The notes under the pieces were generated by a model. The model made no database searches and was not told the origin of the DNA. It saw only the letters and a list, made by a program, of their open reading frames with translations. From an uncultured bacterium (lineage in GTDB: Bacteria > Patescibacteriota > Minisyncoccia > Moranbacterales > UBA1568), in contig CALMHZ010000001.1 of assembly GCA_937864125.1 (NCBI GenBank), positions 1 through 36,498 of the forward strand: a DNA stretch of 36,498 nucleotides, read 5' to 3'. Position 1 is the first letter of the stretch; each line of letters begins with the position of its first letter. The position numbers and the translations under genes were made by a program. Positions 1 to 36,498 of this stretch are shown here, one piece after another.

Positions 1-312
1 AACGCTCGGGAGGCGTCCATCGTGTTCCCGGCAATCGAAATGATGCTGAGCGAAGGAAGCCGCATGATCGCTTCTTGGAAGGCGAAATGGCCGGACGCGA
101 GCATCAATGGAGTGATTCTCTCCGGCGGGACGGCTCAGATGAATGGCTTCGCCCAATACGCTTCTTCAAAACTCGGCGTGCCCGCGCTCCTTGGGAATCC
201 TTGGCGGCACATAACCTATCCGAGCGCGCTTAAACCGGCTATCGAGGAGATGAGCTCGTCTTTTTCCGTGGCCATAGGGCTCGCTCTGTATGGAATGAAA
301 GAAAAAAAATGA
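1..312 (+). CDS. pilM: Type IV pilus assembly protein PilM, C-terminal part (5'-truncated by window)
   Basis: Frame is open from base 1. Actin-like FtsA/PilM motif VILSGGTA...LGNPW and terminal FSVAIGLAL; lies directly upstream of pilN/O/B-like genes. Confidence 0.88.
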   Translation, partial: NAREASIVFPAIEMMLSEGSRMIASWKAKWPDASINGVILSGGTAQMNGFAQYASSKLGVPALLGNPWRHITYPSALKPAIEEMSSSFSVAIGLALYGMKEKK

Positions 313-375
313 CAAAGCGTATTTTTCGCGATATACTTACCGTACAAAAATTCAAAAAAATATTATAAAAAAACT

Positions 376-912
376 ATGCCAGGGATGAATCTTTCGCAGA
401 ATGCCCAGCAACCGAGCGCCCTTAAAAAACATCCCATATTCGGGAAAGGGCTCATCGCTATCATCATCATTCTTATTCTTTCGCTGATTGCGTGGCAGGG
501 ACTCGCCTATTGGGAGAGGCGTATCGATACGGAAATATCCGATATTACGGCGCGCATAACCGAAACGCAGGCGAGTTTCGGCGGGAAACAAGCGGATGAA
601 GTCGCTGATCTGCAGTTCCGTTTGGACGCGATCGAGAAGAGTTTTTCAGGCAAGGTATATCCGGGAGAAATGCTCCGCGGACTTGAAGGGGTGATTCTTC
701 CGGGTATCGATCTGTCGGAATACTCTTTCAACAAGGAAAAAGGTTCGATAACCATTGCCGGAGAGGCCGATTCCTTTCTTCTGGTAGCGCAACAGATGGT
801 ACTTCTGAAGAAAATGAGCGACTTTTCCGCTATTTCGGTAGACAAGCTCAAGCGAGAGGAGAATGGGAAAATAAGTTTCAACCTTTTGGCAACATTGAAC
901 CAGTCCATTTAA
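376..912 (+). CDS. pilN: PilN-like alignment subcomplex protein
   Basis: One N-terminal TM helix, coiled coil, then a PilN-like ferredoxin-type pattern (ITIAGEADS..VAQQM..F..ISV..ISFNL); positioned between pilM and pilO. Confidence 0.7.
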   Translation: MPGMNLSQNAQQPSALKKHPIFGKGLIAIIIILILSLIAWQGLAYWERRIDTEISDITARITETQASFGGKQADEVADLQFRLDAIEKSFSGKVYPGEMLRGLEGVILPGIDLSEYSFNKEKGSITIAGEADSFLLVAQQMVLLKKMSDFSAISVDKLKREENGKISFNLLATLNQSI

Positions 913-923
913 ACAGAACACAT

Positions 924-1697
924 ATGTCCATAAAGAAGATATCGTTCCCGATCTTTATCATCGCCCTTATTTTTATCGCCCTTTATTTCATCAAGCCGAC
1001 GGTGCTTTCGATACTTGATAAGCGCGCGGTAAAAGAAACGAAGCTTATCGAGCTCCAGTCCGTCGAAAATACCAAGGCGAGCATAGGCACTCTTTCCGAG
1101 GCTCGGGCCGTGTTGCTCGCCAAGTCTGAAGGTCAATTGGCTCTTGCCTATCTTCCTCTCGCGTCGGATCAGGACCGAGTGTTGGATATGCTCAACTATT
1201 TGGCGACGCAAGGAGGCGCGTCCATCGATTCCATGAGCTTCGTAGTGGAGCCGAGGGAGGTTCCTCTGCCCGCGGAGCCCATGGCCCCTCTGCCGGACGG
1301 GAGCATTCCGCCCACCCCTCCCGTAGCCCCAAGTCCGCAATTGTTCTCCGTGAAAGTCGCGATGACAGGAACCTATGAGGGAATGAAAGCCTTCATGGAA
1401 AAACTTTCCATGATAAATCGCTTTCATGAAATCAAGTCCTTCGCGATCGTCGAGCCGGATATCGAGCTTGATTCTGAGGGCGCCCCGACTGCTCCGTCAG
1501 GATTTTTGGAGGGTTCTTTGGAAGCGGTATTCTCGTATCTTCCGGAGGGAAGGTACGATAACGCATACCTGCATCCTGTGTTTTCGAGTAAGCAATTCGA
1601 CACGAAAGCGTTCGACAAGCTTGCTTCCCTGCGAGCGGACACTCCTCCTTTGACGGAGCCTGCTGCCACAGGGAGGCCGAATCCCTTCAGTCTTTAG
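924..1697 (+). CDS. pilO: PilO-like alignment subcomplex protein
   Basis: N-terminal TM helix, coiled coil, VKVAMTGTYEGMKAFMEKL..INRF PilO-like motif, C-terminal GRPNPF. Confidence 0.72.
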   Translation: MSIKKISFPIFIIALIFIALYFIKPTVLSILDKRAVKETKLIELQSVENTKASIGTLSEARAVLLAKSEGQLALAYLPLASDQDRVLDMLNYLATQGGASIDSMSFVVEPREVPLPAEPMAPLPDGSIPPTPPVAPSPQLFSVKVAMTGTYEGMKAFMEKLSMINRFHEIKSFAIVEPDIELDSEGAPTAPSGFLEGSLEAVFSYLPEGRYDNAYLHPVFSSKQFDTKAFDKLASLRADTPPLTEPAATGRPNPFSL

Positions 1698-1714
1698 CCT
1701 CGCCGTTCGACCCT

Positions 1715-3466
1715 ATGGATGAGCCAGCCACCTCAAAAAAAGAAATCAAAAAAGATTCTGTCACTACGGCTCCCTTGAGCGAGCACTCCACGGCGGTCAC
1801 GCCTAAGGCTCCTTCGAAAACCGTGGCTCCGAAGGATGATCTCGAAAGCAAGGCTGCCGCTTTTGGTATTCCTCTTTTGAAAACGGCTCCGAGCAAGATT
1901 GATAAAAAAACTCTCGTCTTCATATCCGAAGATACCGCGCGCAAGTATCGCATGGCGGTTTTTTCCAAAGAAAAGGATACTTTGAAAGTCGCCATGGTCG
2001 ATCCGGAGAATTTTGAGGCCCTCAATATCCTCCGGTTTTTGGCGGAGAAAGAGCAGTTGAATATAGAGATTTCCCTGGCGGGAGAAGAGGCGATAGAGGA
2101 GATGCTTAAACAGTATTCGGGGGCGGATCGCGCCTTGAACGAGGCTATCATCTCACTCAAGAAAGACGGTATCTCGGAAGTGTCCCTCACCCGCGACGAT
2201 GAGGATGTCCCGGGATCGGAAGTGAACCAAGAGATCCTGCAGGACGCGCCGATAGCGAGATTGGTGGAAGCGATCGTCACCCATGCCATCGAGGCTCGGG
2301 CGAGCGATATCCATATAGAATTGGCGGAAGACAGCTATCGGGTCCGGTTCCGCGTCGACGGGCTGCTTCATTCCTCGCTGGTGTTTCCCTTGCAGGTAGG
2401 CCGCGCGGTGGTCGCGCGCATCAAGATACTGTCGAATTTGAAAATAGACGAAAAACGCAAGCCTCAAGACGGCCGGTTCCGAGCGACGAGCAACGGGAAG
2501 ACGGTCGATCTCCGCGTATCCACTCTGCCGGTCGTGGATGGGGAAAAAGTCGTCATGCGCGTGTTGGAAAAGACCAACAACACGGTTGATTTCAAGGAAA
2601 TGGGTTTGTGGGGTCGCAACGGGGAGCTCTTGCGGAAAAAGATCATCGAGCCCTATGGCATTATCCTTATGACCGGGCCTACCGGATCCGGGAAATCGAC
2701 CACCCTGTATTCCTTTTTGCAGATCTTGAACCAAGAAGAGCGCAATATCATAACGCTCGAAGATCCGGTCGAGTATTCCATAAACGGCATCAACCAAAGC
2801 CAGGTGCAACCGGAAATAGGATATACCTTCGCCAACGGCCTCCGTTCCATCCTTCGTCAGGATCCCAATGTGATCATGGTCGGAGAAATCCGCGATAATG
2901 AAACGGCGGAACTCGCGATCCACGCGGCGCTGACCGGGCACCTCGTGCTCTCGACGCTCCACACCAATAGCGCTCTCGGGTCCATTCCTCGATTGGTCGA
3001 CATGGGCATCGAACCTTTCCTCATAGGCTCATCGATACAGGTCGTAGCCGCGCAGCGGCTCGTGCGTCGGATATGCCTTGCCTGCAAAGAGGAGCAGCCG
3101 GTGACTCCGAAGCTCCTCAAAAAATTGAAGGATCTGGTGGACGCGATTCCGAAAGCGGAAACGGCGAAGTATGGATATGAGAGTGGCAAACCGATCAAGC
3201 TTTATAAAGGGAAAGGGTGCGATGCCTGCGGCAATACCGGCTACAAAGGGCGGATTGCGATTTATGAGGCTCTCGAGGTGACCGACGAGGTGAAGAACAT
3301 CATCATCGACGAAAAAAACATAGAGGGGATGCTCACCCCGGAGGCCGCGCGGCAGGGGATGCTCTCGTTGCGGGAAGACGGTGTCCTGAAGGCGTTGACT
3401 GGGGTTACGACGCTCATCGAGGTGGAGCGGGTCACGGAAGGATCGGTATTGGTTGATGAGGAATAA
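1715..3466 (+). CDS. pilB: Type IV pilus extension ATPase PilB/GspE
   Basis: ASDIHIE, PQDGRF, Walker A GPTGSGKST, TLEDPVEY, LRQDPNVIMVGEIRD, GHLVLSTLHTN and a tetracysteine motif (CLAC...CDAC). Confidence 0.96.
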   Translation: MDEPATSKKEIKKDSVTTAPLSEHSTAVTPKAPSKTVAPKDDLESKAAAFGIPLLKTAPSKIDKKTLVFISEDTARKYRMAVFSKEKDTLKVAMVDPENFEALNILRFLAEKEQLNIEISLAGEEAIEEMLKQYSGADRALNEAIISLKKDGISEVSLTRDDEDVPGSEVNQEILQDAPIARLVEAIVTHAIEARASDIHIELAEDSYRVRFRVDGLLHSSLVFPLQVGRAVVARIKILSNLKIDEKRKPQDGRFRATSNGKTVDLRVSTLPVVDGEKVVMRVLEKTNNTVDFKEMGLWGRNGELLRKKIIEPYGIILMTGPTGSGKSTTLYSFLQILNQEERNIITLEDPVEYSINGINQSQVQPEIGYTFANGLRSILRQDPNVIMVGEIRDNETAELAIHAALTGHLVLSTLHTNSALGSIPRLVDMGIEPFLIGSSIQVVAAQRLVRRICLACKEEQPVTPKLLKKLKDLVDAIPKAETAKYGYESGKPIKLYKGKGCDACGNTGYKGRIAIYEALEVTDEVKNIIIDEKNIEGMLTPEAARQGMLSLREDGVLKALTGVTTLIEVERVTEGSVLVDEE

Positions 3467-3938
3467 TCGTATGCAAACCATGCAAGAGAAAAGATGCGCC
3501 GCCTTGGCGGGGAAGAAGATCCTGATAATGGAAGATGATTTTTTCGTGCGGGATATTTATCAGAAAAAGCTCGGCGACAGCGGGTTTCTCGTCGAAAGCG
3601 CGGGCGACGGTCTCGAGGGCATGGAGCGACTCAAGGCGAACACTCCGGACCTCATTATTTTGGACATATTCATGCCGTATGTTGACGGCCGGGATGTCCT
3701 CCGGGAGATCAAGGGAAATGACGCGTGGAAAAATATTCCCGTCATTCTCCTTACGAATTTTTCCGCGAGCGAGGGCGTGAAGGACGGGTTCGGCCTCGGC
3801 GCCGTGGAGTATCTCATCAAATCTCATTTCACGCCGTCGGAAGTCCTGGAAAAAGTCTGTTCGATTTTTGAAAAGCAGGAAAAAAGTGATACACTGAAAA
3901 AAGATGACGCCCAAGATACGCCGCGATCCGAGGCGTGA
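3453..3938 (+). CDS. Single-domain response regulator (CheY-like receiver)
   Basis: KILIMEDD, PDLIILDIFMP (phosphoacceptor Asp), PVILLTN, GAVEYLIK; no output domain. The true start may be later (3480 or TTG 3504). Confidence 0.9.
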   Translation: MMRNNRMQTMQEKRCAALAGKKILIMEDDFFVRDIYQKKLGDSGFLVESAGDGLEGMERLKANTPDLIILDIFMPYVDGRDVLREIKGNDAWKNIPVILLTNFSASEGVKDGFGLGAVEYLIKSHFTPSEVLEKVCSIFEKQEKSDTLKKDDAQDTPRSEA

Positions 3939-3985
3939 AAAGACGCGGAGACAAGCAGACACATTAAATACCTCAAACAAACACT

Positions 3986-5083
3986 ATGTCAGACGGCGCG
4001 GAAATACTGCATGCGGAACAGCGGGTGAAAAATCTTTTGTTGCTGGTCGGGCAGCAGGGGGCATCCGACCTGCACTTGGCGGTGGGACGCTATCCGACCC
4101 TCCGCATCAACGGCAAGCTTCATCCGGTAACGCAGGAGAAGGTGCTGACACCCGCGGATACCAAGGCCCTTTCGGACATCCTTCTGACCGAAGATCGGAA
4201 AAACGAGCTCTTGTCGACCGGGCAGACCGACTTTTCCTACAGTTTCGAAAATCGCATGCGGTTCCGCACGAATGTTTTTTTTCAGAAAGGGTACATTTCG
4301 GTCACCATGCGGTTCGTCATGGATCATGTCCGGAATCTCGAGGAGCTCAATATACCCAGTTCGCTCTATAATTTCGCGAGTTATTCGCAGGGGCTGGTGC
4401 TCGTCACCGGGCCCGTGGGGCACGGAAAGTCGACGACGCTCGCCGCCATCATCGAATACATCAACCACAACCAGGAGAAGCACATCGTCACGATCGAGGA
4501 CCCGATCGAGTTCGTCTATGAGCAGGATCGCTGCATCATCAATCAGCGCGAAGTGGGGCGCGACGCCAAGAGCTTCCCTCTCGCGCTCCGCGGAGTCTTC
4601 CGCGAGGATGCGAATGTCGTGTTGCTCGCCGAACTCCGCGACTTGGAGACGATCTCGACCGCGATGACCGCGGCGGAAACGGGGCACCTCATTTTCGCGA
4701 CCGTTCACACGAACGACGCGGCGCAGACGATCGACCGCGTCATCGATGTATTTCCTGCGCATCAGCAGAACCAGATCCGGGCGCAGCTTGCAAGCGTGCT
4801 CCTCGGGGTCATATCCCAGCGGCTCATCCCGCGGATGGACGGCGCGGGCCGCGTGCCGGCGATAGAGATCATGCTCAAAAATCATGCGGTCGAGAACCTT
4901 ATCCGGGAAAACAAGACCCATCAGCTCGACTCCGTCATCGAGACGAGCCTCAAGGACGGGATGATCTCCCTCGATCGATCGCTTTCCGACTTGGTGCGGC
5001 GAGGCCTCATCTCCATCAATGATGCGATGCTCTATTCCAAGAATCGCCAGTACCTCGAGATGCTTATCGCCAAAGAACAATAA
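3986..5083 (+). CDS. pilT: Type IV pilus retraction ATPase PilT
   Basis: ASDLHL, GLVLVTGPVGHGKSTTLA, TIEDPIEF, INQREVG, AAETGHLIFATVH and VENLIRE (AIRNLIRE-like). Confidence 0.95.
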   Translation: MSDGAEILHAEQRVKNLLLLVGQQGASDLHLAVGRYPTLRINGKLHPVTQEKVLTPADTKALSDILLTEDRKNELLSTGQTDFSYSFENRMRFRTNVFFQKGYISVTMRFVMDHVRNLEELNIPSSLYNFASYSQGLVLVTGPVGHGKSTTLAAIIEYINHNQEKHIVTIEDPIEFVYEQDRCIINQREVGRDAKSFPLALRGVFREDANVVLLAELRDLETISTAMTAAETGHLIFATVHTNDAAQTIDRVIDVFPAHQQNQIRAQLASVLLGVISQRLIPRMDGAGRVPAIEIMLKNHAVENLIRENKTHQLDSVIETSLKDGMISLDRSLSDLVRRGLISINDAMLYSKNRQYLEMLIAKEQ

Positions 5084-5085
5084 CT

Positions 5086-6297
5086 ATGAAATTCGTCTTC
5101 AAAGCGAAAAATGCCGAAGGGATACTCAAGGAGGGTATCGTCGAAGCCGAGGCGCGCGATGCCGCAAGCCTCATCCTGCAAAAAAACGGCCTGGTGCCTA
5201 TTTCGGTCCGAGCGGAAACGGAGGTATCGGCCGCGCTGAAAGAAATTTCCCGTCTCTGGGAAGGCGTCTCGACCAAGGAGCTCGTGGTGTTTTTCCGCCA
5301 GCTCGGCGTGCTCATCGAGGCGAAGGTGCCGGTCACATCATCGCTGCTTGCCATCGCGGAAGAGACCGACAATTCGTATTTCAGGATCATCCTGAAAGAG
5401 ATCAAGGATGATGTGGACGACGGCATGTCGCTTGCCGATGCGTTCGCCAAACATCCGAACGCCTTCACGCCGCTTGTGGTGAACCTCCTCCGCTCCGGAG
5501 AAGTCTCAGGCGGGCTCCAGCGATCCATCGTGTTCATCGCGGACAACATGGAAAAAGACTATCACCTCGTATCCAAGATCCGCGGAGCGCTCTACTATCC
5601 GGCGTTCGTATTGGGCGCGGCGCTTCTTATCGGGTTTCTCGTCGTCTCCTTCATCATTCCGAAGATCACCGTCATCCTCAAGGACTTTTCCGCCGATCTT
5701 CCCTGGTACACGGTCGCTATCATGGCGATTTCCGATTTCTTGTCCGTGTACTGGTGGGTGATCCTCTTGCTTGTGGCGGTAGGAGGCGGAGCGTTCGCCT
5801 ACTACATCCGTACGGAGGACGGCAGGCGGGAGTGGGAATCGCAGATACTTTCCATCCCGATCGTGGGGAAGATCGCCCGCTATGTGTATTTGGCGCGATT
5901 GACGGAAAACTTGGGCGTGCTTTTGAACGGCGGCATTCCGGTCGTGCGTTCCCTCATCATCGTGTCGAACATTATCGGCAACGAGCCCTTCAGGAGAGTG
6001 GCGCTCGAGGCAGCCGAAGAGGTGAAAACCGGAGGAAATATGAGTACGGTATTTTTTCGCTCGCCCGAGATTCCGCATTTGGTGGCGCAGATGATCCGCA
6101 TCGGGGAAGAATCCGGAACGCTCTCGACCATCCTCCGCAATGTCGCCGCATTCTACTCCGAGGAAGTCGATGGCATGACGCGGAACATGACCGCGCTCCT
6201 CGAGCCGGTGCTCATCGTCGTACTGGGAATCGGCGTCGCGATTCTCGTCATCGGGATATTGCTTCCGATATACAATGTCGTGGGGAATTTCGCGTAA
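5086..6297 (+). CDS. pilC: Type IV pilus platform protein PilC/GspF
   Basis: [43 protein letters not shown]; two T2SSF domains. Confidence 0.95.
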
Positions 6298-6340
6298 GGA
6301 TTCTTATGCCGCGGGATCGGCATCCCTTGACGGAATTTCA

Positions 6341-6409
6341 TTGTTCAAAGAGCAAAAAAAGAGTATACTTGAAAAGGAAGAAAATAAACAGACAACAAGA
6401 AAGGAGGTG
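6341..6409 (+). promoter_or_regulatory. Probable sigma70 promoter and strong Shine-Dalgarno for the major pilin
   Basis: TTGTTC (6341-6346), 17 bp spacer, TATACT (6364-6369); SD AAGGAGGTG at 6401-6409 before ATG 6414. Confidence 0.6.
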
Positions 6410-6413
6410 CGAT

Positions 6414-6854
6414 ATGAAAAAAACACAAAAATTTTCCATGAAGGTAAGACGGGGGTTTACGCTCATCGAACTTTTGATCGTCATCGCCATTATCGGCATT
6501 TTGGCATCGATCGTGCTCGTGAGCCTCTCGAGTGCCCGTGAAAAGGCGAAAATAGCCGGATTTAAGGCCCAGGTGCATTCTTTGCAGGCAGCTGCCGTAC
6601 TTCAGTGTGATACGGCCGCGCTCCAGACAACTGCTCCTGCCTCTGTTGGATACATTAAAGAGCCGGCGACGGGAAGTTACATTACCGCTATCTCCAATGC
6701 AAACATTACTGCCGGAACGACTACGGCTGTGTGCGGACCTACAGGCACTGGGAATTTCTCGATCAACGTTACGGCGACCGGTATAACGGGTGCATGTAAT
6801 ACAACAAACACGGTTATCAGCCCGACGGGAGTTGCTTTCCCAGCTGGTTGTTAA
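6414..6854 (+). CDS. pilA: Major type IV pilin (146 aa prepilin)
   Basis: Class III signal [14 protein letters not shown]|[20 protein letters not shown] with Glu5, strong SD, four Cys and a downstream terminator. The ORF-track start at 5754 is an artefactual extension overlapping pilC. Confidence 0.9.
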
Positions 6855-6891
6855 TCAGAGTGCGGATGAAAAAAGAAATGTTCTTTTTCAG

Positions 6892-6927
6892 AAACAGCAG
6901 GTGATTCGCCTGCTGTTTTGTTTTTTG
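6892..6927 (+). terminator. Rho-independent terminator after the major pilin
   Basis: AAACAGCAGGTG-ATT-CGCCTGCTGTTT hairpin followed by TGTTTTTTG. Confidence 0.8.
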
Positions 6928-7015
6928 TCCAAAAATGAACCCGTCCACCGGTAGAATCTTTCGGCCCACTTTTTCTTTTTTTCTTTACTCCGGAAATTCA
7001 TGATAGACTGTCTCT

Positions 7016-7813
7016 ATGATATTCATTCTTTTTGTCTTGGGGCTTCTGGTGGGAAGCTTCCTCAATGTGGTCTTGTTTCGGTTCGAGAGCGGCGAGACCG
7101 TCGTGTCCGGACGATCGCGGTGTAACGCGTGCCGACAGACGATTGCCTGGTACGACAATATCCCGCTTCTTTCGTTCATATTTCTGCGTGGGGAATGCCG
7201 GCAGTGCGGTGAGCGGATTTCGTGGCAGTACCCGGCGGTCGAGTTTGCTACCGCCGCGCTGTTCGCCCTCTCCGGCGCGCGGCTCTATGTTCCGGGGAAT
7301 ACTTCTTCTTCGATCGAGCTTGCGTTCGCGCTTGGCCTTATCGCGATACTGACCATTATCTTCGTCTATGACCTCGTTCACATGGAGATTCCGATGGCGG
7401 CTTTGTGGGCGGGAATATTCTGGGCCATACTCATGCTCTTTTTTCTTTGGTACTTTTCTCTTCCTCGAGAGATGTTTTTCGATTCGAGGTTGTGGGATGG
7501 TCTTATCGGCGGCGGAATCGCCTTCCTGTTTTTTTACGCGCTGGTGTTTTTTTCCCGCGAGACTTGGATGGGAATGGGGGATGCGTGGCTTGCCTTGATA
7601 CTCGGGTTGGTCGCCGGGTGGCAGCTCTTGTTGCCTGCGCTTACACTTGCCTTTGGAACGGGAGCTGTCTTCGGTATAGGGCTCATACTCCTTGGAAAAA
7701 AACAGATGCAAAGCCGTATCCCCTTCGGACCGTTCCTTGTGGCGGCCGTGCTTTTTATCGCATTGTTTGGTAGAATAATACAAGATGTATGGCAATTCCC
7801 TTTGTGGGCATAA
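7016..7813 (+). CDS. pilD: Prepilin peptidase / N-methyltransferase
   Basis: GSFLNVV, RSRCNAC..WYDNIPLLSF..LRGECRQC..ISWQYP, GMGD and IPFGPFL motifs. Confidence 0.95.
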   Translation: MIFILFVLGLLVGSFLNVVLFRFESGETVVSGRSRCNACRQTIAWYDNIPLLSFIFLRGECRQCGERISWQYPAVEFATAALFALSGARLYVPGNTSSSIELAFALGLIAILTIIFVYDLVHMEIPMAALWAGIFWAILMLFFLWYFSLPREMFFDSRLWDGLIGGGIAFLFFYALVFFSRETWMGMGDAWLALILGLVAGWQLLLPALTLAFGTGAVFGIGLILLGKKQMQSRIPFGPFLVAAVLFIALFGRIIQDVWQFPLWA

Positions 7814-7890
7814 GATGCGGGAGCGCTCTCGAGGGAGGGGCTGGTATCGGCCCGTGAAGTGTGATACGCAAGACACTAAACAAAAAGAAG

Positions 7891-8463
7891 ATGACTTCGA
7901 ATACCTATAAGATGAGTCGCGGATTTACCCTCATCGAGGTGATGGTGTCCGTAGCGATTCTCGCGCTTATGGCGGCGGTTACCATAGTCTCGATGAATGG
8001 CGGACGGAATCGGCAAGAGGTCGAGGCGTCGACCCGGCTCGTCGCGGCTACCTTGCGGGAGGCGCAGAACAATGCGCTCTCTGGCAAGAATATCACCGGC
8101 ACGGCAGGCAGCCGTCCCTGCCAATTCCGGGTGCGCACGACCGGAGGCACGGGAACGATAACGCACGAGCAACTGAACGCGGGCGATGTCCTTTGTCCGA
8201 ACCCGGGAACGGCGACGAACGGCGCGTGGTCCGGATTCAGTACCGATCTTTTGAACGGAGTGACCTTTTCGTCCTCGACGGAAGTGTATTTCGATGTGCC
8301 GCGGGGCGAGCCGAAAAATGCCGCGGGTGTCTTGGGGGTCGAGCTGAATTCCGCCACCGGGCCCGTAGATTTTTCGATGACCAAGGGCGCCGATACCGCG
8401 CATGTGTGCGTGTATCCCCTGGGGAGAATAGAAGAGGCGTCCGTAGGCGCTTCTTGTCCATAA
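7891..8463 (+). CDS. Minor pilin (FimT/FimU/GspH-like)
   Basis: RG|FTLIEVMVSVAILALMAAV followed by LREAQNNALS. Start is uncertain (7861, 7891 or 7912). Confidence 0.85.
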   Translation: MTSNTYKMSRGFTLIEVMVSVAILALMAAVTIVSMNGGRNRQEVEASTRLVAATLREAQNNALSGKNITGTAGSRPCQFRVRTTGGTGTITHEQLNAGDVLCPNPGTATNGAWSGFSTDLLNGVTFSSSTEVYFDVPRGEPKNAAGVLGVELNSATGPVDFSMTKGADTAHVCVYPLGRIEEASVGASCP

Positions 8464-8470
8464 GAACGAT

Positions 8471-9043
8471 ATGAAAACGATCAAGCGGAAATTTCAAAAA
8501 GGATTTTCTTTGGGGGAAGTGCTGCTTTCCTTGGCCGTGCTGACCGCGGGAATCGTGCCTATACTGGGCGCGCTTTTGGGCGCGCTCACTACCTCGCTTA
8601 AGAATCAGGACACCATCATCGCCGCGGGTCTCGCCCAAGAAGGCATCGAGCTTGTGGTGAATGTGAGGGACAACGGAGTGCTGTCTTCCGCGAGCAGTGC
8701 CTTTGTCGGATTTCCAAATGGGAATCAGACGTGTCGGATCGATATAAACGCGCTAGCGCTTTCGGATCCTGTGACAAATCAAATCGAGTGCGGGGGTGGA
8801 GGCATCCAGTACTACTTTGATCTTTCTGTCGAGCCTTCGAACAAAGTATATGTTCATGATAACGCGCAGGGGAAATTCAAGCGGAAGATATTTATTTTCC
8901 TGCCGCCCGGACGGGATGAGGCTTTCGTTACGAGCGCCGTCTATTGGGGAGCGTATGATCCAACTCACAGCACGGTCGATACGGATTGCACCGCGCTTAA
9001 TGACTGCGTCCGCGCCCAGACGGTACTCAGGCCCTGGAAATAA
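8471..9043 (+). CDS. Minor pilin (PilV-like)
   Basis: KG|FSLGEVLLSLAVL and AAGLAQEGIELVVNVRD PilV-like helix. Confidence 0.82.
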   Translation: MKTIKRKFQKGFSLGEVLLSLAVLTAGIVPILGALLGALTTSLKNQDTIIAAGLAQEGIELVVNVRDNGVLSSASSAFVGFPNGNQTCRIDINALALSDPVTNQIECGGGGIQYYFDLSVEPSNKVYVHDNAQGKFKRKIFIFLPPGRDEAFVTSAVYWGAYDPTHSTVDTDCTALNDCVRAQTVLRPWK

Positions 9044-9096
9044 AGGCGAGAATCGGAATGAGCGCAGATCGTATGAATACTTATGAATAAAGCCGT

Positions 9097-9669
9097 ATGA
9101 GTACCAGTCGAAAAAAAACCTTACCGGGCTTCACCCTGATCGAGATGGTTATTTCTCTCGGAATATTTTCCATCATCGCCGTCGCCGTCGCCGGAACCTT
9201 CGCGTCGGGATTTTCAACTTACAAGGAAACCCGGGCGCTCTCGCGCAACCTCGAGAGCGCGCAGTTTGCCATGAACACCCTTGCGAAGCTTCTGCGTACG
9301 AGCACGGTCGATCCGGGAAGTCCTTCTTCGTCAAATCAGATTATTTTTTATGACCATTCTTCTTCGCGCTGTTTCCAGTATCGGATATGGTCCTCAGCTG
9401 TAGGCTCTAGCGTGCTCCAGGCCCGCTGGTTTCCCTTGACGGACAGCTCCCTTTGCCGTTCTTCCACCAATGCCACTTTTCCCCCGACATTTAGCCAGGT
9501 TACCTCGGGATTTGTTACCGGAGGGTTTCTGATTACTCCTTCTATGAATCCGACGCGCGCAGGGCGCGTCACGCTCAGTCTTTCGGTGAAAACAAACGCT
9601 TCTGCCGTCCGCGAGGCGCATGTGCAGACGACCACCTCTTTGCGGGACTACAAAGAAATCGGCTTCTAA
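9097..9669 (+). CDS. Minor pilin (PilW/GspJ-like)
   Basis: PG|FTLIEMVISLGIFSII, AQFAMNTLAKLLR and C-terminal QTTTSLRDY. Confidence 0.82.
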   Translation: MSTSRKKTLPGFTLIEMVISLGIFSIIAVAVAGTFASGFSTYKETRALSRNLESAQFAMNTLAKLLRTSTVDPGSPSSSNQIIFYDHSSSRCFQYRIWSSAVGSSVLQARWFPLTDSSLCRSSTNATFPPTFSQVTSGFVTGGFLITPSMNPTRAGRVTLSLSVKTNASAVREAHVQTTTSLRDYKEIGF

Positions 9670-9702
9670 GAGTGTAGCGAAGAAAGCGGCTTATGGTGCC
9701 TC

Positions 9703-9731
9703 TTGACATCGGGTCTTTTTTGTGGTACTTT
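9703..9731 (+). promoter_or_regulatory. Sigma70-type promoter for the PEP-CTERM gene
   Basis: TTGACA (9703-9708), 17 bp spacer, TACTTT (9726-9731) with a TGn extension; SD AAGGAG before GTG 9809. Confidence 0.65.
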
Positions 9732-9808
9732 GGCTTTCGCATAGACAGAGCGTCTATGATTCAGCATAGGCATGGTGCTTATGGAGTTTTTTTACAAGGA
9801 GAAGAATC

Positions 9809-10495
9809 GTGTGGAACAAAAGTAAAGAAAAAGCAGTAAAGTGGTGTACCGCGCTCATCCTCGCATTTCTCGCATTTCCCGCGGCTGCGGTCACAACTCA
9901 GCTTATCGATGGGTTTGAAGGAGGAATGCTGGGATCATGGTGGACGGTCCGCAATGGCGTCGTTCCGGATGATGTGGATGTGTATAACGCTATTTCCGCA
10001 AGGTATAATGGGGGTGCGGGTCCGCAGCTCTACTATCCGCCAGAGGGGAGCTGGATGGTGGTCGTCGAATCGGGCGATCCGGCGACGACGATTGAGACCA
10101 GCTTCAACGCGGCAAACGGAGCAACACTTCAATTTTCGTGGTTTTTTCACACGATAGTTGATTCCCATGAGGGGTATAATGATTCCGCAGGAATAGTGCT
10201 GAATGGCACAAGCATGGTGCTTATAACCTCTGCGACGACGGGGCAGGGCGTTGGGGGAGAAAATACCGGTTGGCAAGAGTTTTCGCTGCCGCTCTCTCCT
10301 GGGCAAGTGAGTCTCGGTCTGTGGGTGAAAAATGATGCAGCTTTCCCTACATATGATTCCCAGTTTGCGATCGATAATATCCGTGTAACCTACGCGGTAC
10401 CCGAAGCGTCGACCTGGGCGATGATGCTCTCGGGTCTTGGGTTGATCGGATATGCTGTGGGAAGGCAGAGGAAGGCCCCGGTGCCGATTCGATAA
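9809..10495 (+). CDS. Secreted protein with a PEP-CTERM (PEPxxWA-type) sorting signal
   Basis: N-terminal signal peptide (..FPAAA|V), beta-rich aromatic body ending FAIDNIRV, C-terminal VPEASTWAMMLSGLGLIGYAVGRQRK (motif + TM helix + basic tail). Confidence 0.88.
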   Translation: MWNKSKEKAVKWCTALILAFLAFPAAAVTTQLIDGFEGGMLGSWWTVRNGVVPDDVDVYNAISARYNGGAGPQLYYPPEGSWMVVVESGDPATTIETSFNAANGATLQFSWFFHTIVDSHEGYNDSAGIVLNGTSMVLITSATTGQGVGGENTGWQEFSLPLSPGQVSLGLWVKNDAAFPTYDSQFAIDNIRVTYAVPEASTWAMMLSGLGLIGYAVGRQRKAPVPIR

Positions 10496-10522
10496 TCGGA
10501 AAGCTCGCGGAATCTGTCGTGA

Positions 10523-12697
<2,175 letters not shown>

Positions 12698-12747
12698 GCC
12701 GTAGGCGCTCCGTATCTGGGTGAAATTGATTTTTTGATCGTACGAGT

Positions 12748-13035
12748 ATGTTGAGCAAAGAGGAAGTCGAACACATAGCCGTCTTGGCGCGCATCGGTCT
12801 TTCCGACGACGAGGTCGCGCGCTACCAGAAAGACCTTTCGCAGGTACTGGATTTTTTCAAGGAATTGGAAGCCTTCGACATGCCTCCCGAAGAAACGAGT
12901 GAAAGCGTTCCGCGAAAGAAGAATGATACCCGGGAAGATCGCGTGGAAAATTTTCCATCACATGGGAGAAAGATTATAATGGATAATATGCCCGAGAGGA
13001 AAGAGGGATATGTAAAGGTGCGTTCGGTATTTTGA
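12748..13035 (+). CDS. gatC: Asp/Glu-tRNA amidotransferase subunit C
   Basis: EEVEHIAVLARI...REDRV...YVKVRSV; directly upstream of gatA. Confidence 0.93.
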   Translation: MLSKEEVEHIAVLARIGLSDDEVARYQKDLSQVLDFFKELEAFDMPPEETSESVPRKKNDTREDRVENFPSHGRKIIMDNMPERKEGYVKVRSVF

Positions 13036-13128
13036 AGCCCACGCGCCAGGAGCGGGTCTTTTTTGTCACAGGTCTTCCGAAGCTATGCGCTGCCGCCCTT
13101 ACTTTTTTGATTCCTTGAGTATTTTTTT

Positions 13129-14574
13129 ATGATTCGAGCGTTGCATGAACAGCTGAAAGCTCAAGAGATAACCGCCCTTTCCCTCGCGGAGAAGCACCTT
13201 GGGGTTATCGATGAAAAAGATTCCGAAATAGGAGCCTTTCTTACCGTTACTGCCGAAGAGGCCCTTTCGAGCGCCGCTCGCGTCGATGAGAAGATCGCGC
13301 GAGGCGAGGCTATCGATCTGCTTGAAGGTATTCCCGGAGCCATAAAGGACAATATGTGCGCCGAAGGAATCCGTACCACGGCCGCGTCCAAAATGCTCGA
13401 TAGCTATATCGCGCCCTTTGACGCGACCGTCGTGTCGAACCTCAAGCAATCAGGCGCTACGATACTCGGAAAAACCAATATGGATGAGTTCGCGATGGGA
13501 TCATCCACGGAATCGAGCGCCTACGGGAAGACGAAAAATCCGATCGATCCTACGCGCGTCCCCGGCGGGTCATCCGGAGGATCGGCCGCGGCGGTCGCAA
13601 GCGGCGAAGCCGTGTTCGCGCTCGGGAGCGATACGGGCGGATCGATCCGCCAGCCGGCATCTTTCTGCGGCATCGTCGGGCTCAAGCCGACTTATGGCAG
13701 GGTGTCCCGTTCGGGACTCATCGCCATGGCATCTTCGCTCGATCAGATCGGACCATTCGCGACTACCGTTGAGGACGCCGCGATCGTGTTTTCCCGGATC
13801 GCCGGATATGATCCGAAAGATGTGACTACGACGCAAAGCAACGACAAGCGCTTCGAGAATTATCTGTCGGGTGACATGAGCGGCCTCCGGATCGGGATAC
13901 CGAAAGAATATTTTTCTGAAAACCTCGATAAGCGGGTGCTTTCCGTGATGGAAAAGGCTATCGAGCGGCTGGAGTCGCTCGGGGCGATACTTGTGGATAT
14001 TTCCTTGCCGTATACGGAGTACGCGCTTCCGGCATACTATATCATCATGCCGTCTGAGGTGAGCTCGAATCTCGCGCGGTTCGACGGCATACGGTACGGA
14101 CTTCATGTCGATGACCGAAAGGAGCGTATGGACGGCAATGGGACGCTGCTTGAAACGTATCTCGACAGCCGCGCCTACGGGTTCGGCGAAGAGGTGAAAC
14201 GCCGTATTATGCTCGGAACCTACGCGCTGTCCGCTGGATATTATGACGCGTATTACAAGAAGGCCCAGGCGGTGAGGGAGTTGATCCGCCAGGATTTCTC
14301 CGAGGCGTTCAAAAAAGTCGATGTGATTTTTTCACCGACCGCCCCCGAACCCGCGTTTCCTTTCGGGGACAAGACGCAGGATCTCTTGAAGATGTATCTT
14401 TCCGATATCTATACCGTCACCGCGAACCTGGCCGGGATTCCCGCTATCTCGTTTCCGATCGGGACGGTGCTCGAGAAGGGAACTTCTCTCCCCGTTGGGG
14501 GGCAGCTTATGGGAAAGTGGTTCGATGAGGAGACGGTGCTGCGCGCCGCTCATGCGTATGAGACGGATAAGTGA
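13129..14574 (+). CDS. gatA: Asp/Glu-tRNA amidotransferase subunit A
   Basis: Amidase signature [59 protein letters not shown]. Confidence 0.98.
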
Positions 14575-14617
14575 TTTCCTTTCGCGCCGACTATCTGGAA
14601 GCGGAGGAGAGACCGAA

Positions 14618-14646
14618 TTGACATGAAGATTGATATGTGATATAAG
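14618..14646 (+). promoter_or_regulatory. Strong sigma70-type promoter for an unannotated ~240-nt transcript
   Basis: TTGACA (14618-14623), 17 bp spacer, TATAAG (14641-14646) preceded by TGA. Confidence 0.65.
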
Positions 14647-14869
14647 AAAGCGTGTTCTTTTAATGAAGGAGAGTATCGTGAAGATCCGTGGAAAATTAGC
14701 TCGTCTTCGTGGAAAATTCCGTCCAAAAATAATGCGACCTCTAAAGAATTCCAGAGGGCGCTTCCGCTGCTCTATGCGCAGCTTCGCGGCGGTGCTTTTC
14801 CGTTATTGGGATCGGAAGCAGAGTTCGTGATGATCCTCAAATACAGCCAGATCCGATGAAAATTCTTTG

Positions 14870-14899
14870 ACCGCAACCACTTGCGGTTTTTTGTTTTTT
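14870..14899 (+). terminator. Rho-independent terminator
   Basis: ACCGCAA-CCAC-TTGCGGT hairpin followed by TTTTTGTTTTTT. Confidence 0.75.
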
Positions 14900-14915
14900 A
14901 GAGGAAAGTAGGGAT

Positions 14916-15446
14916 ATGAATATACCCGTGTGGAAGCCGCTTTATTTTTTCGGAAAACTTCTCGGCCTATCGGTCGCCTGGGAGGTATCGATCGGCGCCG
15001 CGGTGTTCCGCGTGGAAGATGGGCGTCGCCGGTATCTTATACTGCGCTATCCGAGCGGACATTATGATTTTCCAAAAGGGCATATGGAAGCCGGTGAAAC
15101 CGAGGAAGAGACCCTGTTCCGCGAAGTAGAGGAAGAGACCGGCATCAAGGAGCTTTCCATCCTTCCGGTGCGTGAAAGTATCCGATATTTTTATACGGCG
15201 AAGGGAAGCGAGCGGGCGCGGCGCAGACGGGAAGGCCGCCCCTTGCATATTTTCAAACAAGTCCATTTCTATCCCGCGGAAACTCCCGCGTCCTTTGTGC
15301 GGATTTCTCATGAGCATACCGGGTTCGAGTGGCTTCCCTACGAAGAAGCCTTGTCCAAGCTTACCTTTGACAACGCGAGGCGAGTATTGAAGAAGAGCGA
15401 GGAGTATATCGGTCGAAAAGAAAAAGAAATTCTCTCTGCTCCGTAG
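14916..15446 (+). CDS. NUDIX hydrolase (asymmetric Ap4A hydrolase-like)
   Basis: Nudix box PKGHMEAGETEEETLFREVEEETG and ISHEHTGFEWL, typical of the Ap4A hydrolase subfamily. Confidence 0.9.
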   Translation: MNIPVWKPLYFFGKLLGLSVAWEVSIGAAVFRVEDGRRRYLILRYPSGHYDFPKGHMEAGETEEETLFREVEEETGIKELSILPVRESIRYFYTAKGSERARRRREGRPLHIFKQVHFYPAETPASFVRISHEHTGFEWLPYEEALSKLTFDNARRVLKKSEEYIGRKEKEILSAP

Positions 15447-15612
15447 TAATAATGATGGTGCGGGATGCCTCCTGCGCGTATGAATGCTTTCCTCTTGCGG
15501 AAGAGGGTTTCGGAAAGATCCGGCACGGCTTGGTCGCGGCTATAAAGAAAAAAACTTCGGCGCGACGGGGAGGAATTCTGGAGAAAGAACTCTTTCGGAA
15601 AGGAAAGATGCT

Positions 15613-15641
15613 TTGCAATTTGTTTCCATTGCTGATATAAA
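15613..15641 (+). promoter_or_regulatory. Probable promoter for the ABC-F gene
   Basis: TTGCAA (15613-15618), 17 bp spacer, TATAAA (15636-15641) with TGA extension. Confidence 0.55.
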
Positions 15642-15666
15642 GGCATTTCATAGAGAGTACCAGCAT

Positions 15667-17361
15667 ATGATCACTGTCCGAAACATTTTCAAGCGATATG
15701 GCCCCCTCAAGGTGCTTTTGGGTGTAAGTTTTTCGATGTCTCGGGGCCAAAAGGTCGCCCTCGTTGGTCCCAACGGTGTGGGGAAATCGACGCTCCTTCG
15801 TATTCTTGCCGGGGTAGAAGCGGAGGATCGAGGAAAAATAGAGCGGATCAATGGATTGCGTGTCGCTTTCCTCGAACAGGAGATCACAGCGGAGTCGCCT
15901 TCGGAAACGGTTCTGGCCGCGCTCCGAAGAATTTCCGGCGTGGCAGCGGTCGAGGAGAAGCTTGCGAAACTCGAGGAGAAGCTGGATACGGAAGAAACCC
16001 TTGCGGCGTATGGAGAGCTTCGGGATATGCATGAGCGGATGGGCGGCTTCTCATTTCCTCGAAAGGCGAGAATGGCCCTCGATGGGCTCGGCTTGCACCG
16101 GGTCGAACTCGGAAAAATGATGGCTGAGATTAGCGGAGGCGAACGGCGTCGGGTCGCGCTCTCGGCCATCTTGCTCGGAGAATCGGATCTCTTGCTCCTC
16201 GATGAACCGACGAATGATCTGGATCTCCCATCAATACTTTGGCTCGAGAATTTTTTGAGGGAAACGAGATCGGCTGTCATAGTCGCGTCGCACGATCGCG
16301 CGTTTCTCGATGCCGTGGTGGGGAAAGTGCTCGAGATAGACTGGCATTTCCGCATGGGGAAAATGTGGACGGGGAATTATACGACTTATTTTCGTGAAAA
16401 GTCAGAAATGCTTCGCAGGGAGCGCGAAGAGCATACCCGAACGGAGGAGGAACGGGCTCGTCTCAAGGAAACGGCGCTTGAAAAGAAAGAATGGGCGCGC
16501 ATCGGCGGCGAACAAGTGATGCCGGATCGAGACAAGATGTCCCAGGGGTATCATCGTGACCGGGCGGAACGGAAGTTCGGAGCGGCAGCGAAGGCTCTCG
16601 AACAAAGGGCGGACCAGGTGAAGCGTATCCATCCGCACGCCGAGCGTGATCCGTTGGAAATATATTTCGAACCGACGCAGGGCGGGGATGCTTCGATTTC
16701 GCTTGGAGGCGTGGTCATCGGGCGTGGCGACTTCCGTCTGGGGCCGATGGATATGAATATGCCGTACGGATCCCGCGTCGGTATTTTTGGCCAGAATGGT
16801 ACCGGAAAATCAACACTGCTTGAAACTATGGAAGGGAAGCTGGAATGCGTCAAAGGAGGCGTCACGCGAGGAGATGCGGTAAAGCTCGGCGTCCTTTCTC
16901 AGATGAACGGTGCGATCCCACTTAAAAAGACCGCCGTAGAGTGGATCACGCAGTCGACGGATATCAAAGGCGAGGCCGACGCCATCAGGTTCTTGGTCCG
17001 CTTTTTACTCGATGCTCCCGCTGTCGAGGCGCCCTTGGAAAAGCTGTCTCCCGGCGAGCGCATGCGCATAGCCTTCGCCTTTCTCATGGCGTCGAAGGTC
17101 AATGTGCTTGTCTTGGATGAGCCGACGAACCACCTCGATCTCGAGGCGGTGACGGCGCTTGAGAGCGCGATCCATCTTTATAAGGGGACGCTTATCCTCG
17201 TCTCGCATGACCGGGCGTTTCTTTCGAACATCCAGTTTTCGCAGGTATGGTCCCTCTCGGATGGCGCGATTTTCCGTGAAACGGACTATGCGAGCTATCT
17301 CGAGCGCGCCTTGGTCGAAGCCGAGCGGGAGAAGCGGGCGATGCGGCGGGTGTCATTTTGA
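15667..17361 (+). CDS. ABC-F family ribosome-associated ATPase
   Basis: Two NBDs (GPNGVGKST, ISGGE, LLLDEPTNDLD, SHDR; GQNGTGKST, LSPGE, LDEPTNHLD, SHDR), no TM segments, helical linker after GNYTTY. ATG 15667 is preferred over the track start 15484. Confidence 0.93.
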   Translation: MITVRNIFKRYGPLKVLLGVSFSMSRGQKVALVGPNGVGKSTLLRILAGVEAEDRGKIERINGLRVAFLEQEITAESPSETVLAALRRISGVAAVEEKLAKLEEKLDTEETLAAYGELRDMHERMGGFSFPRKARMALDGLGLHRVELGKMMAEISGGERRRVALSAILLGESDLLLLDEPTNDLDLPSILWLENFLRETRSAVIVASHDRAFLDAVVGKVLEIDWHFRMGKMWTGNYTTYFREKSEMLRREREEHTRTEEERARLKETALEKKEWARIGGEQVMPDRDKMSQGYHRDRAERKFGAAAKALEQRADQVKRIHPHAERDPLEIYFEPTQGGDASISLGGVVIGRGDFRLGPMDMNMPYGSRVGIFGQNGTGKSTLLETMEGKLECVKGGVTRGDAVKLGVLSQMNGAIPLKKTAVEWITQSTDIKGEADAIRFLVRFLLDAPAVEAPLEKLSPGERMRIAFAFLMASKVNVLVLDEPTNHLDLEAVTALESAIHLYKGTLILVSHDRAFLSNIQFSQVWSLSDGAIFRETDYASYLERALVEAEREKRAMRRVSF

Positions 17362-17388
17362 ACAATGGTTTCCCCCGGAGTCGACGCA

Positions 17389-17437
17389 TAAAAAAACAGG
17401 GAGGCTCGCAAGAGCTCCCTGTCGCATCGTTTTTTCT
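17389..17437. terminator. Probable bidirectional terminator
   Basis: ACAGGGAG-GCTCGCAAGAG-CTCCCTGT stem (17396-17422). The A-run on its left gives a U-tail on the minus strand, and a T-run follows shortly on the right. Confidence 0.75.
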
Positions 17438-17449
17438 TTGGGCAACTTT

Positions 17450-17611
17450 TCAGTAGAGAGGTTTTCTGCGTGGCGGGTGTTGCGAATGGGTATGATTTTG
17501 AGTCGGTGGAGACGGATGTTTCCGTGTCAATTCGTTTGTTTCTTGAGAATTTTCACTTGAAGATGGCTGAGGGGTTTTCTCCGTTGGCTTTGCGTGGCGG
17601 GTCGATGGCAT
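17450..17611 (-). CDS. Small hypothetical disordered protein (53 aa)
   Basis: MPSTRHAKPTEKTPQPSSSENSQETNELTRKHPSPPTQNHTHSQHPPRRKPLY*. GGAG SD at 17620-17623, own promoter upstream and terminator downstream. Below the ORF-track size cut-off. Confidence 0.55.
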   Translation of the reverse strand: MPSTRHAKPTEKTPQPSSSENSQETNELTRKHPSPPTQNHTHSQHPPRRKPLY

Positions 17612-17673
17612 GGTATTTTCTCCGTTTGTGAAAAAACAAAATACTTCTCATCCCGAAAAATGGGAATTTGATT

Positions 17674-17747
17674 ATTCTACCAAAGAAATGCCGCGCCGTC
17701 AACAGTCGAGGCTGCCCTTGATTTAGCCCGCGCTTTCCTTGTATACT
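17674..17747. promoter_or_regulatory. Back-to-back divergent promoters (small ORF on -, secD on +)
   Basis: Minus strand: TTGACG (17702-17697), 17 bp spacer, TAGAAT (17679-17674) with TGG extension. Plus strand: TTGATT (17718-17723), 18 bp spacer, TATACT (17742-17747). Confidence 0.65.
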
Positions 17748-17754
17748 GCTTTCC

Positions 17755-19458
17755 ATGAGACTTCAGAATAAAATCCGCATGCAGTTCGCGTGGGTCCTCG
17801 CCCTCGCGCTTTTTTCTGGGATCGTAGCGTATCCGCATGTACTGTCGTTTATTCCCAAATTCTCCCTTGCTCCCGCGATAGAAGACAGATTGGCCATCAA
17901 TCTGGGTCTTGATCTTCAAGGGGGCATCCATCTTGAGTATTTGGCCGATGTGTCGCAGGTTCCGGAGGACAAAAAGGCCGATGCGCTCGACGCGGCGCTT
18001 GCCGTCATCGAGCGGAGAGTCAACGCCTTCGGAGTCGGGGAGCCGGTCATCCAGTCTTCGAAGTCGGGCGCCGAGGATCGTATCATCGTCGAGCTTCCCG
18101 GAGTGAAGGATGTCGAGGAGGCGAAGAGGATGCTCAAGGAAACCCCGTTTCTCGAATTCCGCGAGTCCCAGGACGAAGAGCTCGAGAGGCAGTTCGATGA
18201 GCGCAATGCCATCGAGAAAAAAAACGCGGAAGATGTCCTCGGGCGGGCCAAGAGGGGTGAGGATTTTTCCGCCCTCGCGAAAGAGTTCAGTCAGGACCCC
18301 GGATCGAAAGAGTCAGGCGGAGATCTTGATTTCGTGGGCAAAGGAGTGTTCGTGCCTCAGTTCGACGAGGTGATCTTCCGCGAGGATTTCAAGCCGGGAA
18401 GCGTCTATCCGGAGCTTGTAGAATCGCCTTTCGGGTGGCATATCATCAAAAAGCTGGAAGAGCGCGGAGAGGGAGAGGGGAAGGAGGTCCGCGTGGCCCA
18501 CATCCTGTTTTCCAAGCAGTCACTTGATATGATTCCGGATTCGGTCCGCTTCAAGCCGACGGGTCTTTCGGGGAAAAATCTCAAGGATGCCTTTATCGAC
18601 TATCAGGGGCAGGGGCTCGGGTCGCCGCAGGTCGGGCTCCAGTTCGATAGCGAGGGAGCCGCGCTTTTCGCGGATATAACCAAGCGCAATATCGATAAGC
18701 CGATTGCCATATTCCTTGATGATGAGATTATCAGCGCTCCGACCGTACAGACCGAAATCACCGACGGTCGTGCGGTTATAACCGGGAGCTTCACCCTCGA
18801 GGAAGTGAAATCGCTGGTGGGCCGTCTCAACGAAGGTGCGCTTCCTGTGCCGATCACGCTCGTCGGCCAGCAATCGATAGACGCGTCTCTTGGGAAAGAA
18901 GCGCTGCAAAAGAGCATTTTTGCCGGAATCATGGGACTCCTCGCGGTGTCTTTGTATATGGTGCTTTACTATCGGTTCTTGGGTTTTGGTGCGGTGTTCG
19001 CGCTCCTTATCTATTCGGCCATGCTCCTCTCTTTGTTCCGGCTTTCCGGCCTCACGCCTTTTCCTATCACGCTTACGCTCTCGGGTATCGCGGGATTCGT
19101 GCTTTCGATCGGTATCGCCGTCGATGCGAATGTGCTTATTTTCGAGCGGACCCGCGAAGAACTCGCCTATGGGAAGTCAGTCCACAAATCGCTGCAGGAG
19201 GGATTCAGGCGCGCGTGGCCGAGCATCCGCGACGGGCATGTCTCTACGCTTATCACGACCTTCATCCTTATCCTCATGGGAACGGGGTTCGTGAAGGGGT
19301 TTGCGGTGATCCTAGCGCTCGGGGTTCTCCTCTCGCTTTTCACCGCGGTCGTGCTCGTACGGGTATGGCTTCGCTTCGTCGTCTCGGACTGGGCGGAAAA
19401 ACGGCCGTGGCTCCTCGTCGCGCCGAAGAAACTCCTGGAGGAAGATGAAACGAAATAA
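17755..19458 (+). CDS. secD: Protein translocase subunit SecD with an inserted parvulin-type PPIase domain
   Basis: LGLDLQGG, RRVNAFGVGEPVI, LNEGALPVP, GIAVDANVLIFER and GFVKGFA. The insert carries GEDFSALAKEFSQDPGS..GGDL..SPFGWHII. Confidence 0.95.
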   Translation: MRLQNKIRMQFAWVLALALFSGIVAYPHVLSFIPKFSLAPAIEDRLAINLGLDLQGGIHLEYLADVSQVPEDKKADALDAALAVIERRVNAFGVGEPVIQSSKSGAEDRIIVELPGVKDVEEAKRMLKETPFLEFRESQDEELERQFDERNAIEKKNAEDVLGRAKRGEDFSALAKEFSQDPGSKESGGDLDFVGKGVFVPQFDEVIFREDFKPGSVYPELVESPFGWHIIKKLEERGEGEGKEVRVAHILFSKQSLDMIPDSVRFKPTGLSGKNLKDAFIDYQGQGLGSPQVGLQFDSEGAALFADITKRNIDKPIAIFLDDEIISAPTVQTEITDGRAVITGSFTLEEVKSLVGRLNEGALPVPITLVGQQSIDASLGKEALQKSIFAGIMGLLAVSLYMVLYYRFLGFGAVFALLIYSAMLLSLFRLSGLTPFPITLTLSGIAGFVLSIGIAVDANVLIFERTREELAYGKSVHKSLQEGFRRAWPSIRDGHVSTLITTFILILMGTGFVKGFAVILALGVLLSLFTAVVLVRVWLRFVVSDWAEKRPWLLVAPKKLLEEDETK

Positions 19459-19461
19459 TAT

Positions 19462-20361
19462 ATGCGACAGATCATCCAACAAAGAAAGTTCACCTACATG
19501 CTCTCAGGAGCGCTCCTCCTTTTGTCGGTGCTCGCCATCTCGATATGGGGACTTCGCCTGGGACTTGATTTCAAAGGAGGAACCCTCCTTGAAGTCCGTT
19601 TTTCGAAAGATGCCGCCCCCGACGCGAGGGAGGTTCAGTCATTGCTCGAACCCTTGGGGCTTCAGAGTTTGTCGGTGCAAGGAACGGAAGGAAACGGGTC
19701 CATCATCCGTTACCTCAACTCCGATGAAACGACGAATAACCGGGTCATGGAACAGCTTGAAAAAAGGGACGCGGGATTGACGCTTCTTCGGACGGATTTT
19801 ATCGGCGCCTCGGTGTCGGAACAGATGAAATCGAGCGCCTTTTGGGGAATACTTTTTTCCATATTGGGCATCGCAGGCTACATAGCGCTCGCGTTCCGCA
19901 AGGTGTCGCAGCCCATTTCTTCCTGGGACTACGGATGGGGAGCCGTGATCGCCCTCGCTCACGACATCGTCATCACGATCGGCGCGTTCGCCGTATTCGG
20001 CCATTTCCTCGATATCGAAGTCGGAATTCCGTTCGTCGCGGCCCTTCTTACCATTCTCGGATATTCGGTGAATGATAGCATCGTGGTCTATGATCGGATC
20101 CGCGAGAACCTGCTTCGCTCCCGTGCGAAAGCGGATTTCGAAACATTGGTGAACCGATCGGTGAATGAAACGATGTCACGGTCCATAAATACTTCCATGA
20201 CCGTCATGATCGTTCTCGCGGCGATAGCGATTTTCGGCGGGGAGAGCATCCGGTGGTTCGCGATCGCCCTTCTTATCGGGGTCGGTTTCGGGACCTATTC
20301 TTCCGTATTCGTCGCGTCCGCCCTTCTTGTCACCCGCTACGCCATGAAGCATAAGAAATAA
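19462..20361 (+). CDS. secF: Protein translocase subunit SecF
   Basis: LGLDFKGGT, ALAHD, GYSVNDSIVVYDRIRE, RSINTS and GTYSS. Confidence 0.97.
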   Translation: MRQIIQQRKFTYMLSGALLLLSVLAISIWGLRLGLDFKGGTLLEVRFSKDAAPDAREVQSLLEPLGLQSLSVQGTEGNGSIIRYLNSDETTNNRVMEQLEKRDAGLTLLRTDFIGASVSEQMKSSAFWGILFSILGIAGYIALAFRKVSQPISSWDYGWGAVIALAHDIVITIGAFAVFGHFLDIEVGIPFVAALLTILGYSVNDSIVVYDRIRENLLRSRAKADFETLVNRSVNETMSRSINTSMTVMIVLAAIAIFGGESIRWFAIALLIGVGFGTYSSVFVASALLVTRYAMKHKK

Positions 20362-20374
20362 TGATGATCAGAGT

Positions 20375-20689
20375 ATGAGCATGAAATGGAATCCTTTCGC
20401 GAAGAAAAAAGATGGAACGGCTTCGAAGCCATCCGTCGAGAGCGAGCTCGCCTCCCTTCCGGGCGCTCCGAAACTCGAGGACATGGGGATGATGGAACGC
20501 TTCGCGATGAAGCGATTCATGAAGATGAGCCCCGAAGAACAGAAGAAAATGGTCGAAAAAGCCATGACGCCGAAGAATATCGAGAAACACAAGGACGAGA
20601 TCGTCGCGTCCCTCGAGGAAATGAAAAAAAGCCGGATGATTTCCGATGATCAGTATCGTTTGATGAAACGGAAGTTCGGCATCAAATAA
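20375..20689 (+). CDS. Hypothetical protein (Lys/Glu/Met-rich, helical)
   Basis: Fills the secF-tyrS gap on the coding strand with protein-like composition; no family recognised. Confidence 0.75.
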   Translation: MSMKWNPFAKKKDGTASKPSVESELASLPGAPKLEDMGMMERFAMKRFMKMSPEEQKKMVEKAMTPKNIEKHKDEIVASLEEMKKSRMISDDQYRLMKRKFGIK

Positions 20690-20744
20690 CAGTCTCGCTA
20701 TCATCTCGACCAAGGTCGAGGAGCGCCACTATGCGAAAAGGATT

Positions 20745-21962
20745 TTGAATGACAAAAAACCTATGTCCGAACAAGAACAGAAAATCGACGAGACCTTGAC
20801 CCGCGGCGTAGCCGAGGTCATTGAGGGGGAGCATCTGAAGAAGCGCCTGCTTGGGGGCGAGAAGCTCCGGGTCAAGTTCGGTATCGATCCGACGAGCCCC
20901 TCTATCCATCTCGGGCGCGCGGTGTCGCTTCTTAAGCTCCGTGATTTCCAGGAGCTCGGATGCGAGATCGTCTTCATCGTGGGGGACTTCACCGGGACGA
21001 TCGGGGACACGAGCGACAAGGAGAGCGAGCGGCCCATGCTCGACGCGGAGACCGTTCAAAGGAACATGGAAACATATACGATACAGGCGGCCAAGATTCT
21101 CGATTTCGCAGGCGTCGAAGTGCGGTTCAATGCCGAATGGCTTGCCCGTCTCGATTACAAGGAAATTCTCGGACAAGCAGAGGCATTTTCGCTTCATGAT
21201 TTCATCTCTCGGGAGAATATCAAAAAACGACTCGACTCAGGAAAGCGTGTTTCGCTTCGGGAGCTTCTCTATCCGCTCATGCAGGGGCATGACAGCGTCG
21301 TCGTGAAGTCCGATGTCGAGATAGGCGGAAGCGATCAATGGTTCAATTTGCTCGCGGGGCGCAAGCTCCAAGAGCGCGCCGGACAGGCGCCGCAGGATAT
21401 CCTCACGACTGATCTTATCCTCGGAACCGATGGGCGTAAAATGAGCTCGAGCTGGGGAAATACGATCAACATCCTCGACGAACCGAATGATATGTTCGGC
21501 AAGGTGATGAGTCTCCCTGACACGCTTCTTGAAAGCTATTTTATACACTGCACCAGGATTCCGATGGAAAGAGTGAAAGAATTCCTGAAAGCTGATAATC
21601 CGCGCGACGCGAAGCTTCGGCTCGCCCATGAGATCGTGTCGCTTTATCATGGTGCCAAAGAAGCGGCAGACGCGGAAGCCTATTTCATAGATAACTTTTC
21701 GAAAGGAAAGATCCCGAATGATATTCCGGAGCTCGCGGTCGGCTATGAAGGGGATACCCGGAAATTTGAAAGTCTTGAATCCTTTATCGTCCGCATCGGA
21801 TTCGCCGCAAGCAAATCGGACGCGAGGAGGAAGATCGAGCAAGGCGGCGTCTCTCTCGATGGCGAGAAGGTAGCTGCCGAAGGGTTCATCTTTGATAAGG
21901 AAGCGCACGACGGGAAAGTGCTGAAAGTGGGAAAAAAGGATTTTGCAAGAATCGTATTCTAA
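20745..21962 (+). CDS. tyrS: Tyrosine--tRNA ligase
   Basis: GIDPTSPSIHLGR (HIGH), YPLMQGHD, GGSDQWFN, KMSSS and a C-terminal S4 domain. The start may be ATG 20763. Confidence 0.97.
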   Translation: MNDKKPMSEQEQKIDETLTRGVAEVIEGEHLKKRLLGGEKLRVKFGIDPTSPSIHLGRAVSLLKLRDFQELGCEIVFIVGDFTGTIGDTSDKESERPMLDAETVQRNMETYTIQAAKILDFAGVEVRFNAEWLARLDYKEILGQAEAFSLHDFISRENIKKRLDSGKRVSLRELLYPLMQGHDSVVVKSDVEIGGSDQWFNLLAGRKLQERAGQAPQDILTTDLILGTDGRKMSSSWGNTINILDEPNDMFGKVMSLPDTLLESYFIHCTRIPMERVKEFLKADNPRDAKLRLAHEIVSLYHGAKEAADAEAYFIDNFSKGKIPNDIPELAVGYEGDTRKFESLESFIVRIGFAASKSDARRKIEQGGVSLDGEKVAAEGFIFDKEAHDGKVLKVGKKDFARIVF

Positions 21963-21984
21963 TCCTCTCTTGATTCGCGGGAAA

Positions 21985-22125
21985 AGCAAAAACCCCCAAT
22001 GCAGGGGCGCATATGGATCCCGTGAAAACAAAGTGCGGAAAAATAATATTTTCCCTGAATTGCCAGGTGGGTTCCATGCTGTCGCCGAGGCGACATTGTT
22101 CAGCGCACCGTTCTGGAGGTTTCTT
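21985..22125 (-). ncRNA. Candidate structured ncRNA, 6S-RNA-like (apparently circularly permuted)
   Basis: Minus-strand promoter upstream; 5'/3' pairing AGAAACCUCCA/UGGGGGUUUUU; inner helix AUGGAACCC/GGGAUCCAU enclosing two hairpins and a U-rich single strand. Confidence 0.55.
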
Positions 22126-22130
22126 CTTCC

Positions 22131-22158
22131 AGTATAGCATTTCATTTTTTTCTGTCAC
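22131..22158 (-). promoter_or_regulatory. Promoter for the candidate ncRNA
   Basis: Minus strand GTGACA (22158-22153), 16 bp spacer, TATACT (22136-22131) with TGC extension. Confidence 0.6.
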
Positions 22159-22214
22159 GCATCCGGAGAAATTTCCCTTTGAAGCGCCGGCATGTATTTC
22201 TCGGCCTCTTTCTT

Positions 22215-22243
22215 TTGACCGAACGGCGCTTTCTTTGTACACT
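22215..22243 (+). promoter_or_regulatory. pheST promoter
   Basis: TTGACC (22215-22220), 17 bp spacer, TACACT (22238-22243). Confidence 0.65.
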
Positions 22244-22269
22244 GTAGCTATCATTTGGGAATTACTTTC

Positions 22270-23304
22270 ATGGTGAAGGAGAATATCGCCCGTATTATCG
22301 AGGAGGGAAAAGAAGCATTTGCTCTGGCAACAGAAGAGATGGTCTTTGCCGAACTTGAAAAAAAGTATCTGGGCCGAAAAAGCGATCTCTCGGACATTCT
22401 CAAGGGATTGAAGGATTTGTCGCCGGAAGAAAAGCGGGAGGCGGGGCCGCTTGCGAATGAGGGGAGATTGGTCCTCGAGAGGGCCGCGGAAGAGGCTCGG
22501 ACACGGATCGCTTCTTTCAAGCTTGCTTCCGAGGAGCATATCGATATAACCGTTCCGGGAAGAAAGCCTGCGGTGGGCCACCTTCATCCTATTACGCGCC
22601 TCACTCATGAGGTAGAGGATATTTTTTCGACTCTCGGATTTTCGGTGGTCGGGGGACAGGAAGTCGAGACGGAATTTTATAATTTCGACGCCCTTAATAT
22701 TCCCTCCGATCACCCGGCGCGTGATATGCAGGATACCTTTTGGATAGATTCGGAAGGATTGGATTCGCAGTATGTCTTGCGGACCCATACCTCTTCGGTG
22801 CAGGTGCGGTATATGGAGGCCCATACGCCCCCTTTTCGCATCGTGATTCCGGGGCGCGCGTTCCGCAATGAGGCGACTGACGCTTCCCACGAGCACACCT
22901 ATCACCAGTTCGAATGTCTCATGGTGGACGAGAGGGGAAAAGTGACCGTCGCGCATTTCAAGCATATCGCCGAGATGTTTTTCCGCGAATTTTTCGGACG
23001 CGATGTGAAAGTCAGGCTTCGGCCGAGCTTTTTTCCTTTCACCGAGCCGTCGTTCGAGTTTGATATCTCGTGCATTCTCTGCGACGCGAAGGGGTGCCCG
23101 GTGTGCAAGCAGTCAGGATGGCTCGAGATCGGCGGCGCGGGCATGATTCATCAGAAAGTATTCGAGAAGGCGGGATATGACGCGGGGAAATACCAGGGGT
23201 TCGCGTGGGGATTCGGCCTTACCCGGCTCGCGATGATGAAATACGGGGTCACCGATATCCGTCTCTTCATGGACGGGGATATACGGTTCATACGACAATT
23301 CTGA
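22270..23304 (+). CDS. pheS: Phenylalanine--tRNA ligase alpha subunit
   Basis: GHLHPI, HPARDMQDTF, LRTHTSSVQ, RPSFFPFTEPS and GFAWGFGLTR. Confidence 0.98.
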   Translation: MVKENIARIIEEGKEAFALATEEMVFAELEKKYLGRKSDLSDILKGLKDLSPEEKREAGPLANEGRLVLERAAEEARTRIASFKLASEEHIDITVPGRKPAVGHLHPITRLTHEVEDIFSTLGFSVVGGQEVETEFYNFDALNIPSDHPARDMQDTFWIDSEGLDSQYVLRTHTSSVQVRYMEAHTPPFRIVIPGRAFRNEATDASHEHTYHQFECLMVDERGKVTVAHFKHIAEMFFREFFGRDVKVRLRPSFFPFTEPSFEFDISCILCDAKGCPVCKQSGWLEIGGAGMIHQKVFEKAGYDAGKYQGFAWGFGLTRLAMMKYGVTDIRLFMDGDIRFIRQF

Positions 23305-23369
23305 TTATGAAGCGATTGCCAAAAACAATCGGATGGTTTTTTATGAAGAATTGGCATTTTTAGACACTT

Positions 23370-25733
23370 ATGAAATTCAGTTATAACTGGCTTACGGAAT
23401 TATCCGGCACGAAAAAGTCTCCCGAAGAACTCGCGGAGCTCCTGCTTACGCATTCCTTCGAGGTGGAGGAAGTACGTCCGTATGAGCATGGTCTTTCTGG
23501 CGTGGTGGTAGGCGAAGTCGTTGCGATCGCGCCGCATCCCAATGCCGATCGGTTGCGGGTCGCGCAGGTTTCGACGGGCGAGGAATCGCGACAGATCGTG
23601 TGCGGGGCTCCGAATATCGCCGTAGGGCAGAAAGTGGCCGTGGTGATGCCTGGCACGAAGCTTCAAAATGGAATGGAAATCGAGGCGGCTGAAATCCGCG
23701 GAGCAAGCTCGCTTGGGATGATCGCGTCGGAAGAGGAGCTGGGTATCGGTCAGGGAAAAGAAGGGATAGTTGTTCTTCCTCCGGATTCTCCAGTCGGCTC
23801 GCCGCTTGCGACGCTCCTCGGGCTTGACGATGTGATAGTGGATGTCAAAATCCTTCCCAATCGAGGCCGCGACGCGCTCTCGCACTTCGGGCTTGCAAGA
23901 GAAATTTCCGCCTTGGAGGGTCGGATCTTGGATCTTCCTTTTCCCCAAGAAAGATTTTCATCGGAACAAGGAGTACGGGATGCTTTCACTCTCTCGGTCG
24001 AGGCGAAAAGTGCCTGTCTTTTCTATGCAGGGTTACTTTTCGATCTCAGCACCGAAAAAAAATCGATATCTTTGGAGATGAAGGGCCGGATGCTGATGCT
24101 CGGGCATCACTCTCTTTTCCCGGCCGTCGACCTCGCGCAGTATTATTCGCTGCTCTATGGTCAGCCGATGCATGTTTTTGACGCGGATAAAATTTCAGGG
24201 CGGTCTCTCTCGGTTCGTTTCGCGCATCCGGGTGAAGTCCTCACCGTTCTTTCCGGGCATGAAATCACCTTAAGCGGAGAGGATATCGTTATCGCAGATA
24301 GCAAAGGACCGATAGCGCTTGCCGGTATCTCAGGAGGGAAAGAGAGCGCGGTATCGGAAGAGACGAAATCGGTCTGGGTTGAGATGGCGAATTTCGATCC
24401 CGCCGTGATCCGACGCTCTCGCGTGCGCCATGGGTTGCCTACGGCTGCCGCTTATTTGTTCGAGCACGGGGTAGATCCGATATGGCCGGCTATCTTGCCT
24501 TCTTCGCTTATACCCTCCTTTGAGAAGACCCTTGGCGCTCAGTACAAGGGAGGAGTCCGGTATCAAGGGAGCGAGGAAAAAGAAAAGCGCGTGATACATT
24601 TCTCCTTTGACCGCATCGAATCCACGCTTGGAATTGTCATCCCGAAGGAGAAAGTCATCTCTTTGCTTCGCGGTCTTTCGATCGGGGTGGAAATGAGCGG
24701 GGAGGAAATGACTCTTTCGATTCCTTCTTTCCGATCGGACCTTCTTGACGAGGTGGATATCATCGAGGAGATAGGCCGCGTCTACGGGTATGAGCACATT
24801 TCTCCGAGCATTCCTCTCGTACCCCTTCTTCTTTCGGAAGAAAACAAGGAAGAACAAATGAGTCGCGTCGCGCTTTCGGAGTGCGCGGCGCTCGGATTCG
24901 ATGAAATCATGACCTATTCTTTCTATGGCAAGGAAGAAAGGGAAGAAAGCGGAGTTCCTCTCGATGAGCATCTTCGCCTGCGGAATCCGATGAATCCGGA
25001 TCAGGCATATATGAGGGCGAAGCTTCTCCCGATGCTTTTCCGAAAAATGCGGGAAAATATGTATCGGAGCGAATCGCTTCGGCTGGTTGAGCGCGGAAAG
25101 GTATTTTTTCGCGAAGGAGCGGCTCCTCGCGAAGAAGACCACCTCGCGCTCGCTCTCTCGGAAAAGGAATCGGATGCGAGTGAGATTTTCTTCCGACTCA
25201 AAGGAATGGCGGAGCATCTCCTGGAAGTGTTGCGGATCGATACGGAGATCGCTTTTGTTCACGCGAAAAGCGCCCCTTCCTTCTTTCATCCCGGGAAAAC
25301 GGCGCAGGTAGTCGTCGAAGGAAAGGTGATAGGGATCATCGGAGAAGCGCATCCTGACTGTATGAAAAAATTCGGCGCGCGGAAAATGGCGGGAGCCGAG
25401 TTTTCACTCGACGCGATACGCGATCTTTCCTTGCGACCGCGCTCCATGCGTCCGTTGCCGAAGTTCCCTTTCGTTACGAGGGACATCTCTCTTCGAGTAC
25501 CCGAAGCGGTAACCGTAGCTTCTCTTGAGGAAGTGATCCGTCGCGCCGGACCGCCCCTTCTCAAGGAGTGCGTATTTTTTGATGTCTATGAAAAGGGTCG
25601 GGAAAAAAATATCTCTTTCCGTCTCGCGTTCGGTGCTGCCGATCGCACTATAGAAAAGACGGAGAGCGATCATGCGTTTGAACATATAGTGGAAGAAGCG
25701 GAGAGTGTTTTGGGCGCGCAGCTTTCCTTATGA
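23370..25733 (+). CDS. pheT: Phenylalanine--tRNA ligase beta subunit
   Basis: MKFSYNWL, HPNADRL, IVCGAPN, PNRGRDALSHFGLARE, DIIEEIGRVYGYE and C-terminal FDX-ACB (PKFPFVTRDIS). Confidence 0.96.
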   Translation: MKFSYNWLTELSGTKKSPEELAELLLTHSFEVEEVRPYEHGLSGVVVGEVVAIAPHPNADRLRVAQVSTGEESRQIVCGAPNIAVGQKVAVVMPGTKLQNGMEIEAAEIRGASSLGMIASEEELGIGQGKEGIVVLPPDSPVGSPLATLLGLDDVIVDVKILPNRGRDALSHFGLAREISALEGRILDLPFPQERFSSEQGVRDAFTLSVEAKSACLFYAGLLFDLSTEKKSISLEMKGRMLMLGHHSLFPAVDLAQYYSLLYGQPMHVFDADKISGRSLSVRFAHPGEVLTVLSGHEITLSGEDIVIADSKGPIALAGISGGKESAVSEETKSVWVEMANFDPAVIRRSRVRHGLPTAAAYLFEHGVDPIWPAILPSSLIPSFEKTLGAQYKGGVRYQGSEEKEKRVIHFSFDRIESTLGIVIPKEKVISLLRGLSIGVEMSGEEMTLSIPSFRSDLLDEVDIIEEIGRVYGYEHISPSIPLVPLLLSEENKEEQMSRVALSECAALGFDEIMTYSFYGKEEREESGVPLDEHLRLRNPMNPDQAYMRAKLLPMLFRKMRENMYRSESLRLVERGKVFFREGAAPREEDHLALALSEKESDASEIFFRLKGMAEHLLEVLRIDTEIAFVHAKSAPSFFHPGKTAQVVVEGKVIGIIGEAHPDCMKKFGARKMAGAEFSLDAIRDLSLRPRSMRPLPKFPFVTRDISLRVPEAVTVASLEEVIRRAGPPLLKECVFFDVYEKGREKNISFRLAFGAADRTIEKTESDHAFEHIVEEAESVLGAQLSL

Positions 25734-25782
25734 GACTCTTCCCATGAAAAAGAAGAAGGATGAGGTGTCTTTAAAAGAAGCA

Positions 25783-25811
25783 TTGACATAAAAATAAATT
25801 CATGCCATAAT
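25783..25811 (+). promoter_or_regulatory. rnpB promoter
   Basis: TTGACA (25783-25788), 17 bp spacer, CATAAT (25806-25811) with TGC extension. Confidence 0.75.
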
Positions 25812-25857
25812 ATCAACTTGTTTTCCGGTTGCGCAGAAGGTATTCGTGTTCTTTCAT

Positions 25858-26220
25858 TCCTGAAACAGGTCGAACTATCGCGTGTGCCGCAGGGCACATG
25901 AGGAAAGTCCGGACTCCCGCTCGGCCTTCGGCCGTGCAGCAGGTAATAGGTAACCCCTATACACCGCGAGGTGCGAGGTGCGAACAGTGACGCCCACATC
26001 CGAAAGGATGCGGGGCGTCCCGCAAAAGGCGGGGCGTAATCATCGGCACATGGTGCCGATGGGTGAAACGGCTAAATCCTTACCCGGGTGCAAGGTCGTG
26101 CCCCTTCAGTGTTTCGCAAGAGATGCGAAAAGGGGAGAACCGCAAGAATCGTCTGGCGACAGACGATCCAGACAAATGATAGTTGAGACACAGAATCCGG
26201 CTTATGAGCCTGTTTCAGGA
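25858..26220 (+). ncRNA. rnpB: RNase P RNA
   Basis: Universal P4 halves GAGGAAAGTCCGG (25900-25912) and ACAGAATCCGGCTTAT (26190-26205); P1 helix TCCTGAAACAGG/CCTGTTTCAGGA. Confidence 0.95.
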
Positions 26221-26316
26221 ACGAGAGGATGGGAATAGCACATAAAGGAGGCGTCGTGATTGGATGAAAGCGCGGAGGAGGTGTATATCCGGGTTCTTTC
26301 TGCTATATTTCAATAT

Positions 26317-27744
26317 ATGAAGAGGTCTGAAATTTATTTTAGCGCGATACAGGTCCCGGTCGATTATTTGCTGGTCGTCCTTTCCGCCGTCTCGGTGTAT
26401 CTGCTTCGGGATTTTCTCCCGGAAGTATCGGATATTCTGAGTCCGAAGCTGTACGATCTTTCTTTCGACGCGTTTCTCGAGCTTGCCTTGCTCACCGCGC
26501 CGTTGTTTCTCGTCATCTACGCGCTCGAGGGACTCTATATCATCCGCGCGACGAGGCGGTTTTGGAAGGAAGCGTTCGATGTGTTCAAGGCGACATCGCT
26601 TGGTATCGTCGTTATCATCATCGCGGTTTTCTTGGAGCGGGAATGGTTCTCTTCGCGCTTCATCATTCTCGCGGGCTGGATTCTTACGGTCGTCTATGTA
26701 GTGCTGGGGCGATATGTCATACAGCGCATCCAGCGGCGATATCTGGTAAAAAATGGCGTGGGGATGCACCGAGTGCTTCTCATCGGGGGGAACGGCCGCG
26801 TGCGACGCTTCGCGAAATTGTTCGCCAAGCATCCCGAGCTCGGGTATCGCGCCGTCGACATCATCGAAAGCTCGAAGGCGAGCTTGCAGAGGGTTACCGA
26901 AATACGGACCATGAAAGGGATCGATGAGATCATCGTCTGTGATCCCACGATTCCCGATGACGAACAGGAAAAGATTCTCGATTATTGTCAGATTCACAAT
27001 ATTTCGTTCAAATATTTTCCGACTACGCTGCAGACATCCCGGTTCGCGCTCCGTATATTCAACGGAGAGCCGATCATAGAGTTCCAGAACACCCCGCTCG
27101 AGGGCTGGGGAAGGGTGGCTAAAAGAATTTTCGATGTTTTCGCAAGCACGCTTCTTATCATCGTTTTTTCGCCGATCATGCTTGCGATCGCGATCCTCAT
27201 CAAGCTTGAGGATAACGCGGGGCCTATCATTTATCGTAATCGTCGTATCGGCGAGAACGGATCGGAGTTTTTCGCGTATAAGTTCCGCTATATGCAGTGG
27301 AAATATTGCGTAAGCAAACAGAATCCAGATTTCGAGAGGGCGCTCGCTTTCGAGAAAGACCTAATCATCAAGCATAGCGTGCGGAAAGGGCCTTTATACA
27401 AGATCAAGGATGATCCGCGAAAGACGAGGGTCGGTGCCTTTATCGAGAAATATTCGCTCGATGAACTTCCGCAATTTTTTAATGTGCTCATGGGCAGCAT
27501 GAGCTTGGTGGGTCCGCGCCCCCATCAGAAACGCGAAGTGGAAAAATATCGCGAGTACCATAGGCGGTTGCTTACCATCAAACCCGGCATTACCGGAATG
27601 GCCCAGATTTCCGGACGATCCGATCTTCCGTTCGAGGATGAGTATCGGTTGGATGTATATTACATTGAGAACTGGTCGTTGTGGCTCGACATACTGATTT
27701 CTTTCAAGACGGTGGGAGCGATGATCCGCCGTCGGAAAAATTAA
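26317..27744 (+). CDS. Polyprenyl-phosphate glycosylphosphotransferase (WcaJ/WbaP-like priming transferase)
   Basis: N-terminal TM helices, Rossmann-like VLLIGG, KRIFD, YKFRYM, DDPRKTRVG, SLDELPQFFNVLMGSMSLVGPRP, KPGITG and YIENWSLWLD. Confidence 0.95.
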   Translation: MKRSEIYFSAIQVPVDYLLVVLSAVSVYLLRDFLPEVSDILSPKLYDLSFDAFLELALLTAPLFLVIYALEGLYIIRATRRFWKEAFDVFKATSLGIVVIIIAVFLEREWFSSRFIILAGWILTVVYVVLGRYVIQRIQRRYLVKNGVGMHRVLLIGGNGRVRRFAKLFAKHPELGYRAVDIIESSKASLQRVTEIRTMKGIDEIIVCDPTIPDDEQEKILDYCQIHNISFKYFPTTLQTSRFALRIFNGEPIIEFQNTPLEGWGRVAKRIFDVFASTLLIIVFSPIMLAIAILIKLEDNAGPIIYRNRRIGENGSEFFAYKFRYMQWKYCVSKQNPDFERALAFEKDLIIKHSVRKGPLYKIKDDPRKTRVGAFIEKYSLDELPQFFNVLMGSMSLVGPRPHQKREVEKYREYHRRLLTIKPGITGMAQISGRSDLPFEDEYRLDVYYIENWSLWLDILISFKTVGAMIRRRKN

Positions 27745-27834
27745 AGCTTCCGCGCTTCCTCGGATTCCGGGATATAGGATATTTTTTGGAGATATTGTAT
27801 ACTAAAAAGCGTTAATCTTGTTTTAAAGTGGCGT

Positions 27835-28191
27835 ATGGAGCTTATCTTTCGATGGTTTTCGGTCGCGATCGGATTTATGGTGGCGGCATATTTTGTACCG
27901 GGCATCACCCTTACGGGCGGATTCGGAACCGCGTTGCTTCTCGCCGCCATCTGGGGTATCGTCGGCATGGTGGTGCGACCGATTCTCGTGATCCTTACCT
28001 TGCCCGTGACGATACTCACGCTCGGCTTATTTATTTTTATCATCAATGCGGGGCTTTTTTGGTGGCTTGGAGATATCCTCCAGGATTTTCATGTAGAAGG
28101 CTTTTTTCCGGCCCTGATCGGATCGATAGTACTTTCGGCCGTTTCATCTCTTATCGGTTTCGTGTTGAAGAAGTTCCGTGATGATGAATAA
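27835..28191 (+). CDS. 4-TM YvlD / 'phage holin family 4_2' membrane protein
   Basis: VRPILVILTLPVTILTLGLFIFIINA signature. Confidence 0.85.
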   Translation: MELIFRWFSVAIGFMVAAYFVPGITLTGGFGTALLLAAIWGIVGMVVRPILVILTLPVTILTLGLFIFIINAGLFWWLGDILQDFHVEGFFPALIGSIVLSAVSSLIGFVLKKFRDDE

Positions 28192-28194
28192 GAT

Positions 28195-29322
28195 ATGAAG
28201 ATCGCGTTGGTCCATGATTACCTCGTCCAGTACGGGGGCGCGGAGCGGGTGCTCGCGGCTTTTACGGAGATTTTCCCCGAGGCATCCATCTATACTTTGC
28301 TTCATGATAAGGAGGCGGTGCACGGGGCGTTCGATGATAAGCGCGTCTACACCTCATTCCTTCAGGGAATTCCTTATATCAAGCGGATGCACCGACTGTT
28401 TCCGCCTCTTATGCCGCCCGCGATCGAACAATTCGATTTTTCCATGTACGATGTCGTATTGTCGGATTCCTCAAGTTACGCGAAAGGCATCTTGACGAGT
28501 CCCCATACGCTCCATATTTCCTATATCCACACCCCTATGCGATACGCATGGGATGATTGTCAGAAGTACGCGCACGATTTCGGATTTCCTCGGATCATCA
28601 AGCGGTTCGTGCCGTTTTTTATGAACCTGATACGGATTTGGGATAAAAAGAGTGCCGACAGAGTGGATCTTTTCTTGGCCAATTCGCATTTTGTAAAGGC
28701 TCGAATCCGGAAATATTATCGCAAGGAGTCTTTCGTCATACATCCGCCTGTCGACACCGACCGATTTTTTATCGCAAGCCCGGAGAAAAAGAAAGATTAC
28801 TTTCTGATGGTGGGGCGGCTCATCGCGTACAAGCGCTTCGACATAGCAATCCGAGCCTTCAATCGCCTCGGGCTTCCGCTTAAGATCATCGGAAGAGGTC
28901 CCGATATGGCCAGGTTGAAGAAAATCGCGGGACCGAACATCGAGTTTCTCGGGCGAGTGTCCGATGAGGAACTGCCATCTTACTACGCGGAGTGCCGCGC
29001 CTTTATTTTCCCCCAAGAAGAGGATTTCGGCATCGTGGCGCTCGAGGCGATGGCGTCCGGGCGCCCCGTCATCGCCTTTCGGGGCGGAGATATCGAAGAG
29101 CGAGTCAAGGAGGGTCTTTCGGGGGTGTTTTTCAACGAGCAGACAAGCGAGTCTATCGTAGCCGCCGTGAAAAGGTTCGAGAAGGAATCGTTTGATGCGG
29201 AGAAAATCCGTGAAACCGCGCTTCCATTTGACAAAGCCGTATTTAAGAGCAAAATAAAGGCATATGTGGAAAAAGCTTTGAAAGACCATCAGGAGTCAAT
29301 TTCTCTCTCTTCCGTTCATTAG
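28195..29322 (+). CDS. Glycosyltransferase family 4
   Basis: MKIALVHDYLVQYGGAERV, YIHTPMRYAWD and EEDFGIVALEAMASGRPV. Confidence 0.93.
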   Translation: MKIALVHDYLVQYGGAERVLAAFTEIFPEASIYTLLHDKEAVHGAFDDKRVYTSFLQGIPYIKRMHRLFPPLMPPAIEQFDFSMYDVVLSDSSSYAKGILTSPHTLHISYIHTPMRYAWDDCQKYAHDFGFPRIIKRFVPFFMNLIRIWDKKSADRVDLFLANSHFVKARIRKYYRKESFVIHPPVDTDRFFIASPEKKKDYFLMVGRLIAYKRFDIAIRAFNRLGLPLKIIGRGPDMARLKKIAGPNIEFLGRVSDEELPSYYAECRAFIFPQEEDFGIVALEAMASGRPVIAFRGGDIEERVKEGLSGVFFNEQTSESIVAAVKRFEKESFDAEKIRETALPFDKAVFKSKIKAYVEKALKDHQESISLSSVH

Positions 29323-29352
29323 CCTCATGTGCGGCCCATCCGTATTCTTCCT

Positions 29353-29952
29353 ATGGAACTCCGATCGTTCATCAATATATTCGCAAAGGATAAAGGAGTT
29401 TTTTTCAGCGGCATTTTTATCGCGGTTTTGTTCGGCATACTTTTTTTCCATTTCCAAGGCGACCGCTATCTTGCCACGCTGTCTGTCAATGTGACACGAA
29501 GCGGACCGCCTGCGGGAATGGCCGAGTATCAGTATGATCAGTTCTATCGCCTGCAGGCCGATGAGCGATTCGCCGATACCGTCGTCCGCTGGCTGCTTAC
29601 TCCTTCGATGCGGTCGGCTATCGGGCGGGCTGCCGGAGTCGAGAAAAATGAGATATGGGGCTTGGAAGCGAAGCGTCTTTCTTCACAGTTGGTGGAGGTG
29701 ACTTATGAAGCCAGCTCTCCGGAGAAGTTTGGCGCGTATGCCGAGGCGATAACCCAGACGCTCAATAGGGAGTCGGCCGCGCTTAATAAGGAGGCTCAGG
29801 CCAAGGACTGGTTTGTCGTCATCGCGTCGCCGCCCTCGGTGGAAGATGCCCGCTATGAGTTGATGCCGATCGTTTTGGGAAGTTTTTTTCTCGGACTGTT
29901 CGTTTCATTTTGGACGGTGCTTGTAAGGTGGTATTGGAAGAAGGGAAGGTAA
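29353..29952 (+). CDS. Wzz/CapA-like polysaccharide co-polymerase (2 TM)
   Basis: N- and C-terminal TM helices around a soluble loop, with Y-x-A after TM1 and a Pro-rich stretch before TM2; located between two GT4 genes. Confidence 0.55.
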   Translation: MELRSFINIFAKDKGVFFSGIFIAVLFGILFFHFQGDRYLATLSVNVTRSGPPAGMAEYQYDQFYRLQADERFADTVVRWLLTPSMRSAIGRAAGVEKNEIWGLEAKRLSSQLVEVTYEASSPEKFGAYAEAITQTLNRESAALNKEAQAKDWFVVIASPPSVEDARYELMPIVLGSFFLGLFVSFWTVLVRWYWKKGR

Positions 29953-29998
29953 TACATGTTTTGACAGGGTCCTCTGGAGGGGTGGGCTGCGAACGGAT

Positions 29999-31165
29999 AT
30001 GAGAATAGGGATAGATATTCGATCTTTGGCGCTCGGAAGGCGGAGCGGGGTCGAGGAGTATGTGATAGCGCTTCTTTCGGAGCTGTTTCGCATAGACCGG
30101 CAGAACGAGTACATACTTTTTTTCAACGCGTGGGGGAATGAGCCGCAGGATTTTTCATGGCTGACCCAACATCCCAATGTCACATTGCGGAAATTCCGTA
30201 TCCCGAACAAGCTGCTTAACTTTTCGCTCTGGTATCTCAGGTGGCCCAAGCTCGATCGGCTTCTCGGCGGGGTGGATATTTTTTTTCTTCCGAATATAAA
30301 TTTTTGCGCGGTTTCCGACAAAACGAAACTTTTCGTCACCGCCCATGACCTTTCTTTTGAAATGTATCCGGAAACTTTTTCTTGGAAACAGCGCGCGTGG
30401 CATTTTTTCGTGAATCCGAGGAGATTGCTGCGATCCGCGTATCGGATATTCTCCGTATCGCAATCGACCAAGGACGATCTCGTAAAGCGATACCTTCTCC
30501 CCCCAAGCCGAATCGAGGTCATACGAAGCGGGGTCGGAAAAAATTTTCGTGAGTATAGTCGGAACGATCCCCATCTTCTTCTCGTCAAGGAGAAGTATCA
30601 CTTGCCCTACACATTCATTCTTTATCTCGGTGCCTTTGAGCCGCGGAAGAACATAACGGCGATCATCCGGGCATTCGGCGCGCTCAAAAAAGCAGGCTAT
30701 CCGGAACTGGAGAAGCTTTCGCTCGTCTTGGCCGGCGTTTCGGGGTGGAAAGAAGAGGGAATGCGCGAAGAGATCAAGAAGTCTCCTTGGAGAAAGCAGA
30801 TATCGCTTCCGGGATTCATCGCCGACGAGGACAAGCCCGCCCTCTATAATCTTGCGAGCTGTTTCGCATACCCTTCTTTGTATGAGGGGTTCGGTTTTCC
30901 GGCTCTCGAAGCGCTCGCGTGCGGGGTGCCGGTCATAACTTCTCATTCCACTTCTCTTCCCGAAATAGTGGGGGAAGCCGCCGTCTTGGTTGATCCTTCC
31001 CGGCCGCAAGAGCTTTTCTTGGCATTGGAGCAGGTGCTGCTCGACAAGGATCTTCGCGCACTGCTTCGCGAAAAGGGATTGGTCCGCGCCAAAAAGTTCT
31101 TGTGGAGCGAAACCGCTCGACGGGTGCTCTCAGCCTTTGAAAAAGCATGCTCTTCGCGGATATGA
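29999..31165 (+). CDS. Glycosyltransferase family 4 (mannosyltransferase-like)
   Basis: MRIGIDIR, EPRKNI and YPSLYEGFGFPALEALACGVPV. Confidence 0.93.
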   Translation: MRIGIDIRSLALGRRSGVEEYVIALLSELFRIDRQNEYILFFNAWGNEPQDFSWLTQHPNVTLRKFRIPNKLLNFSLWYLRWPKLDRLLGGVDIFFLPNINFCAVSDKTKLFVTAHDLSFEMYPETFSWKQRAWHFFVNPRRLLRSAYRIFSVSQSTKDDLVKRYLLPPSRIEVIRSGVGKNFREYSRNDPHLLLVKEKYHLPYTFILYLGAFEPRKNITAIIRAFGALKKAGYPELEKLSLVLAGVSGWKEEGMREEIKKSPWRKQISLPGFIADEDKPALYNLASCFAYPSLYEGFGFPALEALACGVPVITSHSTSLPEIVGEAAVLVDPSRPQELFLALEQVLLDKDLRALLREKGLVRAKKFLWSETARRVLSAFEKACSSRI

Positions 31166-31234
31166 AAATTTTCGTTTTCATGGTATGTTGTAGGTGAGTT
31201 TTAGGGGGAGGAAAAATAATTGACAACAAAGGCT

Positions 31235-31420
31235 ATGGCATTGCAAAAAAATGTGGGAGGGGTGGACCGTGTCATCCGGATAGTGCTCGGACTCTTGATC
31301 CTTGCCGCCGGATATGCCAATGGATCGCTGTGGGGATTGTTCGGCTTGGTGCTTCTTGCGACGGCGATATTCCGATGGTGCCCCGTCTATATTCCTTTTG
31401 GAGTTTCCACCAAGAAATAG
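31235..31420 (+). CDS. DUF2892 (YgaP-like) small membrane protein
   Basis: NVGGVDRVIRIVLG...WCPVYIPFGVST. Confidence 0.9.
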   Translation: MALQKNVGGVDRVIRIVLGLLILAAGYANGSLWGLFGLVLLATAIFRWCPVYIPFGVSTKK

Positions 31421-31495
31421 CATGAAATCGCCGTAGAAAAAATTGTCCATCCAGTTTCGTTTGAATAAAAAATAAATAATTTATATAAAAAGAAT

Positions 31496-32827
31496 ATGGC
31501 ACAGGATTCAAAGAAACAGCTTTCGTCGGTTTCATCTTTGCTGATCGCGATTTTGTCGCTCGGGTTATTCGCCGGCGGGACGGCGATCATGGTGAAGGCG
31601 GGAGTCGTATCTTCCGCCCCGTTCGCGTTTGTGTTGGGCGAAGACGATGAGGATGATGGCAAAGATGACGATGACGAGAAAGATGAGGATGAAGACAAGG
31701 ATGATGAAGATGACAACAAGGATGAGGACGAAGACAAGGATGATGACGGCAAGGATGAGGGTGATGACCGCGACGATGAGTCGGAGAAGCTCTCCGGGCG
31801 CGGAGGGGATGACTCGGATGAGGATAACAAAGATGATGGCAAGGAGGATGAAGACGGCGTAGAAGAAGAAAGTGAGAACGAGGATGAGGAAGGTGACGAT
31901 CGGCTCAAGGACCTCATGGAGAAGGTAGCCGAATCGGAGAAGGAGATTGCCGAGAAGCAGCAAGAGGGCGTGGATGCCGCGGCTGCGCTTTCGAGAATCG
32001 CGTTGGCGAAAGGAGTCCTCGAGGCCTACAAGGCCGCGGTTGCCGCGGGAAATTTTGAGGAGGCCGATCGATTGGCGAGAGAAATCAAGAAACTCTCTCA
32101 TTTCGCTGTAGAAGAGGATCTGCATGATTCGAAAAAGGCCGGAGAGCGTCTCAGGCAGGCACAGGAGAAGATAGTGAAAGCGAAGGCGAAGCTCGCGCTC
32201 CTCGCGGCAATCGGCGGATCGACTGCAAGCCTCTCGACACTGCTTGCCGAGGCGGAGGCGAAGCTTGCCTCGGGCAACGCGGCGCTCTCCTCGGGGGACT
32301 TCATGGGGGCGGAAAATCTTTTCAAAGAAGCGAAAAACGTCGCAAGCAAGGTGAAGGATGCCGCCGAAAATGCTCTGTATGCGCTTGGCGGCTCGGATGA
32401 TGAGTTCGATGATGACTATGAAGACTTCTCGGAAGAGGTATCGGATGATCTCGATGAGATCGCCGGAATCGAAGGTGATGATAAGCGCGTGAAAAAGATC
32501 AAGGAAATCGCGATGAGACAAAAGCAAGCGGGACTTGAAACCGCAACCGCCGTGCAACTTGCTCAGCAGAGAAGCGCGCTTGCAAGATTCTTCCTCGGCG
32601 CGGATGATGACTCTCTCACCTCGATAAGCGCGAAGATTGCGGAAAATACCAAGAATGCGCTTGCCTTACGGGCGCTTGCCGCGTCTTCCACTGATGCCGA
32701 TCTCCAGGTGCTGCTTATCCAGCAGGCGGAGCGGATCGAAGCGGAAAATATGAAGCTCCAAGGGTTCGTCGCAGCCCAAGCCGACTCGAACGGCCTCTTC
32801 GGATGGCTGGTCGACCTCTTCCGCTAG
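31496..32827 (+). CDS. Membrane-anchored/secreted protein with an Asp/Glu low-complexity tract and Ala-rich helical repeats
   Basis: N-terminal hydrophobic helix, ~85 aa D/E/K tract, coiled-coil-like body and C-terminal GLFGWLVDLFR. Confidence 0.85.
   Translation: MAQDSKKQLSSVSSLLIAILSLGLFAGGTAIMVKAGVVSSAPFAFVLGEDDEDDGKDDDDEKDEDEDKDDEDDNKDEDEDKDDDGKDEGDDRDDESEKLSGRGGDDSDEDNKDDGKEDEDGVEEESENEDEEGDDRLKDLMEKVAESEKEIAEKQQEGVDAAAALSRIALAKGVLEAYKAAVAAGNFEEADRLAREIKKLSHFAVEEDLHDSKKAGERLRQAQEKIVKAKAKLALLAAIGGSTASLSTLLAEAEAKLASGNAALSSGDFMGAENLFKEAKNVASKVKDAAENALYALGGSDDEFDDDYEDFSEEVSDDLDEIAGIEGDDKRVKKIKEIAMRQKQAGLETATAVQLAQQRSALARFFLGADDDSLTSISAKIAENTKNALALRALAASSTDADLQVLLIQQAERIEAENMKLQGFVAAQADSNGLFGWLVDLFR
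31640..31900 (+). repeat. Degenerate (GAY/GAR)n coding microsatellite-like tract
   Basis: Repeated units such as GATGAGGATGAAGACAAG / GATGAGGACGAAGACAAG encoding DEDEDK. Confidence 0.7.
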
Positions 32828-32857
32828 GAGTGGCGACGCTCTCTGTAGCGCATGCCT

Positions 32858-32893
32858 TGAAAGCCCCCCTCTTCGGAGGGGGTTTTCATTTTT
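32858..32893 (+). terminator. Rho-independent terminator
   Basis: CCCCCTC-TTCG-GAGGGGG stem with a C(UUCG)G loop followed by TTTTCATTTTT. Confidence 0.85.
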
Positions 32894-32931
32894 AGGGAGA
32901 AAAGTTGCCCTAGGGAGTATTTGCGAGCCGC

Positions 32932-32960
32932 TTGAATAAGCGCGCCAGGTATGATATGGT
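32932..32960 (+). promoter_or_regulatory. Probable promoter of the speD-like operon
   Basis: TTGAAT (32932-32937), 17 bp spacer, TATGGT (32955-32960) with TGA extension. Confidence 0.5.
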
Positions 32961-32993
32961 AGGCGTATAAGTTTGTGTTGAGGCTATTTTTTT

Positions 32994-33404
32994 ATGTCTG
33001 AAACAATCAACCAGGCACACTTCGGGGAACACCTGACACTTGATGGATATGGCGGCTCATATGAAAAACTGAATGATCGAGAGCTTGTTCTGTCCTGCCT
33101 TTCGGATCTTCCGAAAAAGCTCGGAATGCATCCGCTCGCCGAACCCGTGATATATGCGGCTGCCGACAACCAGCTGAGAGACCCGGGGGGCTGGAGCGGA
33201 TTTGTCGTCATCGCGGAAAGCCACATCAGCATACACACCTTCCCGAAACGGCGTTTCGTCAGCATCGATGCATATACTTGCAAAAACGGCTTTGACCCCT
33301 CCATCATCGAACGATATTTTCAGGAAGCGTTTTCCCTCGAGGATATGGAAACCAACTTCATCAAGAGGGGGACGAAGTATCCCGTGGAAAATATCTTTGA
33401 GTAG
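32994..33404 (+). CDS. speD: Pyruvoyl-dependent S-adenosylmethionine decarboxylase-family proenzyme
   Basis: GEHLTLD, GWSGFVVIAE|SHISIHTFP autocleavage motif and SIDAYTC. Confidence 0.88.
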   Translation: MSETINQAHFGEHLTLDGYGGSYEKLNDRELVLSCLSDLPKKLGMHPLAEPVIYAAADNQLRDPGGWSGFVVIAESHISIHTFPKRRFVSIDAYTCKNGFDPSIIERYFQEAFSLEDMETNFIKRGTKYPVENIFE

Positions 33405-33433
33405 GGATTTTTCTTTTTTTACTTTGATCCATT

Positions 33434-34726
33434 ATGCGGATACTCTTCGTTTCGGGTGAACTCATCGCGGGCGATCTTCCGTGGCGCCTCAAAGAAGAGG
33501 GCAATGAAGTCAAGCTCTATGTTGGACATCCGCTTCAGGCGGAGTGTCAGAATGGATTTGTCGAGCGGGTGGCGAATTGGAGGCAGGAACTCGGGTGGGT
33601 GGGGAAAGATGGCCTTATCGTGTTCGATGATGTCGGTTATGGGCAGGAACAGGACAATCTTCGAGAAGAGGGTTACCGGGTTTTCGGCGGGAGCGCAGGA
33701 GGGGATCGCCTTGAGCAGGATCGGGAATACGGACAGAAGGTTCTGCGATCCGTCGGACTCAATGTTGAGCCAACGCTCAATTTCGCGACTCCTCGCGAGG
33801 CGATTGAACATATCCGAAACCATAAAGCGGCGTATGTCGTGAAGCAGAATAATCACCAAAGCGCGCTCAACTATGTCGGAGAACTCGAAACGGGCGAGGA
33901 TGTGCTCTCGATGTTGAAAAAATATGAATCCGTCGGAGTGAGTGATATATCGCTACAGAAGAAGCTTAGGGGAGTGGAAGTCGGGGTGGCGCGATATTTC
34001 AACGGGAATGATTGGGTGGGACCGATCGAGATTAGTTTCGAACACAAGGACCTGTTCAACGACGACATCGGCCCGAAGACCGGTGAAATGGGGACGCTTG
34101 CATGGTATGACGCGAACGAAGATAACCCTCTCTTTAAAAAAATCATCGAACCGCTAAAAAAATACCTTCAGGATATACGGTTCAAGGGAGATATAAGTGT
34201 AAACAGTTTTGTCCATGAGCACAGGGTTTCTCCCATAGAGTTCACCGCAAGGATAGGATGTCCAATAATTCACTTGCAGGGAGACTTCAACATTTCTCCC
34301 TGGGGCGAATTTCTCGCTGCTATTGCGGATGGGAAGCGGTATGATCTACAATATAAGAAAGGATACGGTATCGTGCTCACGCTTGCGTTGCCGCCATTCC
34401 CGTATGAGGGAATTTCCAATGAGTTTTCTTCCGATGATTTGGAAATATTTTTCCGTGACGGGTTATCGGCGGAGGAGCGGAAGAGGATTCACTTCGAAGG
34501 GGTGAAGCTCGATATGCGTGATGGTAGGGAAAGATATTTCGTGACCAAGAGCATTGGGTATACAATGTTCGTCACCGGGATCGGAGAGAAAGTAGAGTCT
34601 GCCCAAGAGTCAGCTTATTCGCTTGCAAGAAAGGTCATCATTCCGAAGATTTTCTACCGTACAGATATCGGTAGTCGGTTTCTCCGAAATGATCATGAAC
34701 AACTCAAACAATGGGGATGGCTATGA
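33434..34726 (+). CDS. Divergent PurD-like (GARS-family) ATP-grasp ligase
   Basis: LEQDREYG, YVVK, EHKDLFNDDIGPKTGEMG, IEFTARIG and terminal YRTDIG; lacks the canonical GxGGREHA of bacterial PurD. Confidence 0.8.
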   Translation: MRILFVSGELIAGDLPWRLKEEGNEVKLYVGHPLQAECQNGFVERVANWRQELGWVGKDGLIVFDDVGYGQEQDNLREEGYRVFGGSAGGDRLEQDREYGQKVLRSVGLNVEPTLNFATPREAIEHIRNHKAAYVVKQNNHQSALNYVGELETGEDVLSMLKKYESVGVSDISLQKKLRGVEVGVARYFNGNDWVGPIEISFEHKDLFNDDIGPKTGEMGTLAWYDANEDNPLFKKIIEPLKKYLQDIRFKGDISVNSFVHEHRVSPIEFTARIGCPIIHLQGDFNISPWGEFLAAIADGKRYDLQYKKGYGIVLTLALPPFPYEGISNEFSSDDLEIFFRDGLSAEERKRIHFEGVKLDMRDGRERYFVTKSIGYTMFVTGIGEKVESAQESAYSLARKVIIPKIFYRTDIGSRFLRNDHEQLKQWGWL

Positions 34727-35229
34727 ACCATGTTGTTTCGTATAAGAAAAAAATACTGGGAAGGATCCTTATCAGTTTTCTTTTATTTGTCGTTTTTGCT
34801 GCAGGAATAGCTTCCTATGGACGATTTTTCATTTATCAGGATTTTCCGGTAACCGTGGAGACGACATGTGATCCTGCTTCGGAGAGCTGTTTCGTCCATT
34901 ATTGCGATCCAAAATTCGAAGAATGTACTGGCAGGCCGGAAGAGGATACCTGGTATTACAAGAGAATCACTGGGCAAGGGAATGTACTTCCTTCCTGCAT
35001 AAGTGAAAAATGCGCAGAGGTGTCATGTGCCGAAAGTGAATTGGCATGCGAAGTGGAATTCTGTGATCCGGAGTCGGAAGAAGAGTGTTCCGATCGGGAT
35101 ACATTTCCGCATACCGATACAAATAACAAGGTTCAAACGGATAAGTCCACAATTGAAAATGGAGTGGATCCGAATGGAAAGAGTGACCTTGGCGAGATGG
35201 CGGAGAATGGAGCGGGTGGAGGGGAGTGA
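34723..35229 (+). CDS. Membrane-anchored Cys-rich protein (CDPxxExC repeats)
   Basis: ATGA overlap with the upstream stop, one N-terminal TM helix, 10 Cys and an acidic tail. Confidence 0.75.
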   Translation: MNHVVSYKKKILGRILISFLLFVVFAAGIASYGRFFIYQDFPVTVETTCDPASESCFVHYCDPKFEECTGRPEEDTWYYKRITGQGNVLPSCISEKCAEVSCAESELACEVEFCDPESEEECSDRDTFPHTDTNNKVQTDKSTIENGVDPNGKSDLGEMAENGAGGGE

Positions 35230-36182
35230 ATTCAATGCCGACTATGGATATCTGGAATAATTGGCTCTTAATCGCCTTCGTGGCCCCCTTCCTTTGGGCG
35301 CTCGTCAATATCATCGATGTGTACTTCGTTGAGAGCGTGTATGAGGATGAATATGATGGCGCAATGATTTCTGGGATATTTCAGATCGCTCCGTGGCTTC
35401 TTGTTCCATTTGGAATGATATCGTTTACGCTTCCGGCGACTGAGGCTGGGCTGCTGGCATTTTTTGGGGGCAGTTTGTTTCTGTTCTCTTTCTTTTTTTA
35501 CTTTCGCGCGCTATTTTCGAAAAATGATGTCGCATTGATACAGGTTTTGTGGAGTTTGAGCGTGCCTTTAGTGCCGTTTCTTGCATGGCTTTTTATTGGA
35601 GAGCGGCTCGCCCTTCTCCAATACATGGGAATCGTTATCGCCTTCATTGGAGCAATATGCCTCTCGCTTGATCCAAAGATTCGATCCAATGGTTTTGCGG
35701 CGACGGCGAGAATTATGGTTTTGGCCATATTTCTCTTGTCGCTTTCCATGGTGATCGAAGCAAGGGCTTATACTCTTGCGGGTGATTTTTGGAGCATATT
35801 CCTTCTGTTTTCACTCGGTGCTGCGATAACAGGAACAGGCCTCTCGTTTTTTGATAAGAAAGGGTACGCAGACCGGCTTCAGCATATCGCAGGGTTGAGC
35901 CGGAAGTATTTTCTTGTATTTTTTTTGGCGGAGACGCTGGCTCTATTGGGAACGCTGACATCGCAACGGGCAATCGACCTTTCTCCGGCGGTATCATTTG
36001 TAGCTGTCATCGAAAGTCTGGTGCCGGCTTTTGTTCTTGGCATTAGCTTTCTTCTTTCAGTCATGCTTTTCGAGAAAAATAGAAAATTAGCGAGGAGGCT
36101 GTATCGTGATCAGTTGGTGGGCATTCGTATGAAGATGGCGTCGATCGCTATCATTGCGTTCGGCATTTATCTCATCGCATGA
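35226..36182 (+). CDS. EamA/DMT-family multi-TM transporter
   Basis: About 10 hydrophobic helices in two repeats, LFIGERL..QYMGI DMT motif; GTGA overlap with the upstream stop (start may be ATG 35235/35244). Confidence 0.82.
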   Translation: MNSMPTMDIWNNWLLIAFVAPFLWALVNIIDVYFVESVYEDEYDGAMISGIFQIAPWLLVPFGMISFTLPATEAGLLAFFGGSLFLFSFFFYFRALFSKNDVALIQVLWSLSVPLVPFLAWLFIGERLALLQYMGIVIAFIGAICLSLDPKIRSNGFAATARIMVLAIFLLSLSMVIEARAYTLAGDFWSIFLLFSLGAAITGTGLSFFDKKGYADRLQHIAGLSRKYFLVFFLAETLALLGTLTSQRAIDLSPAVSFVAVIESLVPAFVLGISFLLSVMLFEKNRKLARRLYRDQLVGIRMKMASIAIIAFGIYLIA

Positions 36183-36261
36183 TGGTATTTTCGCATACTT
36201 TTTCTTTTCTTTGATTTCAAGTACAATAAACCTATATATCCTACAAATACTCGATACTTTT

Positions 36262-36498
36262 ATGTTTTGTGCCGATATTCCCTTCCCGAAATTTTTCTTT
36301 TTTTCTGACACTGTCTCACCCCTTCTTTATTATTCACATTTTTTAGCGATCATCCTCACGCTTGCCTTGGGCATTTTCGTGTATTGGAAAAAAAAAGAGT
36401 TGCTTGAGGCGAAGCTTCTGTTATTCATAGGAATTTTCTTTTCCTTGTGGTCGGTCGCTGATATCGTGCTTTGGGTTCATGTTGATGTGCGTATAGTA
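36262..36498 (+). CDS. N-terminus of a multi-TM protein, probably a 7TM-type sensor histidine kinase (3'-truncated)
   Basis: Open to the window end: MFCADIPFPKFFFFSDTVSPLLYYSHFLAIILTLALGIFVYWKKKELLEAKLLLFIGIFFSLWSVADIVLWVHVDVRIV. The helix pattern resembles HisKA_7TM domains; no kinase motifs are visible in the window. Confidence 0.55.
   Translation, partial: MFCADIPFPKFFFFSDTVSPLLYYSHFLAIILTLALGIFVYWKKKELLEAKLLLFIGIFFSLWSVADIVLWVHVDVRIV

What the first reader, a model, noticed from the sequence alone, without database searches (positions are those of the whole stretch)
21985..22158. Unannotated minus-strand RNA with the topology of a circularly permuted 6S RNA
Seen in sequence: an antisense unit in the tyrS-pheS gap with a promoter (GTGACA-16-TGC TATACT) predicting +1 near 22124. 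The 5' end AGAAACCUCCA (22124-22114) pairs with the 3' end UGGGGGUUUUU (21998-21988). An inner helix AUGGAACCC (22077-22069) / GGGAUCCAU (22021-22013) closes a bubble made of A-CCUG-gcaauu-CAGG, a short hairpin GGAAAAUA..UAUUUUUCC, and the single-stranded GCACUUUGUUUUCAC. Established: 6S RNA is an irregular rod with a central bubble mimicking an open promoter. From my recall of 6S alignments, the order is U/A-rich 5' bubble strand, GGGA helix, apical arm, then ACCCACCU plus hairpin. Inference: here the same elements appear in the opposite linear order, with the RNA ends in the long apical arm and the usual closing stem replaced by a short hairpin. That would be a permuted, miniaturised (~140 nt) RNA polymerase decoy, which linear covariance models could miss.
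Basis: partly seen in the sequence, partly recalled or inferred. Interest (0 to 1): 0.82.

Follow-up and report, generated by a model that had tools for sequence, protein, structure and literature searches.

The report
Naturally circularly permuted 6S RNA gene
Between tyrS and pheS of this tiny Moranbacteria-type (CPR) genome lies a real, conserved small RNA gene that carries the hallmark motifs of 6S RNA, the RNA that mimics an open promoter and sequesters RNA polymerase, but with its two halves in swapped order, which would explain why standard searches find no 6S RNA in this lineage.

Summary
Window 22126-21988 (minus strand) is a stand-alone ~139-nt RNA gene with a sigma-70-type promoter and a closing stem ending in a U tract.

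It occurs once per genome in 78 of 151 genomes of the window's order, and in 5 of 5 genomes of one family from another order of the class. Gene neighbours vary between lineages. Covariation in the long arm is strong (19 of 29 pairs compensatory in 38 sequences).

No Rfam family matches. However, the RF00013 consensus and canonical 6S RNAs from the same phylum show that both sides of the 6S central bubble are present and collinear, but in swapped order:
- the GGG/CCC pair;
- CCCACCUGG plus a small hairpin;
- CC-GA followed by a 13-16-nt A/U-rich strand.

A profile of 22 canonical CPR 6S RNAs hit 36 of 43 members with its 3' half and 18 of 43 with its 5' half. All 13 members with both hits had them in swapped order. 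Shuffled and reverse-complement controls gave no hits.

Canonical 6S was found in 0 of 151 genomes of the order, and never together with this RNA.

An engineered permuted B. subtilis 6S-1 RNA is known to work in vitro. RNA polymerase binding and pRNA synthesis remain untested here.

Verdict: a natural circularly permuted 6S RNA, a new variant of a known kind.

The parts
22131..22158 (-). Sigma-70-type promoter: -35 GTGACA (22158-22153), 16-nt spacer, extended -10 TG-c-TATACT (TG 22139-22138, hexamer 22136-22131).
   Evidence: 10 of 12 matches, TG present. By eye, -10-like hexamers sit at the same distance in all 43 homologous loci, many with a TTGAC -35.
21988..22126 (-). The RNA itself, about 139 nt. 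The predicted start is near 22126-22123 and the end lies in the U tract 21992-21988.
   Evidence: Covariance-model hit 21988-22126 at 114.7 bits and 110.1 bits. Fold z = -3.59.
22113..22124 (-). P1 5' strand. With 21999-21988 it forms the outer end of the long arm, which corresponds to the apical arm (upstream-duplex mimic) of canonical 6S opened at its loop.
   Evidence: 8 of 11 pairs show compensatory changes and 7 of 11 in a second sequence set.
21988..21999 (-). P1 3' strand, including the terminal U tract (21992-21988) that pairs with the 5' A run. It probably also serves as the intrinsic terminator.
22110..22112 (-). 5' side (AAC) of a sequence-conserved internal loop between P1 and P2. 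The 3' side is UGCA at 22003-22000. By distance from the bubble it is a candidate '-35-like' contact; this is inference only.
   Evidence: Conserved columns AGAAYGG / YGCAUUG in alignments A1 and A3.
22103..22109 (-). P2 5' strand; pairs with 22010-22004, with one U-C mismatch in the window copy.
   Evidence: all 6 modelled P2 pairs show compensatory changes.
22004..22010 (-). P2 3' strand.
22080..22095 (-). P2a, a lineage-specific hairpin inserted in the junction between P2 and P3. It is absent in most families and is replaced by inserts of up to about 100 nt in others.
22069..22077 (-). P3 5' strand AUGGAACCC. Its CCC (22071-22069) corresponds to the invariant CCC of canonical 6S.
   Evidence: 5 of 7 modelled pairs are compensatory, and the three C-G pairs next to the bubble are invariant.
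22013..22021 (-). P3 3' strand GGGAUCCAU. Its GGG (22021-22019) corresponds to the invariant GGG that follows the A/U-rich strand in canonical 6S.
22054..22068 (-). Equivalent of the canonical 3' bubble strand (non-template, '-10-like' in canonical 6S): ACCUGG, a loop, then CAGG, able to form the small hairpin P4 (CCUG/CAGG).
   Evidence: Same letters as the most conserved block of RF00013. HMM hits in 36 of 43 members. Alignment A6.
22037..22054 (-). P5, an A/U hairpin (GGAAAA, loop, UUUUCC). It is the equivalent of the bubble-proximal part of the canonical closing stem (downstream-duplex mimic), capped by a loop.
   Evidence: The pairs are invariant, so covariation does not prove them. It aligns with the closing-stem strands of the same-class canonical 6S.
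22022..22036 (-). Equivalent of the canonical 5' bubble strand (the template strand for pRNA in canonical 6S): 15 nt, A/U-rich, preceded by CC and followed by GGG.
   Evidence: Across 93 members its length is 13-16 nt and it is 75% A+U.

Best explanation
Window 22126-21988 (minus strand) encodes a natural circularly permuted homologue of 6S RNA (SsrS).

In canonical 6S the order is: closing stem 5' strand, A/U-rich bubble strand, GGG plus apical arm, CCC, ACCUGG hairpin strand, closing stem 3' strand. Here the apical arm is open and carries the RNA's 5' and 3' ends (P1-P3). The closing stem is reduced to a capped A/U hairpin (P5). The three-dimensional layout of an open-promoter mimic is therefore kept while the linear order is swapped.

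Inferred mechanism, by homology and not shown here:
- The RNA binds the sigma-70-type RNA polymerase holoenzyme.
- The long arm P3-P2-P1 takes the place of upstream promoter DNA.
- The ACCUGG hairpin strand takes the place of the non-template -10 strand.
- The 13-16-nt A/U-rich strand serves as template.
- P5 takes the place of downstream DNA.
- When NTPs are plentiful, the polymerase would copy the template strand into P5 (pRNA). [quoted passage not shown]

The most economical origin is a tandem duplication of a canonical ssrS gene followed by loss of the outer halves (inference).
For: 1. It is a real independent gene.
- Promoter and U-tract end are present.
- By eye, a -10-like box sits at a fixed distance in 43 of 43 printed homologous loci.
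- Every genome with a hit has exactly one match: 78 of 151 genomes of the order.
- Gene neighbours differ between lineages.

2. It is structured.
- 96.4% of cells are paired, 19 of 29 pairs are compensatory, and 0 of 500 shuffles reach this in 38 sequences.
- In 68 further distinct sequences, 94.6% are paired and 16 of 29 pairs are compensatory.

3. It carries the 6S signature.
- The RF00013 consensus reads CC-gA, a 16-nt A/U-rich strand, GGG, [arm], CCC-ACCUgg-loop-CaGG. The window has the same blocks.
- Half-by-half alignments with canonical CPR 6S, including one from the same class, are collinear.

4. The order is permuted.
- An nhmmer profile of 22 canonical CPR 6S RNAs hit 36 of 43 members with its 3' half, at member positions about 34-70.
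- It hit 18 of 43 with its 5' half, at positions about 57-135.
- All 13 members with both hits had them in swapped order.
- There were 0 hits in 20 dinucleotide-shuffled sets and 0 on the reverse complement.

5. The phyletic pattern is complementary.
- RF00013 matched 0 of 151 genomes in the order, 22 of 151 in the phylum sample and 7 of 151 in the class sample.
- The permuted model gave strong hits only in the order and in family f108, 5 of 5.
- No genome had both.

6. The architecture is feasible. An engineered circularly permuted B. subtilis 6S-1 with a capping loop on helix P2 still bound RNA polymerase, templated 14/15-nt pRNAs and was released (PMC8876501, section 3.1 read).

7. The G-A-run strand of P5 plus its loop is complementary to the A/U-rich strand of the same molecule more than to that of other members. 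Own mean is -4.11 against -3.10 kcal/mol, with 0 of 5000 permutations as good. For 15 dissimilar representatives the figure is 32 of 5000.
Against: - No RF00013 match at E <= 10 in the region or the genome.
- The proposed Infernal test on a rearranged sequence was not run.
- The profile hits are weak. The best is 13.7 bits, and the 5' half hits have E = 0.004-0.05 in only 18 of 43 members.
- E-values refer to a 5.6-kb target set of related sequences, so the counts are not independent.
- Beyond the first helix, the arms do not align with canonical arms.
- P5 has only 5-7 pairs, all invariant, so it has no covariation support.
- In the B. subtilis experiment the capped, permuted variant bound about 10-fold more weakly than the full-length RNA. 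It also made pRNA particularly poorly, which the authors put down to the capping loop.
- The collapse-helix complementarity loses significance when the A run is trimmed to two A plus the loop (587 of 5000 permutations as good).
- There are no expression data.
- About half of the order's sampled genomes, including family f3 at 0 of 19, show neither form.
- RF00013 is insensitive in this class (7 of 151), so its absence from the order is only moderately informative.
Confidence: 0.78

Rival explanations
1. The RNA descends from 6S by permutation but has been repurposed. It no longer sequesters RNA polymerase and instead works as a different ribonucleoprotein or regulatory RNA. The conserved loop or the U-rich strands would then serve as binding sites, and the A-run/U-run alternative helix would act as a switch.
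For: The downstream-duplex mimic is very short and capped, a feature that impaired pRNA synthesis in the engineered variant. The P5 sequence, the UUUUUCCG block and the internal loop AGAAYGG/YGCAUUG are conserved at sequence level rather than only as pairs. An alternative helix competes with P5.
Against: The blocks that are kept unchanged are exactly those that define the RNA polymerase-contacting bubble of 6S. Bubble strand lengths are kept at 13-16 nt. No canonical 6S remains in these genomes to do the original job.
Confidence: 0.12
2. It is an unrelated structured small RNA of unknown partner that resembles 6S only by convergence or chance.
For: There is no Rfam match. The profile similarities are short, 13.7 bits at most. 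Arms outside the bubble are not alignable to canonical arms.
Against: Two separate blocks match in the right mutual geometry: the GGG pairs with the CCC, a hairpin follows ACCUGG, and CC-GA precedes an A/U strand of canonical length. Shuffles gave 0 hits. The closest resemblance is to the canonical 6S of the same class. The distribution is complementary to canonical 6S.
Confidence: 0.07
3. It is a cis-acting or antisense regulatory element of the tyrS-pheS region, such as a leader, attenuator or antisense RNA.
For: It lies in the 292-nt tyrS-pheS gap, divergent from pheS and convergent with tyrS. The pheS-like neighbour is kept in 8 loci of the same family.
Against: In other families the neighbours are entirely different. 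The RNA has its own promoter and terminator and does not overlap either coding sequence. The plus-strand fold of the gap is unremarkable (z = -1.26). No T-box or leader family matches.
Confidence: 0.01
4. It is the missing SRP (4.5S) RNA of this genome.
For: No SRP RNA was found in the genome. The RNA is a single-copy rod with paired ends.
Against: No SRP54-family protein was found with PF02978, PF00448, TIGR00959 or the E. coli Ffh protein. SecY, used as a positive control, was found at 352.7 bits. There is no conserved apical tetraloop or domain-IV-like loop; the loops of P4 and P5 vary freely. RF00169 and RF01854 did not match the region at E <= 10.
Confidence: 0.01

Closest known systems
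Canonical 6S RNA (SsrS, Rfam RF00013), in particular the canonical copies of other Patescibacteria such as the same-class genome G217 (locus L074)
   Same: It shares the invariant GGG/CCC pair closing the bubble on the long-arm side, and CCCACCUGG followed by a small hairpin on one bubble strand. The other strand is CC-GA followed by an A/U-rich run of about 15 nt. It is a rod with two helical arms, present once per genome, with its own sigma-70-type promoter and U-tract end.
   Different: The linear order of the halves is swapped. The 5'/3' ends lie in what is the apical arm of canonical 6S. The closing stem is a capped hairpin of 5-7 pairs rather than a long stem with the ends. It is shorter, with a median of 123 nt against 142-197 nt. 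RF00013 does not detect it.
6S82cp, an engineered circularly permuted and truncated B. subtilis 6S-1 RNA (Ganapathy et al. 2022, PMC8876501; abstract, section 3.1 and the Figure 1/2 legend passages returned by the search were read)
   Same: The topology is the same: the helix on the pRNA-template side of the bubble is capped by a loop and the ends are moved to the other arm. That construct bound sigma-A RNA polymerase, templated 14/15-nt pRNAs and was released.
   Different: The engineered RNA is artificial, 82 nt long and lacks the '-35-like' arm. It bound about 10-fold more weakly than the full-length RNA and made pRNA poorly. The natural RNA keeps a long, covarying arm of about 27 pairs and is conserved over at least two orders.
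Circularly permuted (two-piece) tmRNA genes and permuted tRNA genes
   Same: These are precedents for a housekeeping RNA gene whose halves are swapped in the genome while the folded architecture is kept.
   Different: As recalled, those RNAs are cut or spliced into two pieces or re-joined. Here a single continuous transcript with a new loop and new ends is predicted.

Membership tests
6S RNA (Rfam RF00013) | Scores at or above the family's covariance-model gathering threshold (46.4 bits). | tested here: not met
   No match at gathering score in the window. No match at E <= 10 in 21850-22350 or in the whole genome. A swapped linear order is expected to defeat a linear model. The rearranged sequence could not be scored.
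6S RNA (Rfam RF00013) | Conserved sequence signature around the central bubble: a GGG...CCC pair, CCCACCUGG plus a small hairpin on one strand, and CC-GA plus an A/U-rich run of about 15 nt on the other. | tested here: met
   Consensus seen. Alignments A5 and A6. HMM hits in 36 of 43 members (3' half) and 18 of 43 (5' half), with 0 in shuffles. Strand length is 13-16 nt at 75% A+U.
6S RNA (Rfam RF00013) | Canonical linear order, with the RNA ends in the closing stem and a loop on the apical arm. | tested here: not met
   All 13 members that hit both halves have them in swapped order. The ends are in P1 and the loop is on P5.
6S RNA (Rfam RF00013) | A rod of two helical arms flanking a large bubble, supported by covariation. 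| tested here: met
   The long arm P1-P3 has 19 of 29 pairs compensatory and 16 of 29 in a second set. The short arm P5 is invariant, so it is consistent with pairing but unproven.
6S RNA (Rfam RF00013) | Binds the housekeeping sigma holoenzyme of RNA polymerase. | not testable with these tools
   This needs a gel shift or co-purification.
6S RNA (Rfam RF00013) | Templates pRNA and is released through a refolding helix (the 'central bubble collapse helix'). | tested here: inconclusive
   The complementarity expected for such a helix is present (0 of 5000 permutations as good; 32 of 5000 for 15 dissimilar representatives). It is not significant once the A run is trimmed (587 of 5000). pRNA itself is not testable here.
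6S RNA (Rfam RF00013) | One housekeeping copy per genome, replacing rather than accompanying a canonical copy. | tested here: met
   One match per positive genome. No genome has both forms in the order, class or phylum samples.
Bacterial SRP RNA (RF00169 / RF01854) | Match to an SRP RNA model and presence of the Ffh partner. | tested here: not met
Cis-regulatory leader or antisense RNA of tyrS/pheS | Constant linkage to the regulated gene across genomes. | tested here: not met
   Neighbours differ between families.

The most novel reading that the evidence does not exclude
This would be the first natural circularly permuted 6S RNA. Its downstream-duplex mimic is a closed hairpin of 5-7 pairs, mostly A-U. 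RNA polymerase must therefore transcribe into and around a capped hairpin, using a release mechanism that differs from canonical 6S. For example, a pRNA of about 12 nt may be enough to melt the whole hairpin, with the freed A-rich strand snapping onto the template strand. If so, many lineages reported to 'lack 6S' may carry permuted or otherwise rearranged versions that linear covariance models cannot see.
Probability: 0.35. Interest if true: 0.88.

Novelty: new variant of a known kind. Interest (0 to 1): 0.78.

Why it matters
6S RNA is a widespread global regulator of bacterial transcription, yet it goes undetected in many lineages.

- A natural permuted form shows that the open-promoter mimic tolerates complete rewiring of its backbone. 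Until now this had only been shown with an engineered construct.
- It explains an apparent absence of 6S in a large group of ultrasmall bacteria.
- It warns that linear covariance models under-report the family.
- It offers a compact natural scaffold of about 120 nt, with a capped template-side helix, for testing how pRNA synthesis drives release.
- It provides a clear case for studying how RNA genes become permuted, probably through tandem duplication.

Tried and rejected
**Rfam.** The window at gathering score gave only RNase P RNA. The region at E <= 10 gave only chance-level RyhB, S4 leader and RsmY hits.

**5S rRNA.** I considered this because of the CCCACCUG letters. It is rejected: a normal 5S gene is elsewhere in the genome and the topology differs.

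**SRP RNA.** Rejected; see the rival explanations.

**Plus-strand element** (pheS leader or tyrS terminator). The fold is unremarkable (z = -1.26).

**Rotation scan**. All circular rotations of each member were scored with the canonical HMM. The script crashed after one row. That row was uninformative (L007: native best hit 6.5 bits, best rotation 7.7 bits at cut 104), because nhmmer's local hits do not bridge the unalignable arm. I replaced it with the two-hit order test.

**Pairing of the P4 loop with the A/U strand.** There is a weak signal (own -1.81 against -1.33 kcal/mol, 11 of 5000 permutations as good). It overlaps the other alternative helix and I did not pursue it.

**Trimmed A-run test of the alternative helix.** Not significant (587 of 5000).

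**Family f3 of the order.** Neither RF00013 nor R2 was found in 5 genomes at E <= 1, apart from one 17-bit R2 hit at E = 1.

**Pattern scan of genome contigs.** Of the 80 listed loci, 11 were not R2 members. None holds an Rfam 6S. Ten of them look like chance matches inside coding DNA, and one (L100) is a truncated member.

**Sequencing runs.** No RNA holder was listed; there were 6 DNA runs with small shares.

**Literature.**
- '6S RNA' + 'circularly permuted': 4 papers; the only relevant one describes an engineered variant.
- '6S RNA' / Patescibacteria / candidate phyla radiation.
- '6S RNA' / Moranbacteria / Parcubacteria / permuted.

None of the listed papers describes a natural permuted 6S RNA.

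Full report
**Setting.** The window holds tyrS (20745-21962, +), a 292-nt gap, then pheS (22255-23304, +) and pheT (23370-25733, +). An RNase P RNA lies at 25862-26220. The genome is 840 kb in 97 contigs and is rated 100% complete. Record titles of related contigs name Candidatus Moranbacteria/Moraniibacteriota, of the Candidate Phyla Radiation.

**Observation.**
- On the minus strand, the scan found GTGACA-16-TATACT with an upstream TG at 22158-22131, and a terminator-like end with a U tract.
- The 139-nt RNA 22126-21988 folds at -52.1 kcal/mol, with z = -3.59 and 0 of 200 shuffles as good.
- The plus strand of the gap is unremarkable (z = -1.26).

**Conservation.**
- A DNA search with the gap found matches in 19 of 41 genomes, the window's own included. 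The matches were confined to the RNA part.
- A covariance model from 13 sequences (A1, R1) found exactly one copy in each of 78 of 151 genomes of the order. By family: f1 19/21, f4 15/20, f5 12/20, f6 17/20, f8 9/20, f9 5/20, f3 0/19, f10 0/5, f2 0/2, and f7, f11 and f12 0/1 each.
- A second model (R2, 38 sequences) found it in the class sample in 11 of 151 genomes. These were the 6 genomes of the window's order and all 5 of family f108 from another order, at 54-94 bits.
- In the phylum sample, R2 found only the two genomes of the order plus two weak hits of 30.2 and 27.9 bits.
Of the 80 listed, 69 are members by R2 at E <= 1e-5.

**It is a gene of its own.**
- By eye, all 43 loci printed have a -10-like hexamer ending 3-9 nt before the model start. 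It is often TGnTATAnT, and many loci have a TTGAC -35. All but a few end in a U tract.
- Neighbours are not conserved. The pheS-like gene is divergent upstream in 8 loci of family f1, and the tyrS-like gene is convergent downstream in 5. Other lineages share other neighbours or none. I assigned the pheS and tyrS clusters from their position in the window's own locus.

**Structure.**
- On 38 sequences, 96.4% of cells pair, against 87.1% in shuffles. 19 of 29 pairs have compensatory changes and 0 of 500 shuffles reach the covariation score. Sliding the partners by one column drops pairing to 62-66%.
- An independent set of 68 distinct sequences gives 94.6% paired and 16 of 29 compensatory.
- Both alignments were fitted to the model, which favours the structure. 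RNAalifold on a plain MAFFT alignment had already found P1, P2, P3 and P5, with 15 of 30 pairs compensatory.
- P1, P2 and P3 covary. The three C-G pairs of P3 next to the bubble and all P5 pairs are invariant.
- A variable hairpin (window 22095-22080) sits between P2 and P3 in some lineages.

**What it is.** No Rfam family matches, and RF00013 finds nothing in the genome at E <= 10. RF00013 does find canonical 6S RNAs elsewhere: in 22 of 151 genomes of the phylum sample (7 above threshold) and in 7 of 151 of the class sample.

The consensus printed with those hits reads: closing stem ending in CC, then gA and a 16-nt A/U-rich strand, GGG and the apical arm, CCC, ACCUgg-loop-CaGG, and the closing stem 3' strand.

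The window RNA reads: long-arm 5' strands, CCC, ACCUGG-loop-CAGG, an A/U hairpin ending in CC, G plus an A/U-rich strand of 15 nt, GGG, and the long-arm 3' strands.

Each half aligns collinearly with the opposite half of canonical CPR 6S. The similarity is closest to the copy of the same class (G217).

An nhmmer profile of 22 canonical CPR 6S RNAs gave the following:
- Its 3' half (profile positions about 94-130) hit 36 of 43 members at member positions about 34-70.
- Its 5' half (about 25-83) hit 18 of 43 at positions about 57-135.
- All 13 members with both hits had them in swapped order.
- Twenty dinucleotide-shuffled sets and the reverse complements gave no hit.

The members are related to one another, so these counts are not independent events, and the scores are low (13.7 bits at most).

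**Phyletic pattern.** Canonical 6S was found in 0 of 151 genomes of the order and 0 of 5 in f108. No genome in any of the three sample pairs had both forms. RF00013 is insensitive in this class (7 of 151), and about half of the order shows neither form. The pattern is therefore supportive rather than decisive.

**Mechanism (inferred).** In canonical 6S the 3' bubble strand mimics the -10 non-template strand. The arm beyond the GGG/CCC pair carries the '-35-like' region, and the helix on the other side contacts beta and beta' and is invaded by pRNA synthesis (PMC8876501, section 3.1).

Mapped onto this RNA:
- P3-P2-P1 (about 27 pairs) is the upstream mimic. Its sequence-conserved internal loop AGAAYGG/YGCAUUG lies about 17-20 pairs from the bubble.
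- Window 22068-22054 is the -10-like strand.
- Window 22036-22022 is the template strand.
- P5 is the downstream helix.

The same paper reports an engineered circularly permuted 6S-1 with a capping loop on that helix. It still bound RNA polymerase, made 14/15-nt pRNAs and was released, though weakly. That shows the architecture can work, and also that the cap has a cost.

The paper describes a 'central bubble collapse helix' between the 5' bubble strand and the freed 3' strand of the invaded helix. The corresponding segments here are the G-A run plus loop of P5 and the A/U-rich strand. Within a molecule they are more complementary than between molecules (0 of 5000 permutations as good; 32 of 5000 for 15 dissimilar representatives). 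The signal rests largely on matched A and U runs: it is lost (587 of 5000) when the A run is trimmed.

Across 93 parsed members, the template-like strand is 13-16 nt and 75% A+U. It starts with GAUA in 29, GUUA in 24 and GACA in 23.

**Novelty.** Three full-text searches found no natural permuted 6S RNA. Only the engineered variant is in print in the library searched. The finding is a new variant of a known kind.

**Limits.**
- The Infernal test on a rearranged sequence could not be run.
- No RNA data were available.
- The script machine was lost.

Noticed in passing
whole genome G000; order and phylum samples: No SRP system was detectable. In the window's own genome, small and large SRP RNA models gave nothing at E <= 10. 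PF02978 gave nothing. The only PF00448 and TIGR00959 hit is the P-loop of a Mur ligase. The E. coli Ffh protein gave nothing at E <= 1. SecY, as a positive control, scored 352.7 bits. The Ffh M domain was found in 0 of 151 genomes of the order and 0 of 151 of the phylum sample. If real, this is a phylum-wide loss of a near-universal machine. It could also be a blind spot of the tool's first-look filter. Two literature searches settled nothing.
   Followed up: partly
window 25862-26220 (+): A bacterial class A RNase P RNA (113.8 bits) lies directly downstream of pheT.
   Followed up: no
loci L011, L013, L055 (and window 22080-22095): The junction between P2 and P3 is an insertion hot spot. It carries nothing in most members, a 16-nt hairpin in the window's genus, and structured inserts of about 60-100 nt in others, with members up to 228 nt.
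   Followed up: no
L089, L096, L097, L103, L143 and others: Many public MAG records titled 'uncultured Bdellovibrionales', and one titled 'Micavibrio sp.', carry this Moranbacteria-type RNA at 93-116 bits. Those taxonomic labels look wrong.
   Followed up: no
canonical CPR 6S loci L060-L081: Many canonical 6S RNAs of this phylum share an apical loop motif CCGUGG on the long arm. The permuted form has its ends at that place.
   Followed up: no
L083 1501-1609 (genome G290, another family of the phylum): A weak R2 hit (30.2 bits) has a P1-like end helix and an ACCCA..CAGG block. It may be a second, divergent permuted lineage, or it may be chance.
   Followed up: partly
L100 about 3150-3300 (-): This is a member that is intact up to the CC-GA after P5 and then diverges: a truncated or disrupted copy, or a misassembly.
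   Followed up: no
window 22215-22243 (+): A promoter-like site, TTGACC-17-TACACT, lies just upstream of pheS and is divergent from the RNA's promoter.
   Followed up: no

Follow-up and report, generated by a model that had tools for sequence, protein, structure and literature searches.

The stretch analysed here, referred to as the window, is a 36,498-nt contig (CALMHZ010000001.1) from an uncultured member of the Patescibacteria (CPR). The ORF list and a reading of the sequence at the contig end place five tightly coupled open reading frames on one strand, 3′ of a strong terminator, in the order SpeD-type decarboxylase, PurD-fold ligase, Cys-rich protein, DMT permease and histidine kinase N-terminus. 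The terminator, found by hairpin scan and sequence reading at 32865..32892 (+ strand), is intrinsic and belongs to the upstream gene (31496–32827). Its stem, CCCCCTC/GAGGGGG (32865–32882), has seven pairs, six of them G–C, and a TTCG loop; with the T-run that follows, it ranks strongest within the scanned stretch. The upstream gene encodes a 443-aa acidic protein and is conserved in 6 of 80 ligase loci.

The first-pass annotation had described a strong terminator, tight coupling and a promoter of the cluster's own, and the first two are borne out. The speD and ligase genes are 29 bp apart, the ligase and Cys-rich ORFs overlap in ATGA (34723–34726), and the Cys-rich and DMT ORFs overlap in GTGA (35226–35229), start/stop overlaps that imply co-translation. 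The promoter, however, finds no support: no sigma-70-like promoter was listed by the scan upstream of speD (32895–32993), where TTGAAT (32932) and TATGAT (32950) are separated by only 12 nt, and the five sigma-70-like sites observed in 31000–36498 equal the shuffle expectation of 5.4.

The decarboxylase and the PurD-fold ligase

The first gene (32994..33404, + strand) encodes a 136-aa class 1b pyruvoyl decarboxylase proenzyme of the SpeD type, with matches to PF02675 (E = 2.6e-25, 89.3 bits) and TIGR03330 (76.8 bits; cut-off 75.65) and 1,776 relatives at E ≤ 1e-5. Self-cleavage is predicted at Glu75/Ser76, and in an alignment to 1tlu, 1vr7 and 2iii the processing Ser, His81 and Cys96 correspond to S63, H68 and C83 of the Thermotoga maritima enzyme. 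Where T. maritima AdoMetDC and the bona fide enzymes in the PDB read HTWPE, this homologue reads HTFPK, with Lys for Glu; the family consensus is KDPGGWSGfVviaESHiSxHTFPxRGF...DvYTC. Passages of a 2023 study (J Biol Chem, PMC10407285) describe SpeDC and SpeDA as neofunctionalised Orn/Arg decarboxylase relatives of class 1b SpeD, use the absence of SpeE as a criterion for ‘anomalous’ SpeD homologues and report a validated ODC of the SpeD fold from a CPR (Kaiserbacteria) genome. The window’s homologue shares with class 1b AdoMetDC, SpeDC and SpeDA the PF02675 domain, the Glu-Ser processing site and the aligned His and Cys, and it lies in a genome without SpeE. However, the enzymes described there cluster with hss, speY, speE or casdh, whereas the window’s speD accompanies an ATP-grasp ligase and a DMT gene. 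With the Pro kept and no Gln conserved, the homologue appears, by its residues, to match neither published neofunctionalised class cleanly.

The second gene (33434..34726, + strand) encodes a 430-aa predicted amide ligase of a non-PurD family with the PurD-type ATP-grasp fold, an assignment drawn from profiles, AF2, Foldseek and alignments. It scores 34.5 bits against GARS_A, 32.2 bits against GARS_C (under the 34.8 cut-off) and 88.8 bits against TIGR00877 (PurD), whose cut-off is 288. The best PDB matches of its AF2 model (pLDDT 95.1, pTM 0.92) in Foldseek are PurD throughout, with TM scores of 0.69–0.78 and identities of 17–22%. In common with PurD (TIGR00877; 2xcl, 2yw2, 2ys6, 1gso), it has the four-domain ATP-grasp fold, the ATP-binding Lys and Glu, a DHK-like E-H-K motif, a loop resembling GPxTGxMG and the acyl-phosphate-holding Arg. 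A 78-sequence alignment shows K137, E182, E203/K205, E269, the acyl-phosphate Arg R273 and the GPxTxEMG loop to be invariant in the family, and the catalytic residues do not vary across 76 homologues from CPR and 74 from viruses.

By contrast, residues to which passages of PMC2978367 and PMC8880213 assign functions in PurD have been lost. In RFGDPE, Cys/Ser and a non-acidic residue take the place of the Asp and Glu that bind glycine; the B-loop GLAAGK is missing; Ile and Ala occupy the positions of Arg and Glu in GGREHA; and the Asn of EFN is also replaced. Low identity, a different gene context and the lack of a purine pathway further separate the enzyme from PurD. Identification as PurD was therefore rejected, on the profile score, the replaced B-loop and glycine- and PRA-binding residues, and a genome without purF or purM. 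An F-D-D motif in the N-domain, invariant in 78 of 78 aligned homologues, would be compatible with a cationic nucleophile.

Polyamine-amide-forming ligases such as glutathionylspermidine synthetase use ATP to link a carboxylate to an amine of a polyamine through an amide bond, the kind of chemistry proposed for the window’s ligase. They are a separate sequence family, and the ligase gave only PurD-type matches in searches of Pfam, NCBIfam and the PDB.

Profile searches of the whole genome (marker-gene completeness 100%) detected no purF, purM or canonical purD; no SpeE, DHS/SpeY, HSS/CASDH-type (Sacchrp_dh) or agmatinase/arginase-family enzyme; and no SAM synthetase (MetK) of either type. The earlier statement that the window lacks speE and further pur genes thus extends to the genome for the families searched. 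Its author’s view that the cluster serves neither purine housekeeping nor canonical spermidine synthesis agrees with these absences and, for purines, with the loss of PurD-defining residues from the ligase.

The Cys-rich protein, the permease and the sensor kinase

The third gene (34723..35229, + strand; alternative starts 34711 and 34717) encodes a single-pass membrane protein with a basic N-terminus, one TM helix, a domain of ~100 aa in which ten Cys are conserved across the family, and an acidic tail, as delineated by a family alignment and an AF2 model of the L003 homologue (pLDDT 87.1). The ORF has no match in Pfam or NCBIfam, and the fold has none in the PDB (best E 1.2). It is followed by a 318-aa DMT/EamA-type permease (35226..36182, + strand; alternative start ATG 35235) with ten hydrophobic segments, taken as ~10 TM segments. 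Its EamA score of 25.2 bits is under the gathering score of 28.2, which homologues in L047 (35.4 bits) and L085 (58.7 bits) clear.

The last ORF (36263..36498, + strand), recognized by family HMM and homologue alignment, is open at its 3′ end, where the contig stops, and encodes only the N-terminal part of a multi-TM sensor histidine kinase. Possible starts lie at 36154 and 36263, with the DMT stop at 36182; ATG 36263 is the likely one, since the match to the family N-terminus, xxCxDxP...LLYYSH, begins at that codon. The kinase continues on a second contig (G000:C13:3-1409; family HMM, 666 bits): the window’s contig, C1, ends in ...DVRIV and C13 opens with FFWSLIN..., and the L012 homologue carries DSRLIMFVWSLIN. 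The part on C13 contains an H-box, SHQLRTPL, and an ATPase part; next come genes for a double-receiver response regulator (C13:1482-2282; family HMM, 418.6 bits) and AspRS. The full-length L012 homologue matches HisKA (62.1 bits) and HATPase_c (93.9 bits), and the homologues have about eight hydrophobic segments, although the N-terminus has no match to Pfam HisKA_7TM. The reading of this ORF as a sensor therefore stands.

In complex models, the kinase sensor domain and the Cys-rich protein reached a median ipSAE of 0.75 over three runs, compared with 0.00 for the best of three controls, which may not have been membrane proteins. The runs share at least 74% of contacts, the partner pLDDT is at least 68, and most of the interface lies between the TM helix and the TM helices of the kinase. 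In the calibration, 116 of 157 solved complexes attained this mark, as did 2 of 215 mismatched pairs; for the present complex, modelled with alignments of our own, these counts are only a rough guide. The Cys-rich protein is thus a predicted partner of the sensor domain.

The grouping of a multi-TM kinase with a small membrane protein, a transporter and an enzyme of biosynthesis recalls transporter-coupled and accessory-protein-dependent sensors and Agr quorum sensing, and the predicted contact with the sensor TM bundle would resemble that of accessory-protein-dependent two-component systems. The differences from these systems are several: the kinase core is HisKA-type, with PnpS/PhoR/WalK-like families as the best NCBIfam matches, all below cut-off; the regulator consists of two receiver domains with no DNA-binding domain; and relatives of the kinase exist without the ligase. 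The analysis detected neither an Agr-like nor any other known quorum-sensing signature, and no AgrB/AgrD-like genes were seen.

Recurrence of the cluster and a proposed pathway

Conservation of the cluster elsewhere, which the first-pass annotation left as a check, was assessed at 80 ligase loci (one genome per species; ligases 43–73% identical). Within 6 kb of the ligase we found the kinase at 68 loci, the DMT permease at 60, the Cys-rich protein at 47, speD at 29 and the double-receiver regulator at 25; among the 49 loci with full flanks the counts are 44, 41, 30, 23 and 17. This recurrence far exceeds chance. Adjacent pairs (gap ≤150 nt, same strand) include speD→ligase (15), DMT→ligase (15), ligase→DMT (11), ligase→kinase (16), Cys-rich→DMT (12) and Cys-rich→kinase (7), so the order is shuffled, yet adjacency is kept through rearrangements and strand inversions. 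On two contigs from Betaproteobacteria (62% GC; genome sizes 3.9–4.5 Mb), all that is kept is speD–ligase–DMT and a secreted protein of ~200 aa ending in Phe; decarboxylase, ligase and permease are, on these copies, a separable unit. The presence of speD near the ligase in 29 of 80 loci, and in 5 of 19 genomes with a ligase homologue (66 of 401 in the phylum sample overall), makes the decarboxylase an optional supplier. Four loci without speD (L008, L026, L051, L058) have an arginase-family gene inside the cluster, scoring 210.8 bits in L058 and 173.7 in L051 (agmatinase cut-off, 174.3); no one enzyme is obligatory as the amine source. In L029 and L096, GNAT genes adjoin speD or the ligase gene.

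These observations suggested an accessory patescibacterial cluster for a cationic small metabolite, with a metabolic and a regulatory arm, a reading to which we assign a probability of about 45%. An amine would be supplied by the SpeD-type decarboxylase in the window’s genome, and elsewhere by an agmatinase-family enzyme or by none, the amine then presumably being taken up. The ligase would turn a carboxylate into its acyl phosphate for coupling to this polyamine-like amine, rather than to phosphoribosylamine, glycine use as in PurD being improbable. The 10-TM permease would carry the ligase’s substrate or product across the membrane, in either direction. In the regulatory arm, the kinase is predicted to bind the Cys-rich protein through its sensor domain and would be joined by the double-receiver regulator; this arm probably controls, or responds to, the metabolic one. 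Export in preference to import, a particular amine and acid, and detection of the product by the sensor would each be conjecture.

The same genes might instead serve uptake, which we consider unlikely. The permease would import a host-derived cationic compound (amino acid, polyamine or SAM) for SpeD and the ligase to convert or trap in the cytoplasm, while the kinase and its Cys-rich partner sense external availability and tune the system, a scavenging module of the sort typical for CPR that depend on a host. A genome with no SAM synthetase and, speD aside, none of the searched polyamine genes must import such compounds, and the 51 of 80 loci without speD, many without any amine-making enzyme, fit an imported substrate. 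In genome G190, kinase and DMT genes are adjacent without a ligase, as a sensor–transporter pair would be. SAM-using genes also recur beside the ligase (c16 methyltransferase at 10 loci, SET 8, radical SAM 7, PrmA-like 4), and metK adjoins a distant-subfamily ligase in L092 and L093. However, metK is only mildly rarer in CPR cluster genomes (9/48) than in the phylum sample (147/401), and although most CPR genomes have no metK, they also lack a cluster-type DMT, which argues against a general SAM importer. The betaproteobacterial hosts own metK and full metabolism and still keep speD–ligase–DMT, and no feature of the permease sequence indicates transport direction.

It is more doubtful that the ligase amidates acidic protein side chains or the peptidoglycan peptide stem, making no free metabolite, with the DMT and kinase genes loosely related neighbours. 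Ligases of this family often occur in phage structural modules: relatives are present on at least 186 IMG/VR viral contigs, 74 of 80 fetched loci have an ORF of 420–480 aa with all catalytic residues intact, and most of these place it between internal-virion/ejection protein and tail-fibre genes. Such modules contain neither transporter nor decarboxylase, which points to a ligase function that need not involve export. Two very acidic sequences lie nearby in the window (the tail of the Cys-rich protein and the 443-aa upstream protein), in L035, L062 and L069 the gene immediately after the ligase is DapF-like, and protein-type methyltransferases (PrmA/PRMT5-like, SET) recur near it. Against this, its fold and nearest relatives are those of small-molecule ligases (PurD) and differ from protein ligases of the RimK or TTL type, the tight betaproteobacterial unit is more typical of small-molecule pathways, and none of the potential substrate proteins matches the regularity with which the DMT permease co-occurs. 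We regard as very unlikely that these are unrelated genes in conserved CPR synteny, with a divergent genuine GAR synthetase or relic beside an ordinary polyamine speD. Survival of adjacency through rearrangement, the joint move into Betaproteobacteria, the start/stop overlaps, the loss of PurD-defining residues beside invariant catalytic ones across CPR and phage clades, and a genome without purF or purM to feed or use GAR all oppose it. Housekeeping genes are nonetheless frequent neighbours (AspRS at 22 of 80 loci, DnaK 16, DnaJ 12, with Trp/Tyr- and Cys-tRNA synthetases), and the distant subfamily (36–40% identity, 16 loci) lacks a conserved context (kinase 1, DMT 1, speD 2). G298, of the same family as the window’s genome, has a kinase–regulator–AspRS–DnaK block and no detected ligase. 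Close relatives of the kinase in G190 and G298 imply that it does not depend on the ligase’s product, and the ligase–kinase linkage may be partly inherited synteny.

The make, move and sense module first proposed for this locus is thus retained in its conserved cluster, sensor kinase and non-PurD ligase and weakened by speD being optional and by the kinase having relatives without the ligase. A conserved CPR cluster built around a PurD-like enzyme that is not PurD suggests an undescribed small-molecule pathway.

A conserved gene cluster at the end of the contig

Five co-directional open reading frames (ORFs) lie at the end of the window, downstream of a strong intrinsic terminator (32865–32882). 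They encode a SpeD-type proenzyme of 136 aa (32994–33404, + strand), a PurD-like ATP-grasp protein of 430 aa (33434–34726, +), a Cys-rich protein with one transmembrane (TM) helix (34723–35229, +), a DMT/EamA-type permease of 318 aa (35226–36182, +) and a multi-TM protein whose ORF probably starts at 36263 and runs off the contig (36263–36498, +). The tight coupling that the first-pass annotation had described, a 29-bp gap followed by ATGA and GTGA overlaps, was borne out by reading of the sequence. The promoter that it had assigned to the unit was not recovered: the TTGAAT and TATGAT elements are spaced by 12 nt, and the promoter scan reports no sigma-70-like site there. The scan found five such sites in all, against 5.4 in shuffled sequences; the rules for promoters may be different in this phylum. 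The source genome (840 kb in 97 contigs), of which the window is one entire contig, is 100% complete and 2.6% contaminated as judged by marker genes, and this contig is the most typical in composition among the large contigs of the bin. By the names of its homologues, the organism belongs to the Patescibacteria and is Moranbacteria-like.

Three further genes on the + strand precede the cluster. The first (29999–31165) encodes a GT4 glycosyltransferase and the second (31220–31420) a small membrane protein that resembles YgaP (PF11127, 76.4 bits); such genes lie upstream of the cluster in seven and three, respectively, of the 80 cluster-type loci analysed below. The third (31496–32827) encodes a protein of 443 aa, which has a TM segment at its N-terminus and an extremely acidic low-complexity stretch of Asp, Glu and Lys; the remainder is helical and rich in Ala. 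It matched no Pfam family, and its homologues adjoin the cluster in 6 of the 80 loci.

In a one-genome-per-species collection, a relative of the ligase is encoded in 135 of 189 pattern matches, and all ORFs of the best 80 of these 135 loci were clustered, with the families counted within 6 kb of the ligase. The cluster is conserved elsewhere, in keeping with the module that had been proposed, as the same families recur around the ligase: the kinase in 68 loci, the DMT permease in 60, the Cys-rich protein in 47, speD in 29 and a double-receiver response regulator in 25. For the 49 loci whose flanks are complete, the corresponding counts are 44, 41, 30, 23 and 17. Other neighbours in the best 80 loci include genes for AspRS (22), DnaK (16), DnaJ (12), a class-I methyltransferase (10), SET-domain proteins (8) and radical SAM proteins (7). 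The class-I, PrmA/PRMT5-like and SET methyltransferase genes and the radical SAM genes are frequent between ligase and kinase. The class-I methyltransferase was considered as a hidden aminopropyltransferase and rejected, as it gave only a 20.5-bit match to NF003380 and its gene is absent from the window's genome.

Two of the loci lie on real betaproteobacterial contigs (L005:5572–8945 and L010:5386–8948; Rhodocyclales, Sulfuritalea) with a GC content of 62%, in genomes of 3.9–4.5 Mb. They keep only speD, the ligase and the DMT gene, together with a gene for a secreted protein of ~200 aa ending in Phe, and have neither the kinase nor the Cys-rich protein. The cassette is lower in GC than its contig, and looks like a horizontal transfer of the metabolic core; the secreted protein may be a small outer-membrane protein.

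Within a sample of 401 genomes of the phylum, a ligase homologue was found in 19 at E ≤ 1e-20, and all but that of the window's own genome are 36–40% identical or partial. speD is present in 66 of the 401 genomes, yet in only 5 of these 19. In 16 loci of a distant ligase subfamily, the kinase occurs once, the DMT permease once and speD twice, with no conserved neighbours beyond one genus. Two distant-subfamily loci of one family have metK directly after the ligase (L092:3813–4961 and L093:3327–4481), and a further locus, L096, has the order ligase, ORF, MFS, speD, GNAT.

The PurD-fold ligase and its viral relatives

The ATP-grasp protein has the PurD fold but is not PurD. It scored 88.8 bits against TIGR00877 (88.2 in the genome search, in which it was the sole match), far below the 288-bit equivalog cut-off that was exceeded in 14 of 14 control genomes. 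An AlphaFold2 (AF2) model built from a 78-sequence alignment (pLDDT 95.1, pTM 0.92) has the four-domain N-B-A-C ATP-grasp fold, and the top 14 PDB structure matches listed are all PurD (TM 0.69–0.78, 17–22% identity), followed by biotin carboxylases. The ligase shares its four-domain fold with PurD and differs from it in the B-loop, in the Asp and Glu residues that bind glycine, in the Arg and Glu of the GGREHA motif and in its purine-pathway company.

These differences were located by HMMER alignments to PurD structures. PMC2978367 describes the PurD B-loop GLAAGK as conserved and in contact with the ATP γ-phosphate. At this position the ligase reads KQNNHQSALNYVG where PurD reads KADGLAAGKGV, so that GLAAGK is not kept; the segment is elsewhere given as NNHQSALNYVG. 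The glycine-binding residues named in the same source are, in human numbering, Asp217, Arg292, Asp295 and Glu297, and those named in PMC8880213 for the Aquifex aeolicus enzyme are Asp212, Arg287 and Glu292. The PurD segment EFNARFGDPE corresponds to EFTARIGCPI in the ligase, with the Arg kept (R273, invariant) and the Asn, Asp and Glu lost. Asp217 aligns with E203, Asp295 with C276 (Ser or Cys in CPR sequences, Trp in the viral clade) and Glu297 with I278. Arg13 and Glu14 of the N-domain motif GGREHA are proposed in PMC2978367 to hold the phosphate and ribose of PRA. The ligase has S-G-E-L-I-A there (the 5vev profile alignment also gives s-k-e-l-i-a-g-d for GNGGREHA), which places Ile11 and Ala12 at these positions in a region of low alignment confidence.

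The catalytic machinery, by contrast, is kept. Across 76 CPR and 74 viral homologues, K137, E182, E203, K205, the motif GPxTxEMG, E269, R273, R409 and D411 are invariant or, for K137, E182, E203, K205 and E269, at least nearly so; the ATP-binding Lys and Glu and the acidic Mg ligands of the A domain, features of the ATP-grasp superfamily, are present. The customary Asn of the E-x-N motif is Thr271 throughout the family, and an N-domain F-D-D motif is invariant in 78 of 78 aligned homologues. We infer from these alignments that the protein is probably an active carboxylate–amine ligase whose nucleophile would be a cationic compound and not PRA, and which would not bind its acid as PurD binds glycine. 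At least 1,430 relatives were found at E ≤ 0.001 among 7,999 scored candidates, many of them 50–83% identical.

The genome search for purine-pathway partners of PurD covered purF and purM, neither of which was found, and PurN, whose model gave only a sub-threshold match (78.2 against 150.1 bits). Together with the TIGR00877 score and the replaced substrate residues, this upholds the earlier view that the gene does not serve purine housekeeping. As the source names show, the routine annotation of PurD-like genes from CPR genomes is 'phosphoribosylamine--glycine ligase', which suggests a step of purine synthesis for which these genomes can have no use. What is shown here is a large, well-conserved enzyme family that has kept its catalytic machinery and lost the substrate-binding residues of PurD.

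ESM Atlas viral clusters gave the lead to a phage branch of the family, and at least 186 IMG/VR contigs encode relatives of the ligase. Among 80 of these loci that were analysed, 78 have the gene in a single ORF cluster. In podovirus-like genomes, it lies mostly downstream of genes for ejection or internal-virion proteins, of which some have lytic transglycosylase domains, and is followed by tail-fibre genes. A DMT gene is found in one of the 80 viral loci and speD in none. In the 74 viral ligases compared, neither the catalytic residues nor the family-specific Thr271 and Glu218 vary, whereas the N-domain motif differs. The ligase family is therefore not CPR-specific, and its core chemistry needs neither the transporter nor the kinase. 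GenBank phage records gave a single plausible relative of full length (H41, 27.7% identity), and the other hits look like ordinary PurD in records that are bacterial or unannotated. We found no paper on the phage family; nor did the open-access PMC and bioRxiv literature yield one on the cluster or the ligase family.

Proposed amine supply and transport

The SpeD homologue matched PF02675 at 89.3 bits and passed TIGR03330 marginally (76.8 against a cut-off of 75.65). Its processing site E75/S76 and residues H81 and C96 align with S63, H68 and C83 of Thermotoga maritima AdoMetDC, as named in PMC10407285. It reads HTFPK where AdoMetDCs in the PDB read HTWPE, a difference found across the cluster-linked SpeD family, which has 1,776 relatives at E ≤ 1e-5. 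The view that this is not canonical spermidine housekeeping held up: the genome has no match to SpeE (PF01564, E ≤ 0.001), to DHS/SpeY, to the arginase family or to the saccharopine-dehydrogenase-type domain, which is borne by HSS and CASDH. In the phylum sample, few genomes (~7) have a strong SpeE match of more than 100 bits, and most of the 107 of 401 genomes with a Spermine_synth-domain match have weak ones in ~500-aa open frames, which are common in the phylum (for example, G066:C9:78415–78852). In one family of the sample, AdoMet_dc domains lie within open frames of ~440–467 aa (for example, G164:C3:85317–85628 and G057:C7:523377–523685), which suggests a SpeD fused to a partner domain.

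In PMC10407285, a SpeD homologue in a genome without SpeE is the criterion for neofunctionalized ornithine or arginine decarboxylases, and a SpeD homologue from the CPR (Kaiserbacteria) is validated as an ornithine decarboxylase (ODC). The same paper gives Gln, Thr, Phe and Tyr as the four diagnostic central residues of the pyruvoyl ornithine decarboxylase SpeDC; the cluster-linked consensus has Thr-Phe in HTFP and Tyr in YTC, which may or may not be at the diagnostic positions, and no conserved Gln. Assignment of the protein to the AdoMetDC, ADC or ODC class failed. A phage search gave cyanophage SpeDs (27–36% identity, including the validated S-PM2 AdoMetDC at 26.8%) and no match of pelagiphage type, which is a weak and indecisive pointer to the class.

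In four loci that lack speD, the cluster includes a gene of the arginase family: L058 scores above the agmatinase cut-off, L051 at it and L026 below it, and L008 is arginase-like. No locus has both speD and an arginase-family gene, and in L029 and L096 there are GNAT genes next to speD or the ligase. The replacement of speD by arginase-family genes and the flanking GNAT genes provide independent support for an amine theme.

The permease of the window, with ten hydrophobic segments, scored 25.2 bits against EamA (PF00892), below the gathering score of 28.2, and cluster homologues scored 35.4 and 58.7; a PDB sequence search returned EmrE only (E 0.1). The marker-complete genome yielded no match to either the bacterial or the archaeal type of SAM synthetase, and MetK occurs in only 147 of the 401 sampled genomes, so that most of these organisms must import SAM. 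Because MetK and the archaeal MAT are absent, the DMT permease was considered as a SAM importer. This idea was weakly and not specifically supported: metK is present in 9 of the 48 CPR genomes that bear the cluster and in 147 of the 401 sampled genomes, and this DMT permease is missing from most genomes that lack metK.

The kinase arm and the reading of the cluster

The last ORF proved to be a sensor, as had been suggested from its N-terminus. The assembly break at 36498 falls within the gene, which continues on another contig of the same genome (C13:1–5676). Family HMMs from related loci recovered the rest of the kinase at C13:3–1409 (666 bits), with the H-box SHQLRTPL. The first contig ends in ...DVRIV and the second starts with FFWSLIN..., and since a homologue that reads DSRLIMFVWSLIN spans the junction, the gap can be no longer than a few codons. 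In L012, a full-length homologue of 557 aa, about eight hydrophobic segments precede a HisKA domain (62.1 bits) and an HATPase_c domain (93.9 bits). The HisKA_7TM type named earlier was not recovered, as PF16927 matched neither this homologue (E ≤ 0.01) nor the window fragment (E ≤ 0.1). A response regulator (C13:1482–2282, found by family HMM) follows the kinase, and then AspRS and a DnaK-like gene, as in related genomes; the regulator has two receiver domains and no output domain.

Proteins of the Cys-rich family begin with a basic segment (MDKKSK) and have a single TM helix, ten conserved Cys residues and, as a rule, an acidic tail. A member from L003 was modelled by AF2 at pLDDT 87.1, and no relative was found by Foldseek against the PDB (best E 1.2) or the ESM Atlas. 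When the kinase sensor domain was modelled in complex with the Cys-rich protein of the same genome, the median score of three runs was 0.75 and the best of three controls scored 0.00; at least 74% of contacts are common to the runs, and the partner pLDDT is at least 68. In calibration, 116 of the 157 solved complexes reached the mark used, as did 2 of the 215 mismatched pairs; these figures apply only roughly, because our own alignments were used. In the predicted interface, the Cys-rich TM helix and the following strand contact kinase residues 86–155, including the conserved FDxxxCEA loop. The model supports, rather than shows, binding of the Cys-rich protein to the sensor domain, as packing of TM helices may be favoured whatever the partner and the controls may not be membrane proteins. 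The sensor has conserved Cys residues in its probable outward-facing parts, in an N-terminal xxCxDxP (majority consensus) and in the loop FDxxxCEAxxG (Cys invariant), and the position of such a Cys next to the predicted Cys-rich contact hints at disulfide chemistry.

We favour, with a probability of roughly 0.45, a two-armed module that would make and move an amine conjugate under a two-component regulatory arm. The chain from amine to amide to export to sensing drawn in the first-pass annotation is reasonable and unproven, and its structural and negative claims hold. The kinase sensor-domain family is found in 59 of 301 sampled genomes, and its close relatives in G244 and G190 stand in genomes without a detected ligase; in G190 the kinase and DMT genes are adjacent. 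In G298, a genome of the window's own family, the kinase, regulator, AspRS and DnaK genes occur in this order and no ligase was detected (a comparison with the window to delimit an insertion failed, as the flanks are not homologous). The kinase is thus not dependent on the ligase, and their adjacency may partly be inherited synteny. That the whole association is mere synteny is highly improbable; gene order in the cluster is often rearranged and inverted, and adjacency is kept nonetheless. It is unlikely that the cluster serves import and trapping instead of making and exporting a product, and quite unlikely that the ligase–amine chemistry serves to modify a macromolecule.

A full autoinducer-style signalling loop in these ultra-small CPR bacteria, an extension of the module, is very unlikely. 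In such a loop, SpeD and the PurD-like ligase would make an N-acylated, polyamine-type signal, the DMT permease would release it outside the cell, and the multi-TM kinase would detect it through its Cys-rich ectodomain partner and pass it to the double-receiver regulator. Genomes that keep the kinase alone, or the kinase and the DMT permease, would be listeners, and phages with the ligase family in an injected-protein or structural module might make or mimic the compound during infection.

The two betaproteobacterial speD–ligase–DMT cassettes offer a practical route to experiment. In Patescibacteria, the ligase is embedded with an amine-making enzyme, a transporter and a two-component sensor with its new Cys-rich partner. 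Should the product prove to be a modified polyamine able to cross the membrane, it would provide a rare handle on the exchange of metabolites or signals by host-dependent ultra-small bacteria, and would give the phage-borne ligase family a testable function.
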